Shown here: positions 1-64,000 of the stretch, piece by piece
Position numbering within the stretch: the first letter of the stretch is position 1
Layout: each line of letters starts with the position of its first letter
DNA from: a bacterium
Lineage (GTDB): Bacteria > UBA8248
NCBI GenBank assembly: GCA_965202625.1
Contig: CBDBBI010000010.1
Location: 960,001-1,024,000, forward strand
Length of the DNA stretch: 64,000 bases
Reading direction: 5' to 3'
The notes under the pieces: model-generated
Seen by the model: only the letters and a program-made list of their open reading frames with translations
What the model was told of the DNA's origin: nothing
Database searches by the model: none
Program-made: the position numbers and the translations under genes

Positions 1-165
1 TGGGAAGATAACCGCGCTCTCTACCAATTCTTTTATGAGAATCGAGACACGACGCGCAAAAACTACAAATGAAGTTTAATTGCGCTAAGGATTTTAGCCT
101 CTAAACAAATCCGTGGGGCCGCTCCAAAGGACCTCCCCCACCGTTTCTCGTCGCTCACGCTTTCC

Positions 166-1797
166 TCAAATTCCGCGCGGTCGATCGAGGGCCGCTTTGC
201 CCTTGCGCCCTTTACCCGCTTTTCTCATGTTCTCGGTCAATTTGAACTTGTTCACGGCGTTTAGAAAGGCCTTAGCTCCCGCCTCCACGGTGTCGACGCT
301 CGCGCTGTGGCCGGCTATCTGCAAGCCTCCCTCGAATTCCACCATCATGTTAGCCTCCGCGAGCGCATCGCGGCCGCGGGTGACGGCGTTGACCGAGAAA
401 TCCACCAAACGACATTCAAGGTTCACCACCCGACAGATGGCGTTGATGGCCGCGTCCACCGGTCCGCCGCCTTGGCTCACGTCGGAGTGCGTCTTCCCTC
501 CTTCCTTGATCCGCACCGTGGCCGTGGCAGCCGGATGCGTGCCGGTGGAGGAGGTGACCTGCAAGAATTCGAGATCGTAGTAATTCTCCCCGCCACTCGC
601 GCGGTTCTCTTGCAGGAGCGCCATCAAGTCCTCGTCATAGACCTCTTTCTTCTTGTCCGCCAGCTCGATGAAGCGCGCGTAGATGCTCGTGATGTCCTGA
701 CGCGTCATCTTGAAGCCCAGCTGCTCGTAGCGCTTTCTCAGACCCGCGCGGCCGGAGTGCTTGCCGAGCACGAGGGTGTTTGAGGGTCTGCCCACGGACT
801 TGGGCGTCATGATCTCGTAGGTGATCGCCTTGGAGATCACCCCGTGCTGATGGATGCCGGCTTCATGGGCGAAAGCGTTCTTGCCCACTACCGCCTTGTT
901 CGGCTGCACGGGAACGCCCGTCATGGAGGTGAGGAGCCGGCTCGTGGGATAAATTTCGCGCGTCCTGACCCCCGATTTGTAGCGCAATTCGTCCGGCCGC
1001 GTGCTGATCGCCATCACAAACTCCTCGAGCGAGGCATTGCCAGCCCGCTCGCCGATGCCGTTAATGGTGCATTCCACCTGCCGGACGCCGGACTCTATCG
1101 CCACGATGCTGTTCGCCACGGCAAGTCCCAGGTCGTCGTGGCAGTGCGCGCTAAACACCACCTCGTCATGGCTCGGCACCTTTTCAAAAATGTGCTCCCA
1201 GAAACGTTTGAACTCGCTTGGGACGATGTAGCCCACCGTGTCGGGCAAGTTGATAGTCGTCGCGCCCTCCTCAATGGCGATCTTCACCGTCTCGGCCAGA
1301 AAGTCCCAATCCGAGCGTGTAGCGTCCTCCGCGCTCCATTCCACGTCCCTGCATAGCTTTCTCGCATGGCGCACCGAGGCGGCGATCTCCTTCAGGAGCG
1401 CCGTGCGCGTCATCTTAAGCTTGTGCTTGAGATGAATGTCGGAGGTGGCGATGAAAGTGTGTATTCTGGGTTTCTTCGCGTGACGCACCGCCTCCCAGCA
1501 GCGGCCAATGTCCTCGCGCGCAGAGCGCGAAAGACCAGCGACGATGGTCTTATTCACCACCTTGGCCACGTCGCGCACCGACTCGAACTCATCGTTCGAC
1601 GCAATGGGGAAGCCGGCTTCAATGACGTCCACACCGAGTTTTTCGAGTTGAATCGCTATCTGGACCTTCTGAAAATGATCCATGCTGCAACCGGGCGATT
1701 GCTCTCCGTCTCTGAGCGTGGTGTCAAATATGCGGATTCTGCTTGAGGCGCGGCCTCTAGATGGTTTCCTTTGGATTGTCACAGCTTCTCTCGCCAT
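166..1797 (-). CDS. leuA: 2-isopropylmalate synthase
   Basis: IFDTTLRDGEQSPG, HCHDDLG, GIGERAGNA, AHEAGIHQHG motifs and C-terminal regulatory domain; start placed at MAREAV, with GGGGAG SD upstream. Confidence 0.96.
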   Translation of the reverse strand: MAREAVTIQRKPSRGRASSRIRIFDTTLRDGEQSPGCSMDHFQKVQIAIQLEKLGVDVIEAGFPIASNDEFESVRDVAKVVNKTIVAGLSRSAREDIGRCWEAVRHAKKPRIHTFIATSDIHLKHKLKMTRTALLKEIAASVRHARKLCRDVEWSAEDATRSDWDFLAETVKIAIEEGATTINLPDTVGYIVPSEFKRFWEHIFEKVPSHDEVVFSAHCHDDLGLAVANSIVAIESGVRQVECTINGIGERAGNASLEEFVMAISTRPDELRYKSGVRTREIYPTSRLLTSMTGVPVQPNKAVVGKNAFAHEAGIHQHGVISKAITYEIMTPKSVGRPSNTLVLGKHSGRAGLRKRYEQLGFKMTRQDITSIYARFIELADKKKEVYDEDLMALLQENRASGGENYYDLEFLQVTSSTGTHPAATATVRIKEGGKTHSDVSQGGGPVDAAINAICRVVNLECRLVDFSVNAVTRGRDALAEANMMVEFEGGLQIAGHSASVDTVEAGAKAFLNAVNKFKLTENMRKAGKGRKGKAALDRPRGI

Positions 1798-2331
1798 GAG
1801 TGAAACGCTCCCCATGAATGTCGTTTGATTTGATTTCAATGGATACTCGCCTCGCCGGAGCGTGCGTCCATGATTCTGGCGGATGTCCTGGCGCAAGGCG
1901 GATAAACGCGGCGGTTTCCTAGAGAGGCAGTGGATGGCGGGGCGTTTTGAGCGCGCCCCAAGACCTCCCCCAATCCTGATGTACCATCTCGGCAAAACTC
2001 CATATCCACGACGTGAAGTGGGGGGGACAACGCGAAGACAATGCCCGCGCGATCCTCGAAAAGCACTCTCCCTTATCAATTATGCGGTCGTCTAGGTCAA
2101 GCCCCTCTTTCGTTTTTTTCTCTATTTCAAGGAAATTTCTAAGGATAAAAATCGAAATTTTGAATTTACTGCGCGGCGCGCGGATGGGTTTCATCCGTCC
2201 GGCGAACGGACGTGCAACCGCTTTCAGGATTTTGAGGGATTCTCGAGGAGAAGGAGTCTAGATCTCCGAGACCTGTCGTGCACGATGGCGGCCCATCGGC
2301 CTGGCGCAAAGCAGGGGGATGCGCTTCCAGG

Positions 2332-3093
2332 CTACTGCGCGCACTGGCCGCCGTCCACCACTAGGGCGGTGCCCGTCATAAAACTCGAGGCGTCGCTCGC
2401 CAGAAAGAGAATCGCGCCTTTCAGCTCCTCGGGCTGGCCGACCCGCCCCATCGGGATATGGGCTTTGATCATCTTGTCGCCTGCCTCAGAAGCAAAAAAT
2501 TTCCGGTTGATGTCACTTAGAAAATATCCTGGGGCCAAGGCATTCACCCGCACACTCGCCCTCGCCCACTCAAGGGCGAGAGTCTTGGTGAGCTGAATGA
2601 CGCCGCCCTTGCTCGCCGCATAGGCGGAAAGCATTTTCACGCCGACCAGCCCGGCAACGGAGGCCACGTTCACGATCGCCCCCCCTCCGCGCCCGGCCAT
2701 GGCGGTGCCCACCGCCTGACACATCAGAAAAGTTCCCCTCAGGTTCGTCTCTATCACTTTGTTCCACCGCTCGATCGGTAGATCAGAGGCCCAGCCCTCC
2801 CCGCTGACACCGCTGTTGTTCACTAGAATGTCGATGCCGCCCAGTTTGTATTCCACCTCACGCGCCGCATCAAGGATGGAGTCATGACTGGTCAAATCGC
2901 AGCAAACGGCGTACGCCTCCCGCCCCAGGGCGCGAATCTCCTCCGCACTCTCGTCAAGTTTCTCCTTCCGCCGCGCCGCTAGCGCGACGTCGGCGCCCGC
3001 CTCCGCCAGAGCGTGGGCCATCGCGCGACCAAGCCCCGTGCCCCCACCCGTCACCAACGCTCTTTTTCCCTTCAGGCCAAATGGATGTGGCAA
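2332..3093 (-). CDS. Classical SDR oxidoreductase (KduD/gluconate 5-dehydrogenase-like)
   Basis: TGGGTGLG Rossmann motif, NNSG, YAASK catalytic motif, VDGG tail. Confidence 0.9.
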   Translation of the reverse strand: MPHPFGLKGKRALVTGGGTGLGRAMAHALAEAGADVALAARRKEKLDESAEEIRALGREAYAVCCDLTSHDSILDAAREVEYKLGGIDILVNNSGVSGEGWASDLPIERWNKVIETNLRGTFLMCQAVGTAMAGRGGGAIVNVASVAGLVGVKMLSAYAASKGGVIQLTKTLALEWARASVRVNALAPGYFLSDINRKFFASEAGDKMIKAHIPMGRVGQPEELKGAILFLASDASSFMTGTALVVDGGQCAQ

Positions 3094-3129
3094 TTCGGTT
3101 CTCTCCCAAAATCGAAAATTCCCTCGCCT

Positions 3130-3334
3130 TTTCCCACAAAATTCGTGAATAACCTGTGGATAAATATGTGATGAGAGCTACTAAAATCCCTTTTTTCATT
3201 CATTTAAAGCATTTTGTCTCAGATTGGAGCATATCCAATAAAATCAATGATATCAATAACATATATAAAATTTTCGCTTATTTTGCCTTTATACTTCGTC
3301 TTGAAAATCGATCTTGCAAAGGTTTTGTGGACAA
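3130..3334. promoter_or_regulatory. AT-rich DnaA-box cluster, candidate replication origin
   Basis: Perfect TGTGGATAA at 3155-3163; one-mismatch boxes at 3130-3138, 3144-3152 and 3326-3334; conspicuously AT-rich compared with the rest of the window. Confidence 0.5.
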
Positions 3335-3376
3335 AAATTCGTCGCATTCGCCCTCACGTCAACCCCTTTGGAATTT

Positions 3377-3967
3377 TTATTTTGTTTGATCATCCTCCTT
3401 GGCCATGCACACCGGTCTCGACTCATAAAACCATAAAGCCGTCGCGCCGTAGTTTTCCTCTCGTAGGAGCCTAGCCCCGCTCACCTCGTCCTTCGCCACA
3501 CCTCTCGGGGCCTCGAGCACCACGAGGGGACATATCGGCTTCTCGCCGAAGAGAACCCCGAGCACCTCTAGGCGCAGCGCGTCGTCCCACCAGGGCGGAT
3601 CGGCAAAGGCGAGATGAATTTCGCATCCCGAATCCGCCCGGATGCGCTCGATCTCGGCGAGAGCGTCCGCGCAACGCACATTGAGTCCTTCCAACAGACC
3701 GAGAGTTCGAGCGTTTTTCCGGATCGCCGCGCAGAGACGTGGGTTCCTCTCCACGGCGATGACGCGCGCGGCGCCCCGACTCAGCGCCTCAAGGGAGATT
3801 GCGCCTGAACCCGCACACAGGTCGAGCACACGCGCTCCGTCCAACGTCTGTCCCCAGACATTGAATAGCGCCTCCCTCACGCGCTCGCCCGTGGGCCGCA
3901 CGCCGCCTTCTCTGGGCGATGGAATCCTGCGGCTTCTCGCAACACCACTAATTATCCGAAGTGACAC
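3377..3967 (-). CDS. rsmD: 16S rRNA m2G966 methyltransferase RsmD family
   Basis: LRIISG..R.R, RPTGERVREALFN, LDLCAGSG..SLEALSRGA, DPPW. Confidence 0.9.
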   Translation of the reverse strand: MSLRIISGVARSRRIPSPREGGVRPTGERVREALFNVWGQTLDGARVLDLCAGSGAISLEALSRGAARVIAVERNPRLCAAIRKNARTLGLLEGLNVRCADALAEIERIRADSGCEIHLAFADPPWWDDALRLEVLGVLFGEKPICPLVVLEAPRGVAKDEVSGARLLREENYGATALWFYESRPVCMAKEDDQTK

Positions 3968-3975
3968 CAGCGGCC

Positions 3976-4884
3976 TCAGAGCCGCTCAAAGTGAGCCAGT
4001 TCGCCGAAGGCCCGATAGCGTTCGTTGATCTCCGCTATCGAGAGCGACTTCATGCGGTCGTAGCTAAACAATTCTACGTTGAACGAGGCCATGACGCTGC
4101 CGAAGATGACCGCCTTGCGCATTACCGCTTCACTCATCTCCCCCGTGGCGGCGAGATAGCCCATAAAACCGCCGGCGAAGCTGTCGCCCGCGCCCGTAGG
4201 GTCATGGACTTCCTCGAGCGGCAGTCCAGGCGCGGAGAACATTCCGTTCTCATGAAAGAGCAATGCGCCGTACTCGCCCTGCTTCACCACCAGGGTTTTC
4301 GGCCCGAACGCGCGAATCCGGCTCGCCGCGCGCGCGATGTTCGCCTCTCCCGAGAGGGCGCGCGCCTCGGCATCGTTGATGATGACTATATCCACCATCG
4401 AGAGAGTCTCGATCAACGCCTCACGCTTGCCCTCAATCCAGAAGTTCATGGTGTCGCACGCCACGAGCCGAGAGGAATTCGTTTGGGCGAGAACGGCAGC
4501 CTGAAGCGCGGGGTCGATGTTGGCGAGAAAGACGAATTCTGTTTTCCGAAAAGCCTCCGGCAAACGGGGCGAGAACTGCTCGAACACGTTCAACTGGGTG
4601 TCGAGCGTGTGGGCGACGTTCAGGTCGAAACCGTATTCCCCCCTCCATCGAAACGTTTTTCCCGCTCTCCTCTCAAGACCAGATATATCGACACCCCGCT
4701 CCTTGAGGAATTCAAGCGTGGCTTCAGGAAAATCCACTCCCACCACGGCCACGAGCCGCACGGCGGTAAAATAGCTCGCAGCGATCGAGAAGTAAGTGGC
4801 AGAGCCGCCCACCGCCTCATCGCGCGCGTCAAAAGGCGTCTTCACCGAATCGATCGCCATCGAACCGACCACTAAAAGACTCAT
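3976..4884 (-). CDS. PfkB family carbohydrate/nucleoside kinase
   Basis: VVGSMAIDSV, GGSATY, DPTGAGDSFAGG PfkB signature; GGAGG SD before MSLLVV. Confidence 0.92.
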   Translation of the reverse strand: MSLLVVGSMAIDSVKTPFDARDEAVGGSATYFSIAASYFTAVRLVAVVGVDFPEATLEFLKERGVDISGLERRAGKTFRWRGEYGFDLNVAHTLDTQLNVFEQFSPRLPEAFRKTEFVFLANIDPALQAAVLAQTNSSRLVACDTMNFWIEGKREALIETLSMVDIVIINDAEARALSGEANIARAASRIRAFGPKTLVVKQGEYGALLFHENGMFSAPGLPLEEVHDPTGAGDSFAGGFMGYLAATGEMSEAVMRKAVIFGSVMASFNVELFSYDRMKSLSIAEINERYRAFGELAHFERL

Positions 4885-5257
4885 GTCCCCCTCCATTCCT
4901 GCTTGACCATGTGATGATGATGAAGGACTCCACCGGGGATGTCGAACGTCCACCGGCCCCACCCGGCGGCCCAAACGGGAGACACCGCATTATCGCCAGC
5001 CGTTCTACGGAATGCTAACTCTAACCACAAAGGGTGCGCAGTTCAAAGGGCGAAGCCATTACTTAGGCGAAATGCGCCTCTTCCGCGCGAAACTCACATT
5101 GAAATTTGCACTTCCTCAAGAGCGCCTGTTTTCGCGTAAAGTGTGAAAATGTGCTTTAATATCTCCCCGAGAGCAGAAGCGGGAACCTCCGCAGGCCGCC
5201 CCACGTAGAGCGTTTGACGCAACCTTCTCGGTTCGTTCATAGGGCAAGGGAGATCGC

Positions 5258-6355
5258 ATGGAGACGAAACACCCCCTCGCCAGCCGCGAGGAGCTGACGA
5301 ACCTCGATTTTTTCAACGACTTGGCCGAGCGATATCTCGCAGTCAACGGCCTTGAGGCGCGCTGGGTGCCGTTTTCCAAAAAAGAGATAATCCCCGACCG
5401 AAAAACGGTCGAGCGCATGCACTACCTCATTTCCCTGGCCCGGGCGGTGGAGGAGACGCTCGATTCCGCCTTTCGCGCTGGCCACATCCCCGGCACCGCC
5501 TTCTTTGGCAGGGGAAACGAGGGCGCCAGCGTGGCGAGCGCCATGTGCCTGCGCGATCACGAATGGCTCGTGCCTATGCACAGAAACTGCGGCGCCCATT
5601 TGGCGAAGGGACATCCGCCCCGCAGCATCATGTCGCATTTCTTCGGGCGCGCTGACGGTCCCTCGGGCGGGCGTGACGGAAATTTTCACATGGGCTATCG
5701 ACCCAAGCGGATCACCCAGCTGATCAGCCACATCGGCACCATGGCACCCATCGCCGCCGGCGTGGCGTGGGCAGCGAAGGCGCGTGGGAGGGGCGAGGCC
5801 ACCCTCACCTACATCGGCGATGGAGGAACGAGCTCGGGCGACTTCCACGAGGCGGTGAACCTCGCCGCCGTCAGGAAGCTTCCGCTCGTGGTCATGATCG
5901 ACAACAACCAATATGCTTACAAAACTCTTTTGAGCGATCAGTACGCGTGCGACGCCCTCGCCCTCAGGGCACCCGGATACGGCGTCCCCGGCTTCCTCAT
6001 CGACGGGACGAACGCGTCCTTGGTGCATCGAGTGTGTGGGGAGGCGCTCGCGCGCGCAAGGGCGGGCGACGGCCCCACGCTTATTGAGAGCGTCACCATC
6101 CGCGCGAGCGGCCATTCGGTCTATGACAAATTTTCTGACTACGTGGACATGGCGCATCTTGAGAAATGGATCGCCGAGCGCGACCCCATTAAGCGTCTCG
6201 ACGAAACGCTCATCCAGTTTGGAATCATGACGGCGGACGAGGTCGCCTCCTCCCGCGAAAAGGCGAGGATGGATGCGGAAGCCGCGCGAGATGAGGCGCT
6301 CAGGAGCCCGATGCCGGACCCCGCACACCTCACGGAAGGAGTGTTCGCCGAATGA
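5258..6355 (+). CDS. 2-oxoacid dehydrogenase E1 alpha subunit (TPP-dependent)
   Basis: GDGGTSSGDFHEAVNLA...NNQYA TPP-binding motif. Confidence 0.92.
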   Translation: METKHPLASREELTNLDFFNDLAERYLAVNGLEARWVPFSKKEIIPDRKTVERMHYLISLARAVEETLDSAFRAGHIPGTAFFGRGNEGASVASAMCLRDHEWLVPMHRNCGAHLAKGHPPRSIMSHFFGRADGPSGGRDGNFHMGYRPKRITQLISHIGTMAPIAAGVAWAAKARGRGEATLTYIGDGGTSSGDFHEAVNLAAVRKLPLVVMIDNNQYAYKTLLSDQYACDALALRAPGYGVPGFLIDGTNASLVHRVCGEALARARAGDGPTLIESVTIRASGHSVYDKFSDYVDMAHLEKWIAERDPIKRLDETLIQFGIMTADEVASSREKARMDAEAARDEALRSPMPDPAHLTEGVFAE

Positions 6356-7344
6356 CTACCTACCGAGAAGCGTTGAGCATCGCCCTCTGGGAGGAGATGG
6401 AGCGTGATGAGGACGTGTTCCTCATGGGCGAGGATATCGGCCTAGGCGGCGGCGCTTTCTACGTCACGAAGGGTTTTCTACAAAAATTCGGTCGCGATCG
6501 CGTAGTGGACGTCCCCCTGAGCGAGGCGGGCTTCACGGGCGCGGCGATTGGAGCGGCGCTCTGCGGAATGCGGCCTGTGGTGGAGTTTCAGTTCGCCGAC
6601 TTTGTGACTGAAGCCTACAAGATGATCGTGGATTTCGCAGCCGGTAACCATTACCGGCAAATGGGGGCCGTGCCCATCGTTCTGCGCCTGCCCTCCGCCG
6701 CGCTAACGAGCGCGGGCCCCTTTCACAGTCAAAACCCCGAAATCTGGTTCTACGGGACGCCAGGACTCAAGATCGTCGCCCCTACCACCGCCCGCGACGT
6801 CAAAGGAATGATGAAGCAGGCGATTCGGGACCCCAATCCCGTCATCTTCATGGAATACAAGAAATTTTATAATTATCCGGTCGATGAACTTCCGGAGGCG
6901 TTAAGGCCCGAAATTCCTTCGGGCGACTACACAGTGCCCTTTGGCGAGGCAAGAACCTTGCGGGCGGGCAATGACGTCTCGCTCATCACGTTCGGCACGA
7001 CGGTGCTCGAAGCCCTTGAGGCGGCAGATGTTCTCTATGCCGAGGGCGTGTCGGTGGAAGTAGTCGATCTAAGAACCCTTGTTCCGCTTGATAAGGCAGC
7101 AATACTCAAAAGCGCAAGGAAAACGGGAAAAATCCTATTCCTTCACGAGGCGAGAAAGCGAGGGGGCGTAGGGGGCGAGTTGGCCGCCATCGTGGGAGAG
7201 GAGATCTTTACGCATCTCGACGCCCCCATCCGCCGCATCGGTGCGCCGGACATCCATGTCCCTCTCAGCCCTCCACTCGAGCATGCCTATCTGCCCAATA
7301 CGGAGAAGGTGGTGACCGAGTTGCGCGACCTCGCCGCGTTCTAA
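6352..7344 (+). CDS. 2-oxoacid dehydrogenase E1 beta subunit
   Basis: MGEDIG..GG, PLSEAG..G.AIG, EFQFADF, HSQ, DLRTLVPLD; ATGA overlap with E1 alpha. Confidence 0.93.
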   Translation: MTTYREALSIALWEEMERDEDVFLMGEDIGLGGGAFYVTKGFLQKFGRDRVVDVPLSEAGFTGAAIGAALCGMRPVVEFQFADFVTEAYKMIVDFAAGNHYRQMGAVPIVLRLPSAALTSAGPFHSQNPEIWFYGTPGLKIVAPTTARDVKGMMKQAIRDPNPVIFMEYKKFYNYPVDELPEALRPEIPSGDYTVPFGEARTLRAGNDVSLITFGTTVLEALEAADVLYAEGVSVEVVDLRTLVPLDKAAILKSARKTGKILFLHEARKRGGVGGELAAIVGEEIFTHLDAPIRRIGAPDIHVPLSPPLEHAYLPNTEKVVTELRDLAAF

Positions 7345-7416
7345 GCCAGAGGCGCATCTGGCGCGTTTCGATACTTTGGAGTAAAATGGATTTCCCTCAT
7401 ATCCCCTGGAGCCGAG

Positions 7417-8685
7417 ATGTACACCGCGCGCATCAGAATGCCCCGCATGGGAACCAGCGTGCACGAGAGCACGGTGGTGGCCTGGAGAAAAGGGGTGGGC
7501 GACGAAGTGTCAAAGGGGGAGGTGCTCCTCTCCGCGGAGAGCGACAAGGTGGAATTTGAGGTTGAGGCCCCCGCAGACGGCAGGGTCACTGAAATTCTCG
7601 CGCGCGACGAGGAGACGGTGCCCGTGGGCGAGGTGCTGGCGACCATGGAGACCGAAACCGAGATTTTGGACGAAACCCCCGCCCAGGCAAGCGACTGGGC
7701 GGCGCCGGTCGCCCCTTTGCGGCCGAGAGATAAGTCCGTCCTACCTGCACCCCAAAAGCGGCGACGAAAGACACAGCCTTCGAACGACATGAAAACTTGG
7801 CTTTCCCCGCGCGTTCAGAGCCTCGCCGCCGCGCATGAAATCGGCTTGGACGCGCTCGCGCGGATCAAGGGCACGGGAGCGGGCGGGCGCGTTCGCGCGC
7901 GCGACATAGAGGCGTTCATCGCTGGCGGCGACCTATCACCCCGAATCAAGATGTCGGCAACCCCGCTCAGCGAGAACCTTGAAGAACACGTGGAGCCGCT
8001 GACCAGAATTCGAAAACGGATCGCGCGAAATCTCACCCGCTCCGTGCAGGAGATCCCTCAGGTCACCAGCTGGCTTGAGGTGGACATGAGTGCGGTATCG
8101 GCTTTTCGGGAAGCGAACAAGGCGGCGTTCTACGACAAATATCGCCGTCCCCTTACCTATACGCCTTTCTTCGTCATGGCCATCGTTTACGCGCTCAGGA
8201 ATCGCGACCATGAGCGCTTCAACGCCACGTTCGAAGACGACGTCCTCATCATCAAGCGATTCGTGAACCTTGGGATCGCCGTGGACTCTGGGGACGGCCT
8301 CGTGGTTCCCGTGCTCAAGTCGGCGGACGCCCTGAATCTGATCGATCTCTCGACGAGTCTTGACGAGCTCGCCGTCCGGACGCGGGAGGGGGCGCTGCAA
8401 CCCGACGACGCCCAGGGCGGAACCCTCACGCTCACCAACTTCGGCGCCTCCGGCGTTCTGGGTGGCAACCCCATCATCAACCCCCCGGAGGTGGCCATCA
8501 TCGGGACGGGCGCCATCGCCCCAAGACCCGTCGCGCTTACGGGCGGGGCCATCGCCGTCCGACCCATCATGACACTGGCGATCACCTTCGACCACCGCGT
8601 CAACGATGGCATGGCGGCCGGAAGGTTCGCCGCGGACATCTGCTCCGCGCTCGAGAACATGAACTTCTCTCTGTTGGAGTATTAA
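7417..8685 (+). CDS. Dihydrolipoamide acyltransferase E2
   Basis: Lipoyl ESDKV, peripheral-subunit-binding GTGAGGRV, catalytic DHRVNDG. Confidence 0.93.
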   Translation: MYTARIRMPRMGTSVHESTVVAWRKGVGDEVSKGEVLLSAESDKVEFEVEAPADGRVTEILARDEETVPVGEVLATMETETEILDETPAQASDWAAPVAPLRPRDKSVLPAPQKRRRKTQPSNDMKTWLSPRVQSLAAAHEIGLDALARIKGTGAGGRVRARDIEAFIAGGDLSPRIKMSATPLSENLEEHVEPLTRIRKRIARNLTRSVQEIPQVTSWLEVDMSAVSAFREANKAAFYDKYRRPLTYTPFFVMAIVYALRNRDHERFNATFEDDVLIIKRFVNLGIAVDSGDGLVVPVLKSADALNLIDLSTSLDELAVRTREGALQPDDAQGGTLTLTNFGASGVLGGNPIINPPEVAIIGTGAIAPRPVALTGGAIAVRPIMTLAITFDHRVNDGMAAGRFAADICSALENMNFSLLEY

Positions 8686-8691
8686 AACCCC

Positions 8692-9606
8692 ATGGCCAGA
8701 CCCAACGCCGACACCCCCCTGCGTTCGATGCTCTTCATCCCCGGCTCAAGCGAGAAGATGGTGGGCAAGGCACCCACCATTGAGGCGGACGCCGCCCTTT
8801 TCGATCTTGAGGATTCCGTCGCCCCCAAAATGAAGGTGGAGGCGCGAAAGCTCGTTCGGGCCGGAATCAAGGAGACGAGAGGGACGACGAACGGCCCATC
8901 CACTATCCTCGTGCGCGTGAATGACATGGAATCAGGCCTCGTGGAGGACGACATCGACGCCATCGTCGCCGAAGGACTCGACGGCGTGTTTCTGCCCAAG
9001 CCCGAGAGCGCGGCGGACGTGAGGAGGGTGGATGCGCTTTTGGCGGAGCGCGAGCGCGAGCGCGGACTCGAGGTGGGTGGCATCGGCGTCATCGCCCAGA
9101 TCGAGAGCGCCGCGGGCGTAGTCCACTGCTACCAGATATGCACGGCGGCGCCCCGCGTCGTGGGGGTGAACCTAGGCAGCGCGGAGGACGCGGACCTGTG
9201 CCGCAGCCTGGGCGCTACCTGGACACAGGATGGCGCCACCCTGCTTTACACGCGAAGCAAGGTGCTGGTCGATGCGCGGGCCGCGCGTCTGCCGCATCCC
9301 ACCGACGGCGTCTACATGCGCCTCAAAGACGACGCGGGCTGCCGGGCGGACGCGAGGTTCGCCCAAAGGCTCGGCTACACCGGCAAGGCGGCGATCCACC
9401 CCAGGCAGGTGCCCATCTTCAACGAGGTATTCTCTCCGAGCGCGGAGGAGACTTCCTACTACGCTGAGATGATAGCCGCCTACAAGGAGGGCGAGGCCCA
9501 AGGGCTTGGGGCCGTCTCCTTCCAGGGCAAGATGATCGACGTCGCTATGATCAAGCACGCGGAAAACGTCCTCACACGCGCGCGCGCGATCGCCAACAAA
9601 TCATAA
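8692..9606 (+). CDS. CitE/HpcH-family CoA-ester lyase (citryl-/malyl-CoA lyase-like)
   Basis: RSMLFIPG, FDLEDSV, VRVN, IES, GKAAIHPRQ, GKMID motifs. Confidence 0.9.
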   Translation: MARPNADTPLRSMLFIPGSSEKMVGKAPTIEADAALFDLEDSVAPKMKVEARKLVRAGIKETRGTTNGPSTILVRVNDMESGLVEDDIDAIVAEGLDGVFLPKPESAADVRRVDALLAERERERGLEVGGIGVIAQIESAAGVVHCYQICTAAPRVVGVNLGSAEDADLCRSLGATWTQDGATLLYTRSKVLVDARAARLPHPTDGVYMRLKDDAGCRADARFAQRLGYTGKAAIHPRQVPIFNEVFSPSAEETSYYAEMIAAYKEGEAQGLGAVSFQGKMIDVAMIKHAENVLTRARAIANKS

Positions 9607-9615
9607 ACGGATCGC

Positions 9616-10200
9616 ATGGCGAACGGCGAAGACGATCCCATCGAACATTTTTTCGCCCAGCCATGACCTGACGGCCTACCCGTCGTCCCGATCAAGGTGC
9701 GCCTGACAGAGATGCTCGCGAAACCGCGTCCTGGATGAAGCTCATCGGCCATGCACCGCCCACGAATCATCCGTCCACCATGGAGCTGGATGTGGGCTAG
9801 AATACCTCCCCCTGCTGGCATGCGCGCTCGCCTGCATCCTGGACCCGCGCTCAACATGAACAGCATCCAAGCACAATGAACCCGGTCAGCTCCCTATTAT
9901 GAGAACGGCTCCTCCCCCCGCGAGGTTAGCGTGCGGGGCGGCACGGGCTGCTTCCGTCCCAGATTTCGGGCGAACGCGACCATCGGGCGCGCTCATGCTC
10001 CTCAACCTGGGGGCGGGGTGCCCGGCGTGATAGACATGAGCACGTTCGGCACTCCCCAGTAAGTTCACGTATTGCGTCCGCGAGAGCGAGGAGTTCAGAA
10101 CCTCGCCTTCTTTGCCCGAGGAGCGGAGATTCAGGAGGGATGAGAACGTCGCCACCGTCTGCGGCGAGGAAGCGGACACCCTCCCTCGCCGCCATCACGC
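9616..10200 (+). pseudogene. Decayed conserved hypothetical gene (DGLPVVP / RANATIGRA family)
   Basis: Fragments in shifting frames: FFAQP*PDGLPVVP, FRANATIGRA, LNLGGGVPGVIDMSTFGTP, KFTYCVRESEE; several stops and indels. Confidence 0.6.
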
Positions 10201-10704
10201 TCGGCGACCTGCTTTGAACGACTTTTTCAACGCCCTTGCACGGCCGTTTTACGAGCCGTTTATGCCCCTAAAAACGGCGGACTTTCCAAGGTGTTTTGCC
10301 TCGGAAAATCCGTCGTTTTTCCAGGCCATTCGCAATTATTTTTGTTTGGCTACACCCATCCTCGTCTAACTTGGCGCAGCTCGCCCAAGCTTGGCATACG
10401 CGACCAAAATTGGTCATCAAACAAATAGTATAGCCATATCCGCTCCCGGAGCGAGTGTTCACGTGTCTTTGGCGTTCAGGCCAAATCAAGGAGCCTGAGC
10501 ACATCCGGAATACCGCTTTTGCATGAATGCGTCTGCGGGGGACCAACTACCGATTTACGGTCTTGGCTTTCAATAATGGTTATAAAGCGCATTCCGGACA
10601 AAAAATTGAAGATGGCGCGAGGGCAACCCTATCCGTCCGCCCATATTCTGCGCAAGTCTTCGACGACGCGGACGTCAAACATATCGCCGGGACGCTCAAA
10701 ATCC

Positions 10705-12228
10705 CTAACAACCGTACGCCTTCCCCTCTTGGGGGGAGAGGCGCGCCCATTCCATCGCTAGTTCCACCAATATTCGTACGCCCACGCCGGTGCCGCCGGC
10801 GGGCCGATAGGGCTCCTCGGATGAGACGTGGGCGGGACCCGCGATGTCAAGGTGCGCCCAAGGCGTCCCCTCGGCAAAATGTTGCAAGAACGCCGCCGCC
10901 GTGTTCGCCCCCCCCCAGCGCGCGCCTGAGATGTTGCACATATCGGCGATCTTCCCCTTCATCATCTCACCGAACTCCGGAAACAGGGGCATATGCCAAA
11001 CGCGGTCGCCCGTGCGCTCGCCCAGCGCACGCACCCTGCTGAGGAGCTCGTCGTGCGTGCCATACATGCCGGTTATCCTGCTGCCCAGCGCCACCATGCA
11101 GGCCCCAGTGAGGGTGGCGAGATCTATGATGCACTGCGGGTCGTAACGCGAGATTGTGAAGTGTAGGGCGTCGGCCAGCACCAATCGGCCCTCGGCGTCG
11201 GTGTTGTGTATCTCCACAGTGGTTCCCTTCATGGAGCGAACGACGTCGCCGGGCCGCGTCGCATCGCCGTCCACCATGTTCTCCGCTAGGCCCGCCACAC
11301 CGACGACGGGCACTTTGGGCTTGAGGCGGGCGATGGAGAGCATGACCCCCAGCACGGCAGCGGCCCCGCTCATGTCGGTCGTCATGAGCTCCATTCCGCC
11401 GCTCGGCTTGATGGAGACGCCGCCCGTGTCGAACGTCACGCCCTTGCCGACGAAAGCAATGGGTTTGGCTTTTGCCCCGGAAGGGCGGTATTCGAGGACG
11501 ACCATTCGAGGGGGCTGGGAGCTGCCTCGGCCCACCGCCAGAATTGCGCCCATCTTCAGCCTTTCGAGTTGCTTCTCATCCAGTATCCGACACCTGAGGC
11601 CCTCGCGGCGCGCCATCGCGCGCGCGGCGTTCGCTAGCGCGGGGGGCCTTTTCTCGTTGCTGGGGGTGTTGACGAGATCTCGGGCGTAATTCGCCCCCTC
11701 GCAGAGAATTCGCCCATACCGCGCTCCACGCCGCATCGCGCTCAAGTTCGCGTTCGGGCCGCCGCAAAGGAAAACGCGCGAGACGTCCGCCAGCTCATCC
11801 TTTTTAGAAGTCTTGTACCTCTCCATCCGATAGAGGGCGAGGGATACGCCCTCCACCATCGCCTGGGTCGCCCCCCGAGGGTCGAGACTTTCACCAAAAA
11901 CGGACGCGGCCGCGAGCGCAATTGTATTCAAGCCTTCCTTTCGCGCGCGCTTGACCGCCAGAGCACAAGCGCGCCGAACCGATTCCAGCGAGGTCTCCTC
12001 TCCCAGACCAGCGAGAATAAGGAACGCAGGGCCTCCCTCGGGCATCGGCAGAAAAGCGACCTCTTCTTTTTTCCCGTCAAAAACATTGCGCGCCCGCAAG
12101 GAGGCCAAAGCGCCACCCAGTAGCTCGTCGAGCCGCTCATCTTTCTCGCCTTGCGCCATCAGGCGAATCAAGGCGTCGGCCCGCTGGTCAAAACCATCGC
12201 CGGCCACAACGGAGAACCGCATATTCAT
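10705..12228 (-). CDS. pepA: Leucyl aminopeptidase (M17)
   Basis: VGKGVTFDTGG.SIK, DMSGAA, NTDAEGRLVLAD, DLATLTGA, WAHLDIAG. Confidence 0.95.
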   Translation of the reverse strand: MNMRFSVVAGDGFDQRADALIRLMAQGEKDERLDELLGGALASLRARNVFDGKKEEVAFLPMPEGGPAFLILAGLGEETSLESVRRACALAVKRARKEGLNTIALAAASVFGESLDPRGATQAMVEGVSLALYRMERYKTSKKDELADVSRVFLCGGPNANLSAMRRGARYGRILCEGANYARDLVNTPSNEKRPPALANAARAMARREGLRCRILDEKQLERLKMGAILAVGRGSSQPPRMVVLEYRPSGAKAKPIAFVGKGVTFDTGGVSIKPSGGMELMTTDMSGAAAVLGVMLSIARLKPKVPVVGVAGLAENMVDGDATRPGDVVRSMKGTTVEIHNTDAEGRLVLADALHFTISRYDPQCIIDLATLTGACMVALGSRITGMYGTHDELLSRVRALGERTGDRVWHMPLFPEFGEMMKGKIADMCNISGARWGGANTAAAFLQHFAEGTPWAHLDIAGPAHVSSEEPYRPAGGTGVGVRILVELAMEWARLSPQEGKAYGC

Positions 12229-12491
12229 CTCCCTTTAGAATCAAAACGATAAATCGCATGGAGTATATACCGCTCCGACATAGACGACCAGACGGTCCGA
12301 GGCACAAAACTCCCAAAACTCCTTTTTGCGCAGGATGAGTCGCTCACGGGGGCTACGAATTTGTCTTTCCACCCTTCCATCCCTAAAATAAGTCATCCTC
12401 GCCTTGTATTCGCATGATGCGCGAGGCGACGGAATTTCCAGGGTTTCCGATTTCAGGGTCGATCATCTCTCTCCGCGCAAAGGAACACGCT

Positions 12492-12926
12492 ATGAGCTTC
12501 TATAACTGGGACATGCTTCCGTTGAGTCACGATCGCCCGGGCGTCGCGCACAGAAGGATTTTTGGAGACAACGTCCAGATGCAACACCTCATCACCGAGC
12601 CCGGCGGGGAGCCGTCGAAGCTGCACAACCATCCCGAGCATGAGGAATTCTTCTACATCCAGGCGGGAGAGTGGGAATTCACCCTCGAGGACGAAGTGCG
12701 GCGAATCGGGCCGGGCGACGTAGTGCACGTCAAGGCGGGCGCGATGCACACCTTAAGGCTCCTGAGCGACGAGCCAGGAATGGCACTTGAGGTGTTTTAT
12801 CCGATGTGGAACCCCGAACTCGCCGGAAACAAGGAGGAGTTCACGATAGACGCCATCAAAAACCGCATGGAGTTCGCCGAGGAACCCGACGAGATGAACA
12901 GGGGACGCCCACCCCACGGCGAATGA
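12492..12926 (+). CDS. Cupin domain protein
   Basis: HNHPEHEEFFYI and GDVVHV..GAMH cupin motifs; AAGGA SD before MSFYNW. Confidence 0.85.
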   Translation: MSFYNWDMLPLSHDRPGVAHRRIFGDNVQMQHLITEPGGEPSKLHNHPEHEEFFYIQAGEWEFTLEDEVRRIGPGDVVHVKAGAMHTLRLLSDEPGMALEVFYPMWNPELAGNKEEFTIDAIKNRMEFAEEPDEMNRGRPPHGE

Positions 12927-13011
12927 ATGATGCAGCGTGCTTCACTCGTTAAAACGGTGCCTCGTCGCTCGTCCGAAAGCAGACTTTTAGAAACCCTATT
13001 GCGAGAAAAAC

Positions 13012-13055
13012 AAAAAAAACGGGCGACGCCCAAAGACGCCGCCCGTTTTTTTTTT
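13012..13055 (-). terminator. Intrinsic terminator, probably bidirectional (best fold on - strand)
   Basis: - strand CGGGCGGCGTC-TTTG-GGCGTCGCCCG followed by T8; T10 tract on the other side. Confidence 0.85.
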
Positions 13056-13105
13056 CAAATGCCCTCAATGCGCCATGTCAGAGTGAGGACACATCAAGGA
13101 CCATT

Positions 13106-13201
13106 TTAAGGATTTTTCAAGACCCTCTTTCGGGATTGAGCCGTTTTCAGAACCTGCCGACGAGAGGTTTTGGGGGCGAAAACTATCACTCTCCTTGCCA
13201 T
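13106..13201 (-). CDS. Small basic protein, 31 aa (MARRVIVFAPKTSRRQVLKTAQSRKRVLKNP), not in the ORF track
   Basis: AGGAGG SD 8 nt before ATG; own promoter upstream and terminator downstream. Confidence 0.6.
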   Translation of the reverse strand: MARRVIVFAPKTSRRQVLKTAQSRKRVLKNP

Positions 13202-13231
13202 ATGACATCCCTCCTATATTGTCCTATGCTA

Positions 13232-13260
13232 ATTGTAGGGAAGGTTTGGGCTCGTGTCAA
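13232..13260 (-). promoter_or_regulatory. Sigma70-type promoter TTGACA-N17-TACAAT with AT-rich upstream region
   Basis: Perfect -35, optimal spacing and 5/6 -10 match, read directly on the - strand. Confidence 0.8.
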
Positions 13261-13380
13261 GAACTTTTATCGGCGAAAATATAATATGAAAATATGGACG
13301 CTCCATATCTGAACCTTGGGTTCAAGCACCTTCCTGTTTCGCATTCCGGAGTTGGTCCGGGCCTCCGACCCGAGGCGATC

Positions 13381-14172
13381 TTATGCGCGCTTGGTCGCCA
13401 CAAGGATGACGCTACGCCCCAACAGGAGCTTCCAGGTCCCAAGCATTCGTTCAACCGTGCCGGTTTTTCCGTTGATTCCCCTGAACCACATGGGCAGGCC
13501 CAAAGGCAGGAGGAGCCAGCTCTTGGTCTTGATCATAGTGATCTCAACCCTGTCGAGAGAGAACCCGAAGCGATTCAAGTAAAAAGCAAGCGTGGGAAGA
13601 TAGGGAACCGTGATGTGCCAAGACGCCATCCCCCCCGAATCCGGCTTCAAGGCTTTCCGGGTTAAAGTCTTGAAGCCCCCAAATTGCCCCCCATGAAGTA
13701 AAACAGACGGGATTGAATGTTGTTGACGTTGGGCGTGGAAAACACGAGCCGCCCTTTCGGCCGAAGGATGCGAGCGAACTCTTGACACAGACCGCCGGAG
13801 TCCTGCACCATAGAGACGATGACGGCGGCCGGCTTTGGCAAACACATGCGCCACCCTCTTGAAATCCACCTCCTCTGGCAGTCGCTCGAAAGAGAACCCA
13901 GCATTTTTGAGCGCCTGGCGAACCGAGTCGGCATCGATAAGATGTCACATCACCGCTCTACCAATCCTCTAGCGGGTAGCGGGTCAAGGATTCCAAGGAA
14001 TTTGCCAAAACCACGCCCTCCGAGCAGGAGACCATCTCTGAATACAAATCGCCCCGAGCGCACACGTCCGAAATGTCGAAGGAAGTCCGGTCGATCTCGC
14101 CAATCCCCACGCTGCGCGCAGGGGGGAGCGGCGGTTCGAGAGACTCATCGAGCGCGTAGTGTCCGTGCTCAC
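13381..14172 (-). pseudogene. Frameshifted class I SAM-dependent methyltransferase
   Basis: EFARILRPKGRLVFSTPNVNNIQSRLFYF segment continues in another frame to WHI...GF...VILVATK; N-terminal half degraded, so the 5' limit is approximate. Confidence 0.6.
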
Positions 14173-14532
14173 TACCCTTCTTGCCGCGCGCGGTCGCTTC
14201 GTTAATACGATCCGACGTCAGCAGCGGGCACTTCACCTGCACGCCCACGTTATCAAGCGAATGGGCACCGGCACACGCTTGAGGACGTCGCGTGTCTCGT
14301 TCTGGTGAGAGGATTGGCGTTCTTGATTGCGAATCAAAACGGCATGGGAAAACCTCCGGTTGGGACATCCTGTAGAATACGATAAATGTAATGATTTGAA
14401 CATCCAGGGAAACGCGTGGAGACACTTCCACGGCGGCTTTAGCACAACCGCCGGAGAGGAAAGCAGAATCGACGCGAATGCATCCAGCTTCAAAACCCAA
14501 CGGACGAGGGGCACCTCCCCTCTCCGCGCGTC

Positions 14533-14570
14533 TTGTCAGGTAGAACGAGAACGTTTAACTTGAGAGTTAA
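14533..14570 (+). promoter_or_regulatory. Putative promoter TTGTCA-N17-TAACTT overlapped by inverted repeat TTAACT-tgag-AGTTAA (operator-like)
   Basis: Perfect 6-4-6 palindrome at 14555-14570 covering the -10 and start region, upstream of the VOC gene. Confidence 0.4.
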
Positions 14571-14600
14571 CCTGGCAACCTGAGGCGAGGAGAGAGACTG

Positions 14601-14996
14601 ATGTCCAAGATCAAATTCCTGCAGCATTTCAGCATTTATTGCCGTGATCTGTCGGCCATGCGCAAATTCTACAACGAGATTCTGGAACTGCCCGAAATGC
14701 CCCGCCCCCGCTTCCCGTTTCCGGGCTATTGGTTCGAAGCGGGAGAGGGTCATCAGATCCACCTCGCCAAGGTGAGTGACACACACATCGCCCATTCCAT
14801 CAGCGATAACGAGAATGGATACATGGACCATCACTTTGGAATGGTGACGGAAGATTTGGGCGGAATGAAGGAGCGGCTCAGAGCGCACGGCGTCGAATTC
14901 CACGACGAGCCCTACGGATATCCGCAAATTTTTTTCAGGGATCCGGAGAACAACCTCATTGAGGTCGCGTCCACGGAGATGTTCGAGATGGAGTAA
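14601..14996 (+). CDS. VOC/glyoxalase family protein
   Basis: LQHFSIYCRDL..MRKFY..ILEL, QIHL, HHFG, FFRDPENNLIE. Confidence 0.9.
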   Translation: MSKIKFLQHFSIYCRDLSAMRKFYNEILELPEMPRPRFPFPGYWFEAGEGHQIHLAKVSDTHIAHSISDNENGYMDHHFGMVTEDLGGMKERLRAHGVEFHDEPYGYPQIFFRDPENNLIEVASTEMFEME

Positions 14997-15284
14997 CGCC
15001 GGCGACCTGATGAGTCGGCGAGATCAAGGCGCCCCCTACAAGACAGGGGGGAGCGAGACTCGCTTTGAGAGGATGAGGTCGCAGAGGGGGCCAAAGCACG
15101 CGACCGTCTGAGGCGACAAGGGGCCTCTATTCCAAACGGAGCGAAACCTCGTTCTTCCCTTTCGTCCACCCGCGCGGGGTGGACGCTCGTTTCGCGGTCC
15201 GCTTCACTCTATCGGGGCGGCAGGTTCATGGAGGCGGCGCGAGGAGGAGGACGCTCTCCGGCCCGCCTCATGGAGGCGCACGAC

Positions 15285-15707
15285 ATGTCATTTCAAAAGT
15301 TTCGCACCACGCGAGTCACGGCTGCGACTGGCAGCTACTCCCAAGGCGTTTTTGCCGGAAACACGCTCTATCTCGCCGGCCAGACTGGTGAGGGACTCGA
15401 CGGCAGTCCGCCGACGCCGGGCGACGCTGCGGCCCAAACACGCCGGGCGTGCGAGAACATTCGCCAACTTCTAAATGAAGCCGGCGGCGACCTCTCCCAC
15501 GTCGTGAAGCTCACGAACTACATCACCGACAGGGCGTACCGAAAACCCGTCTATGAGGTGATCGCGGAATACTTCGGGCCCTATGCACCGGCGAGCACGG
15601 GCGTGATCGTGGACGGCCTAGCGTCAGAAGATTTCCTCGTGGAGATCGACGCCACGGCCCACATCCCTCTAAACGCGGGCGTAACCCAAGAAGAAGCGCA
15701 AAGCTGA
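15285..15707 (+). CDS. RidA/YjgF family protein
   Basis: YSQG, LYLAGQTG, VVKLTNY, PAST, LVEIDA; GGAGG SD. Confidence 0.88.
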   Translation: MSFQKFRTTRVTAATGSYSQGVFAGNTLYLAGQTGEGLDGSPPTPGDAAAQTRRACENIRQLLNEAGGDLSHVVKLTNYITDRAYRKPVYEVIAEYFGPYAPASTGVIVDGLASEDFLVEIDATAHIPLNAGVTQEEAQS

Positions 15708-15911
15708 AGCATTTCGATGGGCCCGCGGAGCCTCTGCGCGCAGTTTTGAGAGAACGTTGGGCATCGCGGCAGCACCATCCATCTGAAGACTGAAAGATGA
15801 AACGAGCAAACGCGCGTTGAGCGAGGTGCCGCAAATGAGGCACAATCGCGACACACTTCGATTTGCGCACGAAACGGGCGATGAGGCTTCATCCTTGAGA
15901 GGAGACGGATC

Positions 15912-17498
15912 ATGGCGGAATCTTTCGATGGATTGTTCATAGGCGGCGGGCACAACAGCCTGGTATGCGCGGCCTATATGGCAAAAGCAGGAAAAAAGGT
16001 CGCCGTCCTGGAACGCTCCGCCGTCGCCGGCGGGGGCTGCTCGACCCACGAGGTCACCCTTCCGGGGTTCAAACACAACCTTCATTCGAACTATTACGTG
16101 GGTCTGGACAGGAGCCCCATCCTTCGTGATCTCGCACTCCACGAATACGGCTTCAGCCTCGTCTTTCCGGAGTTTCAGCAAGGCTGCATATTCCGTGACG
16201 GGACAGCGTTCGTCATCCATCGTGACGTGGAGAAGACCGCCAAGTCGATCGAGCGCATCAACAGAAACGACGCGCAAACCTATAGGGACCTCCACGTCAA
16301 ATTCACTGAGGGGATGCTCGACGTCATCACCTCCTTCATGTATTGCGCTCCCCTACCGCCAGAGGAGATGAAGGCGCGTTTCTCGGGTCCACTGGGCCGT
16401 GAATTCCTGAGATATGCGGACTTGAGCATGTACGAGGCGGTGGACCAGCATTTCGAGGACGACAAGTTGCGCGTTCTGTTCAAACTCTTCCTCGGCTCCT
16501 TCACGCTCGAAAACACGCCCTCGACCGGCATATTCTTCCCGAGAATTTTCTCGCGCATCGCCAATTTCGCTCTGCCCGTGGGCGGGTCAGTGAACTTTAC
16601 CCGCGCCCTTGAGCGGGTCGTCGTGCGCGGCGGGGGCAAGGTGCTGACCAACGCCGACGTCCGCGAGATCACGGTGGAAAGTGGAGACGCAACGGGCGTC
16701 GTGTTGGAGAACGGCACCCGAATCGAAGCGACGGAGTTCGTAGCGAGTGGGGTCAACTGGCCGCTCACGGTGCGCATGGCCGGAGAGGATCACTTCGGGG
16801 GAAGACTGTCCAAGGCGGCACTGGAGTTTCAGTGGGCGAGTCACGGGCTTTGCACCATCCATCTCGCCCTGAGGGAAGCCCCCGACTTCGTGGCGGCGAA
16901 GCACGAGCCCGACATCAACAAGACGTTCAACATCTTCTGGGGCGCAGACTCTACGGAGGAGATCAACAAGTGTTTCGAGACGATACACGAGGGCGAATTG
17001 CCCCGGCTCATGGGCAACGGGGGAAGCAACAGCCACTTCGACCCGACCTACTCGCCCGAGGGCACCCACGTGGGCTACTGGTGGCCATTTGCTCCCTATG
17101 AGTTCAAGGACGGCGGGGCCGCGGCGTGGGACGCGAGGCGCGAGGAATACACCCAGCTCTTCATCGACTCCTGGACGCCCTACGCGCCTAACGTCAACCA
17201 GGACAACATCATGGGCAGCTATCTTTACACGCCGCTCGACATCGTGCGCACGAATCCGAACTTCGTGCGCGCGAGCCACCATGTGGGCGCCTACATCCCC
17301 GAGCAGCTGGGTTACAACCGCCCACACCCGGAGGTGAGCGACTTTAGAACCCCCATTGGAAAGTTGTATCTATGCGGTTCGAGCTCCCATGTGGGCGGCG
17401 CGGTGACAGGGGCGCCCGGCTATAACTGCGCGAACGCGATCGCCGAGGATTTGGGAGTTGAGCGCTTCTGGGCGCCTGTCGAGGCCATGGTGGCCTGA
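15912..17498 (+). CDS. Phytoene desaturase-family FAD oxidoreductase
   Basis: IGGGHNSL.CAAY, LER...GG...E..PGF.H, LYLCGSSSHVGGAVTGAPGYNCA. Confidence 0.88.
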   Translation: MAESFDGLFIGGGHNSLVCAAYMAKAGKKVAVLERSAVAGGGCSTHEVTLPGFKHNLHSNYYVGLDRSPILRDLALHEYGFSLVFPEFQQGCIFRDGTAFVIHRDVEKTAKSIERINRNDAQTYRDLHVKFTEGMLDVITSFMYCAPLPPEEMKARFSGPLGREFLRYADLSMYEAVDQHFEDDKLRVLFKLFLGSFTLENTPSTGIFFPRIFSRIANFALPVGGSVNFTRALERVVVRGGGKVLTNADVREITVESGDATGVVLENGTRIEATEFVASGVNWPLTVRMAGEDHFGGRLSKAALEFQWASHGLCTIHLALREAPDFVAAKHEPDINKTFNIFWGADSTEEINKCFETIHEGELPRLMGNGGSNSHFDPTYSPEGTHVGYWWPFAPYEFKDGGAAAWDARREEYTQLFIDSWTPYAPNVNQDNIMGSYLYTPLDIVRTNPNFVRASHHVGAYIPEQLGYNRPHPEVSDFRTPIGKLYLCGSSSHVGGAVTGAPGYNCANAIAEDLGVERFWAPVEAMVA

Positions 17499-17542
17499 GA
17501 AGCAAATCTGATTTTCGATTCACAGGGGAAGGATAAAATTTC

Positions 17543-18256
17543 ATGGAATTGATTGACCTCTCACAAACGGTGGCGGCCGGCGGATTCGAGCGCCCGTTTC
17601 ACCCCAAGGTGGCGATTGAGCCGATGATGACGCATGAGGAATCCTCCCGGAAATTTTTGGGGAAATTCTCCTTTGCGGCCATGCAGCTCACGCTCTCGGA
17701 TCACACCGGAAGCCACGTGGATGCCTTGAACCACTATGTGCCCGGAGACGCTCCCTCCATTGACCAGCTGCCCCTGGAGCGCTTCTACTCCAGCGCGATT
17801 TGCGTGGACTTCTCAAACACTGCTCCGAGAACCTACATTGAGGTGGAAGCCATCGAGCGCGAACTCGAAAGGCACGGGCTTTCCATCGAGAAGGGAGACG
17901 CCTTTTTATACCACACGGGCCATTACGAGAGATGCTATGCGGACCCGGACCCGCAGAGATGGTGGACCGAATTTGCAGGACTGAGCCGGCCCGCTACGGA
18001 GTATCTCGCCGATCGGGGGGTGCGCAACATCGGCTGTGAGGCGTTCACGATAGAAAACCCCACGCAGATGTTTCCGGAATCGGAGGAGCCTTACCCCTCG
18101 CATCAGGTGTGCAAGGAGCGCGGGATGCTCAACACGGAGAATCTGGTGATCCCCAAGCGGCTGGTGGGCAGACGCTTCACGTTTCTGTGCCTTCCCATCA
18201 AACTGAAAGACGCCACAGGATCGCCGGTGCGCGCCGTGGCCGTGCTGGACGACTGA
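17543..18256 (+). CDS. Cyclase family (kynurenine formamidase-like) metallohydrolase
   Basis: HTGSHVDA..H motif, ENL, DATGSPVRAVA. Confidence 0.9.
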   Translation: MELIDLSQTVAAGGFERPFHPKVAIEPMMTHEESSRKFLGKFSFAAMQLTLSDHTGSHVDALNHYVPGDAPSIDQLPLERFYSSAICVDFSNTAPRTYIEVEAIERELERHGLSIEKGDAFLYHTGHYERCYADPDPQRWWTEFAGLSRPATEYLADRGVRNIGCEAFTIENPTQMFPESEEPYPSHQVCKERGMLNTENLVIPKRLVGRRFTFLCLPIKLKDATGSPVRAVAVLDD

Positions 18257-18257
18257 T

Positions 18258-19148
18258 CTATAGCCCGAAGCCGAAGAGCACGTTCGCGTTTTCAAAAGAT
18301 GCCCTTTGAATCTCGGCTTCGGCTGCGCCGCCTCGGCGCATGGCGCGAATCGCCCGCGGAATGGCGTAGACGTCATTTGACATGTAAGAAGCGAGGCCGG
18401 AGCTGAGCATGATGCGCTCCGCGCCATAACGCTTCACCCAATCGACGACCGCGGTCGGGGAGGGCGTCTGGTGCCAACTCCCGATGCTCGCCGCGCACCA
18501 GGCTCCCGTTTCAGCGTGGACGAAATCAACTATCGTCTCATCCACATGGTTGATGACGAGAAGGGCGTGATCGAGTCCCGCGCGATCGATAACCTCCAGA
18601 CCCATCTCCAGGTAATGGTGCTTGAATTCCTTGAGCGGGACCGTCCCTTGCGTCTCCACGCCGCCCAGAAATTCCCTCGGGTTCTTGCAGACGGGCGTAT
18701 GAAGTATCAAGGGCTTTTTCACCTCCGCTGCAATGCGCGCCTGCGCCTCGAGGCATCTGGCCTGCTCCTCCAGCGGCCAGGAGAGGCCGAAATGTTGACC
18801 GGGGTCCATCCCCACCTCCCCTAGGGCGACCACTCTTTCGTTCTCCAAATATCGAGGAAGCGCGTCGAGGAGCCTCTCCCAACCCTCCACCCGCGTCGTC
18901 GAGCTGACGCCCACCGCGCACTTGGCGCGAACGTGGTGCTTGGCCTCCGCGGCTTCGGCCATCCGAAGGGGGCTGTCCCAGAGTCTCCTTACGTCCTCGG
19001 GGCCCGGTGCTCGCCTCCATATCTCACGGTGGACGTAGGGGTTTCCGCAAGAGAGAACAGCACCCTCCATCCCGCACATGCCCAAGAGTTCCCAGGCGTC
19101 AAAACTGAATCCTTGGAGGTGATTGTGGGCGTCGATGAACCGATCCAT
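18258..19148 (-). CDS. TatD-related metal-dependent hydrolase
   Basis: IDAHNH, ALGEVG, LILHTP, INH, ENA..LF. Confidence 0.8.
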   Translation of the reverse strand: MDRFIDAHNHLQGFSFDAWELLGMCGMEGAVLSCGNPYVHREIWRRAPGPEDVRRLWDSPLRMAEAAEAKHHVRAKCAVGVSSTTRVEGWERLLDALPRYLENERVVALGEVGMDPGQHFGLSWPLEEQARCLEAQARIAAEVKKPLILHTPVCKNPREFLGGVETQGTVPLKEFKHHYLEMGLEVIDRAGLDHALLVINHVDETIVDFVHAETGAWCAASIGSWHQTPSPTAVVDWVKRYGAERIMLSSGLASYMSNDVYAIPRAIRAMRRGGAAEAEIQRASFENANVLFGFGL

Positions 19149-19940
19149 TTACGCCTCGGGCTTTCTGAGGAGAAACACATAGCGGTTGAGGCTGAAAAAA
19201 TACGCGCCGCGCTCGCCCATTGCCATCAAATCCCCCGCCCAGGCCTTCGCCTCCGCTTTCGCCACGCCGCCCTTGGCGATCACAAAAGGTACGATGACGC
19301 TCACCATGCCGTGGCTGTAGTTGTCCGCGGGGTAATCCGTGTTTAGAAGGGGCAGAATCCGTTGTGCGAGAATTTCAAAACCCGCATGGCGCAAAAGGGG
19401 CGGCAACTTTCTGGGCAGGTGGGGGTCCGCCAGATGCGCGTCCCACGCCCGCAGGATTCTCGCCGCTCGCGCAGCGTCCTGGGCGTTCCATATAAGCGAA
19501 CCCCAATCGGTATCCATGATGAGAGCGCGGCCACCGGGCCTCAGCACGCGGGCAAACTCCGACAGAGCGGCCTCCACTTCGGGGACGTATTCGAAGACCT
19601 GCGAGACGATGGCCGCGTCAAAATGGCCATCCGCGAAAGGCAGGCTCTCCGCGTCGCCCTCCTGAAACGATACGTGCTGCTGCGATTCACAGCGCGCCTT
19701 GGCTAACTCGAGCATGGGCGCGCTCTTGTCTACACCGAAAACGGCGCCCGACTCCCCCACCATCTTCCCCGCTTCGAGCGTTATAAAGCCGGGGCCAGAA
19801 CCCAAGTCGAGCACGCGCTCCCCTCGGCGAGGAGCCAGCATCTTCAACAGGGCGTCGCGTTGCGAGACCACGTCCAGCGTGGTGTAGACGGCCTCCACGC
19901 GCTTGGCCACCTTCTCGTCAAAACCAGGAGGCTGATTCAT
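19149..19940 (-). CDS. Class I SAM-dependent methyltransferase (UbiE-like)
   Basis: VLDLGSGPG, GDAESLPF.DGHFD, RVLRPGGR. Confidence 0.9.
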   Translation of the reverse strand: MNQPPGFDEKVAKRVEAVYTTLDVVSQRDALLKMLAPRRGERVLDLGSGPGFITLEAGKMVGESGAVFGVDKSAPMLELAKARCESQQHVSFQEGDAESLPFADGHFDAAIVSQVFEYVPEVEAALSEFARVLRPGGRALIMDTDWGSLIWNAQDAARAARILRAWDAHLADPHLPRKLPPLLRHAGFEILAQRILPLLNTDYPADNYSHGMVSVIVPFVIAKGGVAKAEAKAWAGDLMAMGERGAYFFSLNRYVFLLRKPEA

Positions 19941-20207
19941 GAACCGCTCTTGTTGTAATGGCACGGCGAATAAAAGGCGCAGTGTCCTCGCCCGGAAAAG
20001 GGAAAGTCAAGCCCTTCGAGGCGCGCTCGCCCTCCTCGCATCGTTTTTCTTCTCCGGCGTCTTGAATAAAAAATGAAGAAAAAACCGAGGGCCGCGCCGG
20101 GCCTTTTCAGGTCGCACCCACCGCCCGGCATTGACGGGCACTTTCCCCCGAATCTATAAAACCGATCAAAAGTGCTTTGGGGATTTCCTACCACCCCGGA
20201 ATTTGCC

Positions 20208-21404
20208 ATGCCCCCATCGAAGATATTCAACCTTTTCGCGATTGCGGGCAGCCACGCCGTCAACGCCTTTTACACGCAGCTCCTCATACCTGTCCTTCCG
20301 ATCATCGTCTCCGAATTCGAGCTGAACTACGTTCAGGCGGGCCTCATCGTGACGACCTATTCGGTGGCGAACAGCATCTTCCAATTCCCGGTCTCGTTCT
20401 TCTCGGACTACACCCGTCGCTGGCGGACCGTCCTGGCGTTTTCCCTGCTCACGCAGGCGCTGCCCGTTTTGCTCTACGGTTATGCGGCGAGCTACTCCCT
20501 GCTGCTGCTGTTCGTTTTCATCAGCGGAATAGGGAGCGCGGCCTATCACCCGCCTGCCGTCGCGCTGATCACGCACGAATTGCCCTTCAGGCGCGGGTTC
20601 TGCATGGGCCTTTTCAACGGCGGCGGCGACGTGGGCAACATCCTCTCTCCCGCCATCGTCGGCTGGCTCGCCGTCTATTTGGCGAGTTGGCGCACGGCCG
20701 CGCAATTCTACGTCATACCGGGCCTGATTTGGGCGATGCTTATCTGGTTTCGCTTCCAGGATCAGATGGGAGAGCGCCAGCCCTTTCGTCAAGCGGCGAA
20801 ATCCACCTTCAGCGCCTTGTTCGGCAACAGGTCGTTGATGCTGCTCGTCGCCCTCTCCTCTTTCCGCATCATGGGATACCGCGGATTTACAGCCTTCTTG
20901 CCACTCCTCTTGGCCGAGAGATTCGGCTTCGACACCAAGGGGGTCGGCTGGCTGCTCAGCGTCTATTTTTTCTTGGGTTCGAGCGTGTCGATTCTCGTCG
21001 GCAGATGGTCGGACGACAGAAGCAGAACCCTGCTCATCGTCGTCCTCACCTTCATGTGCGCCACCGCAATGGTCTCTCTCTCGTGGATATCCACTGTGGC
21101 GACGCTGCTGCTCGCGCTTTTCTCCATCGCCTGCATCCTGACGCCGGTGCCCAGCTTGGTTCTGGCCGTCGGCACGGAGTTGGTGGACGAGAGGGTGCGC
21201 TCCAGCTCCGTGGGAATGATCTATAGCTTCAACGAGGGCGCGAGCGCGCTTTCGCCGCTCGTCGGCGGTCTCGTGGCCGAAGCCATGGGACTTCAGATGG
21301 CATTCAGCTTCTACGCCGCGATGTTCGCCATCGGCGGGTGCATCGCCCTCATCCTGCACAGGCAAAGCGCGCTTCCGCCCCGCCCCGGCGAGAGCAAGAG
21401 ATGA
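20208..21404 (+). CDS. MFS transporter (Fsr-like)
   Basis: About 12 hydrophobic segments, HAVN, GSAAYHPPA, G..SD motifs. Confidence 0.88.
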   Translation: MPPSKIFNLFAIAGSHAVNAFYTQLLIPVLPIIVSEFELNYVQAGLIVTTYSVANSIFQFPVSFFSDYTRRWRTVLAFSLLTQALPVLLYGYAASYSLLLLFVFISGIGSAAYHPPAVALITHELPFRRGFCMGLFNGGGDVGNILSPAIVGWLAVYLASWRTAAQFYVIPGLIWAMLIWFRFQDQMGERQPFRQAAKSTFSALFGNRSLMLLVALSSFRIMGYRGFTAFLPLLLAERFGFDTKGVGWLLSVYFFLGSSVSILVGRWSDDRSRTLLIVVLTFMCATAMVSLSWISTVATLLLALFSIACILTPVPSLVLAVGTELVDERVRSSSVGMIYSFNEGASALSPLVGGLVAEAMGLQMAFSFYAAMFAIGGCIALILHRQSALPPRPGESKR

Positions 21405-22597
21405 ACCAGGCGCGAGAGGCCCGCGCGCGGGCGCGTTCAGAAGGCCGCGCCCAAGACGTCCCCTGGGGCGCGCTCTCCATCCTGTTCATGGCCCACTTCG
21501 TGGTGGACAGCATGGCGAATTTCATCGCGCCGCTGTTGCCTCTGCTTCGGGAGAAATTTCAGGTCTCCCTGTCGACGGGCGGCCTACTCCTCACGTTCGT
21601 CTCAATGAGCGCGGCGCTGTCCCAGCCAGTGACGGCGATTCTGGTGGATCGATGGCCGAGTCTCCCCTGGCTCGCCGTAGGGATGGTAGGCAGCTCCGTT
21701 TTCATCACCGCCCTCGGCTGGGCGCCCGACTTTACCCTGCTCACCATCATGGTCGCCCTCGGCGGCTCGATGGTCGGCTTGTGCCACCCGGACATGGCCT
21801 CGCGCGCGGGCGCACTCACAAAGCGGCGCAAAGGGCTGGCGGTGAGCGTTTTCATCGCGGGGGGTCGCGTGGGTCATGGCCTGGGACCCATCATCGCCAT
21901 CAGCATCGTCTCGTTCTGGGGTATCGAATGGCTGTGGGCGTTCATCCTTGTCGCCATCTTGATGTCTCTCGCCGTACGCTATGGGCTTCCCAAGCCCAAA
22001 TCACCCACAAGAAGCGGGGCGAACCCCTCGATCTGGGATTTTGCGAACGCGCTTCGCCAAGCGCGCACCGCCCTGCTCTTGCTCTCGGGCGTCACCATTT
22101 GCCGAGCCGTGGTGAACGTCAATTTCATCAGCCTCCTTCCCTCGCTCTACGTGGAGCGAGGCATGGGACTCTGGGGCGGAGGGGCGGCCAGCGCTGTCAT
22201 GCTGATATCAGGTGCCCTGGGCGTCATGGCGGGTGGTGCCCTGGGCGATCGTTTCGGAAAGAAAGCGATGATCATCGTCGGCATCGGACTCGGGTTTTTC
22301 TTCGTATGCGCCTTTTTAGCGGTGCCGCCCGAATGGGGTTTCGCCCTTCTGGCACTCCTGGGTTTCACCACCTACCTTCCGATGGGGGTGACGATGGCCT
22401 TCGCCCAGGAGTTGATGCCCCACAACCGGGGTCTGGCCAGCTCCATCACGCTCGGCGTCTCGTGGTTCGTCGCGAGCTCCTCGGTCTATCCAATGAGCGT
22501 TCTCGGAGAATGGGTGGGGCTGGCCAACGCCTTCTGGGCACTGCCCGGCTTTTTCATCGCCGCGTGCGCCTTCGCGGCTTTTCTTCCGAAGGCGTGA
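21401..22597 (+). CDS. MFS transporter (Fsr-like)
   Basis: AHFVVD, HP, GALGDRFG.K motifs; ATGA overlap with the preceding MFS gene. Confidence 0.88.
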   Translation: MNQAREARARARSEGRAQDVPWGALSILFMAHFVVDSMANFIAPLLPLLREKFQVSLSTGGLLLTFVSMSAALSQPVTAILVDRWPSLPWLAVGMVGSSVFITALGWAPDFTLLTIMVALGGSMVGLCHPDMASRAGALTKRRKGLAVSVFIAGGRVGHGLGPIIAISIVSFWGIEWLWAFILVAILMSLAVRYGLPKPKSPTRSGANPSIWDFANALRQARTALLLLSGVTICRAVVNVNFISLLPSLYVERGMGLWGGGAASAVMLISGALGVMAGGALGDRFGKKAMIIVGIGLGFFFVCAFLAVPPEWGFALLALLGFTTYLPMGVTMAFAQELMPHNRGLASSITLGVSWFVASSSVYPMSVLGEWVGLANAFWALPGFFIAACAFAAFLPKA

Positions 22598-22615
22598 TGC
22601 GCCTTGGGAGCGCAT

Positions 22616-22648
22616 AAAAAAAGACGGCCCAAAACGAGCCGCCTTTTT
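22616..22648 (-). terminator. Intrinsic terminator between convergent genes
   Basis: - strand GGCGGCTC-GTTTT-GGGCCGTC followed by a T run; T5 on the + side. Confidence 0.75.
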
Positions 22649-22668
22649 CACCCTCGCGCTATTCTCTT

Positions 22669-23307
22669 CTAAGCCGAGACAGCCTGTTCGGCGAGCAACC
22701 CGTCAAGCACCCGGTCGACTCTCGGCTGTTCCGTCCAGCTCGCTTTGTAGGCGATCTTTCCATCCTTATCAATGACGAAAACCATGTTCGGCATTCGGCC
22801 GTACGCCTTCACGACCGTCTCGTCAAGGTCATCCACCAAAACGGGGATTTTCATGTTGAACTCCGCCACGAGCTCTTTCGCATAGTCCATCTTGTGCGCA
22901 AAGGAGGCGTGCTGATCGTATTTTCTGAAGTATTTACGCTCGCCTGCGTGCGGCTCCTTCGAATAGACGACGAAAAACGCGACTCCCTTATCCTTGTATC
23001 GTTCGTAAAGCGCATCCATGCCCGGCACCTGCCGGCGAAAGGGAGGTCACGTGATGGCGCCGAATTCCAGGACGACGTTTTTCTTTCCGTGAAAATCCGC
23101 CAAATCCACGATCTCGCCCGAGGTGCTCTGCAACTTGACCGGAGGCGATGGCTGGCCCGGCTTGATTTGATCCTCAAACGCCTTGTGCCGCACCTTGCGG
23201 AACCCGCTCATCTCGCGCTTGATCATCAAAAGCGGATCCAGATACCAAAGACTCCACATGCCTCCCAGGGGGCCGGGCGGTCTATCAATATAATCTTCTT
23301 TTTGCAT
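22669..23307 (-). CDS. Deiodinase-like thioredoxin-fold selenoprotein, 212 aa (Sec at TGA 23047-23049)
   Basis: Two same-frame ORFs joined by one TGA: VVLEFGAIT-U-PPFRRQV; downstream VYSKEPH and AYG..PN deiodinase-type motifs; SECIS-like hairpin. Confidence 0.88.
23022..23035 (-). promoter_or_regulatory. Bacterial SECIS-like hairpin CCGGC-AGGU-GCCGG
   Basis: Starts 11 nt after the UGA and contains GCAGGU, as in the E. coli fdhF SECIS. Confidence 0.7.
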
Positions 23308-23428
23308 CTCTCGGCTCTCCTATGCGAATGGTGAGGGGCGTCAGCGCAACCTAGCCCATTTTCGGCCTTCTTGTCCATGCTCCCAGTGGGCAGCAACTCT
23401 ACGCGCGCGAGGACGACAGGAGCCAGGA

Positions 23429-24262
23429 CTACAGTTCGCCTCTCTCGAACACGCTCCAATAGACGTCCATGGCTTTTCTGAACCCCAGGCGCTCAAACAC
23501 GCGCTCGGAGGACGCATTTCCCGCCACGACGTAGCAGTACGCCGCGCGTCCTCTGGCGAATTGCTTCTCCACCAGTGCGGACACCACCGCGCGCGCAAGC
23601 CCCTGGCCCCTGAACCGCGCCATCGTATGCAACATGCCGAGCGAGCCATTCGCGTGAACGACCATGTAGGAGGCGAGCGCGCCTCTGATTCGTATCGCCG
23701 CGGTGGGCGCATTCTGAATTCTCGCCAGGCTGTAGGCCCGCTCCTCTCCATAGGGTGAGTTTTGGACAAGCGTTTCCGCATCCCCATCTTTTAGCCGTTC
23801 TATCCGGTGAGAGGTGCCAACGGGATTGAAATCCCTCCTCTCCAGAACGAACATACCGACGGGCGACTCACGGATGACCTTTCTTCGTCTCCTCAGCGCT
23901 CCTTGCACTGCGGGCGCGACAGAGGCAAGTTTGAGATAATCCGCGCTTTCCTCCACTCGCTCCCCCGTACCCGCACAACCGCCTCCCGACGCGTGCTCAT
24001 CATGCCCGCCTCCCCCCCCCAGCCGCGCGGAGATTCGCTCCATCTCCTCAAGTCTTGAGAGAACAGCACCTGGACGTCCCAGCGGCGCGAGCCAACCGCT
24101 CGAGGCGTTTATCGCCATTCTGGGCATGATGAGGTCATCGACCCAGACGCAGGCCGACTCTCCCTGCTCGGCGATGGTCTCGGCAAAACGTATCCGAAGC
24201 GGTCCCTGGGCGCGCAAGAAATTCTCGAAATGCGTTCCGCCCGGGTTCTCCAATCGAAACAA
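23429..24262 (-). CDS. GNAT family acetyltransferase (FR47-like C-terminal domain)
   Basis: LHT..RFRGQGLA, N.SS.RVFERLGF. Confidence 0.85.
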   Translation of the reverse strand: MFRLENPGGTHFENFLRAQGPLRIRFAETIAEQGESACVWVDDLIMPRMAINASSGWLAPLGRPGAVLSRLEEMERISARLGGGGGHDEHASGGGCAGTGERVEESADYLKLASVAPAVQGALRRRRKVIRESPVGMFVLERRDFNPVGTSHRIERLKDGDAETLVQNSPYGEERAYSLARIQNAPTAAIRIRGALASYMVVHANGSLGMLHTMARFRGQGLARAVVSALVEKQFARGRAAYCYVVAGNASSERVFERLGFRKAMDVYWSVFERGEL

Positions 24263-24348
24263 TTTTCGTTAAACTCCCATCCCGGTGAAAACGTCGCCCT
24301 CTCAGAGAAATCATTATACCAGTTCATCTCCCCGAATGAGGAGAGAAG

Positions 24349-24735
24349 ATGAAAGAATATCGCATCATCACGATTCCGGGAGATGGAATCGGCCCCGGGC
24401 GCATGGAATCCGCCACGGCGGTACTCGAAGCCGTCCAGCAGGCGAGCGGGGCTTCTGGGCGGGGTTTTGGGAACGGGTCTCGACCTGTTCGCCAACATGC
24501 GGCCCGTCAATCTCTATCCAGGCGTTCGAAGTCCTCTGGCGGGATACGAACCCGGCGACATCGACTACGTCGTGATTCGCGAGAACATGGAAGGACTCTG
24601 CGCCTCGCGCGACGCATAGAGGCGAGCGTTTGGGATGCGCTCGAGACCGGAGATATCCGACTCGACAATCAAGGACGCGTCGCCGACGGCACCAGGGCGG
24701 TCACCGACGCGGTGTGCGCTCGGCTGAGGAAATGA
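24349..24735 (+). pseudogene. Internally deleted isocitrate/isopropylmalate dehydrogenase family gene
   Basis: N-terminal IPGDGIGP; out-of-frame LDLFANMRP...VIRENMEG; C-terminal helix ending in GT..VTDAV; about 390 bp versus about 1.05 kb expected. Confidence 0.85.
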
Positions 24736-24746
24736 TCGACGAATCG

Positions 24747-25433
24747 CTACGAAAAACGCTCGCGCACCAGCACCCACGCGGCAAAGGCGCCATCGCGCCA
24801 GGTGATCTTCTTGCCCTCCGCATAGGTGCGCCCATAATAGGATATGGGCACCTCATAAATGCGCCATTTGCCGGGCTTGAGAATTTTCGCGGTGAGCTCA
24901 GGCTCGAAATCGAAACCATTGGCGCGAATCTCCAGGTCTTTTATCACCTCGCGCCGAAACATCTTGTAGCAAGTCTCCATATCGGTGAGCGTGCAGTTGA
25001 ACAGCAGATTGGCGAGAAGCGTCAGCATACAGTTTCCCAGCTTGTGCCAAAACATGTGCACGCGCTGGGGCTTCCCGCCGAAGCGCGTACCGTAGACCAC
25101 GTCAGCCACCCCCCGTTGGATGGGGGCGTATAAATCGCAGAATTCCGCGGGGTCGTACTCAAGGTCCGCATCCTGCACGACGAAGACGTCCCCGCTGGCC
25201 AACGCGAAGCCATCGCGCAAAGCGGCCCCCTTCCCCTCGTTTTTCTTCTTGTAAATGACGCGCACCCCGTCTTTTTCTATTTCGGCCAAAATATCCCGGG
25301 TGCCGTCCGTGCTGCCGTCATCGACAATGAGAAGCTCGATGTTCATCGGCACCGCCCTGACGCGGGAGACGATTTCGCGAATCGTGTCCCGCTCGTTGTA
25401 GCAGGGCATGATCACGCTCAGCATGTCCTCCAT
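24747..25433 (-). CDS. Glycosyltransferase family 2 (DPM1-like)
   Basis: SVIMPCYNE, VDDGSTDGT, QDADLEYDP, GTRF, TDMETCYK, EGKKI.W.DG. Confidence 0.93.
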   Translation of the reverse strand: MEDMLSVIMPCYNERDTIREIVSRVRAVPMNIELLIVDDGSTDGTRDILAEIEKDGVRVIYKKKNEGKGAALRDGFALASGDVFVVQDADLEYDPAEFCDLYAPIQRGVADVVYGTRFGGKPQRVHMFWHKLGNCMLTLLANLLFNCTLTDMETCYKMFRREVIKDLEIRANGFDFEPELTAKILKPGKWRIYEVPISYYGRTYAEGKKITWRDGAFAAWVLVRERFS

Positions 25434-25691
25434 CCGATCGTCGTCGCCCACCAGAGTTCTCCCCATCCGAAAGACAAGCGCGCAACTTCCCAACCTGACG
25501 CGCGCCAAAGCCTACACGCCCACCCTCGGAGCGGTCAAATTGCAGGGAATGACAACCCATAGAATCACGCTATTTTCTACGCCATTTGCAAATCATTGTA
25601 TCGGCCGCACAGGCGTTCAACGCCCCTGACGTTGGCGACAGGTCAAGGACCATAGTATGTTCGCAGGCCCTCTCAGAGATAAGGAGAACGC

Positions 25692-26090
25692 ATGAGCTGG
25701 TATATCAAGGCAATGAAAAAATACGCGGTGTTCAAAGGCAGAGCCAGACGCAAGGAATGCTGGTTTTTTCTCCTGTTCGACTGGATTTTCACTGCTATCC
25801 TGGTGTTGCTCGACGTGGGGATCGGCACTTGGGGCACCCAAATCGAAATAGGCGTTTTAAGCGGCATCTATATTGCTGGCTACCTTGCTTCCCGCATTCG
25901 CCTTGACGGTGCGACGGCTTCACGATACAGGGCGTAGTGCCTGGTGGCTCCTTTGGTGCTTCCTTATCATTTTGATCCCGATAGTCGGCAATATAGCCCC
26001 GGCATGGTGTTCATGCTCATCCTCATGGTGCGAGACAGCGAACCAGGCGCCAACAAATACGGTCCAAACCCAAAGAATGCAGCAACGTAA
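25692..26090 (+). pseudogene. DUF805 (YhaH-like) membrane protein gene with two frameshifts
   Basis: KYAVFKGRARRKE.W, then VRRLHDTGRS in a second frame, then DSEPGANKYGPNPK* in a third. Confidence 0.85.
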
Positions 26091-26264
26091 TCACAAGCAC
26101 CCTATGGTTCGCATTCTTGTTTCTCTCAGAGCAAGGGAAATCATATGATTTCCAGGTGATCCTGGTCTCGTTTTTTCAAAATCGAGGGGCTGCCCCGCTT
26201 GGCAAGTTTTTCACCGCGTGAGAATATCTCCCCCTCAAATGCTCTCGCTTCTCGAACGTCGGCC

Positions 26265-27413
26265 ATGTCCCGGAATAATTGGATGCCATCGCCCCTGCTT
26301 GAGAGAATGAAGACGCTGTGCTCCCTGCCCGGCCCGCCCGGACACGAGGGCGCAGTGAGAGACGCCATCACGCAAATGGTGAAGGGCAGCGCCAGCGCAC
26401 TGCGTCGCGACGCCATCGGAAACCTCATCGCCCGGCGCGAAGGGGGCGAGGGGGCGCCTCATCTCCTGCTGGAATGCCATATGGACGAAGTCGGCCTCAT
26501 CGTCACGAGCGTTGAGGCGGGCGGCGCGATTCGCTTCGAGAAGGTGGGCCTGGTGGCGGACGCGGTATTCCCCGGGCGTGAAGTTGCGCTCTTGACGCTG
26601 GACGGCCACCTGCACCAAGGCGTCGTCAACGTGCGAAGCGGGCACCTTCAAGCCTTGCAGGGACAAGAACGCCCCGGCGTCGATGCGATGTGGATAGACC
26701 TGGGCGCTCCGGATGGCGAGACGATTCGCGCCCTCGGCGTCGAGGCGGGCACTCCGGGCGTGTTCCACGGCCCCTTCGTCCAACTCTCCGGAGGCGGCTG
26801 GAAGTCAAAGGCGGTGGACAACCGCTCGGGCTGCGCCCTGTGCGTGGAGGCGTTCGTCAACGCGGACGGCGCCCTGTCGCGCAGCCTTCGCCTGAGCGCC
26901 GCCTTTTGCGTCCAGGAAGAAATCGGCGCGCGCGGCGCGTCTCTCCTCTCCCTGACAGACGAAAAAGAAGGCGACGCGCCCTCTCTCGCCATCGTGCTCG
27001 ACAACGTACCCGCTGACGGCCCGGGCCGATCGGACGCCCGCGGAGCGAAGCTCGGAGCGGGGCCCGTGCTGAGAAGATACGACCACCAGCCCATGAGCCT
27101 GTATGGATACGTTACGCCGCCCGAACTCATTCAGTGGGTGAAGGATACGGCGCGCGGCGCAGGCGTGCCCCTGCAAGAGGACGTCTTCGTGGGTACTTTT
27201 CTGGATTCCGCCGCCTTGGGCAAATCCCGGGCGGGAGGATTGCCCGTCGTGCCGATAAACCTGCCCAGGCGCTATTCCCACAGTCCGGTGGAGACGTTTC
27301 TGGAGACCGACCTGGAAGCCGCGGCCGCGCTCATAGACGCCCTTCTGCACTCCGCCGCCAAGGGCCAGGCGCCGAATCTGGGAGGAGACATCCTCCCGCC
27401 CGAGAGGGCGTGA
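26265..27413 (+). CDS. M42 family metallopeptidase
   Basis: HMDEVG, KAVDNR, QEEIG.RG, RYSHSPVE; start uncertain (26265 or 26283). Confidence 0.88.
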   Translation: MSRNNWMPSPLLERMKTLCSLPGPPGHEGAVRDAITQMVKGSASALRRDAIGNLIARREGGEGAPHLLLECHMDEVGLIVTSVEAGGAIRFEKVGLVADAVFPGREVALLTLDGHLHQGVVNVRSGHLQALQGQERPGVDAMWIDLGAPDGETIRALGVEAGTPGVFHGPFVQLSGGGWKSKAVDNRSGCALCVEAFVNADGALSRSLRLSAAFCVQEEIGARGASLLSLTDEKEGDAPSLAIVLDNVPADGPGRSDARGAKLGAGPVLRRYDHQPMSLYGYVTPPELIQWVKDTARGAGVPLQEDVFVGTFLDSAALGKSRAGGLPVVPINLPRRYSHSPVETFLETDLEAAAALIDALLHSAAKGQAPNLGGDILPPERA

Positions 27414-27451
27414 GCGCCCCGGCGGACTGCCTTTTTGAAGAGGTGAAACCC

Positions 27452-28303
27452 GTGTCAAGAAAGATTCGCGTAGCGCATAGCCCGGACTCAGACGACGCCT
27501 TCATGTTCTACGCCCTGGCGAATGGGAAGCTTGATTCGGGAGCGTATGAATTCGTCCATGAACTCCACGACATCGAAACGCTGAACCAGGCCGCCTTCGA
27601 GGGCAGGTACGAGGTGAGCGCCATCAGCTTCCACGCGTATTGCCATCTGGCGGATCGCTACGCCATTTTGCCGCATGGGGCGAGCTTCGGGGATGGTTAC
27701 GGGCCCGTCGTCATCTCGCGCGAACCCATGACGCCGGAGACGCTGCGGAGCGTGGAAATCGCGATTCCCGGCCTTCTGACGACGGCGTATCTCGCGCTGC
27801 GCCTCTATCTCGGGGGCGATGCGCCGAAACACCGCGTGGTGCATTTCGACCAAATCATGGACGAGGTGAAAAACGGGACGGCGCCGGCGGGACTCCTCAT
27901 TCATGAAGGCCAGCTCACCTATGAGGAGGAGGGTTTCCACCTTGTGGCGGACCTGGGGGCATGGTGGACGCGCGAAACCGGAGGTCCCCTCCCCCTGGGA
28001 TGCAACGTCATCCGAAAAGACCTCGGATCCGAAGTCGTGCGCGAGGTGAGCCGCCTGCTTGGGCAAAGCATCGTCTATGCGCTCGAGAACCGGAAGGAGG
28101 CGCTCGACCACGCCATGGCCTACGCCAGGGATCTCTCGCGCGAGAAGGCGGACGTTTTCGTCGGCATGTACGTGAACGAGTGGACGCGCGCATACGGCGA
28201 CGCCGGACGAAGGGCCGTCTCCAGGCTGCTCGGACGCGCCGCCGAGGCGGGCGTCATACCAGAAAGAATAGAGCCCGAGTTCGTATCCCCATCCATTGCC
28301 TGA
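27452..28303 (+). CDS. mqnD: 1,4-dihydroxy-6-naphthoate synthase (futalosine menaquinone pathway)
   Basis: AHSPDSDDAFMFYAL, DIETLN, PG.LTTA, LLIHEGQLTY, PLPLG, MYVNE. Confidence 0.9.
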   Translation: MSRKIRVAHSPDSDDAFMFYALANGKLDSGAYEFVHELHDIETLNQAAFEGRYEVSAISFHAYCHLADRYAILPHGASFGDGYGPVVISREPMTPETLRSVEIAIPGLLTTAYLALRLYLGGDAPKHRVVHFDQIMDEVKNGTAPAGLLIHEGQLTYEEEGFHLVADLGAWWTRETGGPLPLGCNVIRKDLGSEVVREVSRLLGQSIVYALENRKEALDHAMAYARDLSREKADVFVGMYVNEWTRAYGDAGRRAVSRLLGRAAEAGVIPERIEPEFVSPSIA

Positions 28304-28322
28304 AAAAGGGTAAGGCGGATTG

Positions 28323-28481
28323 ATGCTGGAGGCAATGCGCCACGTATCCATCGCCGTTGAAAGCCTGGAAGAGGCGCGCGACTTTTACGCAAACCTGTTG
28401 AAACCTGTCGCGGAGGCCTTTATGTATGAGATTTTCTCAGACGATGCTTTGACGTTGCGAACAGGAGCAACCAAAAGGTGA
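28323..28481 (+). pseudogene. Truncated VOC/methylmalonyl-CoA-epimerase-like gene fragment
   Basis: MLEAMRHVSIAVESLEEARDFYANLL matches the first beta-alpha unit of VOC proteins; similarity ends after about 26 codons. Confidence 0.65.
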
Positions 28482-29572
28482 GGAGATTTTTGAGGTTTTT
28501 TTCAGCGGCGTTTACGCTGTCGTTTGTCCTGACGGGCTGCGTTCCGTACCTTCCGGCGGCGCGGGTTCCGTACCCTACGGCGGCGCGGGTCTCATGCAGA
28601 TTGCACACTCCGTTCTTCTTCAAGCGCGCCTCGGCGGCGTCCGTTGCCCATTGTCTTGCACTCGGGGCGGACGTGAAGGCGCGCGACTTTTACGGAATGA
28701 CGCCCCTGCACAGGGCGGCGTGGCACAGCAATACGCCCGGTGTCGTGAGGGTGCTCCTGAGGGCCGGAGCGAACGTCAACGCGAAAGACAAGGACGGATG
28801 GACGCCCCTGCACTTCGCGGCGCGGTACAGCAATACGCCCGGTATCGTGAGGGTGCTCCTGAGGGCCGGAGCGAACGTCAACGCGAAAGACAAGGACGGA
28901 TGGACGCCGGGGGATTTAGTGATAAGAAACGCCGCCCTCAAGGGGATGGACGTCTATCGGCGGCTTAAGTGGAAGCGGGCGAGGCAACGGGAGCGGATAA
29001 AACAACGGGAGCGGGCGAGGCAACGGGAGCGGATAAAACAACGGGAGCGGGCGAGGCAACGGGAGCGGATAAAACAGCGGGAGCGGGCGAAGCAACGGGA
29101 ACGGGTGCGAAGCAACGGGAACGGGCGAAGCAGCGGGAGCAACGGGCGAAGCAGCGGGAAGCGGGCGAAGCAGCGGGAACGGGTGAAAGCAACGGGAGCG
29201 GGTGAAGCAACGGGAACGGGCGAAGCAACGGGAACGGGCGAAGCAGCGGGAACGGGTGAAGCAGCGGGAGCGGGCGAAGCAACGGGAACGGGCGAAGCAG
29301 CGGGAACGTGTGAAGCAGCGGGAACGTGTGAAGCAACGGGAGCGGGCGAAGCAGCGGGAACGTGTGAAGCGTGTGAAGCAGCGGGAGCGGGCGAAGCAAC
29401 GGGAGCGGGCGAAGCAGCGGGAACGGGTGAAGCAAGCGGGAGCGGGAACGTGTGAAGCAGCGGGCAGCGGGAGCGGGCGAAGCAGCCGGAGCAGCTTCCG
29501 CAGCAGCTTCTGCGGGGGTGGAAGCGGGGGCTTCAGGAGGAGCGTCAGGAGATAGAGGGAGATTTCGATTAA
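28478..29572 (+). CDS. Ankyrin-repeat lipoprotein with QRERAK repeat tail (frame disrupted within the repeat as assembled)
   Basis: Lipobox VLTGC; two TPLH ankyrin repeats plus cap; terminal EIEGDFD* aligns with NEGRFK* of the adjacent paralog and is in frame with the start. Confidence 0.7.
28973..29484 (+). repeat. 18-bp minisatellite (consensus AAGCARCGGGARCGGGYG), roughly 27-28 units
   Basis: Directly visible tandem repeat; reads QRERAK, TGAGEA or SNGSGR in the three + frames. Confidence 0.95.
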
Positions 29573-29736
29573 AGCAGTGAATCAGATAACGCGCGTCCCG
29601 AAAGGGGGGTGCCGCAGACGCCTTCGCGAACGCGATTTCCCATTCCGCCCGGCGGGGTTTGATGGCGCCGGCTCCTCGCAAGGAAAGCGGCGTCTTGTCG
29701 TTGCGACAACAACAAAACCAGGGAGGAACTAGAAAG

Positions 29737-31650
29737 ATGAAGAGATTCATGGGGACGTTTTCAGCGGCGCTTTTTCTTTTGCTCGCCCCTGCACCATCCA
29801 CGCCCGCTCTGGCGGCGCGGGTCTCATGCGGCTTTCTGACTCCGAACTTCTTCATACACGCCTCGGCGGCGGAAGTTGCCCGTTGTATTGCGGCCGGTGC
29901 GAACGTGAACGCGCGCTCCAAGGACGGAGATACGCCCCTGCACGCGGCGGCGGCGCAAAGCAAGACACCGGCGGTCGTGGCAGCGCTCGTGAAGGCTGGA
30001 GCGGACCTGAACGCGCGGTCCAAGAACGGAATAAAGCCCCTGCACTTGGCGGCGGCGCAAAGCAAAACGCCCGGTGTCGTAGCGGTGCTCCTGAAGGCCG
30101 GAGCGAAGGTGAACGCGAAAGACAAGTACGGAGATACGCCCCTGCACTGGGCGGCGTGGAACAGCAAGACGCCCGGTGTCGTGGCGGCGCTCGTGAAGGC
30201 CGGAGCGGACCTGAACGCGCGGGATGAGAATGGAATGACGCCCCTGCACCGGGCGGCGGCACACAGCAAAACGCCCGAAGTCGTGGCGACTTTGCTGAAG
30301 GCCGGTGCGGACGCGAACGCGCGGGATACTAAGTACGGAATGACGCCCCTGCACCGGGCGGCGGCACACAGCAAAACGCCCGAAGTCGTGGCGACTTTGC
30401 TGAAGGCCGGTGCGGACGCGAACGCGCGGGATACTAAGTACGGAATGACGCCCCTGCACCGGGCAGCGGTATTCAGCGAGACGCCCGGTATAGTGGCAGC
30501 GCTCGTGAAGGCCGGTGCGGACCTGAACGCGCGGGACAAGAACGGAGATACGCCCCTGCACGCGGCGGCGTGGAACAGCAAGACGCCCGGTGTCGTGGCC
30601 GCACTCGTGAAGGCCGGAGCGGACGCGAACGCGCGGGCCAAGAGGGGATTGACGCCCCTGCACGCGGCGGCGGCATTCAGCAAGACGCCCGGTGTCGTGG
30701 CCGCGCTCGTGAAGGCCGGAGCGGACGCGAACGCGCGGGACAAGGACGGATGGACGCCCCTGCACACGGCGGCGGTATTGAGCAAGACGCCCAGTGTCGT
30801 GGCAACGCTCGTAAAGGCCGGAGCGGACGCGAACGCGCGAGACAAGGACGGATGGACGCCCCTGCACCGGGCGGCGGCGAAAAGCAAGACGCCCAGTGTC
30901 GTGGCAACGCTCGTAAAGGCCGGAGCGGACGCGAACGCGCGAGACAAGAACGGATGGACGCCCCTGCACACGGCGGCGGTATTGAGCAAGACGCCCAGTG
31001 TCGTGGCAACGCTCGTAAAGGCCGGAGCGGACGCGAACGCGCGAGACAAGGACGGATGGACGCCCCTGCACCGGGCGGCGGCGAAAAGCAAGACGCCCAG
31101 TGTCGTGGCAACGCTCGTAAAGGCCGGAGCGGACGCGAACGCGCGAGACAAGAACGGATTGACGCCCCTGCACACGGCGGCGAAAAGCAAGACGCCCAGT
31201 GTCGTGGCAACGCTCGTGAAGGCCGGAGCGGACGCGAACGCGCGAGACAAGAACGGAGGGACGCCCCTGCACACGGCGGCGGCATTCAGCAAGACGCCCG
31301 GTGTCGTGGCCGCGCTCGTGAAGGCCGGAGCGGACCTGAACGCGCGAAATGAGGACGGATGGACGCCCCTGCACACGGCGGCGGCGAAAAGCAAGACGCC
31401 CGGTATAGTGGCCGCGCTCGTAAAGGCCGGAGCAGACGTGAACGCGCAGGATGAGGACGGAGTGACGCCCCTGCACGTGGCGGCGGTATTGAGCCAGACG
31501 CCCAGTGTCGTGGCATCTTTGCTGGACGCCGGAGCGAACCCGGCGGCAAAAGACAAAGCAGGCAAAACGCCATGGTATTACGCGAAAGAAAACGCCGCCC
31601 TCAAGGGAACGAAAGCCTATTGGCGGCTGAACGAGGGGCGCTTCAAATAA
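29737..31650 (+). CDS. Secreted ankyrin-repeat protein, 16 repeats plus N- and C-caps
   Basis: GGAGG SD; signal peptide ending ALA; repeats of A.D..G.TPLH.AA..SKTP.VVA.LVKAGAD.N. Confidence 0.95.
   Translation: MKRFMGTFSAALFLLLAPAPSTPALAARVSCGFLTPNFFIHASAAEVARCIAAGANVNARSKDGDTPLHAAAAQSKTPAVVAALVKAGADLNARSKNGIKPLHLAAAQSKTPGVVAVLLKAGAKVNAKDKYGDTPLHWAAWNSKTPGVVAALVKAGADLNARDENGMTPLHRAAAHSKTPEVVATLLKAGADANARDTKYGMTPLHRAAAHSKTPEVVATLLKAGADANARDTKYGMTPLHRAAVFSETPGIVAALVKAGADLNARDKNGDTPLHAAAWNSKTPGVVAALVKAGADANARAKRGLTPLHAAAAFSKTPGVVAALVKAGADANARDKDGWTPLHTAAVLSKTPSVVATLVKAGADANARDKDGWTPLHRAAAKSKTPSVVATLVKAGADANARDKNGWTPLHTAAVLSKTPSVVATLVKAGADANARDKDGWTPLHRAAAKSKTPSVVATLVKAGADANARDKNGLTPLHTAAKSKTPSVVATLVKAGADANARDKNGGTPLHTAAAFSKTPGVVAALVKAGADLNARNEDGWTPLHTAAAKSKTPGIVAALVKAGADVNAQDEDGVTPLHVAAVLSQTPSVVASLLDAGANPAAKDKAGKTPWYYAKENAALKGTKAYWRLNEGRFK
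29911..31545 (+). repeat. 102-bp tandem repeat array (16 units; two of 105 bp, one of 99 bp)
   Basis: Near-identical DNA units encoding the 34-aa ankyrin repeats. Confidence 0.95.
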
Positions 31651-31721
31651 AGCGCGTCTTGCAAGGACGAGAGCGCCGCGGACGGCTTTGAGAACGCGAG
31701 GCCTATCCGTCTCATCCCGCC

Positions 31722-31752
31722 TTGACAAGCGAAGGGCGAAGAATGGCATAAT
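31722..31752 (+). promoter_or_regulatory. Putative promoter TTGACA-N19-CATAAT with extended -10 TG
   Basis: Motif match upstream of the TPR gene; spacer longer than optimal. Confidence 0.45.
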
Positions 31753-31797
31753 TTCACCGTGTCGCCGCCGTTCGACTGCAGAAGATGGGACTGAACG

Positions 31798-32331
31798 ATG
31801 AATGAATTTGCAGATGTGAACTTTGATGAGAAGTATAAAAAGGAGGCGCAGGTCAACCCCGACCTCAAGCGCGCTCTGGATCTCCTGAGCAAGGGCGGCC
31901 GCGCCCACACGAAAGGAGAACTGGACAAGGCCATCGAGCTGTATAGAAACTCCATCGCCTACTACCCCACCGCGGACGCCCACACCTATCTGGGCTGGAT
32001 GTACAGCAAGCAGGGGCGGCTGGAGGAGGCTATCGAGGAGTGCCATATGGCCATTGAGGTCGACGATGAGTTCGGAAACCCATACAACGACATCGGCTGC
32101 TATCTCATGCAGTTGGGCGAACTCGACGAGGCGACGGGATGGCTCGAGAAAGCGAAGTCCGCCCCGAGATACGAGCCGCGCCATTTCCCTTACGTCAACC
32201 TGGGGCGCATCTACCTTCAAAAGGGAGAACATGGCAAGGCGCAAGGCGAGATTTACGAAGCCATCAAGCGCGCCCCGGAGGAGAAGGGTTTGAAGGAAAG
32301 GTTCCTGGAGCTGGTTTCACTCCTCAACTAA
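31798..32331 (+). CDS. Tetratricopeptide repeat protein
   Basis: PTADAHTYLGW.YS..G..EEAI.EC..AI, GNPYNDIG.YL, YVNLGRIY. Confidence 0.9.
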   Translation: MNEFADVNFDEKYKKEAQVNPDLKRALDLLSKGGRAHTKGELDKAIELYRNSIAYYPTADAHTYLGWMYSKQGRLEEAIEECHMAIEVDDEFGNPYNDIGCYLMQLGELDEATGWLEKAKSAPRYEPRHFPYVNLGRIYLQKGEHGKAQGEIYEAIKRAPEEKGLKERFLELVSLLN

Positions 32332-32383
32332 AGGCAAGCACCCTCCGAAAGCCGGCTCTATCTCCTCTTTCTCCGGTCAAAAC

Positions 32384-32836
32384 CTAGCCGGGAATCTTCT
32401 CCCTCGCATCTTCTTCCATCCATTCGTCTTCCACGTAGATCGTCTTTGCGGCATCCCGGTTCGGGCAATCGCCATAGGTAAAGACGAGCTCGGCGTCCTC
32501 CGTTTCGCTCGGATTGTAAAGCCCGTGAATCTCGCCCGCCGCGCAATATACGAACGTGCCGGTCGGTACCATGTGCTCTTCCTTCTCCTCTCCCATCCAA
32601 ACGACAATCGGGCCTTTGACGATGTAGAACGTGGCGTCGCACACGTGATAGTGCCTCTGGTTGCGGCCCTGGGGGGGAATGATGGTGCGCCCCATCGTGA
32701 TCGTTCCCGTGCCGGTGGAGTGGCTGTCCACCCCCCACGCGATGATGAGGGGCGGCTCGTATTTTTTGTCCACGCCGATGGCCGTGGAATCAATCAGACA
32801 CCAGCGCTGTTTCGTGGGTGCGGACAAAGCGGACAT
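32384..32836 (-). CDS. Cupin domain protein
   Basis: NQRHYH and GEIHGLYN cupin motifs; AGGAG SD before MSALSA. Confidence 0.85.
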   Translation of the reverse strand: MSALSAPTKQRWCLIDSTAIGVDKKYEPPLIIAWGVDSHSTGTGTITMGRTIIPPQGRNQRHYHVCDATFYIVKGPIVVWMGEEKEEHMVPTGTFVYCAAGEIHGLYNPSETEDAELVFTYGDCPNRDAAKTIYVEDEWMEEDAREKIPG

Positions 32837-32956
32837 GGAGACTCCTTTTGATGGCGGATGACGTGAAATTTCCAAAAGTGCGAACTCCCTGGTTCTCGGA
32901 AGCCCGTGTAATCTAACCGCTCGACTCTCGGAGCGCAAGGAGAGAAGCCCGTATGC

Positions 32957-33976
32957 TCATCCCTCCAGGAACAGCTGCACCTCTCTCAGCAGCTCCATTC
33001 TGCGCTTTTCGAGCTCCATGAAATGCGTGCCGTCGTTGATGATGACGTAGCGCTTGCCCCGGCTGTTGCGGAGCGCCTGATACAGTCCCCACGCCTCCGG
33101 GTCGTCCGAGGCGCCATCCTGATCCCCTCGGATGAGGAGAACGGGACACGTTATCCGGCCTGCATCATAGAGGGGCTTGTTCCTCGCCCGATCATACAAG
33201 TCCAGCAAGGAGCCATTCGCCAACCGAAAAGCGGGCGTCCGGCGCTTGGCTCCCTCCGGGTCATGGCGAAGGAGGGCCTGGAAATACGCCTTCACCACCT
33301 TGGTCTCGCGCCATCTGTGGTGAGCGTCTCCCGGTATATGTCCCCACCATCGCGCGCACACGTCCTTCTCCGCGCACCAGGACCAGGCGCCTCGCCTGGC
33401 GTCAAATTCACCGGGGCTTTTGGGGTCTTCCAGCTGGCGCGCGCGCAAGGGGTTATCATAGGCGTAATAGGGAGCGTAAAGGACGAGCCTGTCTACGCCC
33501 GCCATGTTGTCCGCCGCATAGGCCGGCGCCGTCGTCGTGCCCCAAGAACGGCCCAAAATGGCGATTTTGCTCACGCCCCGCCTGTCAAGGATGAAGTCCA
33601 CCGCCGCTTTGACGTCCCTTACGGCCATCTTGCCAGGTATTGCGGGAGGTTGACCCCTGGGGCTTTCGAACAACTCCCTGGGCCAGGTGGATTCGCCAAA
33701 GCCCCGAATCGAGAGCGCGAAGACGTCAAACCCGCGCGAGGCGACGTAGTCCATCCACGAATAGCCGGAAACTGGAAGGTCATACGCCACGGGGCCGGGC
33801 GCCATCCGTCCGTGCACGAAGAGCAGCGTGGCCCGTTCTCCGAATTTTCTCTTCCCCTTTGGACGCTTCTCCCTTACGTGCAGCCTGACGTCAGAATCGA
33901 GCGAGGGGACGTAGTGATCGATTCTCTCCACCCCCCTCAAGGCGGCGTTCTTCCGCAGCGAAACGCTCACGCCCAA
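32957..33976 (-). CDS. Alpha/beta hydrolase
   Basis: LFVHG, RGFGES, GRSWG nucleophile elbow, IRGDQD, GTHF. Confidence 0.88.
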   Translation of the reverse strand: MGVSVSLRKNAALRGVERIDHYVPSLDSDVRLHVREKRPKGKRKFGERATLLFVHGRMAPGPVAYDLPVSGYSWMDYVASRGFDVFALSIRGFGESTWPRELFESPRGQPPAIPGKMAVRDVKAAVDFILDRRGVSKIAILGRSWGTTTAPAYAADNMAGVDRLVLYAPYYAYDNPLRARQLEDPKSPGEFDARRGAWSWCAEKDVCARWWGHIPGDAHHRWRETKVVKAYFQALLRHDPEGAKRRTPAFRLANGSLLDLYDRARNKPLYDAGRITCPVLLIRGDQDGASDDPEAWGLYQALRNSRGKRYVIINDGTHFMELEKRRMELLREVQLFLEG

Positions 33977-33982
33977 GTTCCC

Positions 33983-34930
33983 CTAGCTTTTCAGGCGGGA
34001 ATAATCTTGATGATACGCGGGCGGCAGCGCGCCCCCTCGTCCCTGGACGACATGGAGCTTGCCCCATCCCCGGCCTGCATTCCAAAACCTGCGCTGTATG
34101 CCCGCCGGCACCCAACACATGTCCCATGGATGCAGAACCTGCTGATGCGCGTCCCCTCCCTCATCGATCCAGAAGATCGTCCATATTCCCTCCAGGGGGA
34201 TAAACGCTTCTTCGAGGTCCGGATGATCGTGCAGCGGTGCGCCCGAACCCGCCCGGTTTTCGTTGATGACGAACGAGACCTCCCCCTCCGGCAAGGACGG
34301 GGGCGGCCCCACGCCCTCGAGCTCGCCGCCTACACGGCCCGCGTAGCGGCGAATTCCCCGGACTCCCTCGGGCAAGGAAGCTTCGTGATAGACCTGAAAG
34401 TTCATGGGGCATTCATCATAACGAACCACCTGGGCGAGGGGGTCTATGAGAGAAACGCTCTCCATCGCCGCCTCACGCGCCTCTCCCTGAAACATGGGCG
34501 CCTCATACGCCCCGCGCCCATGAATGTAGTAGAGAAACCCGTCCTCGTCTCCACAGTTGTGATAGCCCCGCATGACGCCCGGCGGCATTCGGACGGCGTC
34601 ATAACGCCCAAGCCGGACGGTTCTCATCTCTCCACTGCGCGCGTCTTCCCAAAACACCTCGAACACGCCGGCCCAAACCATGAAGACTTCCTCGAACCGA
34701 TGCGCGTGCAGCGGGGCGCCGTTTTGGGGAGGCGCCATCACCACACCGTTGGCAAGCTCCCAACCGGGGAGTGCCGCCCGCGGCTCCTTATCGCGCGGCC
34801 CGCCGACGTAGCGATAGACGGCCCGATGACGCCCCTGCTCACGGGCGTCGGGAGAGGATTCCCAATCGGGCGCAATCTCGGCGAAACGGACGACGGCGGG
34901 GGGCGTGGCTCTTGAAGCGGGCTGGGTCAT
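33983..34930 (-). CDS. Bicupin (two cupin domains)
   Basis: GAPLHAH.FEEVF and GAPLHDH..LEEAF repeated cupin motifs. Confidence 0.85.
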   Translation of the reverse strand: MTQPASRATPPAVVRFAEIAPDWESSPDAREQGRHRAVYRYVGGPRDKEPRAALPGWELANGVVMAPPQNGAPLHAHRFEEVFMVWAGVFEVFWEDARSGEMRTVRLGRYDAVRMPPGVMRGYHNCGDEDGFLYYIHGRGAYEAPMFQGEAREAAMESVSLIDPLAQVVRYDECPMNFQVYHEASLPEGVRGIRRYAGRVGGELEGVGPPPSLPEGEVSFVINENRAGSGAPLHDHPDLEEAFIPLEGIWTIFWIDEGGDAHQQVLHPWDMCWVPAGIQRRFWNAGRGWGKLHVVQGRGGALPPAYHQDYSRLKS

Positions 34931-34956
34931 CTTCGGACACCTCGGCGGCTATATGT

Positions 34957-36324
34957 TCAGGGGAGGTTGACGCCTTCATATACGCCTTCCGCCCGATACG
35001 CCTCATCAAGCAAGACGACGGGATGCGCCACCCGAAGGTCCATGCCGCGCTCGCGGGCGCCGAAGGCGATCTGAATCTGGCAACCGGGGTTCCCCGTGCA
35101 GATTAAGGGTGCCTTTGCATCCTCGATATGCCCCATTTTCCTGTCGAGAAGACGCATGGAGAGCTCCGTTTGCGTCAGGTTGTAGCTGCCCGCAGAGCCG
35201 CAACACCAGTCGCTTTCCTTGAGAGGCACCACCTCGACGTTGCGAATCGCGGCGAGAACGTCGAGCGGTTCCTTGCATACCTTAAGCGCATGAAACAGAT
35301 GGCAGGGGTGATGATACGCGACCTTGCGAGGCGCGGGATGCGACGCCTCTCTCACTCCAATTTTGGAGAGAAACACGGTGACGTCCATCGCTTTATCGCT
35401 GAACGCCTTCGCGCGGCTTGCGTAGAAGGGATCGTCCGCGAGCAACTCCCCGTAGTCATGGAGCATGGCGCCGCAGCCGGAGACGGCCAGGACGACGGCG
35501 TCGAACTCCCCTGCGCCGATGGCGTCCAGGTTCTCGCGCGCCAGGATTCTCGCCGCCTCCCTGTCCCCGGCGTGGGCCTGGAGTGCGCCGCAACAAGTCT
35601 GCGCAGAAGGAAAAACGACCCGTACCCCGTTCACGGCCAACGCGCGTATGGCGGCCCGGTTCACGTCGCCGAACAGGGTGGACTGGATACATCCGCCGAA
35701 GAAGGCGACGCGGCCTCTCTCCTCTCCGACGGGCGCCACCTCCGGGGGAAGCGCCCTCATTGAGGAGATGGGCGGAACTTTGGGCATCATGGGTTCAAGC
35801 GCGGCCAGTTTGGAGGGCAAAAGACCCATTCTCCTCACCAGGTTTCCCAGAATCGTGGTTTGATACGCTCGGGCGACCGCGCCCGCCAAATTGAGCAGCG
35901 TCCTGCTCGGCAGAAGCCAGCGGAAGAGAATTCTTCTCAGCGCCCTCACGGTCAGGGGACGTTTTCGCACCTTCTCGAGTCCCTCGCGCGCCGCCTCGAT
36001 CAAAGAGCCATAGGGCACGCCCGAAGGACACGAAGTCTCACATGCGCGGCAACCCAGGCATTGATCCAGGTGTTTTATTACCGTCTCGTTCGGAGCCATC
36101 TCGCCGTCCGCCACCATCCGCATGAGATAGATTCTTCCCCTCGGAGAATCCATCTCGCTGCCGAGCAGGGCGAAAGTCGGACAATTCGTCGTGCAGAATC
36201 CACAATGGATGCACCGTTGAATCATCCGTCTGTCGGGAGCGCCCGGACCGACGAAAGGGTTTTCATATTCAGGAAAAATTTGCGCGAAACCTATCTTTTC
36301 GTCTCTCGCCATCGGCGCGTCCAC
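34957..36324 (-). CDS. glcF: Glycolate oxidase-like Fe-S subunit
   Basis: CIHCGFCTTNCP, CLGCRACETSCP, two CCG domains, NPGC. Confidence 0.88.
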   Translation of the reverse strand: MDAPMARDEKIGFAQIFPEYENPFVGPGAPDRRMIQRCIHCGFCTTNCPTFALLGSEMDSPRGRIYLMRMVADGEMAPNETVIKHLDQCLGCRACETSCPSGVPYGSLIEAAREGLEKVRKRPLTVRALRRILFRWLLPSRTLLNLAGAVARAYQTTILGNLVRRMGLLPSKLAALEPMMPKVPPISSMRALPPEVAPVGEERGRVAFFGGCIQSTLFGDVNRAAIRALAVNGVRVVFPSAQTCCGALQAHAGDREAARILARENLDAIGAGEFDAVVLAVSGCGAMLHDYGELLADDPFYASRAKAFSDKAMDVTVFLSKIGVREASHPAPRKVAYHHPCHLFHALKVCKEPLDVLAAIRNVEVVPLKESDWCCGSAGSYNLTQTELSMRLLDRKMGHIEDAKAPLICTGNPGCQIQIAFGARERGMDLRVAHPVVLLDEAYRAEGVYEGVNLP

Positions 36325-36325
36325 C

Positions 36326-37705
36326 CTACATCCGGCCCACGAAGCGGCCGGGACTCAAAATCCCCTTTGGATCATACTCTCTCTTGACGTTTCGCATCAG
36401 ACGAAGCGACGCGGGCTCGAGCGCGTCCTCCCCCCAGACGGCTATCTGCTCCCGAACCGCCTCCGGTCCCGCATCCATGCGCAGGTGAACGGAACGCCCC
36501 TCCCCTCCCCTCGCTCCTTCCCGACAACGGGAGGAAAAGGCGCGCCACGCCTCCAAGGGAGAGGACTCCGCATCCTGGGGCGCGAGCCAGCACCTCAACA
36601 CGCCACTGCCCGCATGCGCCGAAACGGCGCAAACATACTTTCCCGCCTGGCCGGCCAGCCGCGCGGCCTCCGCAAAACGGGGCAGTTGATCAAGACGGCC
36701 CGAGGCTCTCAGGGCGAGCGCATCAGGAGTTGAGAAGTCTCCTCCGGGCGGGTCGGCCAGGGTACGGCCGAGGCGCGCGGTTTCCTCATGATCAACGCGC
36801 AAAATTTCACCGCAGCCCTCTCTCACGAGAATCTCCTCGCACCGGGACAACTGATCCCTGAGTCCCGCCTCAAAATCACCGTAAGAGACCGCGAGACTTA
36901 CCGAGCCAGGCAAGGAGATTCCGCCGCCAGAGGCCAACAGTCCGACGCGTTCATCGTTCAACACCTCCACCCACATGGGCGTGAGCGGCGAGGCCATCAA
37001 CACCCTGGCGGCCTTAAACGCGGCGTCCTCGGACGAAAAGCCCGCCGCCACCGCCCCGATGCGCTCAGGAGCCTTATATAGTCGAACGGCCAGTTCGGTG
37101 ACGACGGCCAGCGTCCCCCAACTTCCCGCGAGAAGGCGGTTCATGTCATAGCCGGTAACGTTTTTCACCACCAACGCGCCATAGGTGTGCGTGGCGCCAT
37201 CGGCCAGGGCGACTCTCATTCGCATGACGCGGTCGCGCGCCCGACCCCAGCGCACCCGCATGGGGCCTGAGCGCTCGGCGACGATGGCGCCTCCCACCGT
37301 GGAGGTTTCCGGATGGGGGGGGTCGAGACCCGCCGTCTGACCTTCAGGGCGCGTTAAGGCATCGATATCCTCGACCCTCATCCCCGCCTCCACCACGGCC
37401 GTGAGATCATCCTTCAGGAACTCTACTACCTTCGACATTCGCTCCAAGGAGAGCGCCACGTCATAGTTTTCGGGCGCATACCCCATCCTCGCGCCAGTGC
37501 CCCCTCCCCAAGGAAACACGGCCAGATCTGCTTCGTTCGCGCGCGCAAGAACGCGGCAGAGGGCTTCATGGTCAGCTGGACGCGCCACAACCGATGGCGT
37601 CCTGCCTCCCAGTCTGAAGGAATCCGTCCCCGCGTCCGACAAAAGAGCGGAGTCCCCCACCTCCGCTTCCACGGACTGGGCGAACGAATCGAGTTTCAGG
37701 GCCAT
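36326..37705 (-). CDS. glcE: Glycolate oxidase-like FAD-binding subunit
   Basis: GGGT, STVGG, VVKNVTGYDM.RL..GSWGTL, DPKGILSPGR. Confidence 0.85.
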   Translation of the reverse strand: MALKLDSFAQSVEAEVGDSALLSDAGTDSFRLGGRTPSVVARPADHEALCRVLARANEADLAVFPWGGGTGARMGYAPENYDVALSLERMSKVVEFLKDDLTAVVEAGMRVEDIDALTRPEGQTAGLDPPHPETSTVGGAIVAERSGPMRVRWGRARDRVMRMRVALADGATHTYGALVVKNVTGYDMNRLLAGSWGTLAVVTELAVRLYKAPERIGAVAAGFSSEDAAFKAARVLMASPLTPMWVEVLNDERVGLLASGGGISLPGSVSLAVSYGDFEAGLRDQLSRCEEILVREGCGEILRVDHEETARLGRTLADPPGGDFSTPDALALRASGRLDQLPRFAEAARLAGQAGKYVCAVSAHAGSGVLRCWLAPQDAESSPLEAWRAFSSRCREGARGGEGRSVHLRMDAGPEAVREQIAVWGEDALEPASLRLMRNVKREYDPKGILSPGRFVGRM

Positions 37706-37712
37706 GGCTCGT

Positions 37713-39158
37713 CTACTTCGTCATTCCCCCGCCCATCCGGGCGACGGCGCCGCCATGCGCGACCGGGAACACGTTGTCCTCATCCGGTATCAGCTTGCCG
37801 GGGTTCATCAAGCCGTCCTCGTCAATGGCGTCGCGCATACGCTCCATAATCTCCAGCGTGGGCGCATCAAACTGGTCCTTCATCTCCCGGATTTTCTCGA
37901 TCCCGATGCCGTGCTCGCCGGAGAGGACGCCCCCCGCCCGTATGCACGCGCGAAGCACATCCGCGCCGCACTCTATCGCCCGCTCCGTCTCTCCGGGCAC
38001 CTGATCGTCAAACAAGACGTTCGGATGCAGACTTCCGTCGCCTGCGTGAAACACGTTGGTGATGCGCAAGCCATAGCGAGAGGAGATTTCATCGAATTCC
38101 GCCAGCACTTGCGCGAGCTTCGAACGCGGCACAGTGCCATCCAGGCAATAGTAGGCGGGCGCGATCACTCCAAAAGCGCCAAACGCTTTTTTCCGTCCCA
38201 TCCAAAGACCCTCGCGCTCCTCTTCGGTCTGCGCCACCCGAAACGAGGAACAATCGTTTTTCTCGCTCACCTCACGAATGAGCGTCTCGAGCGGCCGCAT
38301 GGAGGACGGCAGGCCGTCGAGTTCAATCAGCAAAACGGCCTCGGCATCCTGCGGGTAGCCCGCCTGAACGACCGCCTCGACCGCCTCGACCGTGTAGCGA
38401 TCCATCAGCTCCATCGCGGCGGGAACGGCCCCCGAAGCAATGACGTCGCTCACCGTCCGGCACGCATCGCCCACCTTCGAGAAGCACGCGAGCATGGTGC
38501 GCACGCTATCCGGGTTTGGCGTGAGCCTCACGGTGAGTTCGGTCGTGATGGCGAAAGTCCCCTCCGATCCGATGAAGAACCCGCGCAGATCATAGCCCGG
38601 CGTCTCCTCCCCATCCGCGCCGAGACGCACCACCTCGCCGGTGGGCAGGACGACGGTCATCTCCATGATGTGGTTCGTCGTCATCCCGTACTTGAGACAA
38701 TGCGCGCCGCCGGAGTTTTCGGCCGCGTTGCCGCCGATGGTACAAGCCGCCTGGCTCGATGGGTCCGGCGCGTAATGAAAGCCGTGTGGCAAGGTTTCCT
38801 GAGAGAGACGGAGGTTGATCACCCCTGGCTGGACGCGAGCGAGACGGTTTTCATAATCCAGCTCCAGGATTTTGGTCATCCGCACAAAGACGAGGAGCAC
38901 GCCGCCCGGCAGCGGCGTCGCGCCCCCTGAAAGGCCCGTGCCCGCCCCGCGCGCGATCAGGGGAACACGGTGTTCACGGCAGATTTCGACGACTCGCCGC
39001 ACCTCCTCGGTGGTCTCAGGCAACACGACGGCCGAAGGCACGCCCTTGTAAATCGTGAGTCCATCGCAATCATACGTCCTGCGCGCGACCGGATCCGTAT
39101 AGATGAACTCCTCGCCCACAGCGTCCGTCAATCTTTGAATGAAGTCAGCGCGATTCAC
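37713..39158 (-). CDS. glcD: Glycolate oxidase-like FAD-linked subunit
   Basis: ARGAGTGLSGGA, APDPSSQ.ACTIGGN.AENSGGAHCLKYG, HAGDG.LHP, GEHGIG. Confidence 0.9.
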   Translation of the reverse strand: MNRADFIQRLTDAVGEEFIYTDPVARRTYDCDGLTIYKGVPSAVVLPETTEEVRRVVEICREHRVPLIARGAGTGLSGGATPLPGGVLLVFVRMTKILELDYENRLARVQPGVINLRLSQETLPHGFHYAPDPSSQAACTIGGNAAENSGGAHCLKYGMTTNHIMEMTVVLPTGEVVRLGADGEETPGYDLRGFFIGSEGTFAITTELTVRLTPNPDSVRTMLACFSKVGDACRTVSDVIASGAVPAAMELMDRYTVEAVEAVVQAGYPQDAEAVLLIELDGLPSSMRPLETLIREVSEKNDCSSFRVAQTEEEREGLWMGRKKAFGAFGVIAPAYYCLDGTVPRSKLAQVLAEFDEISSRYGLRITNVFHAGDGSLHPNVLFDDQVPGETERAIECGADVLRACIRAGGVLSGEHGIGIEKIREMKDQFDAPTLEIMERMRDAIDEDGLMNPGKLIPDEDNVFPVAHGGAVARMGGGMTK

Positions 39159-39262
39159 CTCAAACTCCCGCAGCGCTTCCTGAAAGAGTAAAAACGCATT
39201 AGAGTAGCGTCATATTACATTATATCTACCCTTTAGAAAAAAACGAAGAGAAAGGCGGATTT

Positions 39263-40564
39263 TTGAACGATTCCACGGGTTCCACCCTGGCTTCCAGCCA
39301 TTCGCTCAAGCCTGGAGCAGCGAGCGGCTTATACTACGGCTGGGTGATCGTCGGCATATCGTTCATCACTATGGCCTTCCACATGTCGGCTATCTTCTCC
39401 TTCTCCCTCTTTCAGGTTCCTCTCATCAAGGAATTCGGCTGGAGCCGAGGCGCCCTGGGTGGCGCGTTCGCCCTAAGCATGGGCCTCTACGCCATTTGCA
39501 GCCCCAAGGCAGGCGCCATCCTGGAGAAAAAAGGCCCCAGGGCCTTGCTCCCCTGGGGCTCCATCTCCATTGGAGCGGGATTGGCCCTCGGCTTTTTCAT
39601 CTCATCCCTGTGGCACGTGTACGTTCTCACCGGCCTTCTGCTCGGTCTCGGACTCGCGATGAGTGGCTTCGTGACGCACAACGCGCTCATGCCAAGGTGG
39701 TTCTACAAAAATCGGGGATTGGCTACGGGCATCGCCGTCTCGGGCATCGGCATCGGCTCATTCATCCTGATACCCACTATAGAGAGGCTGATCGCCACCT
39801 TCGGCTGGCGCTACGCCTACCTCATTTTCGGCGGCTCCATATTTTTCCTCATCTTGCCGGTAAAATTGCGCCTGCTCAAAAATCACCCCTCCGACGTTGG
39901 CCAGAACATCGACGGCGCGTCCGACGCGGAGGCTGCGCGGCTTCCAAAACCCCGCCCTTTCCAATCCCAAAAGATAGGCGAAGTATTTCAGAGGGTGAGA
40001 AGAGAGAAAAATTTCTGGGCCTTGATGTTCATCGTCTTCGTTATCGGGTTCAACAACAATTCCATCTGGAGCCAGCTTCAGCTGTTCCTCGTCGACGCGA
40101 ATTTCAGCACCGCGTTCGGCGCCTTCATCTTTGGCCTCACAGGCGCCATCCGTATACTCGGCAGCGTGGTCATGGGCTGGGTAAGCGACTTCGTTGAGCG
40201 AAAGCGCGCTCAAGGCATCTCGATTTTTCTGGCCGGAGTCGGCATCGTATTGCTGCTCCTTGTCCCGCATCTGGGCGACGGAACGACCCTCGCCTTTTTG
40301 TTCGCCGCCGTCTACGGCTTCGGCGTCGGGGGCATGTCCAGCTGCCACGTGGCGATGTCCGCGGACGCCTACGCCGGTCGCTCGTTCGCCGTCATCATGG
40401 GGCTTCTGGAGATCTGTTTCGGTCTCGGAGGCTTCATCGGACCTCCAATGGCGGGTTTCATATTCGATTACATGGGGAGCTACTTCCTCCCCTTCGGCAT
40501 CGTGGTGGTGTTCCAGGCGGTCGCGCTCGCCGTCTGTTTGTTCGTCTATAGTACCGATAAGTAA
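39263..40564 (+). CDS. MFS transporter (OFA/MCT-like)
   Basis: YYGWVIV, EFGWSRG, WF.K.RGLA.G, G..FD..GSY. Confidence 0.9.
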   Translation: MNDSTGSTLASSHSLKPGAASGLYYGWVIVGISFITMAFHMSAIFSFSLFQVPLIKEFGWSRGALGGAFALSMGLYAICSPKAGAILEKKGPRALLPWGSISIGAGLALGFFISSLWHVYVLTGLLLGLGLAMSGFVTHNALMPRWFYKNRGLATGIAVSGIGIGSFILIPTIERLIATFGWRYAYLIFGGSIFFLILPVKLRLLKNHPSDVGQNIDGASDAEAARLPKPRPFQSQKIGEVFQRVRREKNFWALMFIVFVIGFNNNSIWSQLQLFLVDANFSTAFGAFIFGLTGAIRILGSVVMGWVSDFVERKRAQGISIFLAGVGIVLLLLVPHLGDGTTLAFLFAAVYGFGVGGMSSCHVAMSADAYAGRSFAVIMGLLEICFGLGGFIGPPMAGFIFDYMGSYFLPFGIVVVFQAVALAVCLFVYSTDK

Positions 40565-40575
40565 GCCCCTCAACG

Positions 40576-41850
40576 ATGAAGCGAAGAAAATCCGTGCGCC
40601 CCTGGTTCTATTACGGCTGGGTGATCGTCGGCATATCCTTCATCACCATGGCGTTTCATCAAACGGCGCGCTTTTCTTTCTCTATCTTTCAGGTTCCCTT
40701 GATTCAGGAATTCGGTTGGGGACGCGGCGCACTGGGCGGAGCCTACGCCCTGATGCTGGGCAGCTACGCCGTGTTCAGCCCCATCATGGGAAACCTCTTC
40801 GACAAAAAGGGCGCGCGCGCGGTAATGCCCTGGGGCTCGGTGTTCGTCGGCACAGGCTTCATCATGGGGTATTTCATCTCCGATCTATGGCACGTCTACG
40901 TCGTCCCCTGCCTGTTCGTGGGCGTCGGCATGGCGTTGAGCGGCTTCGCCCTCCATAGCGCGCTCATGCCCCAGTGGTTTCAGAAAAACCGGGGCCTCGC
41001 CACCGGGCTGGCTCTCTCGGGCAGCGGAACGGGCATCCTGCTCTTCATACCGCTCATCGAATGGTTCATCGCCACGAGGGGCTGGCGCGCGACGTTTTTT
41101 ATTTTTGGCCTGGCCGTCCTCGTCGTAGCGGTCCCTCTTACGGCGTTGCTGCTCAGAAAAGGACCCGAAGAAGTGGGCCAGCAGATTGACGGAGCATCTC
41201 GTCCTCCTCGTGCTTCCAACGAAACGTCGGGCCCAAAGCGGCCCAGCCCGCCTCTGCGGGAAGTGTTTCGCCAGGTATATGGGGAGAAGAATTTCTGGAC
41301 ACTTCTCATCGTCGTATTCTTCATTGGACTGAACAACAACTCGGTGTTGAGCCAACTCCATCTCTATCTGGTCGACGCCCGATACAGCACGGCCACGGCG
41401 GCCTTCTTTTTCGGGATGCTCGGCGCGATTCGGATGATGGGCACGTTTTTCGTGGGCTGGCTAAGCGACGTCATCGGCAGGCAACGCGCCCAGGCGCTCT
41501 CCTCCTTCATCACGGTCTGCGGGATCGCGATTTTACTGGCCATCCCCCAAGCGTCGTCCAAGATATTGATGGGCTGGGTTTTCATACTCGTCTATGGAAT
41601 CGGCCTCGGGGGGATGAGCGTATGCCACTCATCCATGTCCGCAGACGCGTTCAGGGGGCCCACGTTTGGCGCCACCATCGGGCTGCTCGAGATTTTCTTC
41701 GGACTGGGGGGCTTGATCGGTCCCCCGTTGGCGGGCTTCGTTTTCGACTATACGGGAAGCTACGTGATTCCCTTCCTCAGCATATCCGCCGGCCTGCTCC
41801 TTTGCATTTTCCTGTGCCTGTTCGTCTATGAACCGCCTCATGGGGAATGA
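40576..41850 (+). CDS. MFS transporter (OFA/MCT-like), tandem paralog
   Basis: Same motifs; shares YYGWVIVGISFITMAFH with the upstream gene. Confidence 0.9.
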   Translation: MKRRKSVRPWFYYGWVIVGISFITMAFHQTARFSFSIFQVPLIQEFGWGRGALGGAYALMLGSYAVFSPIMGNLFDKKGARAVMPWGSVFVGTGFIMGYFISDLWHVYVVPCLFVGVGMALSGFALHSALMPQWFQKNRGLATGLALSGSGTGILLFIPLIEWFIATRGWRATFFIFGLAVLVVAVPLTALLLRKGPEEVGQQIDGASRPPRASNETSGPKRPSPPLREVFRQVYGEKNFWTLLIVVFFIGLNNNSVLSQLHLYLVDARYSTATAAFFFGMLGAIRMMGTFFVGWLSDVIGRQRAQALSSFITVCGIAILLAIPQASSKILMGWVFILVYGIGLGGMSVCHSSMSADAFRGPTFGATIGLLEIFFGLGGLIGPPLAGFVFDYTGSYVIPFLSISAGLLLCIFLCLFVYEPPHGE

Positions 41851-42010
41851 GGAACGCGGCGCGCGTTCAAAGGAAACAAAAGAGGACCACAAGAGAAGCA
41901 GATCGTCGCCTTATCTCATGGAGCAATGGGGCGAAAGGAAGCAATTGAGATATGCGGTATCCGAGCTCTTTCCGAAACCCACATTTCAAGAAATAAAATT
42001 GTATAGAGTT

Positions 42011-43063
42011 TTACAAATACATGGGCACCCTCAGCTCGTCCGCAACTTCCGCTACCTTCTCCCACACCGCAACGTCAATCGGAACGCCCTCTCGAAGCCT
42101 TCTTTCCTTTTCCCGAAAACTCCGTTCGCCCGGCACCCGAATCTCCTCCACGCCGGGTGCCCTGCGCGTATTTTTGACCTCTGCGACGTGGGCGTCGACC
42201 ATCTCCTCAAATACCTTCCGATCCCCAAAAGCGCAAGGGTCGACGGCGATGAACAAATCCCCCTTGTCATAATGTCCATCGCGCACCGATTGGGCGAGCG
42301 GCTTGCCCACCTTGGCCCCGAGCAAAGGCCCGGCCAAAAGCCCGATCAGCAGACAAAGGCCATAACCCTTATGCCCCCCGAAAGGGGCAACTGCGCCTGC
42401 GGCCGCCGCCCTGGCGTCCGTCGTCGGCTCGCCATCTGGCCCCACGGCCACGCCTTCGGGAATCGGCACTCCCGCGATGCTCGCCCTCAAGACGGTTCCG
42501 AAAGGAATCGCGCTCGTCGCAAAATCAAGAAGAACGGGTTCATCCACGCTTCTGGGAACAGCGATTGAAAAGGGGTTCGTGCCCAAAAGCCGCTCCACTC
42601 CTCCAAACGGGTGGACAAGCGGCTGCGTGACGCCGGCGACGATTCCCACGCAACCGGCGCGGGCGATGCGCTCCGCGTAATAACCCGCCATGCAAATATG
42701 ATCGCTGTTCACGACGCCCACGGCGCATGAACCCGCCTTCTCCGCCTTCCTGGCCGCCAGGCTCGCGCCATACGTCGCCCCCACGGGGCCCAAGGCGCGA
42801 GCCCCCTCCACCAGCGCGCTCCCCTCCCGCTCAAGTACGACGCGGGGCTTAGCCCGAGCTTCGATCATGCCGCTTTGGATTCTCCTGATCATGTTCGGCA
42901 GGCGAATCAGCCCATGGGTGGAATACCCTCTGAGGTCGGCTTCCATCAATACGTCGGCCGTCGTCATGGATTGCTCGTGGGAACAGCCTACGGCCGCTAG
43001 AATGCGCTCCATTAAATCGCGTAGGGCGTCCGCGTTCATCACGCGATCTTCGCTTCGATTCAT
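42011..43063 (-). CDS. Ldh_2 family oxidoreductase (type 2 malate/L-lactate, ComC-like)
   Basis: ADLRG.STHG..R, GTNP.SIA.P, LDFATS, PFGGHKGYGL, PGE. Confidence 0.9.
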   Translation of the reverse strand: MNRSEDRVMNADALRDLMERILAAVGCSHEQSMTTADVLMEADLRGYSTHGLIRLPNMIRRIQSGMIEARAKPRVVLEREGSALVEGARALGPVGATYGASLAARKAEKAGSCAVGVVNSDHICMAGYYAERIARAGCVGIVAGVTQPLVHPFGGVERLLGTNPFSIAVPRSVDEPVLLDFATSAIPFGTVLRASIAGVPIPEGVAVGPDGEPTTDARAAAAGAVAPFGGHKGYGLCLLIGLLAGPLLGAKVGKPLAQSVRDGHYDKGDLFIAVDPCAFGDRKVFEEMVDAHVAEVKNTRRAPGVEEIRVPGERSFREKERRLREGVPIDVAVWEKVAEVADELRVPMYL

Positions 43064-43079
43064 GACTGAGAAACTCTCC

Positions 43080-43589
43080 CTAAAGGTCGGGGTTCGGAGC
43101 GGAGGCGCTCGGCTTCGTCACACGCATCATCCAGCAATAGATTTCCACCCGGTTTCCATCCGGATCGAGAAAGTAAAACGCATGACTTCCGCTTCCCCCG
43201 ACGAAGCCGTTCTCGTCCAGCCCCTCTTCCGCGTGAACGTAAGGACCGGAGACGAACTCCACGCCGCAGGATTTCACGTGCTCCTGGGCGTTCAGCCAAT
43301 CCTCCCGATTCTCCACCTCGAAAGCCATGTGGTGGAGACCCACATCGGTTCGGCGCTCCGAGTCCACCGCCCTCAACCCCGCCTTCACGGCGTCTTCGGG
43401 CAACTCAAAAAACACCAGCGCGTGGTGCTTCTCTCCACATCGCATAAAACAGATCGGCCGATGGAAATCGGGCGGCCCCCATTTCCCCGTCAGTCTCAAG
43501 CCCACCACATCTCGATAGAACCGAATCGATAGCTCCACGTCCCTTACGTGGATTCCGACATGACCCAGACGCGCGACATGACAACCCAT
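43080..43589 (-). CDS. VOC family protein
   Basis: LGHVGIHVRD, HH.L, GLHHMAF, YFLDPDGNRVE. Confidence 0.88.
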   Translation of the reverse strand: MGCHVARLGHVGIHVRDVELSIRFYRDVVGLRLTGKWGPPDFHRPICFMRCGEKHHALVFFELPEDAVKAGLRAVDSERRTDVGLHHMAFEVENREDWLNAQEHVKSCGVEFVSGPYVHAEEGLDENGFVGGSGSHAFYFLDPDGNRVEIYCWMMRVTKPSASAPNPDL

Positions 43590-43716
43590 GCCTTCTCCTC
43601 CCGGGTGAGAATTTTGAGCAGAAAAAAATCGTTTGCCTTCAAGAATATGGCATCATAACATTTCCCGCGCGGGTTCGCGTCAACGCCGCTCTCACATTCC
43701 ATGAAAGGCCATCTCC

Positions 43717-44541
43717 ATGCTGAAAAAGACGGTTTCTCTGGGCACATTGTTTCTGGGCGTCATGGTAGCCGCCGGCGTTTTCTGGCAACCATCCGCCCAT
43801 AGCGTACAAAAGTCCCCGCGATCGCACTCCCTTCCGGAGGAGCAAAGCCCAAAGGGTGCGGCCGCCTCCGCGCTCTTGGCGCAAAGCGTCAACAAAAACC
43901 AAATCGAAAGAATCATAAAAGAATATCTCATCAAAAACCCAGAAGTGCTCGTGGAGGCCATGCAGGCACTGGAGAAAAAACGAAACGCGGAGCGCGAGAC
44001 GGCGGCCCAAGCCTTCATCCGGAAGCACTCGAAACGAATCTACGCGGATTCTGAAGACCCCGTGGGCGGGAACCCAAACGGGGACGTGACGATCGTGGAG
44101 TTTTTCGACTATCAATGCGAGTTCTGTAAACGGGTGGCCCCCATGGTGGAGGAAGCTCTCGCAAAAGACGGGCAAATTCGCATCGTATATAAGGAATTTC
44201 CCATCCTCGGTCCGAATTCCGTGCTCGCTGCGCGAGCGGCGCTCGCCTCGCGCGCGCAGGGCAAGTACCTGGCGTTTCACAAGGCGCTCATGGAGACGCG
44301 CATCTCCTATGACGAGAAGAGCGTCATGAAAATCGCCGCCGCCTTGGGCATCAACACGGACCGGCTGAAGAAAGACATGCTCTCCTCTCAAATCCAGGAG
44401 ATCATCGACAGGAATCGCGCCCTAGCGAGGTCGCTGCGCATACGCGGCACGCCGGCCTTCATCGTTGGAGAACAACTCTTCCCAGGCGCGCTCACGCCTT
44501 CTCAACTTGCTCGCATGATACAAGAGGCGAGAAAGAACTGA
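43717..44541 (+). CDS. DsbA family thiol-disulfide protein (ScsC-like)
   Basis: N-terminal membrane/signal segment, EFFDYQCEFCK, cis-Pro GTP. Confidence 0.92.
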   Translation: MLKKTVSLGTLFLGVMVAAGVFWQPSAHSVQKSPRSHSLPEEQSPKGAAASALLAQSVNKNQIERIIKEYLIKNPEVLVEAMQALEKKRNAERETAAQAFIRKHSKRIYADSEDPVGGNPNGDVTIVEFFDYQCEFCKRVAPMVEEALAKDGQIRIVYKEFPILGPNSVLAARAALASRAQGKYLAFHKALMETRISYDEKSVMKIAAALGINTDRLKKDMLSSQIQEIIDRNRALARSLRIRGTPAFIVGEQLFPGALTPSQLARMIQEARKN

Positions 44542-44558
44542 ATCGGCGAATCGACGAG

Positions 44559-44590
44559 AAAACCCCGGAAGTGGTTCTCCGGAGTTTTTT
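44559..44590. terminator. Probable bidirectional terminator
   Basis: AAAAC-C-CCGGA..TCCGG-A-GTTTTTT between convergent genes. Confidence 0.6.
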
Positions 44591-44610
44591 GCGTCCATGG
44601 GCGAGAAAAT

Positions 44611-45063
44611 CTAACCCACCTTCACCGAACCCGTCAGCTTCCTGCGGTAATCCCACCATTTCCACTTTCTCGGCGCCATCGTGACGCGCACGCGCGTTTT
44701 TTGTGCGATGGGCGTATTGACGTAATTCGCCCACATATCCGGACCAAAGAAATGGTCCACCACGCTTTTCAGCCCCTCATGGTCCGTCCCCATCACTTCG
44801 GAAATCTGTGCCTCGCCCTCGACGACGACGGCGCGAAAAGGCGCTTCATCGTCGTCGATGCAGATGGAAAACGCCGGATTGCGCCTCAAATTCCTCACCG
44901 ACACGGAATCATCCCCCGTGCTGATGAAAAAACTCGCGTCCTCGGGGTTGAACAAATACAAAAGCGGCACGATGTGCGGGGAGCCATCCGCATTCGTGGT
45001 GGCGATTCTCGCCATACGCGGCTCCAACAAAAATTCATCCATCTCAGTTGGACGCTCAACCAT
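44611..45063 (-). CDS. Pyridoxamine 5'-phosphate oxidase-like split-barrel protein
   Basis: RIAT...DGSPH.VP, RNLRRNP, V.VEGEA, WDY. Confidence 0.85.
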   Translation of the reverse strand: MVERPTEMDEFLLEPRMARIATTNADGSPHIVPLLYLFNPEDASFFISTGDDSVSVRNLRRNPAFSICIDDDEAPFRAVVVEGEAQISEVMGTDHEGLKSVVDHFFGPDMWANYVNTPIAQKTRVRVTMAPRKWKWWDYRRKLTGSVKVG

Positions 45064-45195
45064 TTTCTATCTCCTCTTAAGACGCCGTTAACACAAAAAG
45101 ATTCTCCGCCTCATCGTTTCGTTCAAGCGGAGCAACCAAGCCGTTCTATGGCCTGAATCACAAGCCGGTCGTCGCCAATGCTCCATAAAACCGTC

Positions 45196-47808
45196 CTATC
45201 CTTTCACAATGATGTTCACCAGACGGCCCGGAACGACAATGTGCTTCACAATCTCCTTATCCCCGACGTAGTTTGCCGTAACCGCCTCCGCCTTCTCCTT
45301 GAGTTCATCCTCCGGCGCATCCGGGAGCGCCATGAACGTGCGCCTCGTTTTTCCGTTCACCTGCACGGCGAATTCCTTCTCCTCGGCAGCGATGGCCGCT
45401 TCATCCACCCGGGGCCACTCTTCTCGAAAAAGACTCGTCCCCGCCTCGCCCGCACCTAAAGCCGCCCAGAGCTCCTCCGCCACATGCGGAGCCATCGGCG
45501 CCATACAGCACAAAAGAATCTCGGCCGCCTCGCGTTGAATCGCGTTTTCCGCTCTAGCCTCCGCGCGCAACGACGTGGCCAACTCCATAATACGCGCCAC
45601 CGCCGTGTTGAAAGAAAACGTTTTTTCATACACCTCGTTCACCGCCTTCAAGGTGGCATGGGCGTCTCGCCTGAGCTTTCTACCGGAGGCGGACAGCCCA
45701 CCTCCGTCTCCAGAATGGGGCTCCGATTCCCGCCAACCCTCAAGACGCTCCGAGAACGTCAGCCAAAGCCTTTGCAGAAAGCGATGGACCCCGATGAGCC
45801 CGTCATCACGCCACTCCTTGGAGCGTTCGGGGGGACCGATGAACAACGTGTATAGCCGACCCGCATCCGCTCCGTATTTTCCGGTGCATTCCTCGATAGA
45901 GACACCGTTCATCTTCGATTTGCTCATTGAGGCCATTTCGGGAACCACTTTTTGGCCCGCTTGGTAGCCGCTGCCGCTGGGGCCATCTCTGGACACAACC
46001 AGAGAGTTCTCGTCCACGTCCTGGTAAGGCACCCAAACGCGGCCACGCGCCTCGGCCACGTAATACGCCATTCGGCATACCATTCCCTGGGTAAAAAGGT
46101 TCTCAAACGGTTCCTCGAAAGAGAGGAATCCGAGATCGTAAAGGACTTTCGTGAAGAAACGGGAATAAAGCAGGTGCATCACCGCGTGTTCCGCTCCTCC
46201 GATATACTGGTTCACCGGCAGCCAACGGTTCACGTTTTCCGATTGAAACACAGCACCGTCGTCGCGGGGACTGACGTATCTCAAGTAATACCAGGACGAA
46301 TCCACAAAAGTGTCCATCGTGTCGGTCTCCCGGCGGGCGGGTTTGCCCGTTCGGGGACTGATGACGTTCACGAAATCCGCACTCTGGCTCAAGGGATTCC
46401 CTCCCCTTCCCGTGAACTCCACGTTGCGCGGGTGCGCGACGGGCAGATGCACGTCGGGCACCGGAGTCACGCTCCCATCTTCCTCATAAATGACAGGTAT
46501 GGGCACTCCCCAATAACGCTGCCGCGAAATGAGCCAATCTCTCAGACGCCAGTTGATCGTCTTGTCGCCAAAACCTTTTTCTGCGAAATAAGCGATCATG
46601 TCGGGGTAGGCTTCTCGGTTCGGCCGCCCGTCGAAGGGTCCGGAGTTCTCCATCACCCCGTCTTCCCCATACGCCTGGGCCATGCTAGCGCCATCAAGAC
46701 CGCCATCTGGATGCTGAATCACCACCTTGACGGGGATGTCGTATTTTCTCGCGAAAAGAAAATCGCGCTGATCGTGCGCAGGCACGCCCATGACGATGCC
46801 CGTTCCGTATTCCATCAGAGCGTAATCGGCCACCAGCAGGGGGACCCGATCCCTATTGACCGGGTTGACGACGAAATGGCCCGTGTGAACCCCCGTCTTC
46901 TCGCTCTCCTCACTCATTCGCTCTGCGGCGCTTTGGGCGCGCATGGCGTCCACGGCCTCTCGGATAGAGTTCGCCCGGGGGTTGTCCCGCAGCAGCTCAT
47001 CGATCATGGGATGCTCGGGCGCGCAGACCATGAAGGTGACGCCATAGACCGTATCCGGCCGCGTGGTGAAGACCGAGAGCGTCTCGCCGGTCGCCTCAAG
47101 CCTGAAATCGATTCGCGCTCCCTCGCTACGTCCTAACCAGTTGCTCTGCTGCCGCTTCACGTGTTCGGGCCAGCCGACAAGGCCATCAAGGTCATCAAGC
47201 AGGCGCTGCGCGTAGTCGGTAATCCGTAAAAACCATTGACTAAGCCAGCGTTTTTCCACCTTAGCGCCGCTGCGCCAGGCGACGCCGTCGTGGATTTGCT
47301 CGTTCGCCAAAACCGTGCTGTCCACCGGATCCCAGTTGACGAGCGCTTCTCGTTTGTAGGCCAAGCCATTTTCCAACATTTGCAGGAAAATCCACTGCGT
47401 CCATCGGTAATAGCCCGGATGCGCAGTAGAAATCTCACGTGGCCAGTCATAGGCGAGACCCGCCATGCGCAACTGTCGCCTCATATTGTCGACATTCTTT
47501 TTCGTCCAGACAGCAGGATGCGCGCCGGCGTTGATGGCGGCGTTCTCCGCAGGTAGACCCAGGGCGTCCCAGCCCATGGGATGCAGCACCTCGAAGCCGC
47601 GCATCTTCCGGTAGCGGCTGATGGCGTCGCCCATCGTATAGTTGCAGGCATGGCCCATGTGAAGATCGCCAGAAGGATAGGGAAACATCATCAGAGCATA
47701 ATAGGTAGGCTTATCGCCGGGGTGATCGGAGGTCTCGAATATATTCTGCTCCGACCAAAGATTCTGCCACTTTTTCTCATAACTGGATGGACGATACTCG
47801 CCGAGCAT
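45196..47808 (-). CDS. leuS: Leucine--tRNA ligase
   Basis: MFPYPSG.LHMGH, FTTRPDT, VPAHDQRD, WLISRQRYWG, SMSKS, VQVNGK. Confidence 0.97.
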   Translation of the reverse strand: MLGEYRPSSYEKKWQNLWSEQNIFETSDHPGDKPTYYALMMFPYPSGDLHMGHACNYTMGDAISRYRKMRGFEVLHPMGWDALGLPAENAAINAGAHPAVWTKKNVDNMRRQLRMAGLAYDWPREISTAHPGYYRWTQWIFLQMLENGLAYKREALVNWDPVDSTVLANEQIHDGVAWRSGAKVEKRWLSQWFLRITDYAQRLLDDLDGLVGWPEHVKRQQSNWLGRSEGARIDFRLEATGETLSVFTTRPDTVYGVTFMVCAPEHPMIDELLRDNPRANSIREAVDAMRAQSAAERMSEESEKTGVHTGHFVVNPVNRDRVPLLVADYALMEYGTGIVMGVPAHDQRDFLFARKYDIPVKVVIQHPDGGLDGASMAQAYGEDGVMENSGPFDGRPNREAYPDMIAYFAEKGFGDKTINWRLRDWLISRQRYWGVPIPVIYEEDGSVTPVPDVHLPVAHPRNVEFTGRGGNPLSQSADFVNVISPRTGKPARRETDTMDTFVDSSWYYLRYVSPRDDGAVFQSENVNRWLPVNQYIGGAEHAVMHLLYSRFFTKVLYDLGFLSFEEPFENLFTQGMVCRMAYYVAEARGRVWVPYQDVDENSLVVSRDGPSGSGYQAGQKVVPEMASMSKSKMNGVSIEECTGKYGADAGRLYTLFIGPPERSKEWRDDGLIGVHRFLQRLWLTFSERLEGWRESEPHSGDGGGLSASGRKLRRDAHATLKAVNEVYEKTFSFNTAVARIMELATSLRAEARAENAIQREAAEILLCCMAPMAPHVAEELWAALGAGEAGTSLFREEWPRVDEAAIAAEEKEFAVQVNGKTRRTFMALPDAPEDELKEKAEAVTANYVGDKEIVKHIVVPGRLVNIIVKG

Positions 47809-48165
47809 GAATTTCCTTAATTTTTGAGTATGTATCCCCAAAACCTTCGTGCGGGCATTCCGCCCGCCCCAAGAGATTCACTTCTCCTCAGGGACATAAG
47901 CTCTGCGGGACGGGCGCGGCCTTTTGCTTCATCCCCATCATACCAGGCGCCTTCCCCATACCTTCAACGGCTCTCCACGACGAGAAATAAAATATCTCGC
48001 TTAGTTGCCCATGGAAAAACCCGATTCCGCGAAAAGGTCCCTTTCCGAGCCGCTCGAACGATACATGGCGGACGGGCGACGTGGTAAGCCAACCTGGCCG
48101 ACGACAAGGCATACCTCACACGGAAATCTATGGAGAGAGGCCAAGCCGCATAATCCTCTGGTCGA

Positions 48166-49533
48166 TCAGGTGAAGATAAACAAACGGGCGATGGTCAAGT
48201 AGATCAAAAGCCCCAGGACGTCACCTCCGGTCGTGACGAAAGGTCCCGTCGCCACAGCGGGGTCCACGCGAAAGCGGTGGAGGACGAGTGGCAAAAACGA
48301 CGCGAGAAGGGCAGAACACATCATCGCCGCACAAATCGCAAGGCCCACGACGAAACCCAACCAGGCCACGGAGGAGAACTGATACGTCGCCAACAGCCCC
48401 AGCAATACGCCGTAGCAAACGCCCAGAAGTATCCCGACAGCCACCTCCTTCGAGATGACGCGAACCCATGATTTGGGATCGACACGTCCGGTCGCCAAAC
48501 CACGGATGATGATGGTAGCGCTTTGCGTGCCCACATTGCCCGCCATTCCGATGATCACCGGCATGAACGCGGCGAGAGCCACCACCTCGCTCAACTCCTC
48601 TGAATGCTGACGAATGAGCTGCGCGGCGAGAACGCCTCCCAGCCAACTGACAAACAGCCAGGGCAAACGAACCCACGCGAGACGCTTGACGGAAAGCGAG
48701 GTCGCCTCATCCTGATAGGAGTGCGTTCCCGCCATCTTGAGAATATCCTCGGTCGCCTCCTCCCTCAGGACGTCGAGCACGTCATCCACCGTGACGATTC
48801 CAACTAGAACGTTCTCGTCATCCACGATGGGAATAGCCAGAATGTTATAGCGCGAGACGACTCGCGCGACATGTTCTTGGTCGGCGTGGACGTTTTCGCT
48901 CCAAACGTTGGCGACCATCACCTCGGACAACGTCTTAGACGGATCCGACAGCAATAGTTGCCGCAAGCTGATCACGCCTCTCAGACAAGCGTTCGAGTCG
49001 ATGACATACACGTAGAAAATATAATCCACCTCGCCGGCTTTTCGCACCCGGGAGATGGCCTCGTCCACCGTGATCTCCTCATGCAGCGCCACATAGGAAT
49101 CCGTCATGATGGCGCCCGCGGTTTCCGGCAGATACGCCATCACATCCTGTATGGCTTCGGTCTCAGGCGCGTCAAGTAGCGCGACGATCTCCCGTGAACG
49201 ATCCTCGGGCAGGCTCTCCAAAATATATCTCGCGTCGTCGCTGTCCAGTTCCTTGAGAAGCGGAATTACGTCCTCATCCGGCACCGGTTCCAAAAGTTCT
49301 CGAACGATATGGGAATCGGATTCCGTCAGAATGGAGGCGCAATGCTCCCGACTTTGGATCAGAGAAAACGCCTCCTGGCGCTCCTGAGGCAGGAAATGCT
49401 GAAAAATCTGCGCCACCTCGGCCGCGTGCATTTTCTCCAGCGCATTGGCGAGATTGGCGTCCGCCTTGTGTCTCAAAAGACGCCGCACCATGCCTTCTAC
49501 GCGGAGCAACCTCGTGTCACGCTCGTTCACCAT
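48166..49533 (-). CDS. mgtE: Magnesium transporter MgtE
   Basis: CBS pair, GIVTVDD, RLPWL, GNVGTQS, DPAVATGPFVTT..D. Confidence 0.95.
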   Translation of the reverse strand: MVNERDTRLLRVEGMVRRLLRHKADANLANALEKMHAAEVAQIFQHFLPQERQEAFSLIQSREHCASILTESDSHIVRELLEPVPDEDVIPLLKELDSDDARYILESLPEDRSREIVALLDAPETEAIQDVMAYLPETAGAIMTDSYVALHEEITVDEAISRVRKAGEVDYIFYVYVIDSNACLRGVISLRQLLLSDPSKTLSEVMVANVWSENVHADQEHVARVVSRYNILAIPIVDDENVLVGIVTVDDVLDVLREEATEDILKMAGTHSYQDEATSLSVKRLAWVRLPWLFVSWLGGVLAAQLIRQHSEELSEVVALAAFMPVIIGMAGNVGTQSATIIIRGLATGRVDPKSWVRVISKEVAVGILLGVCYGVLLGLLATYQFSSVAWLGFVVGLAICAAMMCSALLASFLPLVLHRFRVDPAVATGPFVTTGGDVLGLLIYLTIARLFIFT

Positions 49534-49646
49534 GGCTCCATGCCTCGAAAACAGGAAAAAACGGCGCACAAAGGGCGTGAAGTGTATTGAACGCCATCAG
49601 GAGTGTCAATCATCTTGCGTCGCCACCCAAGTTTGACACCTCTTGG

Positions 49647-49675
49647 TTGCGGGCAGTCTTTCACCCCATTACAAT
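49647..49675 (+). promoter_or_regulatory. Putative hflX promoter TTGCGG-N17-TACAAT
   Basis: Motif and spacing read directly. Confidence 0.5.
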
Positions 49676-49729
49676 GTCAATTGGCCATGGAAGCGTATAT
49701 CGTCCACTCGCTCTGGGGAGTGCCTCGCC

Positions 49730-51445
49730 ATCGCCAGACTTCACGGTCGGCTCACCGGACTGAAAACCAAGCAAATCAAGGCTCTGGAGAGGCTTTACCG
49801 CCGAAAAATACCCCCCGGCCAATTCATCCACCTAGAACTCGGTCGCGAACTCGCGTTTTTATCTTATGAAATCTCACGTCAGGTTGGGCTGCTCATCGAT
49901 CGACTTGGCGCGGTGCGCTACGTGATCATAGGCGATGCGCGAGGAATCGAAATACCGGAGCTTGGCCGCGCCCGTGCGGGAATGGCGAGGCTCAGAGGTA
50001 TTCGGTGCGTCCACACGCACCTAGACCCCTCCCCATTGTCACAAGAAGATCTAACGGACATGGCTCTCCTCCGCCTCGACGCCATGGGAGCGATAGAAGT
50101 ATCAAAAGATGGCAGTGCGGGCCGACTCCACCTCGCCCACATCACGCCCAAGCCCAGAAACGAAAGCGAAGCGGACAGCACCCATTCGACGTTTCTAGAG
50201 AACCGCGCTCCGTGGAAAATCCAGTCGTTCCCCAACCTGGAATCGAGCCGGTTTGACTTTGAATCTCTCATCAATTCCCTGGAAGAGGAATTCGCCCGCC
50301 TTCAAAAAGCATCGATTCAACTTGAAGAGGGAGAACGCGCCCTGCTCGTGCACCTCGACACCGGTGGCAAAACAAAGCGTTCCGCCGAAATCGAGTTTGA
50401 GGAGCTGTCTCTCCTCGCGCGCGAGGCCGGTTTCATCCCTTGCGGAAACATTCTACAGCGACGGAGAAAGCCGGATCCGCGCTTCGTCATCGGCAAAGGC
50501 CGGTTGGCGGACGTCCTCATGAACTCTATGCGGGTGGGAGCCGAAGCGCTGTTATTCTCTAATGAACTGACACCATCGCAAGTCAAGAATTTATCTGAAT
50601 CCACCGATCTGAAAATTCTCGACCGAACGCAAATCATCCTCGACATTTTCGCCCAAAGAGCCAAAAGCCGTGTAGGAAAACTTCAGGTGGAGCTTGCCCT
50701 GCTACGATACGCACTGCCCCGCATCTCTTCTCAACACTCGGCACTGAGTCGGCTCACCGGCGGTATAGGCGGCAGGGGACCAGGCGAAACCAAGCTGGAG
50801 ATTCACCGGCGCCGCGCATTCGAGCGCATTCGTAGGGTAGAGAAAGAACTGGAGAGTCTGCAAAGAAAACGCTCCCAAGGCAGACGACTCCGCCAGCGCC
50901 GGAAGGCGCCGATCCTCTCCCTAGTGGGCTACACCAACGCGGGAAAATCTACACTGCTGAACGTCTTGACGAAGAGCGAGGTCAGGGCCGAGGATCGCCT
51001 TTTCGCCACCCTGGACACGGCAAGCCGACGACTGCGGCTCCCGCGCGAGCAGGAAGTCATCATCACAGACACCGTCGGCTTCATTCATGACCTCCCCCAG
51101 GAGTTGATAGGGGCGTTTCGCGCCACGCTGGAAGAATTGAACGAGGCGGACCTTCTGATTCACGTGATTGACGCCTCATCCGCGCATTGTGAGGAAAACC
51201 TCTTCTCCGTGGAGAAAATCCTGGATGAAATTGGGCTGAAAGATACGTCTCTCATTCGCGTTTTTAACAAAATGGACAAAACGGACGACATCCGTCTCGC
51301 CAATCTATGCCGTAGATTCGACGGCATCGCCTCAAGCGGCGTTGCCCCTGAAAGCCTCATCCCTCTGGTGGAGGAGGCAGCCTACCGCCTATCGAACATG
51401 GACAAGCAGGATGAGAGAGAAAAATACGAACGAGCCACGAACTAA
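49730..51445 (+). CDS. hflX: GTPase HflX, long N-terminal form; probable ATC start
   Basis: GYTNAGKST, LFATLD, DTVGF, NKMD, GPGETKLE; GGGGAG SD 9 nt before ATC. Confidence 0.93.
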   Translation: MARLHGRLTGLKTKQIKALERLYRRKIPPGQFIHLELGRELAFLSYEISRQVGLLIDRLGAVRYVIIGDARGIEIPELGRARAGMARLRGIRCVHTHLDPSPLSQEDLTDMALLRLDAMGAIEVSKDGSAGRLHLAHITPKPRNESEADSTHSTFLENRAPWKIQSFPNLESSRFDFESLINSLEEEFARLQKASIQLEEGERALLVHLDTGGKTKRSAEIEFEELSLLAREAGFIPCGNILQRRRKPDPRFVIGKGRLADVLMNSMRVGAEALLFSNELTPSQVKNLSESTDLKILDRTQIILDIFAQRAKSRVGKLQVELALLRYALPRISSQHSALSRLTGGIGGRGPGETKLEIHRRRAFERIRRVEKELESLQRKRSQGRRLRQRRKAPILSLVGYTNAGKSTLLNVLTKSEVRAEDRLFATLDTASRRLRLPREQEVIITDTVGFIHDLPQELIGAFRATLEELNEADLLIHVIDASSAHCEENLFSVEKILDEIGLKDTSLIRVFNKMDKTDDIRLANLCRRFDGIASSGVAPESLIPLVEEAAYRLSNMDKQDEREKYERATN

Positions 51446-52106
51446 TTTTTGTCCGAATCGCCCCCAAAAATTATCCCTTTTGTTGTCCGCCGTCCTGCTG
51501 AGCTCTCTGGCGGGAGGCTGCGTCTCGACCGACCCCTCGACGGGAGACGCTTGGAAGAAGACAAAAACAATCGTTCAATCCACATACGCCAAGACCCGGC
51601 ACTCTATTGCAAACACTTTGACGGCGATAGCAAAATATCAGAGCGACAGCGCAAGGGAGCAGCAAATCAGGCAAGAAAAAAACCCCTCAGACGGTAAGAA
51701 CAAAAAAAGAAAAACCATCGCACGACCTGCGGCTACGCCTCGTTTTCAGGATCGGTTTCCATCCAAAACCCATCGCTCACAGGAGAAGGCTCTGAAGTCC
51801 GACAAAGGCAGGCGAGCTGCCGGGAGAAACAAGCGCGGAGAGGATTCTAAAGAAGAGCTATTGGTGCTCTCAACGGCCATGACTTCCGAGGAGTTGCGTC
51901 AACGCATTCACGATATTGAACAGGAGCGAATCCGATCAAAAAGTCCAGTCAGAAGACGCAAGCTGACGCACGAACAGAGAAAATGGGAGCAAATGCTGCT
52001 CAGATCCCAAAAAGAGGAAAACATCATCAATGAGATGACGAAATTGCGGCACCGGCTGAGAAAGCTGCAAAGAGATTTGCTCAAGATTCAGCAGACCAAT
52101 CGCTAG
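51411..52106 (+). CDS. Hypothetical basic lipoprotein with C-terminal coiled coil
   Basis: Hydrophobic stretch ending LAGGC; K/R/E-rich helical tail; start uncertain. Confidence 0.6.
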   Translation: MREKNTNEPRTNFCPNRPQKLSLLLSAVLLSSLAGGCVSTDPSTGDAWKKTKTIVQSTYAKTRHSIANTLTAIAKYQSDSAREQQIRQEKNPSDGKNKKRKTIARPAATPRFQDRFPSKTHRSQEKALKSDKGRRAAGRNKRGEDSKEELLVLSTAMTSEELRQRIHDIEQERIRSKSPVRRRKLTHEQRKWEQMLLRSQKEENIINEMTKLRHRLRKLQRDLLKIQQTNR

Positions 52107-52116
52107 AGCAGCTGGA

Positions 52117-54840
52117 TTATCCTTGAGAATTCCCCGATACAATCACCAAGCATTCCGCGCCCGGCTTCATGAAGCGACGTGCGGCTTCTCTGACCGCATT
52201 CCCGTCCACTCGCTCGATTTGCGCGATTGATTCTTCAAGCGTCTCCCATCCCAAGTCGTAGGAGAACCCGAACGCCAAGTCGGACGCTCGCGCCAAGGCG
52301 CGTTGATGACTGCGGGACAATCCGCCAATGAGATACGACTTGGCGCGGCGCAATTGCCCATTATCAAGACCGCCTCGGCTCAGGCGGGTAATTTCCTGGC
52401 GCATCAAGTCGACGGCCAATTTTTCTTTCCCTGGAAGCGTGGCCGCATAAATCGAGAACATCCCCGGGTCGAGAGACTCATCGGAGGAAACACCCACGTC
52501 GTAAGCAAGCCCGCGCTTCTCTCGCAACTCCCAGAAGAGTCCTCCTCCCTGGCTTCCCAAAGCCGCAGCGATGACGGAAAGCGCGTGTCTTGCATGTTCA
52601 CGAAAAGTCGCGCCCAAAAACGACATGTGCACGTGGCTTTGCGACGCCCCCTCGATCGCGTATGAGCGAAAGCGCCCCCTTACAGGATTTATGGGTGGGG
52701 GCGGATCCAGAAATACCGTTTCTCGAGGCGCCTTCCCCGCCCAAGGCGCCAGCATTCGAGGGAGATGCTCCTCCAGGTACGAGGCGTCAAAATTTCCAGC
52801 GACCCCGATGACCAACCTCTCAGGAGATGCTCTTCTGTGCCATTCGCGCTTCAAAACGCTCGGACCGAAAGCGGCCATCGTTCGGGGAGTCCCGAGTGGG
52901 TGACGCCCTAGTGGATGTTTGCCATACAAAAGCTGATGTCCCTTGAATCGGCAGTATTGCCCCAAGTCATCCCGTGCGCTGTTGCGCTCCGCATTCATCT
53001 CCGCTCTGACGAGTTCAACGTCCTTCTCATCGAAAGCACTCTCGGACACGATTTGCGCGAATTTCTCCATGATCTCGGGCAACACCGCGCTGAGTCCAGA
53101 AACGGTCAGTCCAAAGGTATTCCTACCCGAGAACCCACCGAGGCTGGCACCCAAACCCTCCACCTCTCTCGCGTGCAGGGACGATGGGAAGCCTCTGGTC
53201 GCCATAGGCAACACCGCCATCATCAAAGCGTGCAGTCCAGACTGGTGCGCGGATTCATTTCTCTGCCCCCCCAGAAACACAGCGCGCAAAGAGAAAACAA
53301 GCGGCCCGCCTCCAGGCAGCATGACCAGTCGCCCACCGCCCGGAAGCTCCGTCCGCATCGGTTCGCCCTTCGTTTTCGGGCGCCTTGCATTAACGAAAAA
53401 ACCTCTCGCTCCCGAAATGACGCGAGAGCGAGCAGACGCCGCTGATTTTTCCGCCACGCTGCGATTTTGGCCCGCGTCGGCACCCGTTCCTTCAACACCA
53501 TTTTTGAATCCGTTCAATATGGCTTTTCGAATTCTTCGCGCGCCGATTCCAGCCCCTTCTCCTTTGGGGAAGAACACGCCCACGGTCATTCGAGATGGAA
53601 CCAGATAACGCCTCGCCACCTCCGAGACATCACGCAGCCCTACCGACATCACCATCTTCACGTGCTTCAAACAATAGCTGGCATCCCCAGCGATCAATTC
53701 AGAATAACCGACCATGCGGGCGCGCTCGGCCATTTCCTCGCGCTGAAACTCCATGCCCGCCAGATAATTCATACGCACTTTCTCCAGCTCATCCGAAGTC
53801 AACGGCGCATCCTCGACGACTTCTCGCGCCACACGAAGGATTCGCTCAGCGGCCTTCTCAGTGTTTTCTGGCGCGACGTATCCGCCTAGGAAGAAGAGTC
53901 CCGGTCCGCCGAAGAAACAGGGGTCAGCGAAGACGTCAAACATCAGCGGCGTGTTCATGCACAGATTCGCATACAGACGAGAACTTTCGCCCGCCCCGAG
54001 AACCATGCCGAGCACCTCCAGCGCGGGGGCGTCCGGATGGGTGAGCGGAGGAATTTCAAACGCGATGTCCAAGTGTGCCGTTCCGGAGCGTCCGCGCTTC
54101 ACGATGACGCGCGGCCCCGCCTTCAAAGGCACCGGAGCAGGAACTTTCCTCATCTTTCGGGGTTGGGGTCTAGGCCATTTGACGTGCAAATTTTCTTGTT
54201 TTTTTCTCAAAATCGACTTGATTTTGGAAACGTTCATGACCCCGGCGAACACCAGGACGGCCGACGAAGGCTTATAGAATCTCTCGTGATAGTTTCTTAA
54301 CTCTCGCGCCCCTATACTCTTCACCGTTTGCCGCGTGCCTAAAATGGCGCGCCCATAAGGGTGCCTATGGCCGTACGCCTCACGATAGAGGTAATGTTGA
54401 AGGCGTTGGTCCGGCCGCTCATACGCGCGATTCAACTCAGAGAAAATGACCCCTCTCTCCTGGCGTACTTCGCTTTCGTCAAATCGTGGCCACCAGAGCG
54501 CGTCGAGGAACACCTCCAGACACGCTTCAAATTTATTCGGCATCGATATCAGGTCGTAATACGTGGATTCGCTCGTCGTGTAAGCATTGATGTCTCCGCC
54601 GGAAGACTCCGCCATCGAAGCGAGCTCCCCTACCTCCAGATTTCGCGAACCCTTGAATATCATGTGCTCAAGGAAATGGGAGATGCCTTCGAAAGGGGCC
54701 GTTTCAGTGAGGCTGCCAACGGGAAACCACGCCTGCACGCTCACGGCGGGAGCCGCGGAATCCGGCAGAAAAATGCAGGTGGGGCCTCCCCTCATTTGCG
54801 AAACGAGAGGCTTTATATCTTCTACGAATCGCTCCGCCAT
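52117..54840 (-). CDS. M16 (pitrilysin) zinc peptidase, fused two-module form
   Basis: GISHFLEHM.FKG, NAYT, LREKRGLAY. Confidence 0.92.
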   Translation of the reverse strand: MAERFVEDIKPLVSQMRGGPTCIFLPDSAAPAVSVQAWFPVGSLTETAPFEGISHFLEHMIFKGSRNLEVGELASMAESSGGDINAYTTSESTYYDLISMPNKFEACLEVFLDALWWPRFDESEVRQERGVIFSELNRAYERPDQRLQHYLYREAYGHRHPYGRAILGTRQTVKSIGARELRNYHERFYKPSSAVLVFAGVMNVSKIKSILRKKQENLHVKWPRPQPRKMRKVPAPVPLKAGPRVIVKRGRSGTAHLDIAFEIPPLTHPDAPALEVLGMVLGAGESSRLYANLCMNTPLMFDVFADPCFFGGPGLFFLGGYVAPENTEKAAERILRVAREVVEDAPLTSDELEKVRMNYLAGMEFQREEMAERARMVGYSELIAGDASYCLKHVKMVMSVGLRDVSEVARRYLVPSRMTVGVFFPKGEGAGIGARRIRKAILNGFKNGVEGTGADAGQNRSVAEKSAASARSRVISGARGFFVNARRPKTKGEPMRTELPGGGRLVMLPGGGPLVFSLRAVFLGGQRNESAHQSGLHALMMAVLPMATRGFPSSLHAREVEGLGASLGGFSGRNTFGLTVSGLSAVLPEIMEKFAQIVSESAFDEKDVELVRAEMNAERNSARDDLGQYCRFKGHQLLYGKHPLGRHPLGTPRTMAAFGPSVLKREWHRRASPERLVIGVAGNFDASYLEEHLPRMLAPWAGKAPRETVFLDPPPPINPVRGRFRSYAIEGASQSHVHMSFLGATFREHARHALSVIAAALGSQGGGLFWELREKRGLAYDVGVSSDESLDPGMFSIYAATLPGKEKLAVDLMRQEITRLSRGGLDNGQLRRAKSYLIGGLSRSHQRALARASDLAFGFSYDLGWETLEESIAQIERVDGNAVREAARRFMKPGAECLVIVSGNSQG

Positions 54841-54938
54841 ATCGCCTTAAATTTTTCGAATCCGTATCTCGTCTGAGACGGACTCGTTAGTCTGTAGAAA
54901 TCCTCTCGAGCCGCCCGAACCCAAAGGCAAGGAATCCC

Positions 54939-54966
54939 TTGACTTCCAAGGAGTGGAGGGTATCAT
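54939..54966 (+). promoter_or_regulatory. Putative promoter TTGACT-N16-TATCAT
   Basis: Motif match upstream of the ferredoxin-uxaA-like operon. Confidence 0.5.
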
Positions 54967-55077
54967 CTCGCTTTCTCCAGGTCATTCGGAGAATGACGTC
55001 AAAGTGCTATTTTCGCCTCACAGAGAAAATCCCATCAGAGACGACCAATGACCCGTTATGTAAAAAGAGGATAATCC

Positions 55078-55416
55078 GTGGAACACATCAAAAGACACGT
55101 TTTCGTATGCATCAATCAACGTCCACCGAATCATCCGATGGGCTGTTGTCAGAGCAAGGGCAGCATTGAAGTCGCGCAAGCCATCACAGAATCAATTGGC
55201 TCAAGCGACCTCGCTTCGGATACGGCCATGGCGGGTGCCACCTGCCTGGGTCCATGCACGATGGGTCCCACGCTGGTCGTATATCCCGAGGGCGTCTGGT
55301 ACACGGGCGTCAAAGTGGAAGATGTCCCCGAACTCGTTGAGGAGCACCTAAAAAACGGACGCCCCCTCGAAAGGCTACGCCTCAGACTACCCGGAAACGT
55401 CGAAACCGACGACTAG
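55078..55416 (+). CDS. Thioredoxin-like [2Fe-2S] ferredoxin
   Basis: HVFVC.N.R...CC..KG, CLGPC..GP..VVYPEGVWY. Confidence 0.92.
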   Translation: MEHIKRHVFVCINQRPPNHPMGCCQSKGSIEVAQAITESIGSSDLASDTAMAGATCLGPCTMGPTLVVYPEGVWYTGVKVEDVPELVEEHLKNGRPLERLRLRLPGNVETDD

Positions 55417-55437
55417 AATGAACACGGAGGCCGCTTG

Positions 55438-55710
55438 ATGAGCCGAGCGCTGGTGATGGACTCAAAGGACAATGTGGCCACCGTGCTTGAGGACATCGCT
55501 CCTGAGCAAGACGTAGAAATTGAGGGTGGTGAGAAAACATGGACGATCCGCGCTACGGAAACGATTCCTTTTGGCCATAAAATCGCGCTGCGAAAGATAT
55601 CCGCAAACGCGAAAGTGCTCAAATACGGCGAAGTCATCGGCGCCGCCACACAAAGCATATCCCCTGGCAGGCACGTCCACGTCCATAACATGAAGAGCAC
55701 CCGAGGCTAA
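55438..55710 (+). CDS. UxaA/SuyA-family SAF-domain small subunit
   Basis: DNVAT, IPFGHKIAL, KYGEVIG, G.HVHVHN. Confidence 0.9.
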   Translation: MSRALVMDSKDNVATVLEDIAPEQDVEIEGGEKTWTIRATETIPFGHKIALRKISANAKVLKYGEVIGAATQSISPGRHVHVHNMKSTRG

Positions 55711-55714
55711 GCAC

Positions 55715-56893
55715 ATGCCCAGGAAAAGGGGCGCTCCCACCTTTTGGGGCTACAGAAGGCCGCAGGGACCTCCGGGAGGCCGGAATCACCTGGCCATCGT
55801 CAGCGCCATGGACAATTCAAACCCCATCGTTCGCAGAATTGGCGCACTAGTGCGAGACACCACGTCTGTTAACACGTCATTCGGACGCGCACTTATGGGC
55901 GAGGACGCGGAACAGCATTGGCGGGTGATGGGGCATACCGCCGCCCACCCGAACGTAGGCGCCGCCATCATCGTCAGCCTCGAGCCCAAGAGTGCGGACG
56001 CCATCGCGGAAGTCGCTGCGAGAACCTCGCCCTGGATGCCCTTAGAGTCCGTGAACATCCAGCAAACCGGAGGCACACTCACCACAACTGCCCATATCAT
56101 CGAAATCGCCAAGAAACTCTTAGCCCACCTCGCGTCCGCCAGGCGCGTTCGCTGCGAGTTGAACGAGCTCACCATCGGCGCAGAATGCGGGGGGTCGGAC
56201 ACGACGAGCGGCGTCGTCTCAAACCCCGTGACGGGAATGGTCGCCGACAGGGTGGTGAGAGCGGGCGGGTCGGTTATCTTCTCCGAGACGCTGGAAATTG
56301 TGGGGGCCGAGCATTTACTCGCCCGCCGGGCCGCGGACAGAAAAACCGCCCGGAGAATTATCACTTCCGCGAAACGCGCCGTCGACTACGCCGCAAACAT
56401 CGGCGTAGATTTCATCGGTTCGAACCCGGCCCCGGACAACATCAGGGGTGGGCTTTCGTCCATTGAGGAAAAAAGTCTGGGCGCCATCAAGAAAGCGGGA
56501 GAGCATCCCATCGTCGAGGTCGTCGGCGTAGGCGAACGTCCCTCGAAAAAAGGCGTCATCTTCGCCGATGCCCCTTGCGCCGGCGTGGAGAACATCTCCT
56601 CGCTTGCAGCCAGCGGCGCGCAGGCGATTATTTTCTCGACAGGAATCGGAAATCCCATCGGACATCCTGTCTCTCCCACCATCAAAGTGACTGGGAATCC
56701 TCGGACCGCCCGGGCGATGGCCGAGAACATTGACGTGGACATCAGCGGCGTCATGGAGGGAAAGATGCGCATTGACGAGGCGAGGGATTTGCTCGAGAAA
56801 GAACTCATTGACGTGATGAGCGGAAAACTCACCACATCGGAGATTCTGGGCGAGACGGAACTCACGGTCAGCCGGGCCGCGCTCAGCCTCTGA
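55715..56893 (+). CDS. UxaA/SuyB-family dehydratase or sulfo-lyase large subunit
   Basis: GYRR..G..G.RNH, HPNVG, ECGGSDTTSG..SNP, GGLSSIEEKSLG. Confidence 0.88.
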   Translation: MPRKRGAPTFWGYRRPQGPPGGRNHLAIVSAMDNSNPIVRRIGALVRDTTSVNTSFGRALMGEDAEQHWRVMGHTAAHPNVGAAIIVSLEPKSADAIAEVAARTSPWMPLESVNIQQTGGTLTTTAHIIEIAKKLLAHLASARRVRCELNELTIGAECGGSDTTSGVVSNPVTGMVADRVVRAGGSVIFSETLEIVGAEHLLARRAADRKTARRIITSAKRAVDYAANIGVDFIGSNPAPDNIRGGLSSIEEKSLGAIKKAGEHPIVEVVGVGERPSKKGVIFADAPCAGVENISSLAASGAQAIIFSTGIGNPIGHPVSPTIKVTGNPRTARAMAENIDVDISGVMEGKMRIDEARDLLEKELIDVMSGKLTTSEILGETELTVSRAALSL

Positions 56894-56941
56894 AGCCGCT
56901 ACTCGCCTTCCAACCCCTACAAGTCGACGAACACTTTCGTC

Positions 56942-57454
56942 CTAAAAACCCATTCCCACGATGAGTCGATTCCAGGTGTTAATAAGCGCAACGGTGCCAA
57001 ATAGTTCCACTATCTGCGTTTCTGAGAAGTGCGCCCTCAGCGACTCAAAAGTCTCATCCGAGACGCTCACGCCCTTCGTACTCTCCTCGCAAAGGCGCAA
57101 CGCCGCTTTTTCCCTCTCATCAAAGAGGTCGCTCAAGGAACCCTCTTGTGCCGCCTTCGTCTTCTCGTCCCCCACCTTGCGCATCCGCGCCATGTTGGAA
57201 TGCATGTTCACACAAAAATGACATCCATTGAGCACCGACGCGCGAATGTTCAGCACCTCCTTGAAGCCGACGTCGATCTCTCCCGGGCCATCCGCCACCG
57301 TGGTCAAGCTCAGCAGCGAGCGCAAAAAGGCCGGCTTATGGGCCAAAGCTTTCACCGGAGGAATCACAACGCCGAATTGTTTTTGCAAATTCTCCATGAT
57401 GCGCTTCGCCGACGCTTCCGCCTGCTCCGGCTCCAACAAGGAAATACGCGCCAT
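56942..57454 (-). CDS. AhpD/carboxymuconolactone decarboxylase family protein
   Basis: S.LNGCHFCVNMH, LR.HFSE.QIVEL, INTWNR; AGGAGG SD. Confidence 0.9.
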   Translation of the reverse strand: MARISLLEPEQAEASAKRIMENLQKQFGVVIPPVKALAHKPAFLRSLLSLTTVADGPGEIDVGFKEVLNIRASVLNGCHFCVNMHSNMARMRKVGDEKTKAAQEGSLSDLFDEREKAALRLCEESTKGVSVSDETFESLRAHFSETQIVELFGTVALINTWNRLIVGMGF

Positions 57455-57696
57455 TTCATCCTCCTTATATTGATTTTCGTATGAATATACGCCTGCGCAT
57501 GAGAGACATTCCATTTTTCTCACACTGATATTTACGCCACCTTGACATCCCCATCAATGAACGCCCCAAAACCATTCAACGATGAGCGCAAATGAGCAGG
57601 AAGCGTAAAATATCCTCTTCTGCTAGATTACCACACCTTGTACTCTCCGCTTACCCAGGCGTGCGCCTTAAAACGCAAGAAGGATGAAAACTGCCT

Positions 57697-58524
57697 ATGA
57701 ACAAGCGAATTTCCCTGTGGCAAGCCGCTTCTCTCATCAAGGATGGAGACACCATCAGCCCTGGCGGCACCCTTCTGCACAGAACGCCCTCCGCCCTCGT
57801 GCGCGAAATCGCGCGCTCACGTATCCGGGGGCTGACGCTCATCAAACCCTCTCCTGGCTACGACGCCGACCTTCTTTGCGCGGCGGGGGCTGTGAGCAGG
57901 GTGGTCAGCGGCATCGTCACGTTTGAAGCGGAATTCGGGTCGGCGCCCCATTATCGAAAGGCGATCGAAAAGGGATTGGCCGGCCTTACCGAACACGCCT
58001 GAGCTAGTGTTCTCGCCGGGCTGCGGGCCGCAGCCTACGGCATCCCCTTTCAGCCCATCCGTGGGTTCAAGGGGAGCGATATACCGGAGCAAAGCGGCAT
58101 CTTTACGATCGAAGATCCATACACGAAAGAGGAGCTCTACGCGATTCCCGCCATGAAGCCGGACTGGGCGTTAATTCACGCCCCAAAATCAGACGCGCAG
58201 GGAAACGCCCAAATTCTGGGCAACCAGCATTTCGACGTCGAAATGACGCGCGCGGCGCAAAAGGGGGTGATCCTCACGGTCGAGAAAATCGTAGCCCCGG
58301 AAGAAATTGCATCCGAGCCCGAGCGAACAGCCATTCCAGGTTTCCTCGTAAAGGGGGTTGTAGAAACGCCAGGCGGTGCCTCGCCTTGCAGCTGCCATCC
58401 GTCCTATGGGGTCGACAAAGATGAAATGGACCGCTACATAGCCCTGACCCAAAAAGAGGGGGGACTCGAGGAGTATCTTGCGAGCACGGATAAAACGGGC
58501 GCGCAAGATGGGACGACGAAATGA
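57697..58524 (+). CDS. Family I CoA-transferase alpha subunit (GctA/PcaI-type), 275 aa, with in-frame TGA at 58000-58002 (probable Sec)
   Basis: Reading through the TGA gives continuous IKDGD..GG...R.P..L, EHA-U-ASVLAGLRAAAYGIPF...GSD, PD.ALIHA..SD..GN, P.GA.P.SC; hairpin after the UGA. Confidence 0.85.
58015..58041 (+). promoter_or_regulatory. SECIS-like hairpin GCCG-GGCUGC-GGGCC-GCAGCC-UA-CGGC
   Basis: Stem begins 12 nt after the UGA; G-starting apical loop 22 nt after the UGA. Confidence 0.55.
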
Positions 58525-59279
58525 CGAAGGGTAATCGCGTCACATCGCTGCCCGAACACGTAATTCGCGCTGGCAACCAAATGGCCGTCTCGCTCTCGCG
58601 CCTCATTGAGGACGGGAAAAAAGTCTTCCACGGAGTCAACTCGCCACTTCCGATGGTCGCGATTTTTTTGGCCCAAAAACGACACGCCCCCCACTGCGTG
58701 CTCATTGAAGTTGCCGGCTCCGTGGACCCGAAACCACGCTTTATGCCAAAAAGCACAGCCGATCCCGAACTATGCTACGGCGCGGCCTCCCTGTTCTACA
58801 ACCCAGACACTTACGATCTTTTCGCGCGCGGCGGAATAGACCTCGCCTTTCTGGGCGCTGCCCAGCTCGACAAGCAAGGACGCGCCAACATGAGCTACAT
58901 CGGCAACCCTATTCACCCGAAAGTCCGTTTTCCTGGCGGGGGAGGAGGCGCCGTCATCATGCCCCAAGTAAAGCGAACCGTCATTTGGCGAACGACACAC
59001 GATAAGCGATTTTTCGTGCCGAGGGTGGACTTTTCAACCCAATCCGGAAACCTCAGCCACGTGATAACGCCCATCGCCGCACTTGAAAGAAAACCAACAG
59101 GGCTTGAAATCTCTAGCGTTCACGCTGGTCACTCAATGGATGAAGTGATCGAGAAGACCGGGTTTGGCTTGCAACGTCCAAGAATTGTTGCGCAAACCGC
59201 CCCGCCGAGTGCCGAGGAGCTGGAGGCTTTGGGTGAACTCGACCCGGACGGCGTGCGTTTTTCAGAGTTCCGCATATAA
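58521..59279 (+). CDS. Family I CoA-transferase beta subunit (GctB/PcaJ-type)
   Basis: LIEVAG catalytic-Glu region, FLGAAQLD..G.AN, PGGGG, FV.RVDF, TGF; ATGA overlap. Confidence 0.88.
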   Translation: MTKGNRVTSLPEHVIRAGNQMAVSLSRLIEDGKKVFHGVNSPLPMVAIFLAQKRHAPHCVLIEVAGSVDPKPRFMPKSTADPELCYGAASLFYNPDTYDLFARGGIDLAFLGAAQLDKQGRANMSYIGNPIHPKVRFPGGGGGAVIMPQVKRTVIWRTTHDKRFFVPRVDFSTQSGNLSHVITPIAALERKPTGLEISSVHAGHSMDEVIEKTGFGLQRPRIVAQTAPPSAEELEALGELDPDGVRFSEFRI

Positions 59280-59367
59280 GTTTCGTAAACTACGGAAAAT
59301 GGGGAGTCGCTTCATTCCCCACCTCCCTCTGGGGGCCTTGCAGAGTGGCGGATTCAGGAGGATTCAC

Positions 59368-60009
59368 ATGGACAATGCATTGGTGCATCATCTGAGGAAC
59401 TACTCGACCTGTCAGGCGGCGGACGCCTTCGACAAATTAAACATCAAAGGCCATATGCCCGACATTGTCCTGCTCTCCCCAGACCCTGATTACAGAATGG
59501 CGGGAGAAGCGCATACCGTTCAGATGATTCCCGCCGGTGGCGGGAATCTGTCCAAACGAGAGACCCACCACATCGACGCGGCACCTGAGGGGAGCATCGT
59601 CGTCATCAGCGTCCCCTTCGGGGTGACGACGGCCAACTGGGGCGGCATGATGAGCACGCGGGCGAAGGCGATGAGACTGGGCGGGGTCGTCCTTGACGGC
59701 CGGGCTAGGGACATCGAAGAACACCGCCGGATGGGATTCCCCGTGTTCTCCAAGGGCATATCGGTTCATGGCAGCGGAGGATACACGGTCCCCAGCGGCG
59801 TGGGGCTCCCGATCAACTGCGGGGGCGTTGCGGTGAGGCAGAGGGACATCATCTTGGGAGACGTCAACGGCGTGGTCGTGGTTCCAAGGGAGAGGCTCAA
59901 GGAGATCATCGAGAAAATGGATGAATTGGCAAGAATTGAAGAAAAAATCATCCACGAGCTGGAAAGCGGCGCGCCCATCGGCGAAGCGTTCGAGAAGTAT
60001 CGAGGCTAG
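59368..60009 (+). CDS. RraA-family / 4-hydroxy-4-methyl-2-oxoglutarate aldolase-like protein
   Basis: DA, WGGMM, G.V.DG.ARD, GFPVF, GD.NGVVVVP; AGGAGG SD. Confidence 0.88.
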   Translation: MDNALVHHLRNYSTCQAADAFDKLNIKGHMPDIVLLSPDPDYRMAGEAHTVQMIPAGGGNLSKRETHHIDAAPEGSIVVISVPFGVTTANWGGMMSTRAKAMRLGGVVLDGRARDIEEHRRMGFPVFSKGISVHGSGGYTVPSGVGLPINCGGVAVRQRDIILGDVNGVVVVPRERLKEIIEKMDELARIEEKIIHELESGAPIGEAFEKYRG

Positions 60010-60128
60010 GACATGGGTTCAGACTTTCGCAGGACAAGGGCTTGACGATATGTCGGCTCCACTCCTCCTATGGCTGGCGCGCCCATCCAAAATGCGTCAA
60101 GAGTCAAGATAAACGCGAGGGGAACGAC

Positions 60129-62201
60129 TCAATTCCTCTCGAGCGCCCTTTTGATCGCCTGCGTCTCCGAGAGCGGCTCCTTGCAGATAAAATTCTCACA
60201 TACATACACGGCGGCTCGTCCATTCACCATTGCTTTTCCACGAAGCAGGGGCACTGCGGCGTCCGCCTCTGCACCAGATAATTCTGACTTGAGGGCCAAA
60301 ACCTTGTTCGGCGCGAAAGTGGAATCAACTGCTCTCAGAGCGGCGCGCGTGTCCTCGGAATCTCTCTCACCAACAATCGCCACCTCCATCGGGGTGTCGA
60401 GATGAAAGTCCAACGCGGCCAGCATCATGTGAAAGGCGGCCGGCGCGCGGGCGAGATACTCACCGAAGGCGCGCAAAACCCCCTCGCCGCGCACGGCGAA
60501 CTCCGCCCGCCCCGAGAGCCTAGCCAATTTCAGCAAACCTAGCGCCGCCATGGAATTTCCGCTCGGTATGGCACCATCCTGCGTCATCTTCCTCCTGACG
60601 ATGAGTCGTTCATGATCGTGGGCGGTAAAGAAAAATGCGCCCTCCTCATCATCCCCGTATCGCGCTATCATCTCCTCAGCCAAGTCCGAGGCCGCGCGGA
60701 TCCACCTGGGCTGAAAGCTCGCCTCATATAAATCCACCAAGCCCACGAGCAGAAAAGCGTAATCATCTAGATAGGCGTTCAACTTACTCACTCCTTCCCG
60801 ATGGCTCCTCAGCAGTCCCCGCCCATCGCGCATGTTGCCCAAAATAAAATCCGCCGCCTCGGTCGCCGCTTCAAGGTAGGGGGAGTGTTCCAGAATCCTG
60901 CCCGCCAAGGCCATTGAGCCCACCATGAGTCCGTTCCAGCTCGTGAGAATTTTATCATCAAGACCAGGCTTCACGCGCCGCTCTCGTTCGGCAAAGAGTC
61001 TTGTGCGTCCCCTTTGCAAGATAGCGAGAAGTTTATCTTCCTCCATTCCCTCTTTCTCGGCGAAAACGCGAGGTGGGTCTTGGATGAACAAAGGGGAGGT
61101 TTTTCCCTCAAAGTTCCCCTCCTCCGTCACGCCGTAAAATCGGCAGAACACGCTTCCCTCGCCCTCTCCAAGAATTTCCTCTATCTGTTCGGGACGCCAT
61201 ACGAAGTATTTCCCCTCCTCCCCCTCGCTGTCCGCATCCTGGGCGGAGTAAAACCCGCCCATCGGACTGGTCATCTCGCGCAAAACGTAATCCAGGGTAT
61301 CGGCCGCCACAGAGCGATAAAACGTGCTTCCCGTCGCCTGATACGCTTCAAGATACACTCTAGGCAAAAGCGCGTTGTCATAAAGCATTTTTTCAAAATG
61401 GGGAATGAGCCAGTAGTTATCCACGCTGTATCGATGGAATCCACCACCAAGCTGATCGCACATCCCACCGAGGGCCATCCTTTGAAGCGTCGTCTCAACA
61501 ATCTTCATCAATTCCTGAGATTCCGACTGCCTCCACCTTCTCAAAAGCAACATCAACGCCATTGAGGGCGGAAATTTCGGGGCGCGTCCGAAGCCGCCCC
61601 AGGAAGCGTCGAATCGTTCCTTCAACTCCTTGACAGCCTGATCTATCCACTCCGCCCTTAAGTCGCCCGTTACGGGCGCGACGTCTCCCATTTGACCCAA
61701 ATTTGCCGTTATCTTCTCCGCGCTGTCCCGCAAATCCTCTTGTCGCGTTCGATAGACCTCGGCCAGCCTCAGGAGCACGTTTTTGAACCCGGGTCTCCCC
61801 CATTTGTCATCCGGCGGAAAATATGTCCCACAGAAGAAAGGACTCAAATCCGGCAGCAAGAAAACGCTCATGGGCCAACCACCTTGGCCCGTCATCATCT
61901 GGACCGCCTCCATATATATCCCATCGATATCCGGCCGCTCCTCGCGGTCCACCTTGATGGAGACGAAATGGTCGTTCAAAATTTTGGCGATTTCCTCATT
62001 CTCGAAACTCTCATGCTCCATCACGTGACACCAATGGCAAGCCGAGTAGCCGACGGACAGAAAGATGGGCTTGTTCTCCTCTCTCGATTTGCGAAGCGCA
62101 TCCTTCCCCCAAGGGTGCCAATTCACCGGGTTATACTGATGCTGCAAAAGGTAGGGACTTGTCTCCTGCGCGAGACGATTTTTTGGACGGGGCTGACTCA
62201 T
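60129..62201 (-). CDS. YyaL/SPATA20-like thioredoxin-domain protein
   Basis: [50 protein letters not shown]. Confidence 0.95.
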
Positions 62202-62290
62202 GAATCCCTCATGCGAACAACCGAAAGAGCGGCAGCGGCAAAAAACGCCTAGTGACGGGGCGTGGAACAATGACGAGAAAACAATGCGGG

Positions 62291-62778
62291 CTAAGGAGCG
62301 AGTCGCGCGTGGGTCTCCACGCGCCCATATCCTCCAATGTGCTGTATGTCGTCACCCCAGTTCTCCACCCAAGTCGTGGACACTAGATGCAACCGAGGGC
62401 AATGCCTCGGGTTCTCCCCCGCGCAAAGTATCGCAGTAGGTGCCCTTCGAGCCTGCGCCCCAGAGGTTCCATGCGCGGATGAAATTCTCATCACGTCTCA
62501 TCTTCATCCAATCAATCAACACGTCCTCGCTCGTCAAAAAATTCCGAGTTTTCCGGATGTCACACTTGCCGGCGAATCCCTCTCCTCCATAGACGTAGGG
62601 GATATCTCTCGACGAGAGGAAGAATCCCACCCGTTATTTGCCATATTGTGAATTCCTCCTACTGCAGGGGATACCGGCGCGCATCCACCACGCCCACAAC
62701 GCTATGTTCGCCGAGAAAGTTCAAAAATTTCTCCGCATCATAGTTGTTGTGGCCTATCGTCCAGAGGGAATATTTCAA
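62291..62778 (-). pseudogene. DUF488 family pseudogene
   Basis: TTG start overlapping the M20 stop; WTIGHNN...F...L....VVDARRYP, then after a frameshift SRRNSQY and a stop, then AILCAGENPRHC.R...IQHI...G.VETH. Confidence 0.75.
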
Positions 62779-64000
62779 GCGATCCCCCTCATGAGAGCGA
62801 CCGCGACCTCGCATCCTCGGTGAAAGAGCTCTACGTCGATGTTCTCATCGGGAGCATGGGCGTTTGAATCCGCATTGGCGAGGGGGAGCCAAACGGAAGG
62901 AACGCGCAATTCCCTCGTGAACATTTTGTCGGGAACGCTGCCGCCGAAGTTTGGATAGATGACGGGTTCGACACCATAACAACTGACAGCCTCGATCACC
63001 TTTTGAACGTAAGGATCGTCCGCCGGCGTCTTACTGGCGTCAAACGTCGCCATCTTGCGCGCCTCGATATCGTCAAAGCCCTCCGCCTTCAAGAATGAAC
63101 GCAATTGATGGAAAATCTCATCAGGGGACTGATCTACCACCAGGCGAAAATCTAACTTGGCGCGCGCAGTGCCCGGTATGACCGTCTTCATACCATTCCC
63201 AGAATAACCCCCCTGAAATCCGCAAACGTTCAAGTTTGGCTGCGTAAGAGACTTCGCGTAAAAAGCGGAGATATCTGGAATTCGCTCAACCCCGTCTCCG
63301 AGGACGGCGCGAAGTTCCGCCTCCGGGTCGGGGATTCCCGCTAGGGCGTCTCGATCCGCATCGCTAATCGGGAGCACAGCGTCGTAGAATCCAGGTACGC
63401 GCACCCTCCCCTCGCCGTCTCGCAGACATCGCACGGCGTCGATGAGGCGCCAGAATGGATTGAGAACCGGCCCGCCATACATCCCGGAGTGGAGGTCTTT
63501 TCCGGCCCCGCGCGCAACGAGTTCGACATAAAGCAATCCCCTGCAGCCCAAAGAGAGCGTCGGCCTACCAGATGGGTGCAAGGAACCATCCGATGAGCAG
63601 GCGATATCTGCTTTTAGCAGCTCTTTGTTCGATTGGATAAATTTTCGCAAGTTAGGAGACCCCACCTCCTCCTCGCCTTCTATCAGAAACTTAAGGTTGA
63701 TAGGCACCTCGGCACTCGTTCGGTGATAGGCTTCCGCCGCCTTGATCTGGGCGAAGTGCTGGCCTCTATTGTCTCCCGCTCCACGAGCGTACAAACGGCC
63801 ATCGCGCACCTGAGGATCAAATGGTTCAGAACTCCAGCCCTCCGCTATATTGGCCGGCTGAACGTCGTAGTGGCCATAAATCAGCATCGTGGGGGCATCT
63901 GAATGTCCCTTCATCTCTCCATACACGAGGGGAATTCCCTCGGTCGGGAGAATTTGCGCTTTGATACCCGCATCGCTCATCAACGCCGCCAAATGATCCG
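62775..64000 (-). CDS. M20/M25/M40 metallopeptidase (5' end outside the window)
   Basis: YGHYDVQP, ARGAGDNRG, EGEEEVGS, DLHSG, HAPDEN. Confidence 0.92.
   Translation of the reverse strand, partial: DHLAALMSDAGIKAQILPTEGIPLVYGEMKGHSDAPTMLIYGHYDVQPANIAEGWSSEPFDPQVRDGRLYARGAGDNRGQHFAQIKAAEAYHRTSAEVPINLKFLIEGEEEVGSPNLRKFIQSNKELLKADIACSSDGSLHPSGRPTLSLGCRGLLYVELVARGAGKDLHSGMYGGPVLNPFWRLIDAVRCLRDGEGRVRVPGFYDAVLPISDADRDALAGIPDPEAELRAVLGDGVERIPDISAFYAKSLTQPNLNVCGFQGGYSGNGMKTVIPGTARAKLDFRLVVDQSPDEIFHQLRSFLKAEGFDDIEARKMATFDASKTPADDPYVQKVIEAVSCYGVEPVIYPNFGGSVPDKMFTRELRVPSVWLPLANADSNAHAPDENIDVELFHRGCEVAVALMRGIA

Follow-up and report, generated by a model that had tools for sequence, protein, structure and literature searches.

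Does the in-frame TGA in a CoA-transferase-like gene of a bacterium of the UBA8248 lineage specify selenocysteine (Sec) and, if it does, what might a selenol do in an enzyme of this fold? We analysed the gene within a stretch of 64,000 nucleotides, which is referred to below as the window. A first-pass annotation of the same DNA had interpreted the gene as the alpha subunit of a possible selenoenzyme.

One reading frame across a TGA codon

The proposal began with two open reading frames, 57697-58002 and 58153-58524, said to share a frame and to be separated by 50 open codons, with a TGA as the sole interruption. Each part of this description is confirmed. The ORF list gives exactly these two frames, the intervening segment 58003-58152 is open and encodes LRAAAYGIPFQP...GSD, and translation of 57697-58524 on the forward strand encounters one internal stop, the TGA at codon 102 (58000-58002) in the context EHA-U-ASV. 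When the TGA is read as U, translation yields 276 positions, and the terminal stop of the gene is itself a TGA. A match to the Pfam CoA_trans family (PF01144) extends over residues 9-223 with no break at the TGA (E=2.4e-21), indicating that the open frame is not due to chance. An AF2 model of the alpha subunit had a pLDDT of 86.2, and a Foldseek search with this model placed IpdA, AibA and GctA on top (TM 0.81-0.87). The beta subunit gene and the RraA-like gene that follow are intact, as the first-pass annotation had also held. Features of the locus are collected in the table.

Features of the locus, with positions counted from the first nucleotide of the window
Feature	Position	Strand	Support and remarks
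UxaA/altronate-dehydratase-like pair	55435..56893	+	Pfam SAF, GD_AH_second, GD_AH_C
Divergent CMD/AhpD-like gene, intact CxxC	56942..57523	-	PF02627, E=2.1e-13
Alpha subunit gene, GctA/AibA/IpdA-like CoA-transferase fold	57697..58524	+	275 residues, putative Sec at 102; PF01144
UGA codon 102, probably read as selenocysteine	58000..58002	+	aligned TGA/Cys codons in related loci
SECIS-like hairpin, 11 bp, UA bulge, apical GGC loop 58026-58028	58015..58041	+	fold and conservation
Beta subunit gene	58521..59279	+	PF01144, E=9e-19; start overlaps alpha stop (ATGA)
RraA-like aldolase/decarboxylase family gene	59365..60009	+	PF03737, E=1.2e-30

A DNA contig from an independent study covers 57686-58277, including the TGA codon, with 0 differences. 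In public databases the Sec forms are present only as C-terminal fragments of 166-170 residues, named 'hypothetical' or 'CoA transferase', which begin 1-7 residues past the Sec site. Contigs from RNA libraries cover 57638-58003 and 58367-58733; being contigs, these are no proof of transcription, and the parts they leave uncovered are uninformative.

The TGA codon and its hairpin among relatives

We searched for related loci with an alignment of 10 close sequences as the seed. At the codon aligned with position 102, 45 of the 80 loci carry TGA and 35 carry TGC or TGT; nothing else occurs. Together with the window the TGA set comprises 46 genes, and the Cys set, with three tandem paralogs added, comprises 38 codons in the 35 loci. 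Among 106 protein matches, 76 have Cys at the site and 11 are truncated calls starting just past it, the remaining 19 being distant sequences with H, E, S or N. The Sec forms fall into three lineages that share only 45-51% identity with one another, and the distribution of Sec and Cys on the tree requires just two state changes, suggesting that the TGA has been retained through deep divergence. None of the 46 TGA genes contains a further in-frame stop, and the frame stays open for 154-178 codons past the TGA. At their ends, 24 stop with TGA, 12 with TAA and 8 with TAG, and two genes run off the locus. Reading of TGA as Trp or as another sense codon was considered and rejected, since TGA serves as a normal terminator both in these genes and in the genes around them.

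The genome to which the window belongs encodes a tRNA-Sec (75.8 bits, anticodon TCA), and selA, selB and selD were found past curated cut-offs, selD having an in-frame TGA of its own. The check for selABCD that had been proposed thus returned selA, selB, selC and selD. Across the family, selB scores past its cut-off in 40 of 45 TGA genomes versus 16 of 30 Cys-only genomes (Fisher p=9e-4); a full selB was not found in the other 5 TGA genomes, which we assume to be incomplete assemblies. The use of Sec by this organism had originally been deduced from a second Sec-like gene nearby. The genomic machinery and the Sec-containing selD bear out the usage itself, but the second gene did not materialise: of 34 other ORF pairs in the window joined by one TGA, with at least 60 codons on each side and a start codon 40 or more codons ahead of the TGA, none has a Pfam domain spanning the TGA. 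One candidate, a hydrolase and cupin pair at 32387-33976 on the reverse strand, was rejected as two genes in one frame.

A hairpin 12 nt past the TGA had likewise been described, and it proved to be real. It starts 12 nt downstream of the codon, pairs 58015-58025 with 58029-58035 and 58038-58041 (7+4 bp), and closes on the GGC loop. The 91-nt region that contains it folds at -44.5 kcal/mol, compared with -34.0 +/- 3.6 in shuffled sequences (z=-2.97; 1 of 200 shuffles as good). Every one of the 46 TGA genes has GGCUG as its 5' arm, and the 3' arm, CAGCC, lies at two registers according to clade. Because of these two registers, RNAalifold over all 46 TGA sequences yields a compromise structure, and the two forms were taken straight from the alignment of the TGA genes. 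At codons 108-109 (Gly108, Leu109) the third-position entropy, from sequences compared without phylogeny correction, is 0.0 in the TGA genes, in contrast to 1.78 and 1.56 in the Cys genes and to 1.5-1.8 at other four-fold codons of the same TGA genes. Since the conserved GLRAAA segment of the protein is encoded where the hairpin lies, the conservation of the hairpin is partly a protein constraint, a point that the third-position comparison addresses. Local minimum free energy is lower in the TGA than in the Cys genes (-14.5 vs -10.0 kcal/mol, p=5e-6), and no consensus hairpin was obtained for the Cys-form genes. A scan of 57950-58120 against Rfam, with E up to 10, returned no SECIS family; a snoRNA match on the hairpin (11.7 bits) was dismissed as meaningless.

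This family therefore combines a Sec/Cys pair (46 TGA versus 38 Cys codons), a UGA conserved in 45 of 80 loci and three lineages with both flanks under selection and varied terminal stops, and a stem-loop directly 3' of the UGA that is supported by its fold and by frozen synonymous sites. Judged from these sequence features, the TGA is almost certainly a genuine selenocysteine codon in an enzyme of CoA-transferase fold. The first-pass annotation would have abandoned its selenoenzyme interpretation had residue 102 been variable and other than Cys in homologs, had no other genome an aligned TGA, or had selB or selC been missing; each of these came out in favour, with Cys or TGA alone among the close family and TGA in 45 other genomes. 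In the mechanism that we propose, the hairpin at 58015-58041 would recruit the genome's own SelB and tRNA-Sec to the TGA, and read-through would yield an alpha subunit of full length, one of the two subunits of an enzyme with the family I CoA-transferase fold. We consider this mode of decoding and this product very likely.

Residue 102, the beta subunit and the neighbouring genes

Residue 102 aligns with Gln of GctA, with Gln100 of AtoD and, by range arithmetic, with residue 99 (Gln99) of pig SCOT. PMC12817287 describes Gln110/Gln99 as a hydrogen-bond partner of the bound carboxylate next to the Glu-CoA thioester. Thus the active-site Gln of family I CoA-transferases is replaced here by Sec or Cys. 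The same residue also aligns with the lone position at which the IpdAB structures 6CO6 (E) and 6COJ (A) differ, the PDB title of 6COJ naming its variant 'IpdAB E105A'. In the AF2 model a strand at 96-99 is followed by a helix at 102-113, which residue 102 opens. The alignments with SCOT Gln99 and IpdA Glu105 bear out the earlier suggestion that Sec lies near the substrate pocket, and support an active-site position for residue 102, as judged by sequence comparison. No UxxC or CxxU motif was found around residue 102. In the close family, Cys61 is invariant and Cys233 nearly so.

Pairing of an alpha with a beta subunit is a textbook case in enzymes of this kind, and by HMM, by fold and by the side-by-side encoding of the two subunits this enzyme has the family I CoA-transferase fold. 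Its beta subunit has as closest solved chain AibB (E=2.5e-31), five variants of which lead the matches listed. In that alignment beta Val64 faces Cys56 of AibB, and in an hhalign comparison with E. coli AtoA it faces the Glu of the SENG motif. Val or Ile occupies the canonical catalytic-Glu position in all 75 beta subunits of the family. The earlier note had assumed that a beta-subunit Glu performs catalysis, a premise that fails here; 'CoA-transferase' accordingly names the fold of this protein and is not an established activity. All 25 beta subunits from the window's own clade, the Nitrospinota/Tectomicrobia Sec clade, do have a glutamate, Glu63, adjoining the canonical position, whereas the other 50 have Asn or Ser at 63 with Val or Ile at 64.

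Val or Ile in place of the catalytic Glu suggests that the enzyme is probably not a classical transferase and that the selenol or thiol probably is the catalytic group. Its target would be a CoA thioester, on which it would act either by nucleophilic attack or by acid/base catalysis, and the enzyme is more likely a non-transferase resembling AibAB and IpdAB.

The surroundings of the gene vary with clade. By tblastn, the RraA-like gene is found downstream, and the CMD/AhpD-like gene upstream, each in 21 of 26 other members of the Nitrospinota/Tectomicrobia Sec clade. NCBIfam matches of the CMD/AhpD-like gene to YciW-related and peroxidase-related models fall below cut-off. The UxaA-like pair (SAF small subunit, 55435-55710; large subunit, 55715-56893) is found upstream only in the closest relatives, at 14 loci for the large subunit and 13 for the SAF subunit. 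In several Cys and Sec clades the locus has a separate acyl-CoA ligase next to it, or else a family III CoA-transferase; no acyl-CoA ligase appears among the neighbours found in the Nitrospinota/Tectomicrobia Sec clade.

Alternative readings and known enzymes

Could the TGA be something other than a Sec codon? That it arose by nonsense mutation, marks a pseudogene or reflects a sequencing error has a negligible probability. One in-frame stop in the alpha frame, together with the other broken genes that the first-pass annotation reported from the window, might suggest such a lesion, but the same TGA in 45 other genomes from several phyla, the conservation of both halves with no second lesion, and the identity of the independent contig across the site refute it. 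It is also very improbable that the TGA is a true stop, with the alpha subunit split into two polypeptides and translation restarting downstream. Such a restart would match the database gene calls that start just past the site, and in 15 betaproteobacterial-type genes an ATG immediately follows the TGA. The window's clade, however, has GCN or CCN as the next codon and no start codon. Moreover, none of the 46 genes has an internal stop other than TGA, yet 45% of their terminal stops are TAA or TAG; the break coincides exactly with the Cys codon of homologs; synonymous sites are frozen in the hairpin just downstream; and selB is commoner among genomes with the TGA form.

Two further alternatives accept a genuine selenoprotein and differ on its chemistry. 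In one, the enzyme is a classical CoA-transferase in which beta Glu63 would be a shifted nucleophile and Sec102 would replace the binding Gln, tuning the binding or the leaving group. The family I fold and alpha/beta architecture, the constancy of Glu63 in the Sec clade and the lack of an acyl-CoA ligase among that clade's known neighbours all favour this reading. We nevertheless regard it as unlikely, given that two independent alignments put Val64 on the catalytic position with Glu63 one residue before it, that the 50 beta subunits with Asn or Ser at 63 still pair with Cys or Sec, and that an invariant Cys/Sec pair is unexpected for a mere binding residue. In the other, Sec102 or Cys102 would be a redox or regulatory switch that forms a selenenylsulfide with a nearby Cys and is reset by the AhpD-like CxxC protein. 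Here the frequent CMD/AhpD-like neighbour, the conserved Cys61 and Cys233, and the statement in PMC13188914 that most known selenoproteins are thiol oxidoreductases can be cited in support. The CMD neighbour is absent from the other Sec clades, though, the UxxC or CxxU motif is missing, and residue 102 occupies a substrate-contact position, making a switch less plausible still than a classical transferase.

IpdAB, the cholesterol ring-cleaving hydrolase of Mycobacterium and Rhodococcus (6CO6, 6COJ, 6CON), is the best match of the alpha model (TM 0.85-0.87) and likewise is a two-subunit protein of CoA-transferase fold. Glu105 of IpdA, which has been functionally probed, aligns exactly with Sec102, with Sec or Cys here where IpdA has Glu; Crowe et al. 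in 2018 reportedly found this Glu to be catalytic, acting as a base. Identity to IpdAB is only 31-33%, however, and the window's neighbourhood has no steroid genes. IpdAB is described in PMC6678751 as a non-transferase that performs retro-Claisen hydrolysis of a CoA thioester. AibA/AibB, the 3-methylglutaconyl-CoA decarboxylase of Myxococcus xanthus (5MZW), includes AibB, the solved chain nearest to the beta subunit. According to PMC7756340, AibAB belongs to the glutaconate CoA-transferase family, has lost the catalytic Glu and handles an acyl-CoA substrate without CoA transfer; a Cys of AibB stands in for that Glu and is discussed there as a general acid. In AibAB, however, this Cys belongs to the beta subunit and takes up the former Glu position, which in the window is Val64, and the residue of AibA opposite Sec is Gly. 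The classical family I enzymes GctAB, SCOT, AtoDA and CtfAB share the Pfam family, the fold and the alpha/beta gene order with the window's enzyme but have Gln at the Sec position and a catalytic Glu on beta, in place of Sec and Val/Ile.

No entry for PF01144, ketoacid, oxoacid or oxoadipate appears among the 119 prokaryotic selenoprotein families listed in 2026 (PMC13188914, Table 1), and NCBIfam (June 2026) holds no dedicated model, its generic transferase models scoring far below cut-offs. This accords with the earlier statement that family I CoA-transferases lie outside the classical selenoprotein families. A parallel is offered by predicted bacterial selenoproteins in which Sec stands in for an acyl-accepting Cys, such as the CTP-synthase-C-terminal glutamine-amidotransferase-like family of that table. 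These likewise combine a Sec/Cys pair and a SECIS-like hairpin with a non-thioredoxin fold and a residue that is the presumed nucleophile and not a redox centre; their fold and chemistry are unrelated to those of the window's enzyme.

To our knowledge, the bacterial selenoproteins described so far are almost without exception thiol oxidoreductases or metal-centre enzymes. It is possible, though we advance this tentatively, that the present enzyme is the first selenoenzyme of acyl-CoA metabolism, in which the alpha selenol, or the thiol of the Cys forms, would replace the lost beta carboxylate and attack the CoA thioester, with an acyl-selenoester (or else a Michael adduct) as the intermediate. 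We know of no such catalysis in the CoA-transferase superfamily, and it lies outside the usual redox role of Sec. A conserved Sec in an acyl-thioester pocket would, if true, bring selenium biochemistry to acyl-CoA chemistry, and it would represent a third re-tooling of the CoA-transferase fold after loss of the catalytic Glu, besides AibAB and IpdAB. The Cys-form family of Burkholderiales, actinomycetes, Chloroflexota and Nitrospinota appears to be uncharacterised as well, so that the Sec/Cys pair would directly indicate its catalytic residue. Recognition of the family would also mend the annotation of these genes in Nitrospinota, Tectomicrobia, Chloroflexota, Thermodesulfobacteriota and betaproteobacterial genomes.

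The in-frame TGA and its retention among relatives

With TGA translated as Sec, the alpha gene encodes 275 residues followed by a stop, and its sole internal stop is codon 102 (context EHA-U-ASVLAGLRAAAYGIPFQP), in line with the claim of the first-pass annotation that this TGA is the only lesion. The two ORFs of that annotation were recovered exactly, and in one frame, in the ORF listing of the window. The CoA_trans domain (PF01144 in Pfam) spans the TGA, covering alpha residues 9-223 (E=2.4e-21). The alpha gene likewise ends in TGA, and this stop and the beta start codon ATG overlap as ATGA. Assembly error is excluded too, since a contig from another study's run covers 57686-58277 with 0 differences.

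Positions of the alpha and beta genes and of other features in the window
Feature	Position	Strand	Remarks
Alpha gene	57697-58524	+	CoA-transferase-fold subunit
ORF before the TGA	57697-58002	+
ORF after the TGA	58153-58524	+
Codon 102	58000-58002	+	TGA
Hairpin, 5' arm	58015-58025
Hairpin, 3' arm	58029-58035 and 58038-58041
Beta subunit	58521-59279	+	Second PF01144 protein, directly after the alpha gene
UxaA-like dehydratase	55435-56893		Two genes
102-nt tandem array	29892-31515 (also 28692-28908)		15.9 copies, 85% match
18/54-nt array	28974-29492		Adjoins the 102-nt array
Hydrolase and cupin genes	32387-33976	-	Two genes, same frame

Elsewhere in the window, the 102-nt unit, its consensus read by eye on the plus strand, looks like a 34-residue ankyrin-type repeat (G-W-T-P-L-H ... 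G-A-D-A-N). The alpha/beta-hydrolase and cupin genes were rejected as a single selenoprotein candidate; a TGA and about 50 domain-free codons lie between them. The segment 57400-59400 is nearly complete in the runs of one study (organism A). Of its sampled words, 60-66% occur in runs that another study labels 'sponge metagenome' and 34% in a marine metatranscriptome library.

Relatives of the alpha gene were collected in a scan with one genome per species, and codon 102 was located by tblastn of the window's alpha protein in the best 80 of 360 confirmed relatives. Among these 80, the aligned codon was TGA in 45 and TGC or TGT in 35, and no residue other than Sec or Cys was found, as had been anticipated for homologs; in three of the 45, a tandem Cys paralog accompanies the TGA gene. 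Cys likewise occupies the position in 76 of 106 protein-database matches. Another 11 of the 106 start just past it (10 of them 1-7 residues downstream), as gene callers meeting a TGA produce such starts, and His, Glu, Ser or Asn appear only in 19 distant matches (identity <=41%). In the 46 TGA genes, counting that of the window, the internal codon is TGA in every case, unlike the terminal stops of the same genes (TGA 24, TAA 12, TAG 8; 2 run off the locus). None of the 46 contains a second in-frame stop, and the frame stays open for 154-178 codons past each TGA.

A maximum likelihood tree of 84 alpha sequences, from a quick search with SH-aLRT as its only support measure, places the Sec forms in three neighbouring lineages, namely Nitrospinota/Tectomicrobia (n=27, including the window), Chloroflexota/Thermodesulfobacteriota (n=4) and a betaproteobacterial type (n=15); two changes of Sec/Cys state suffice. 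The Sec lineages are 45-51% identical to the window's alpha protein, and the TGA has therefore been retained while most other positions changed. Sec and Cys paralogs share one locus in three Nitrospinota loci, the Cys form lying about 1.6 kb downstream of the Sec form (L032:4610-5350, L035:4646-5425 and L036:2456-3196), and five genomes hold both forms (G017, G018, G020, G024 and G025). The Sec-form genes of three metagenome-assembled genomes labelled 'uncultured Streptomycetaceae' (L073, L088 and L092) nest within the betaproteobacterial clade; these genomes are only 3.2-4.6 Mb, and their labels or binning look doubtful.

Downstream hairpin and Sec machinery

The hairpin that the first-pass annotation placed 12 nt past the TGA was recovered by folding, with a G-first loop (GGC), and only 1 of 200 dinucleotide shuffles of its region folded as well (z=-2.97). 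Aligned without gaps, the 46 TGA genes hardly vary in columns 19-26 past the U of UGA (GGGCUGCG), where the sole change is one A in column 19; the conserved stretch takes in the third positions of the codons for Gly and Leu. The complementary sequence CAGCC occupies columns 32-36 of the TGA genes from Nitrospinota, Chloroflexota and Thermodesulfobacteriota, and comes one alanine codon earlier, in columns 29-33, in most betaproteobacterial-type genes; thus the same 5' arm is paired through different use of three Ala codons. The equivalent site in the 38 Cys genes shows no consensus hairpin. This agrees with the expectation of a hairpin conserved in TGA homologs.

At Gly108 and Leu109 the TGA set has a third-position entropy of 0.0 bits, versus 1.78 and 1.56 bits for the same two codons of the Cys set, and local folding energy is -14.5 versus -10.0 kcal/mol (Mann-Whitney p=5e-6). 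These comparisons between sets ignore relatedness, for which a within-gene control corrects: four-fold Ala107, Gly115, Pro120, Gly123 and Gly126 of the TGA set have 1.5-1.8 bits. No Rfam model matches the hairpin. The published bSECISearch criteria reportedly ask for a G early in the apical loop and a loop some 16-37 nt after the UGA, which the alpha hairpin would presumably satisfy.

A complete Sec machinery, which the annotation had proposed to confirm, is present in the window's genome: a tRNA-Sec scoring 75.8 bits (gathering score 47), called SeC with anticodon TCA by ARAGORN, together with selB (361 bits), selA (565 bits) and selD (333 bits). The selD gene (G000:C10:1611050-1612009, minus strand; locus L012) is itself a selenoprotein gene, with one in-frame TGA in a GG-U-GSK context; 10 nt past this TGA stands a G+C-rich hairpin whose triloop is GGA, a design similar to that of the alpha gene. 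Among the best 80 of 360 relatives, selB exceeds the curated cut-off in 40 of 45 TGA-form genomes versus 16 of 30 genomes with the Cys form only (Fisher's exact p=9e-4). Of the remaining five TGA genomes, one carries part of selB at a contig end, two reach EF-Tu-like scores only and two give no match at E up to 1e-40; we assume that these gaps reflect incomplete assemblies.

Residue 102 and the active site

A profile search of solved structures placed residue 102 opposite Gln of GctA, Gly of AibA and Glu of IpdA. The Rhodococcus IpdA chains 6CO6 and 6COJ differ exactly at the aligned residue (E versus A), and the PDB title of 6COJ, 'IpdAB E105A COCHEA-CoA complex', indicates that Glu105 was mutated in a substrate complex. 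By hhalign, residue 102 falls opposite Gln100 of E. coli AtoD, within a PQG motif; AtoD 15-135 matches pig SCOT 14-134 over ranges of equal length, and residue 102 therefore corresponds to SCOT Gln99. A report on a trypanosome enzyme describes the equivalent Gln110 as hydrogen-bonded to bound acetate or succinate beside the Glu-CoA thioester (PMC12817287). An AlphaFold2 alpha model (10-sequence alignment, mean pLDDT 86.2, 92 around residue 102) has a strand at 96-99 and a helix at 102-113, which thus begins with the selenol, a common setting for a reactive Cys. Its best solved Foldseek matches are IpdA (TM 0.85-0.87), AibA and GctA. The alignments with SCOT Gln99, AtoD Gln100 and IpdA Glu105 bear out the suggestion that the Sec lies near the substrate pocket, and strongly support its position within the acyl-thioester and carboxylate pocket.

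The first-pass annotation had assumed that the enzyme uses a beta-subunit Glu, which did not hold. In hhalign with a 14-sequence beta profile, Val64 lies opposite the Glu of the E. coli AtoA SENG motif, which in family I transferases is the covalent catalytic residue; Glu63 falls opposite the Ser. This canonical position is Val or Ile in 75/75 family beta subunits, so the whole family lacks the transferase nucleophile yet carries an invariant Cys/Sec on alpha; a classical transferase would not have such a beta subunit. In IpdAB, Glu105 stands at the spot of this Cys/Sec; its authors reportedly mutated it to capture the substrate complex, and it is said to have a catalytic role. An independent alignment, with the closest solved relative of the beta subunit, AibB (E=2.5e-31), agrees: the five deposited AibB sequences vary at a single residue, Cys56 (C, A, S, N or V), and Val64 is opposite this residue and Glu63 one residue earlier. 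According to PMC7756340, Cys56 stands in place of the catalytic Glu that is conserved in glutaconate CoA-transferases.

The reading that the UGA is decoded as Sec by way of SelB and the hairpin is strongly supported, as is its outcome, an alpha subunit of full length whose synthesis is translationally coupled to that of the beta subunit. A split gene with translation restart and a TGA that is simply a lesion are both contradicted by the codon, hairpin and selB data, and we regard the former as very improbable and the latter as negligible; the nonsense mutation or sequencing error that the annotation had allowed for is also at odds with the aligned TGA in 45 loci and the identical contig from another study.

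We infer that the Sec, or the Cys of homologs, is the catalytic group. It could attack, as a nucleophile, either the thioester carbonyl, with an acyl-selenoester as the product, or an activated double bond, or it could serve as a proton donor or acceptor, the role reportedly proposed for AibB Cys56 and IpdA Glu105; a nucleophilic role taken alone is a tentative proposal. In the window's clade, Glu63 beside the former catalytic position would allow a classical transferase with a shifted catalytic Glu, which we consider unlikely; Glu precedes that position in the 25 genes of this clade alone, the other 50 beta subunits having Asn or Ser there in Sec and Cys forms alike. An AhpD-like neighbour gene would suit a redox or regulatory role of Sec102, which we consider improbable.

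Gene neighbourhood and known selenoprotein families

In the window's clade, a divergent gene of the CMD/AhpD-like CxxC type lies upstream and a gene for an RraA-like aldolase/decarboxylase downstream; tblastn matches each of them in 21 of 26 other loci, several of those lacking a match ending early at contig ends. The UxaA-like dehydratase is upstream of the alpha gene only in the closest relatives (large subunit in 14 related loci, small in 13, the same split in 13). This UxaA/altronate-dehydratase-like pair, with 91 residues in the SAF subunit and 392 in the catalytic one, resembles two-subunit family members rather than a frameshifted gene. Neighbours in other clades include an AMP-forming acyl-CoA ligase, a family III CoA-transferase, an enoyl-CoA hydratase, a class II aldolase and TctB/TctC transporter parts. 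An adjoining, separate CoA-activating enzyme would fit an alpha/beta enzyme that uses a ready-made CoA thioester, and the neighbour genes suggest a carboxylated organic acid as substrate.

The annotation had placed CoA-transferases outside the classical selenoprotein families known to it. Consistent with this, Table 1 of a 2026 review, which it calls the most comprehensive inventory (119 families and subfamilies; PMC13188914), has no CoA-transferase-fold entry, its only 'CoA' entries being CoA-disulfide reductase, HgcA and a DsbA/crotonase fusion, although supplementary tables may hold the family. No such selenoprotein appears in the accessible parts of a 2022 review (PMC9312934) or the GOS paper (PMC2398784). 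The words 'CoA' and 'transferase' are absent from the accessible main text of the deep-Sep paper (PMC12013277), whose supplementary tables may list the family, and from the main text of the BSepDB paper (PMC13326102), where BSepDB itself may list it. In the accessible text of Haft's 2022 preprint, 'transferase' is absent and three 'CoA' passages concern other enzymes. Full-text literature searches returned nothing relevant joining selenoprotein or selenocysteine with CoA-transferase or glutaconate, and NCBIfam (June 2026) has no dedicated model for the Sec/Cys alpha family. The UGA decoding in the alpha gene is standard and already known; what is new, in a family absent from the selenoprotein lists examined, is a Sec/Cys active-site design in a Glu-less CoA-transferase fold.
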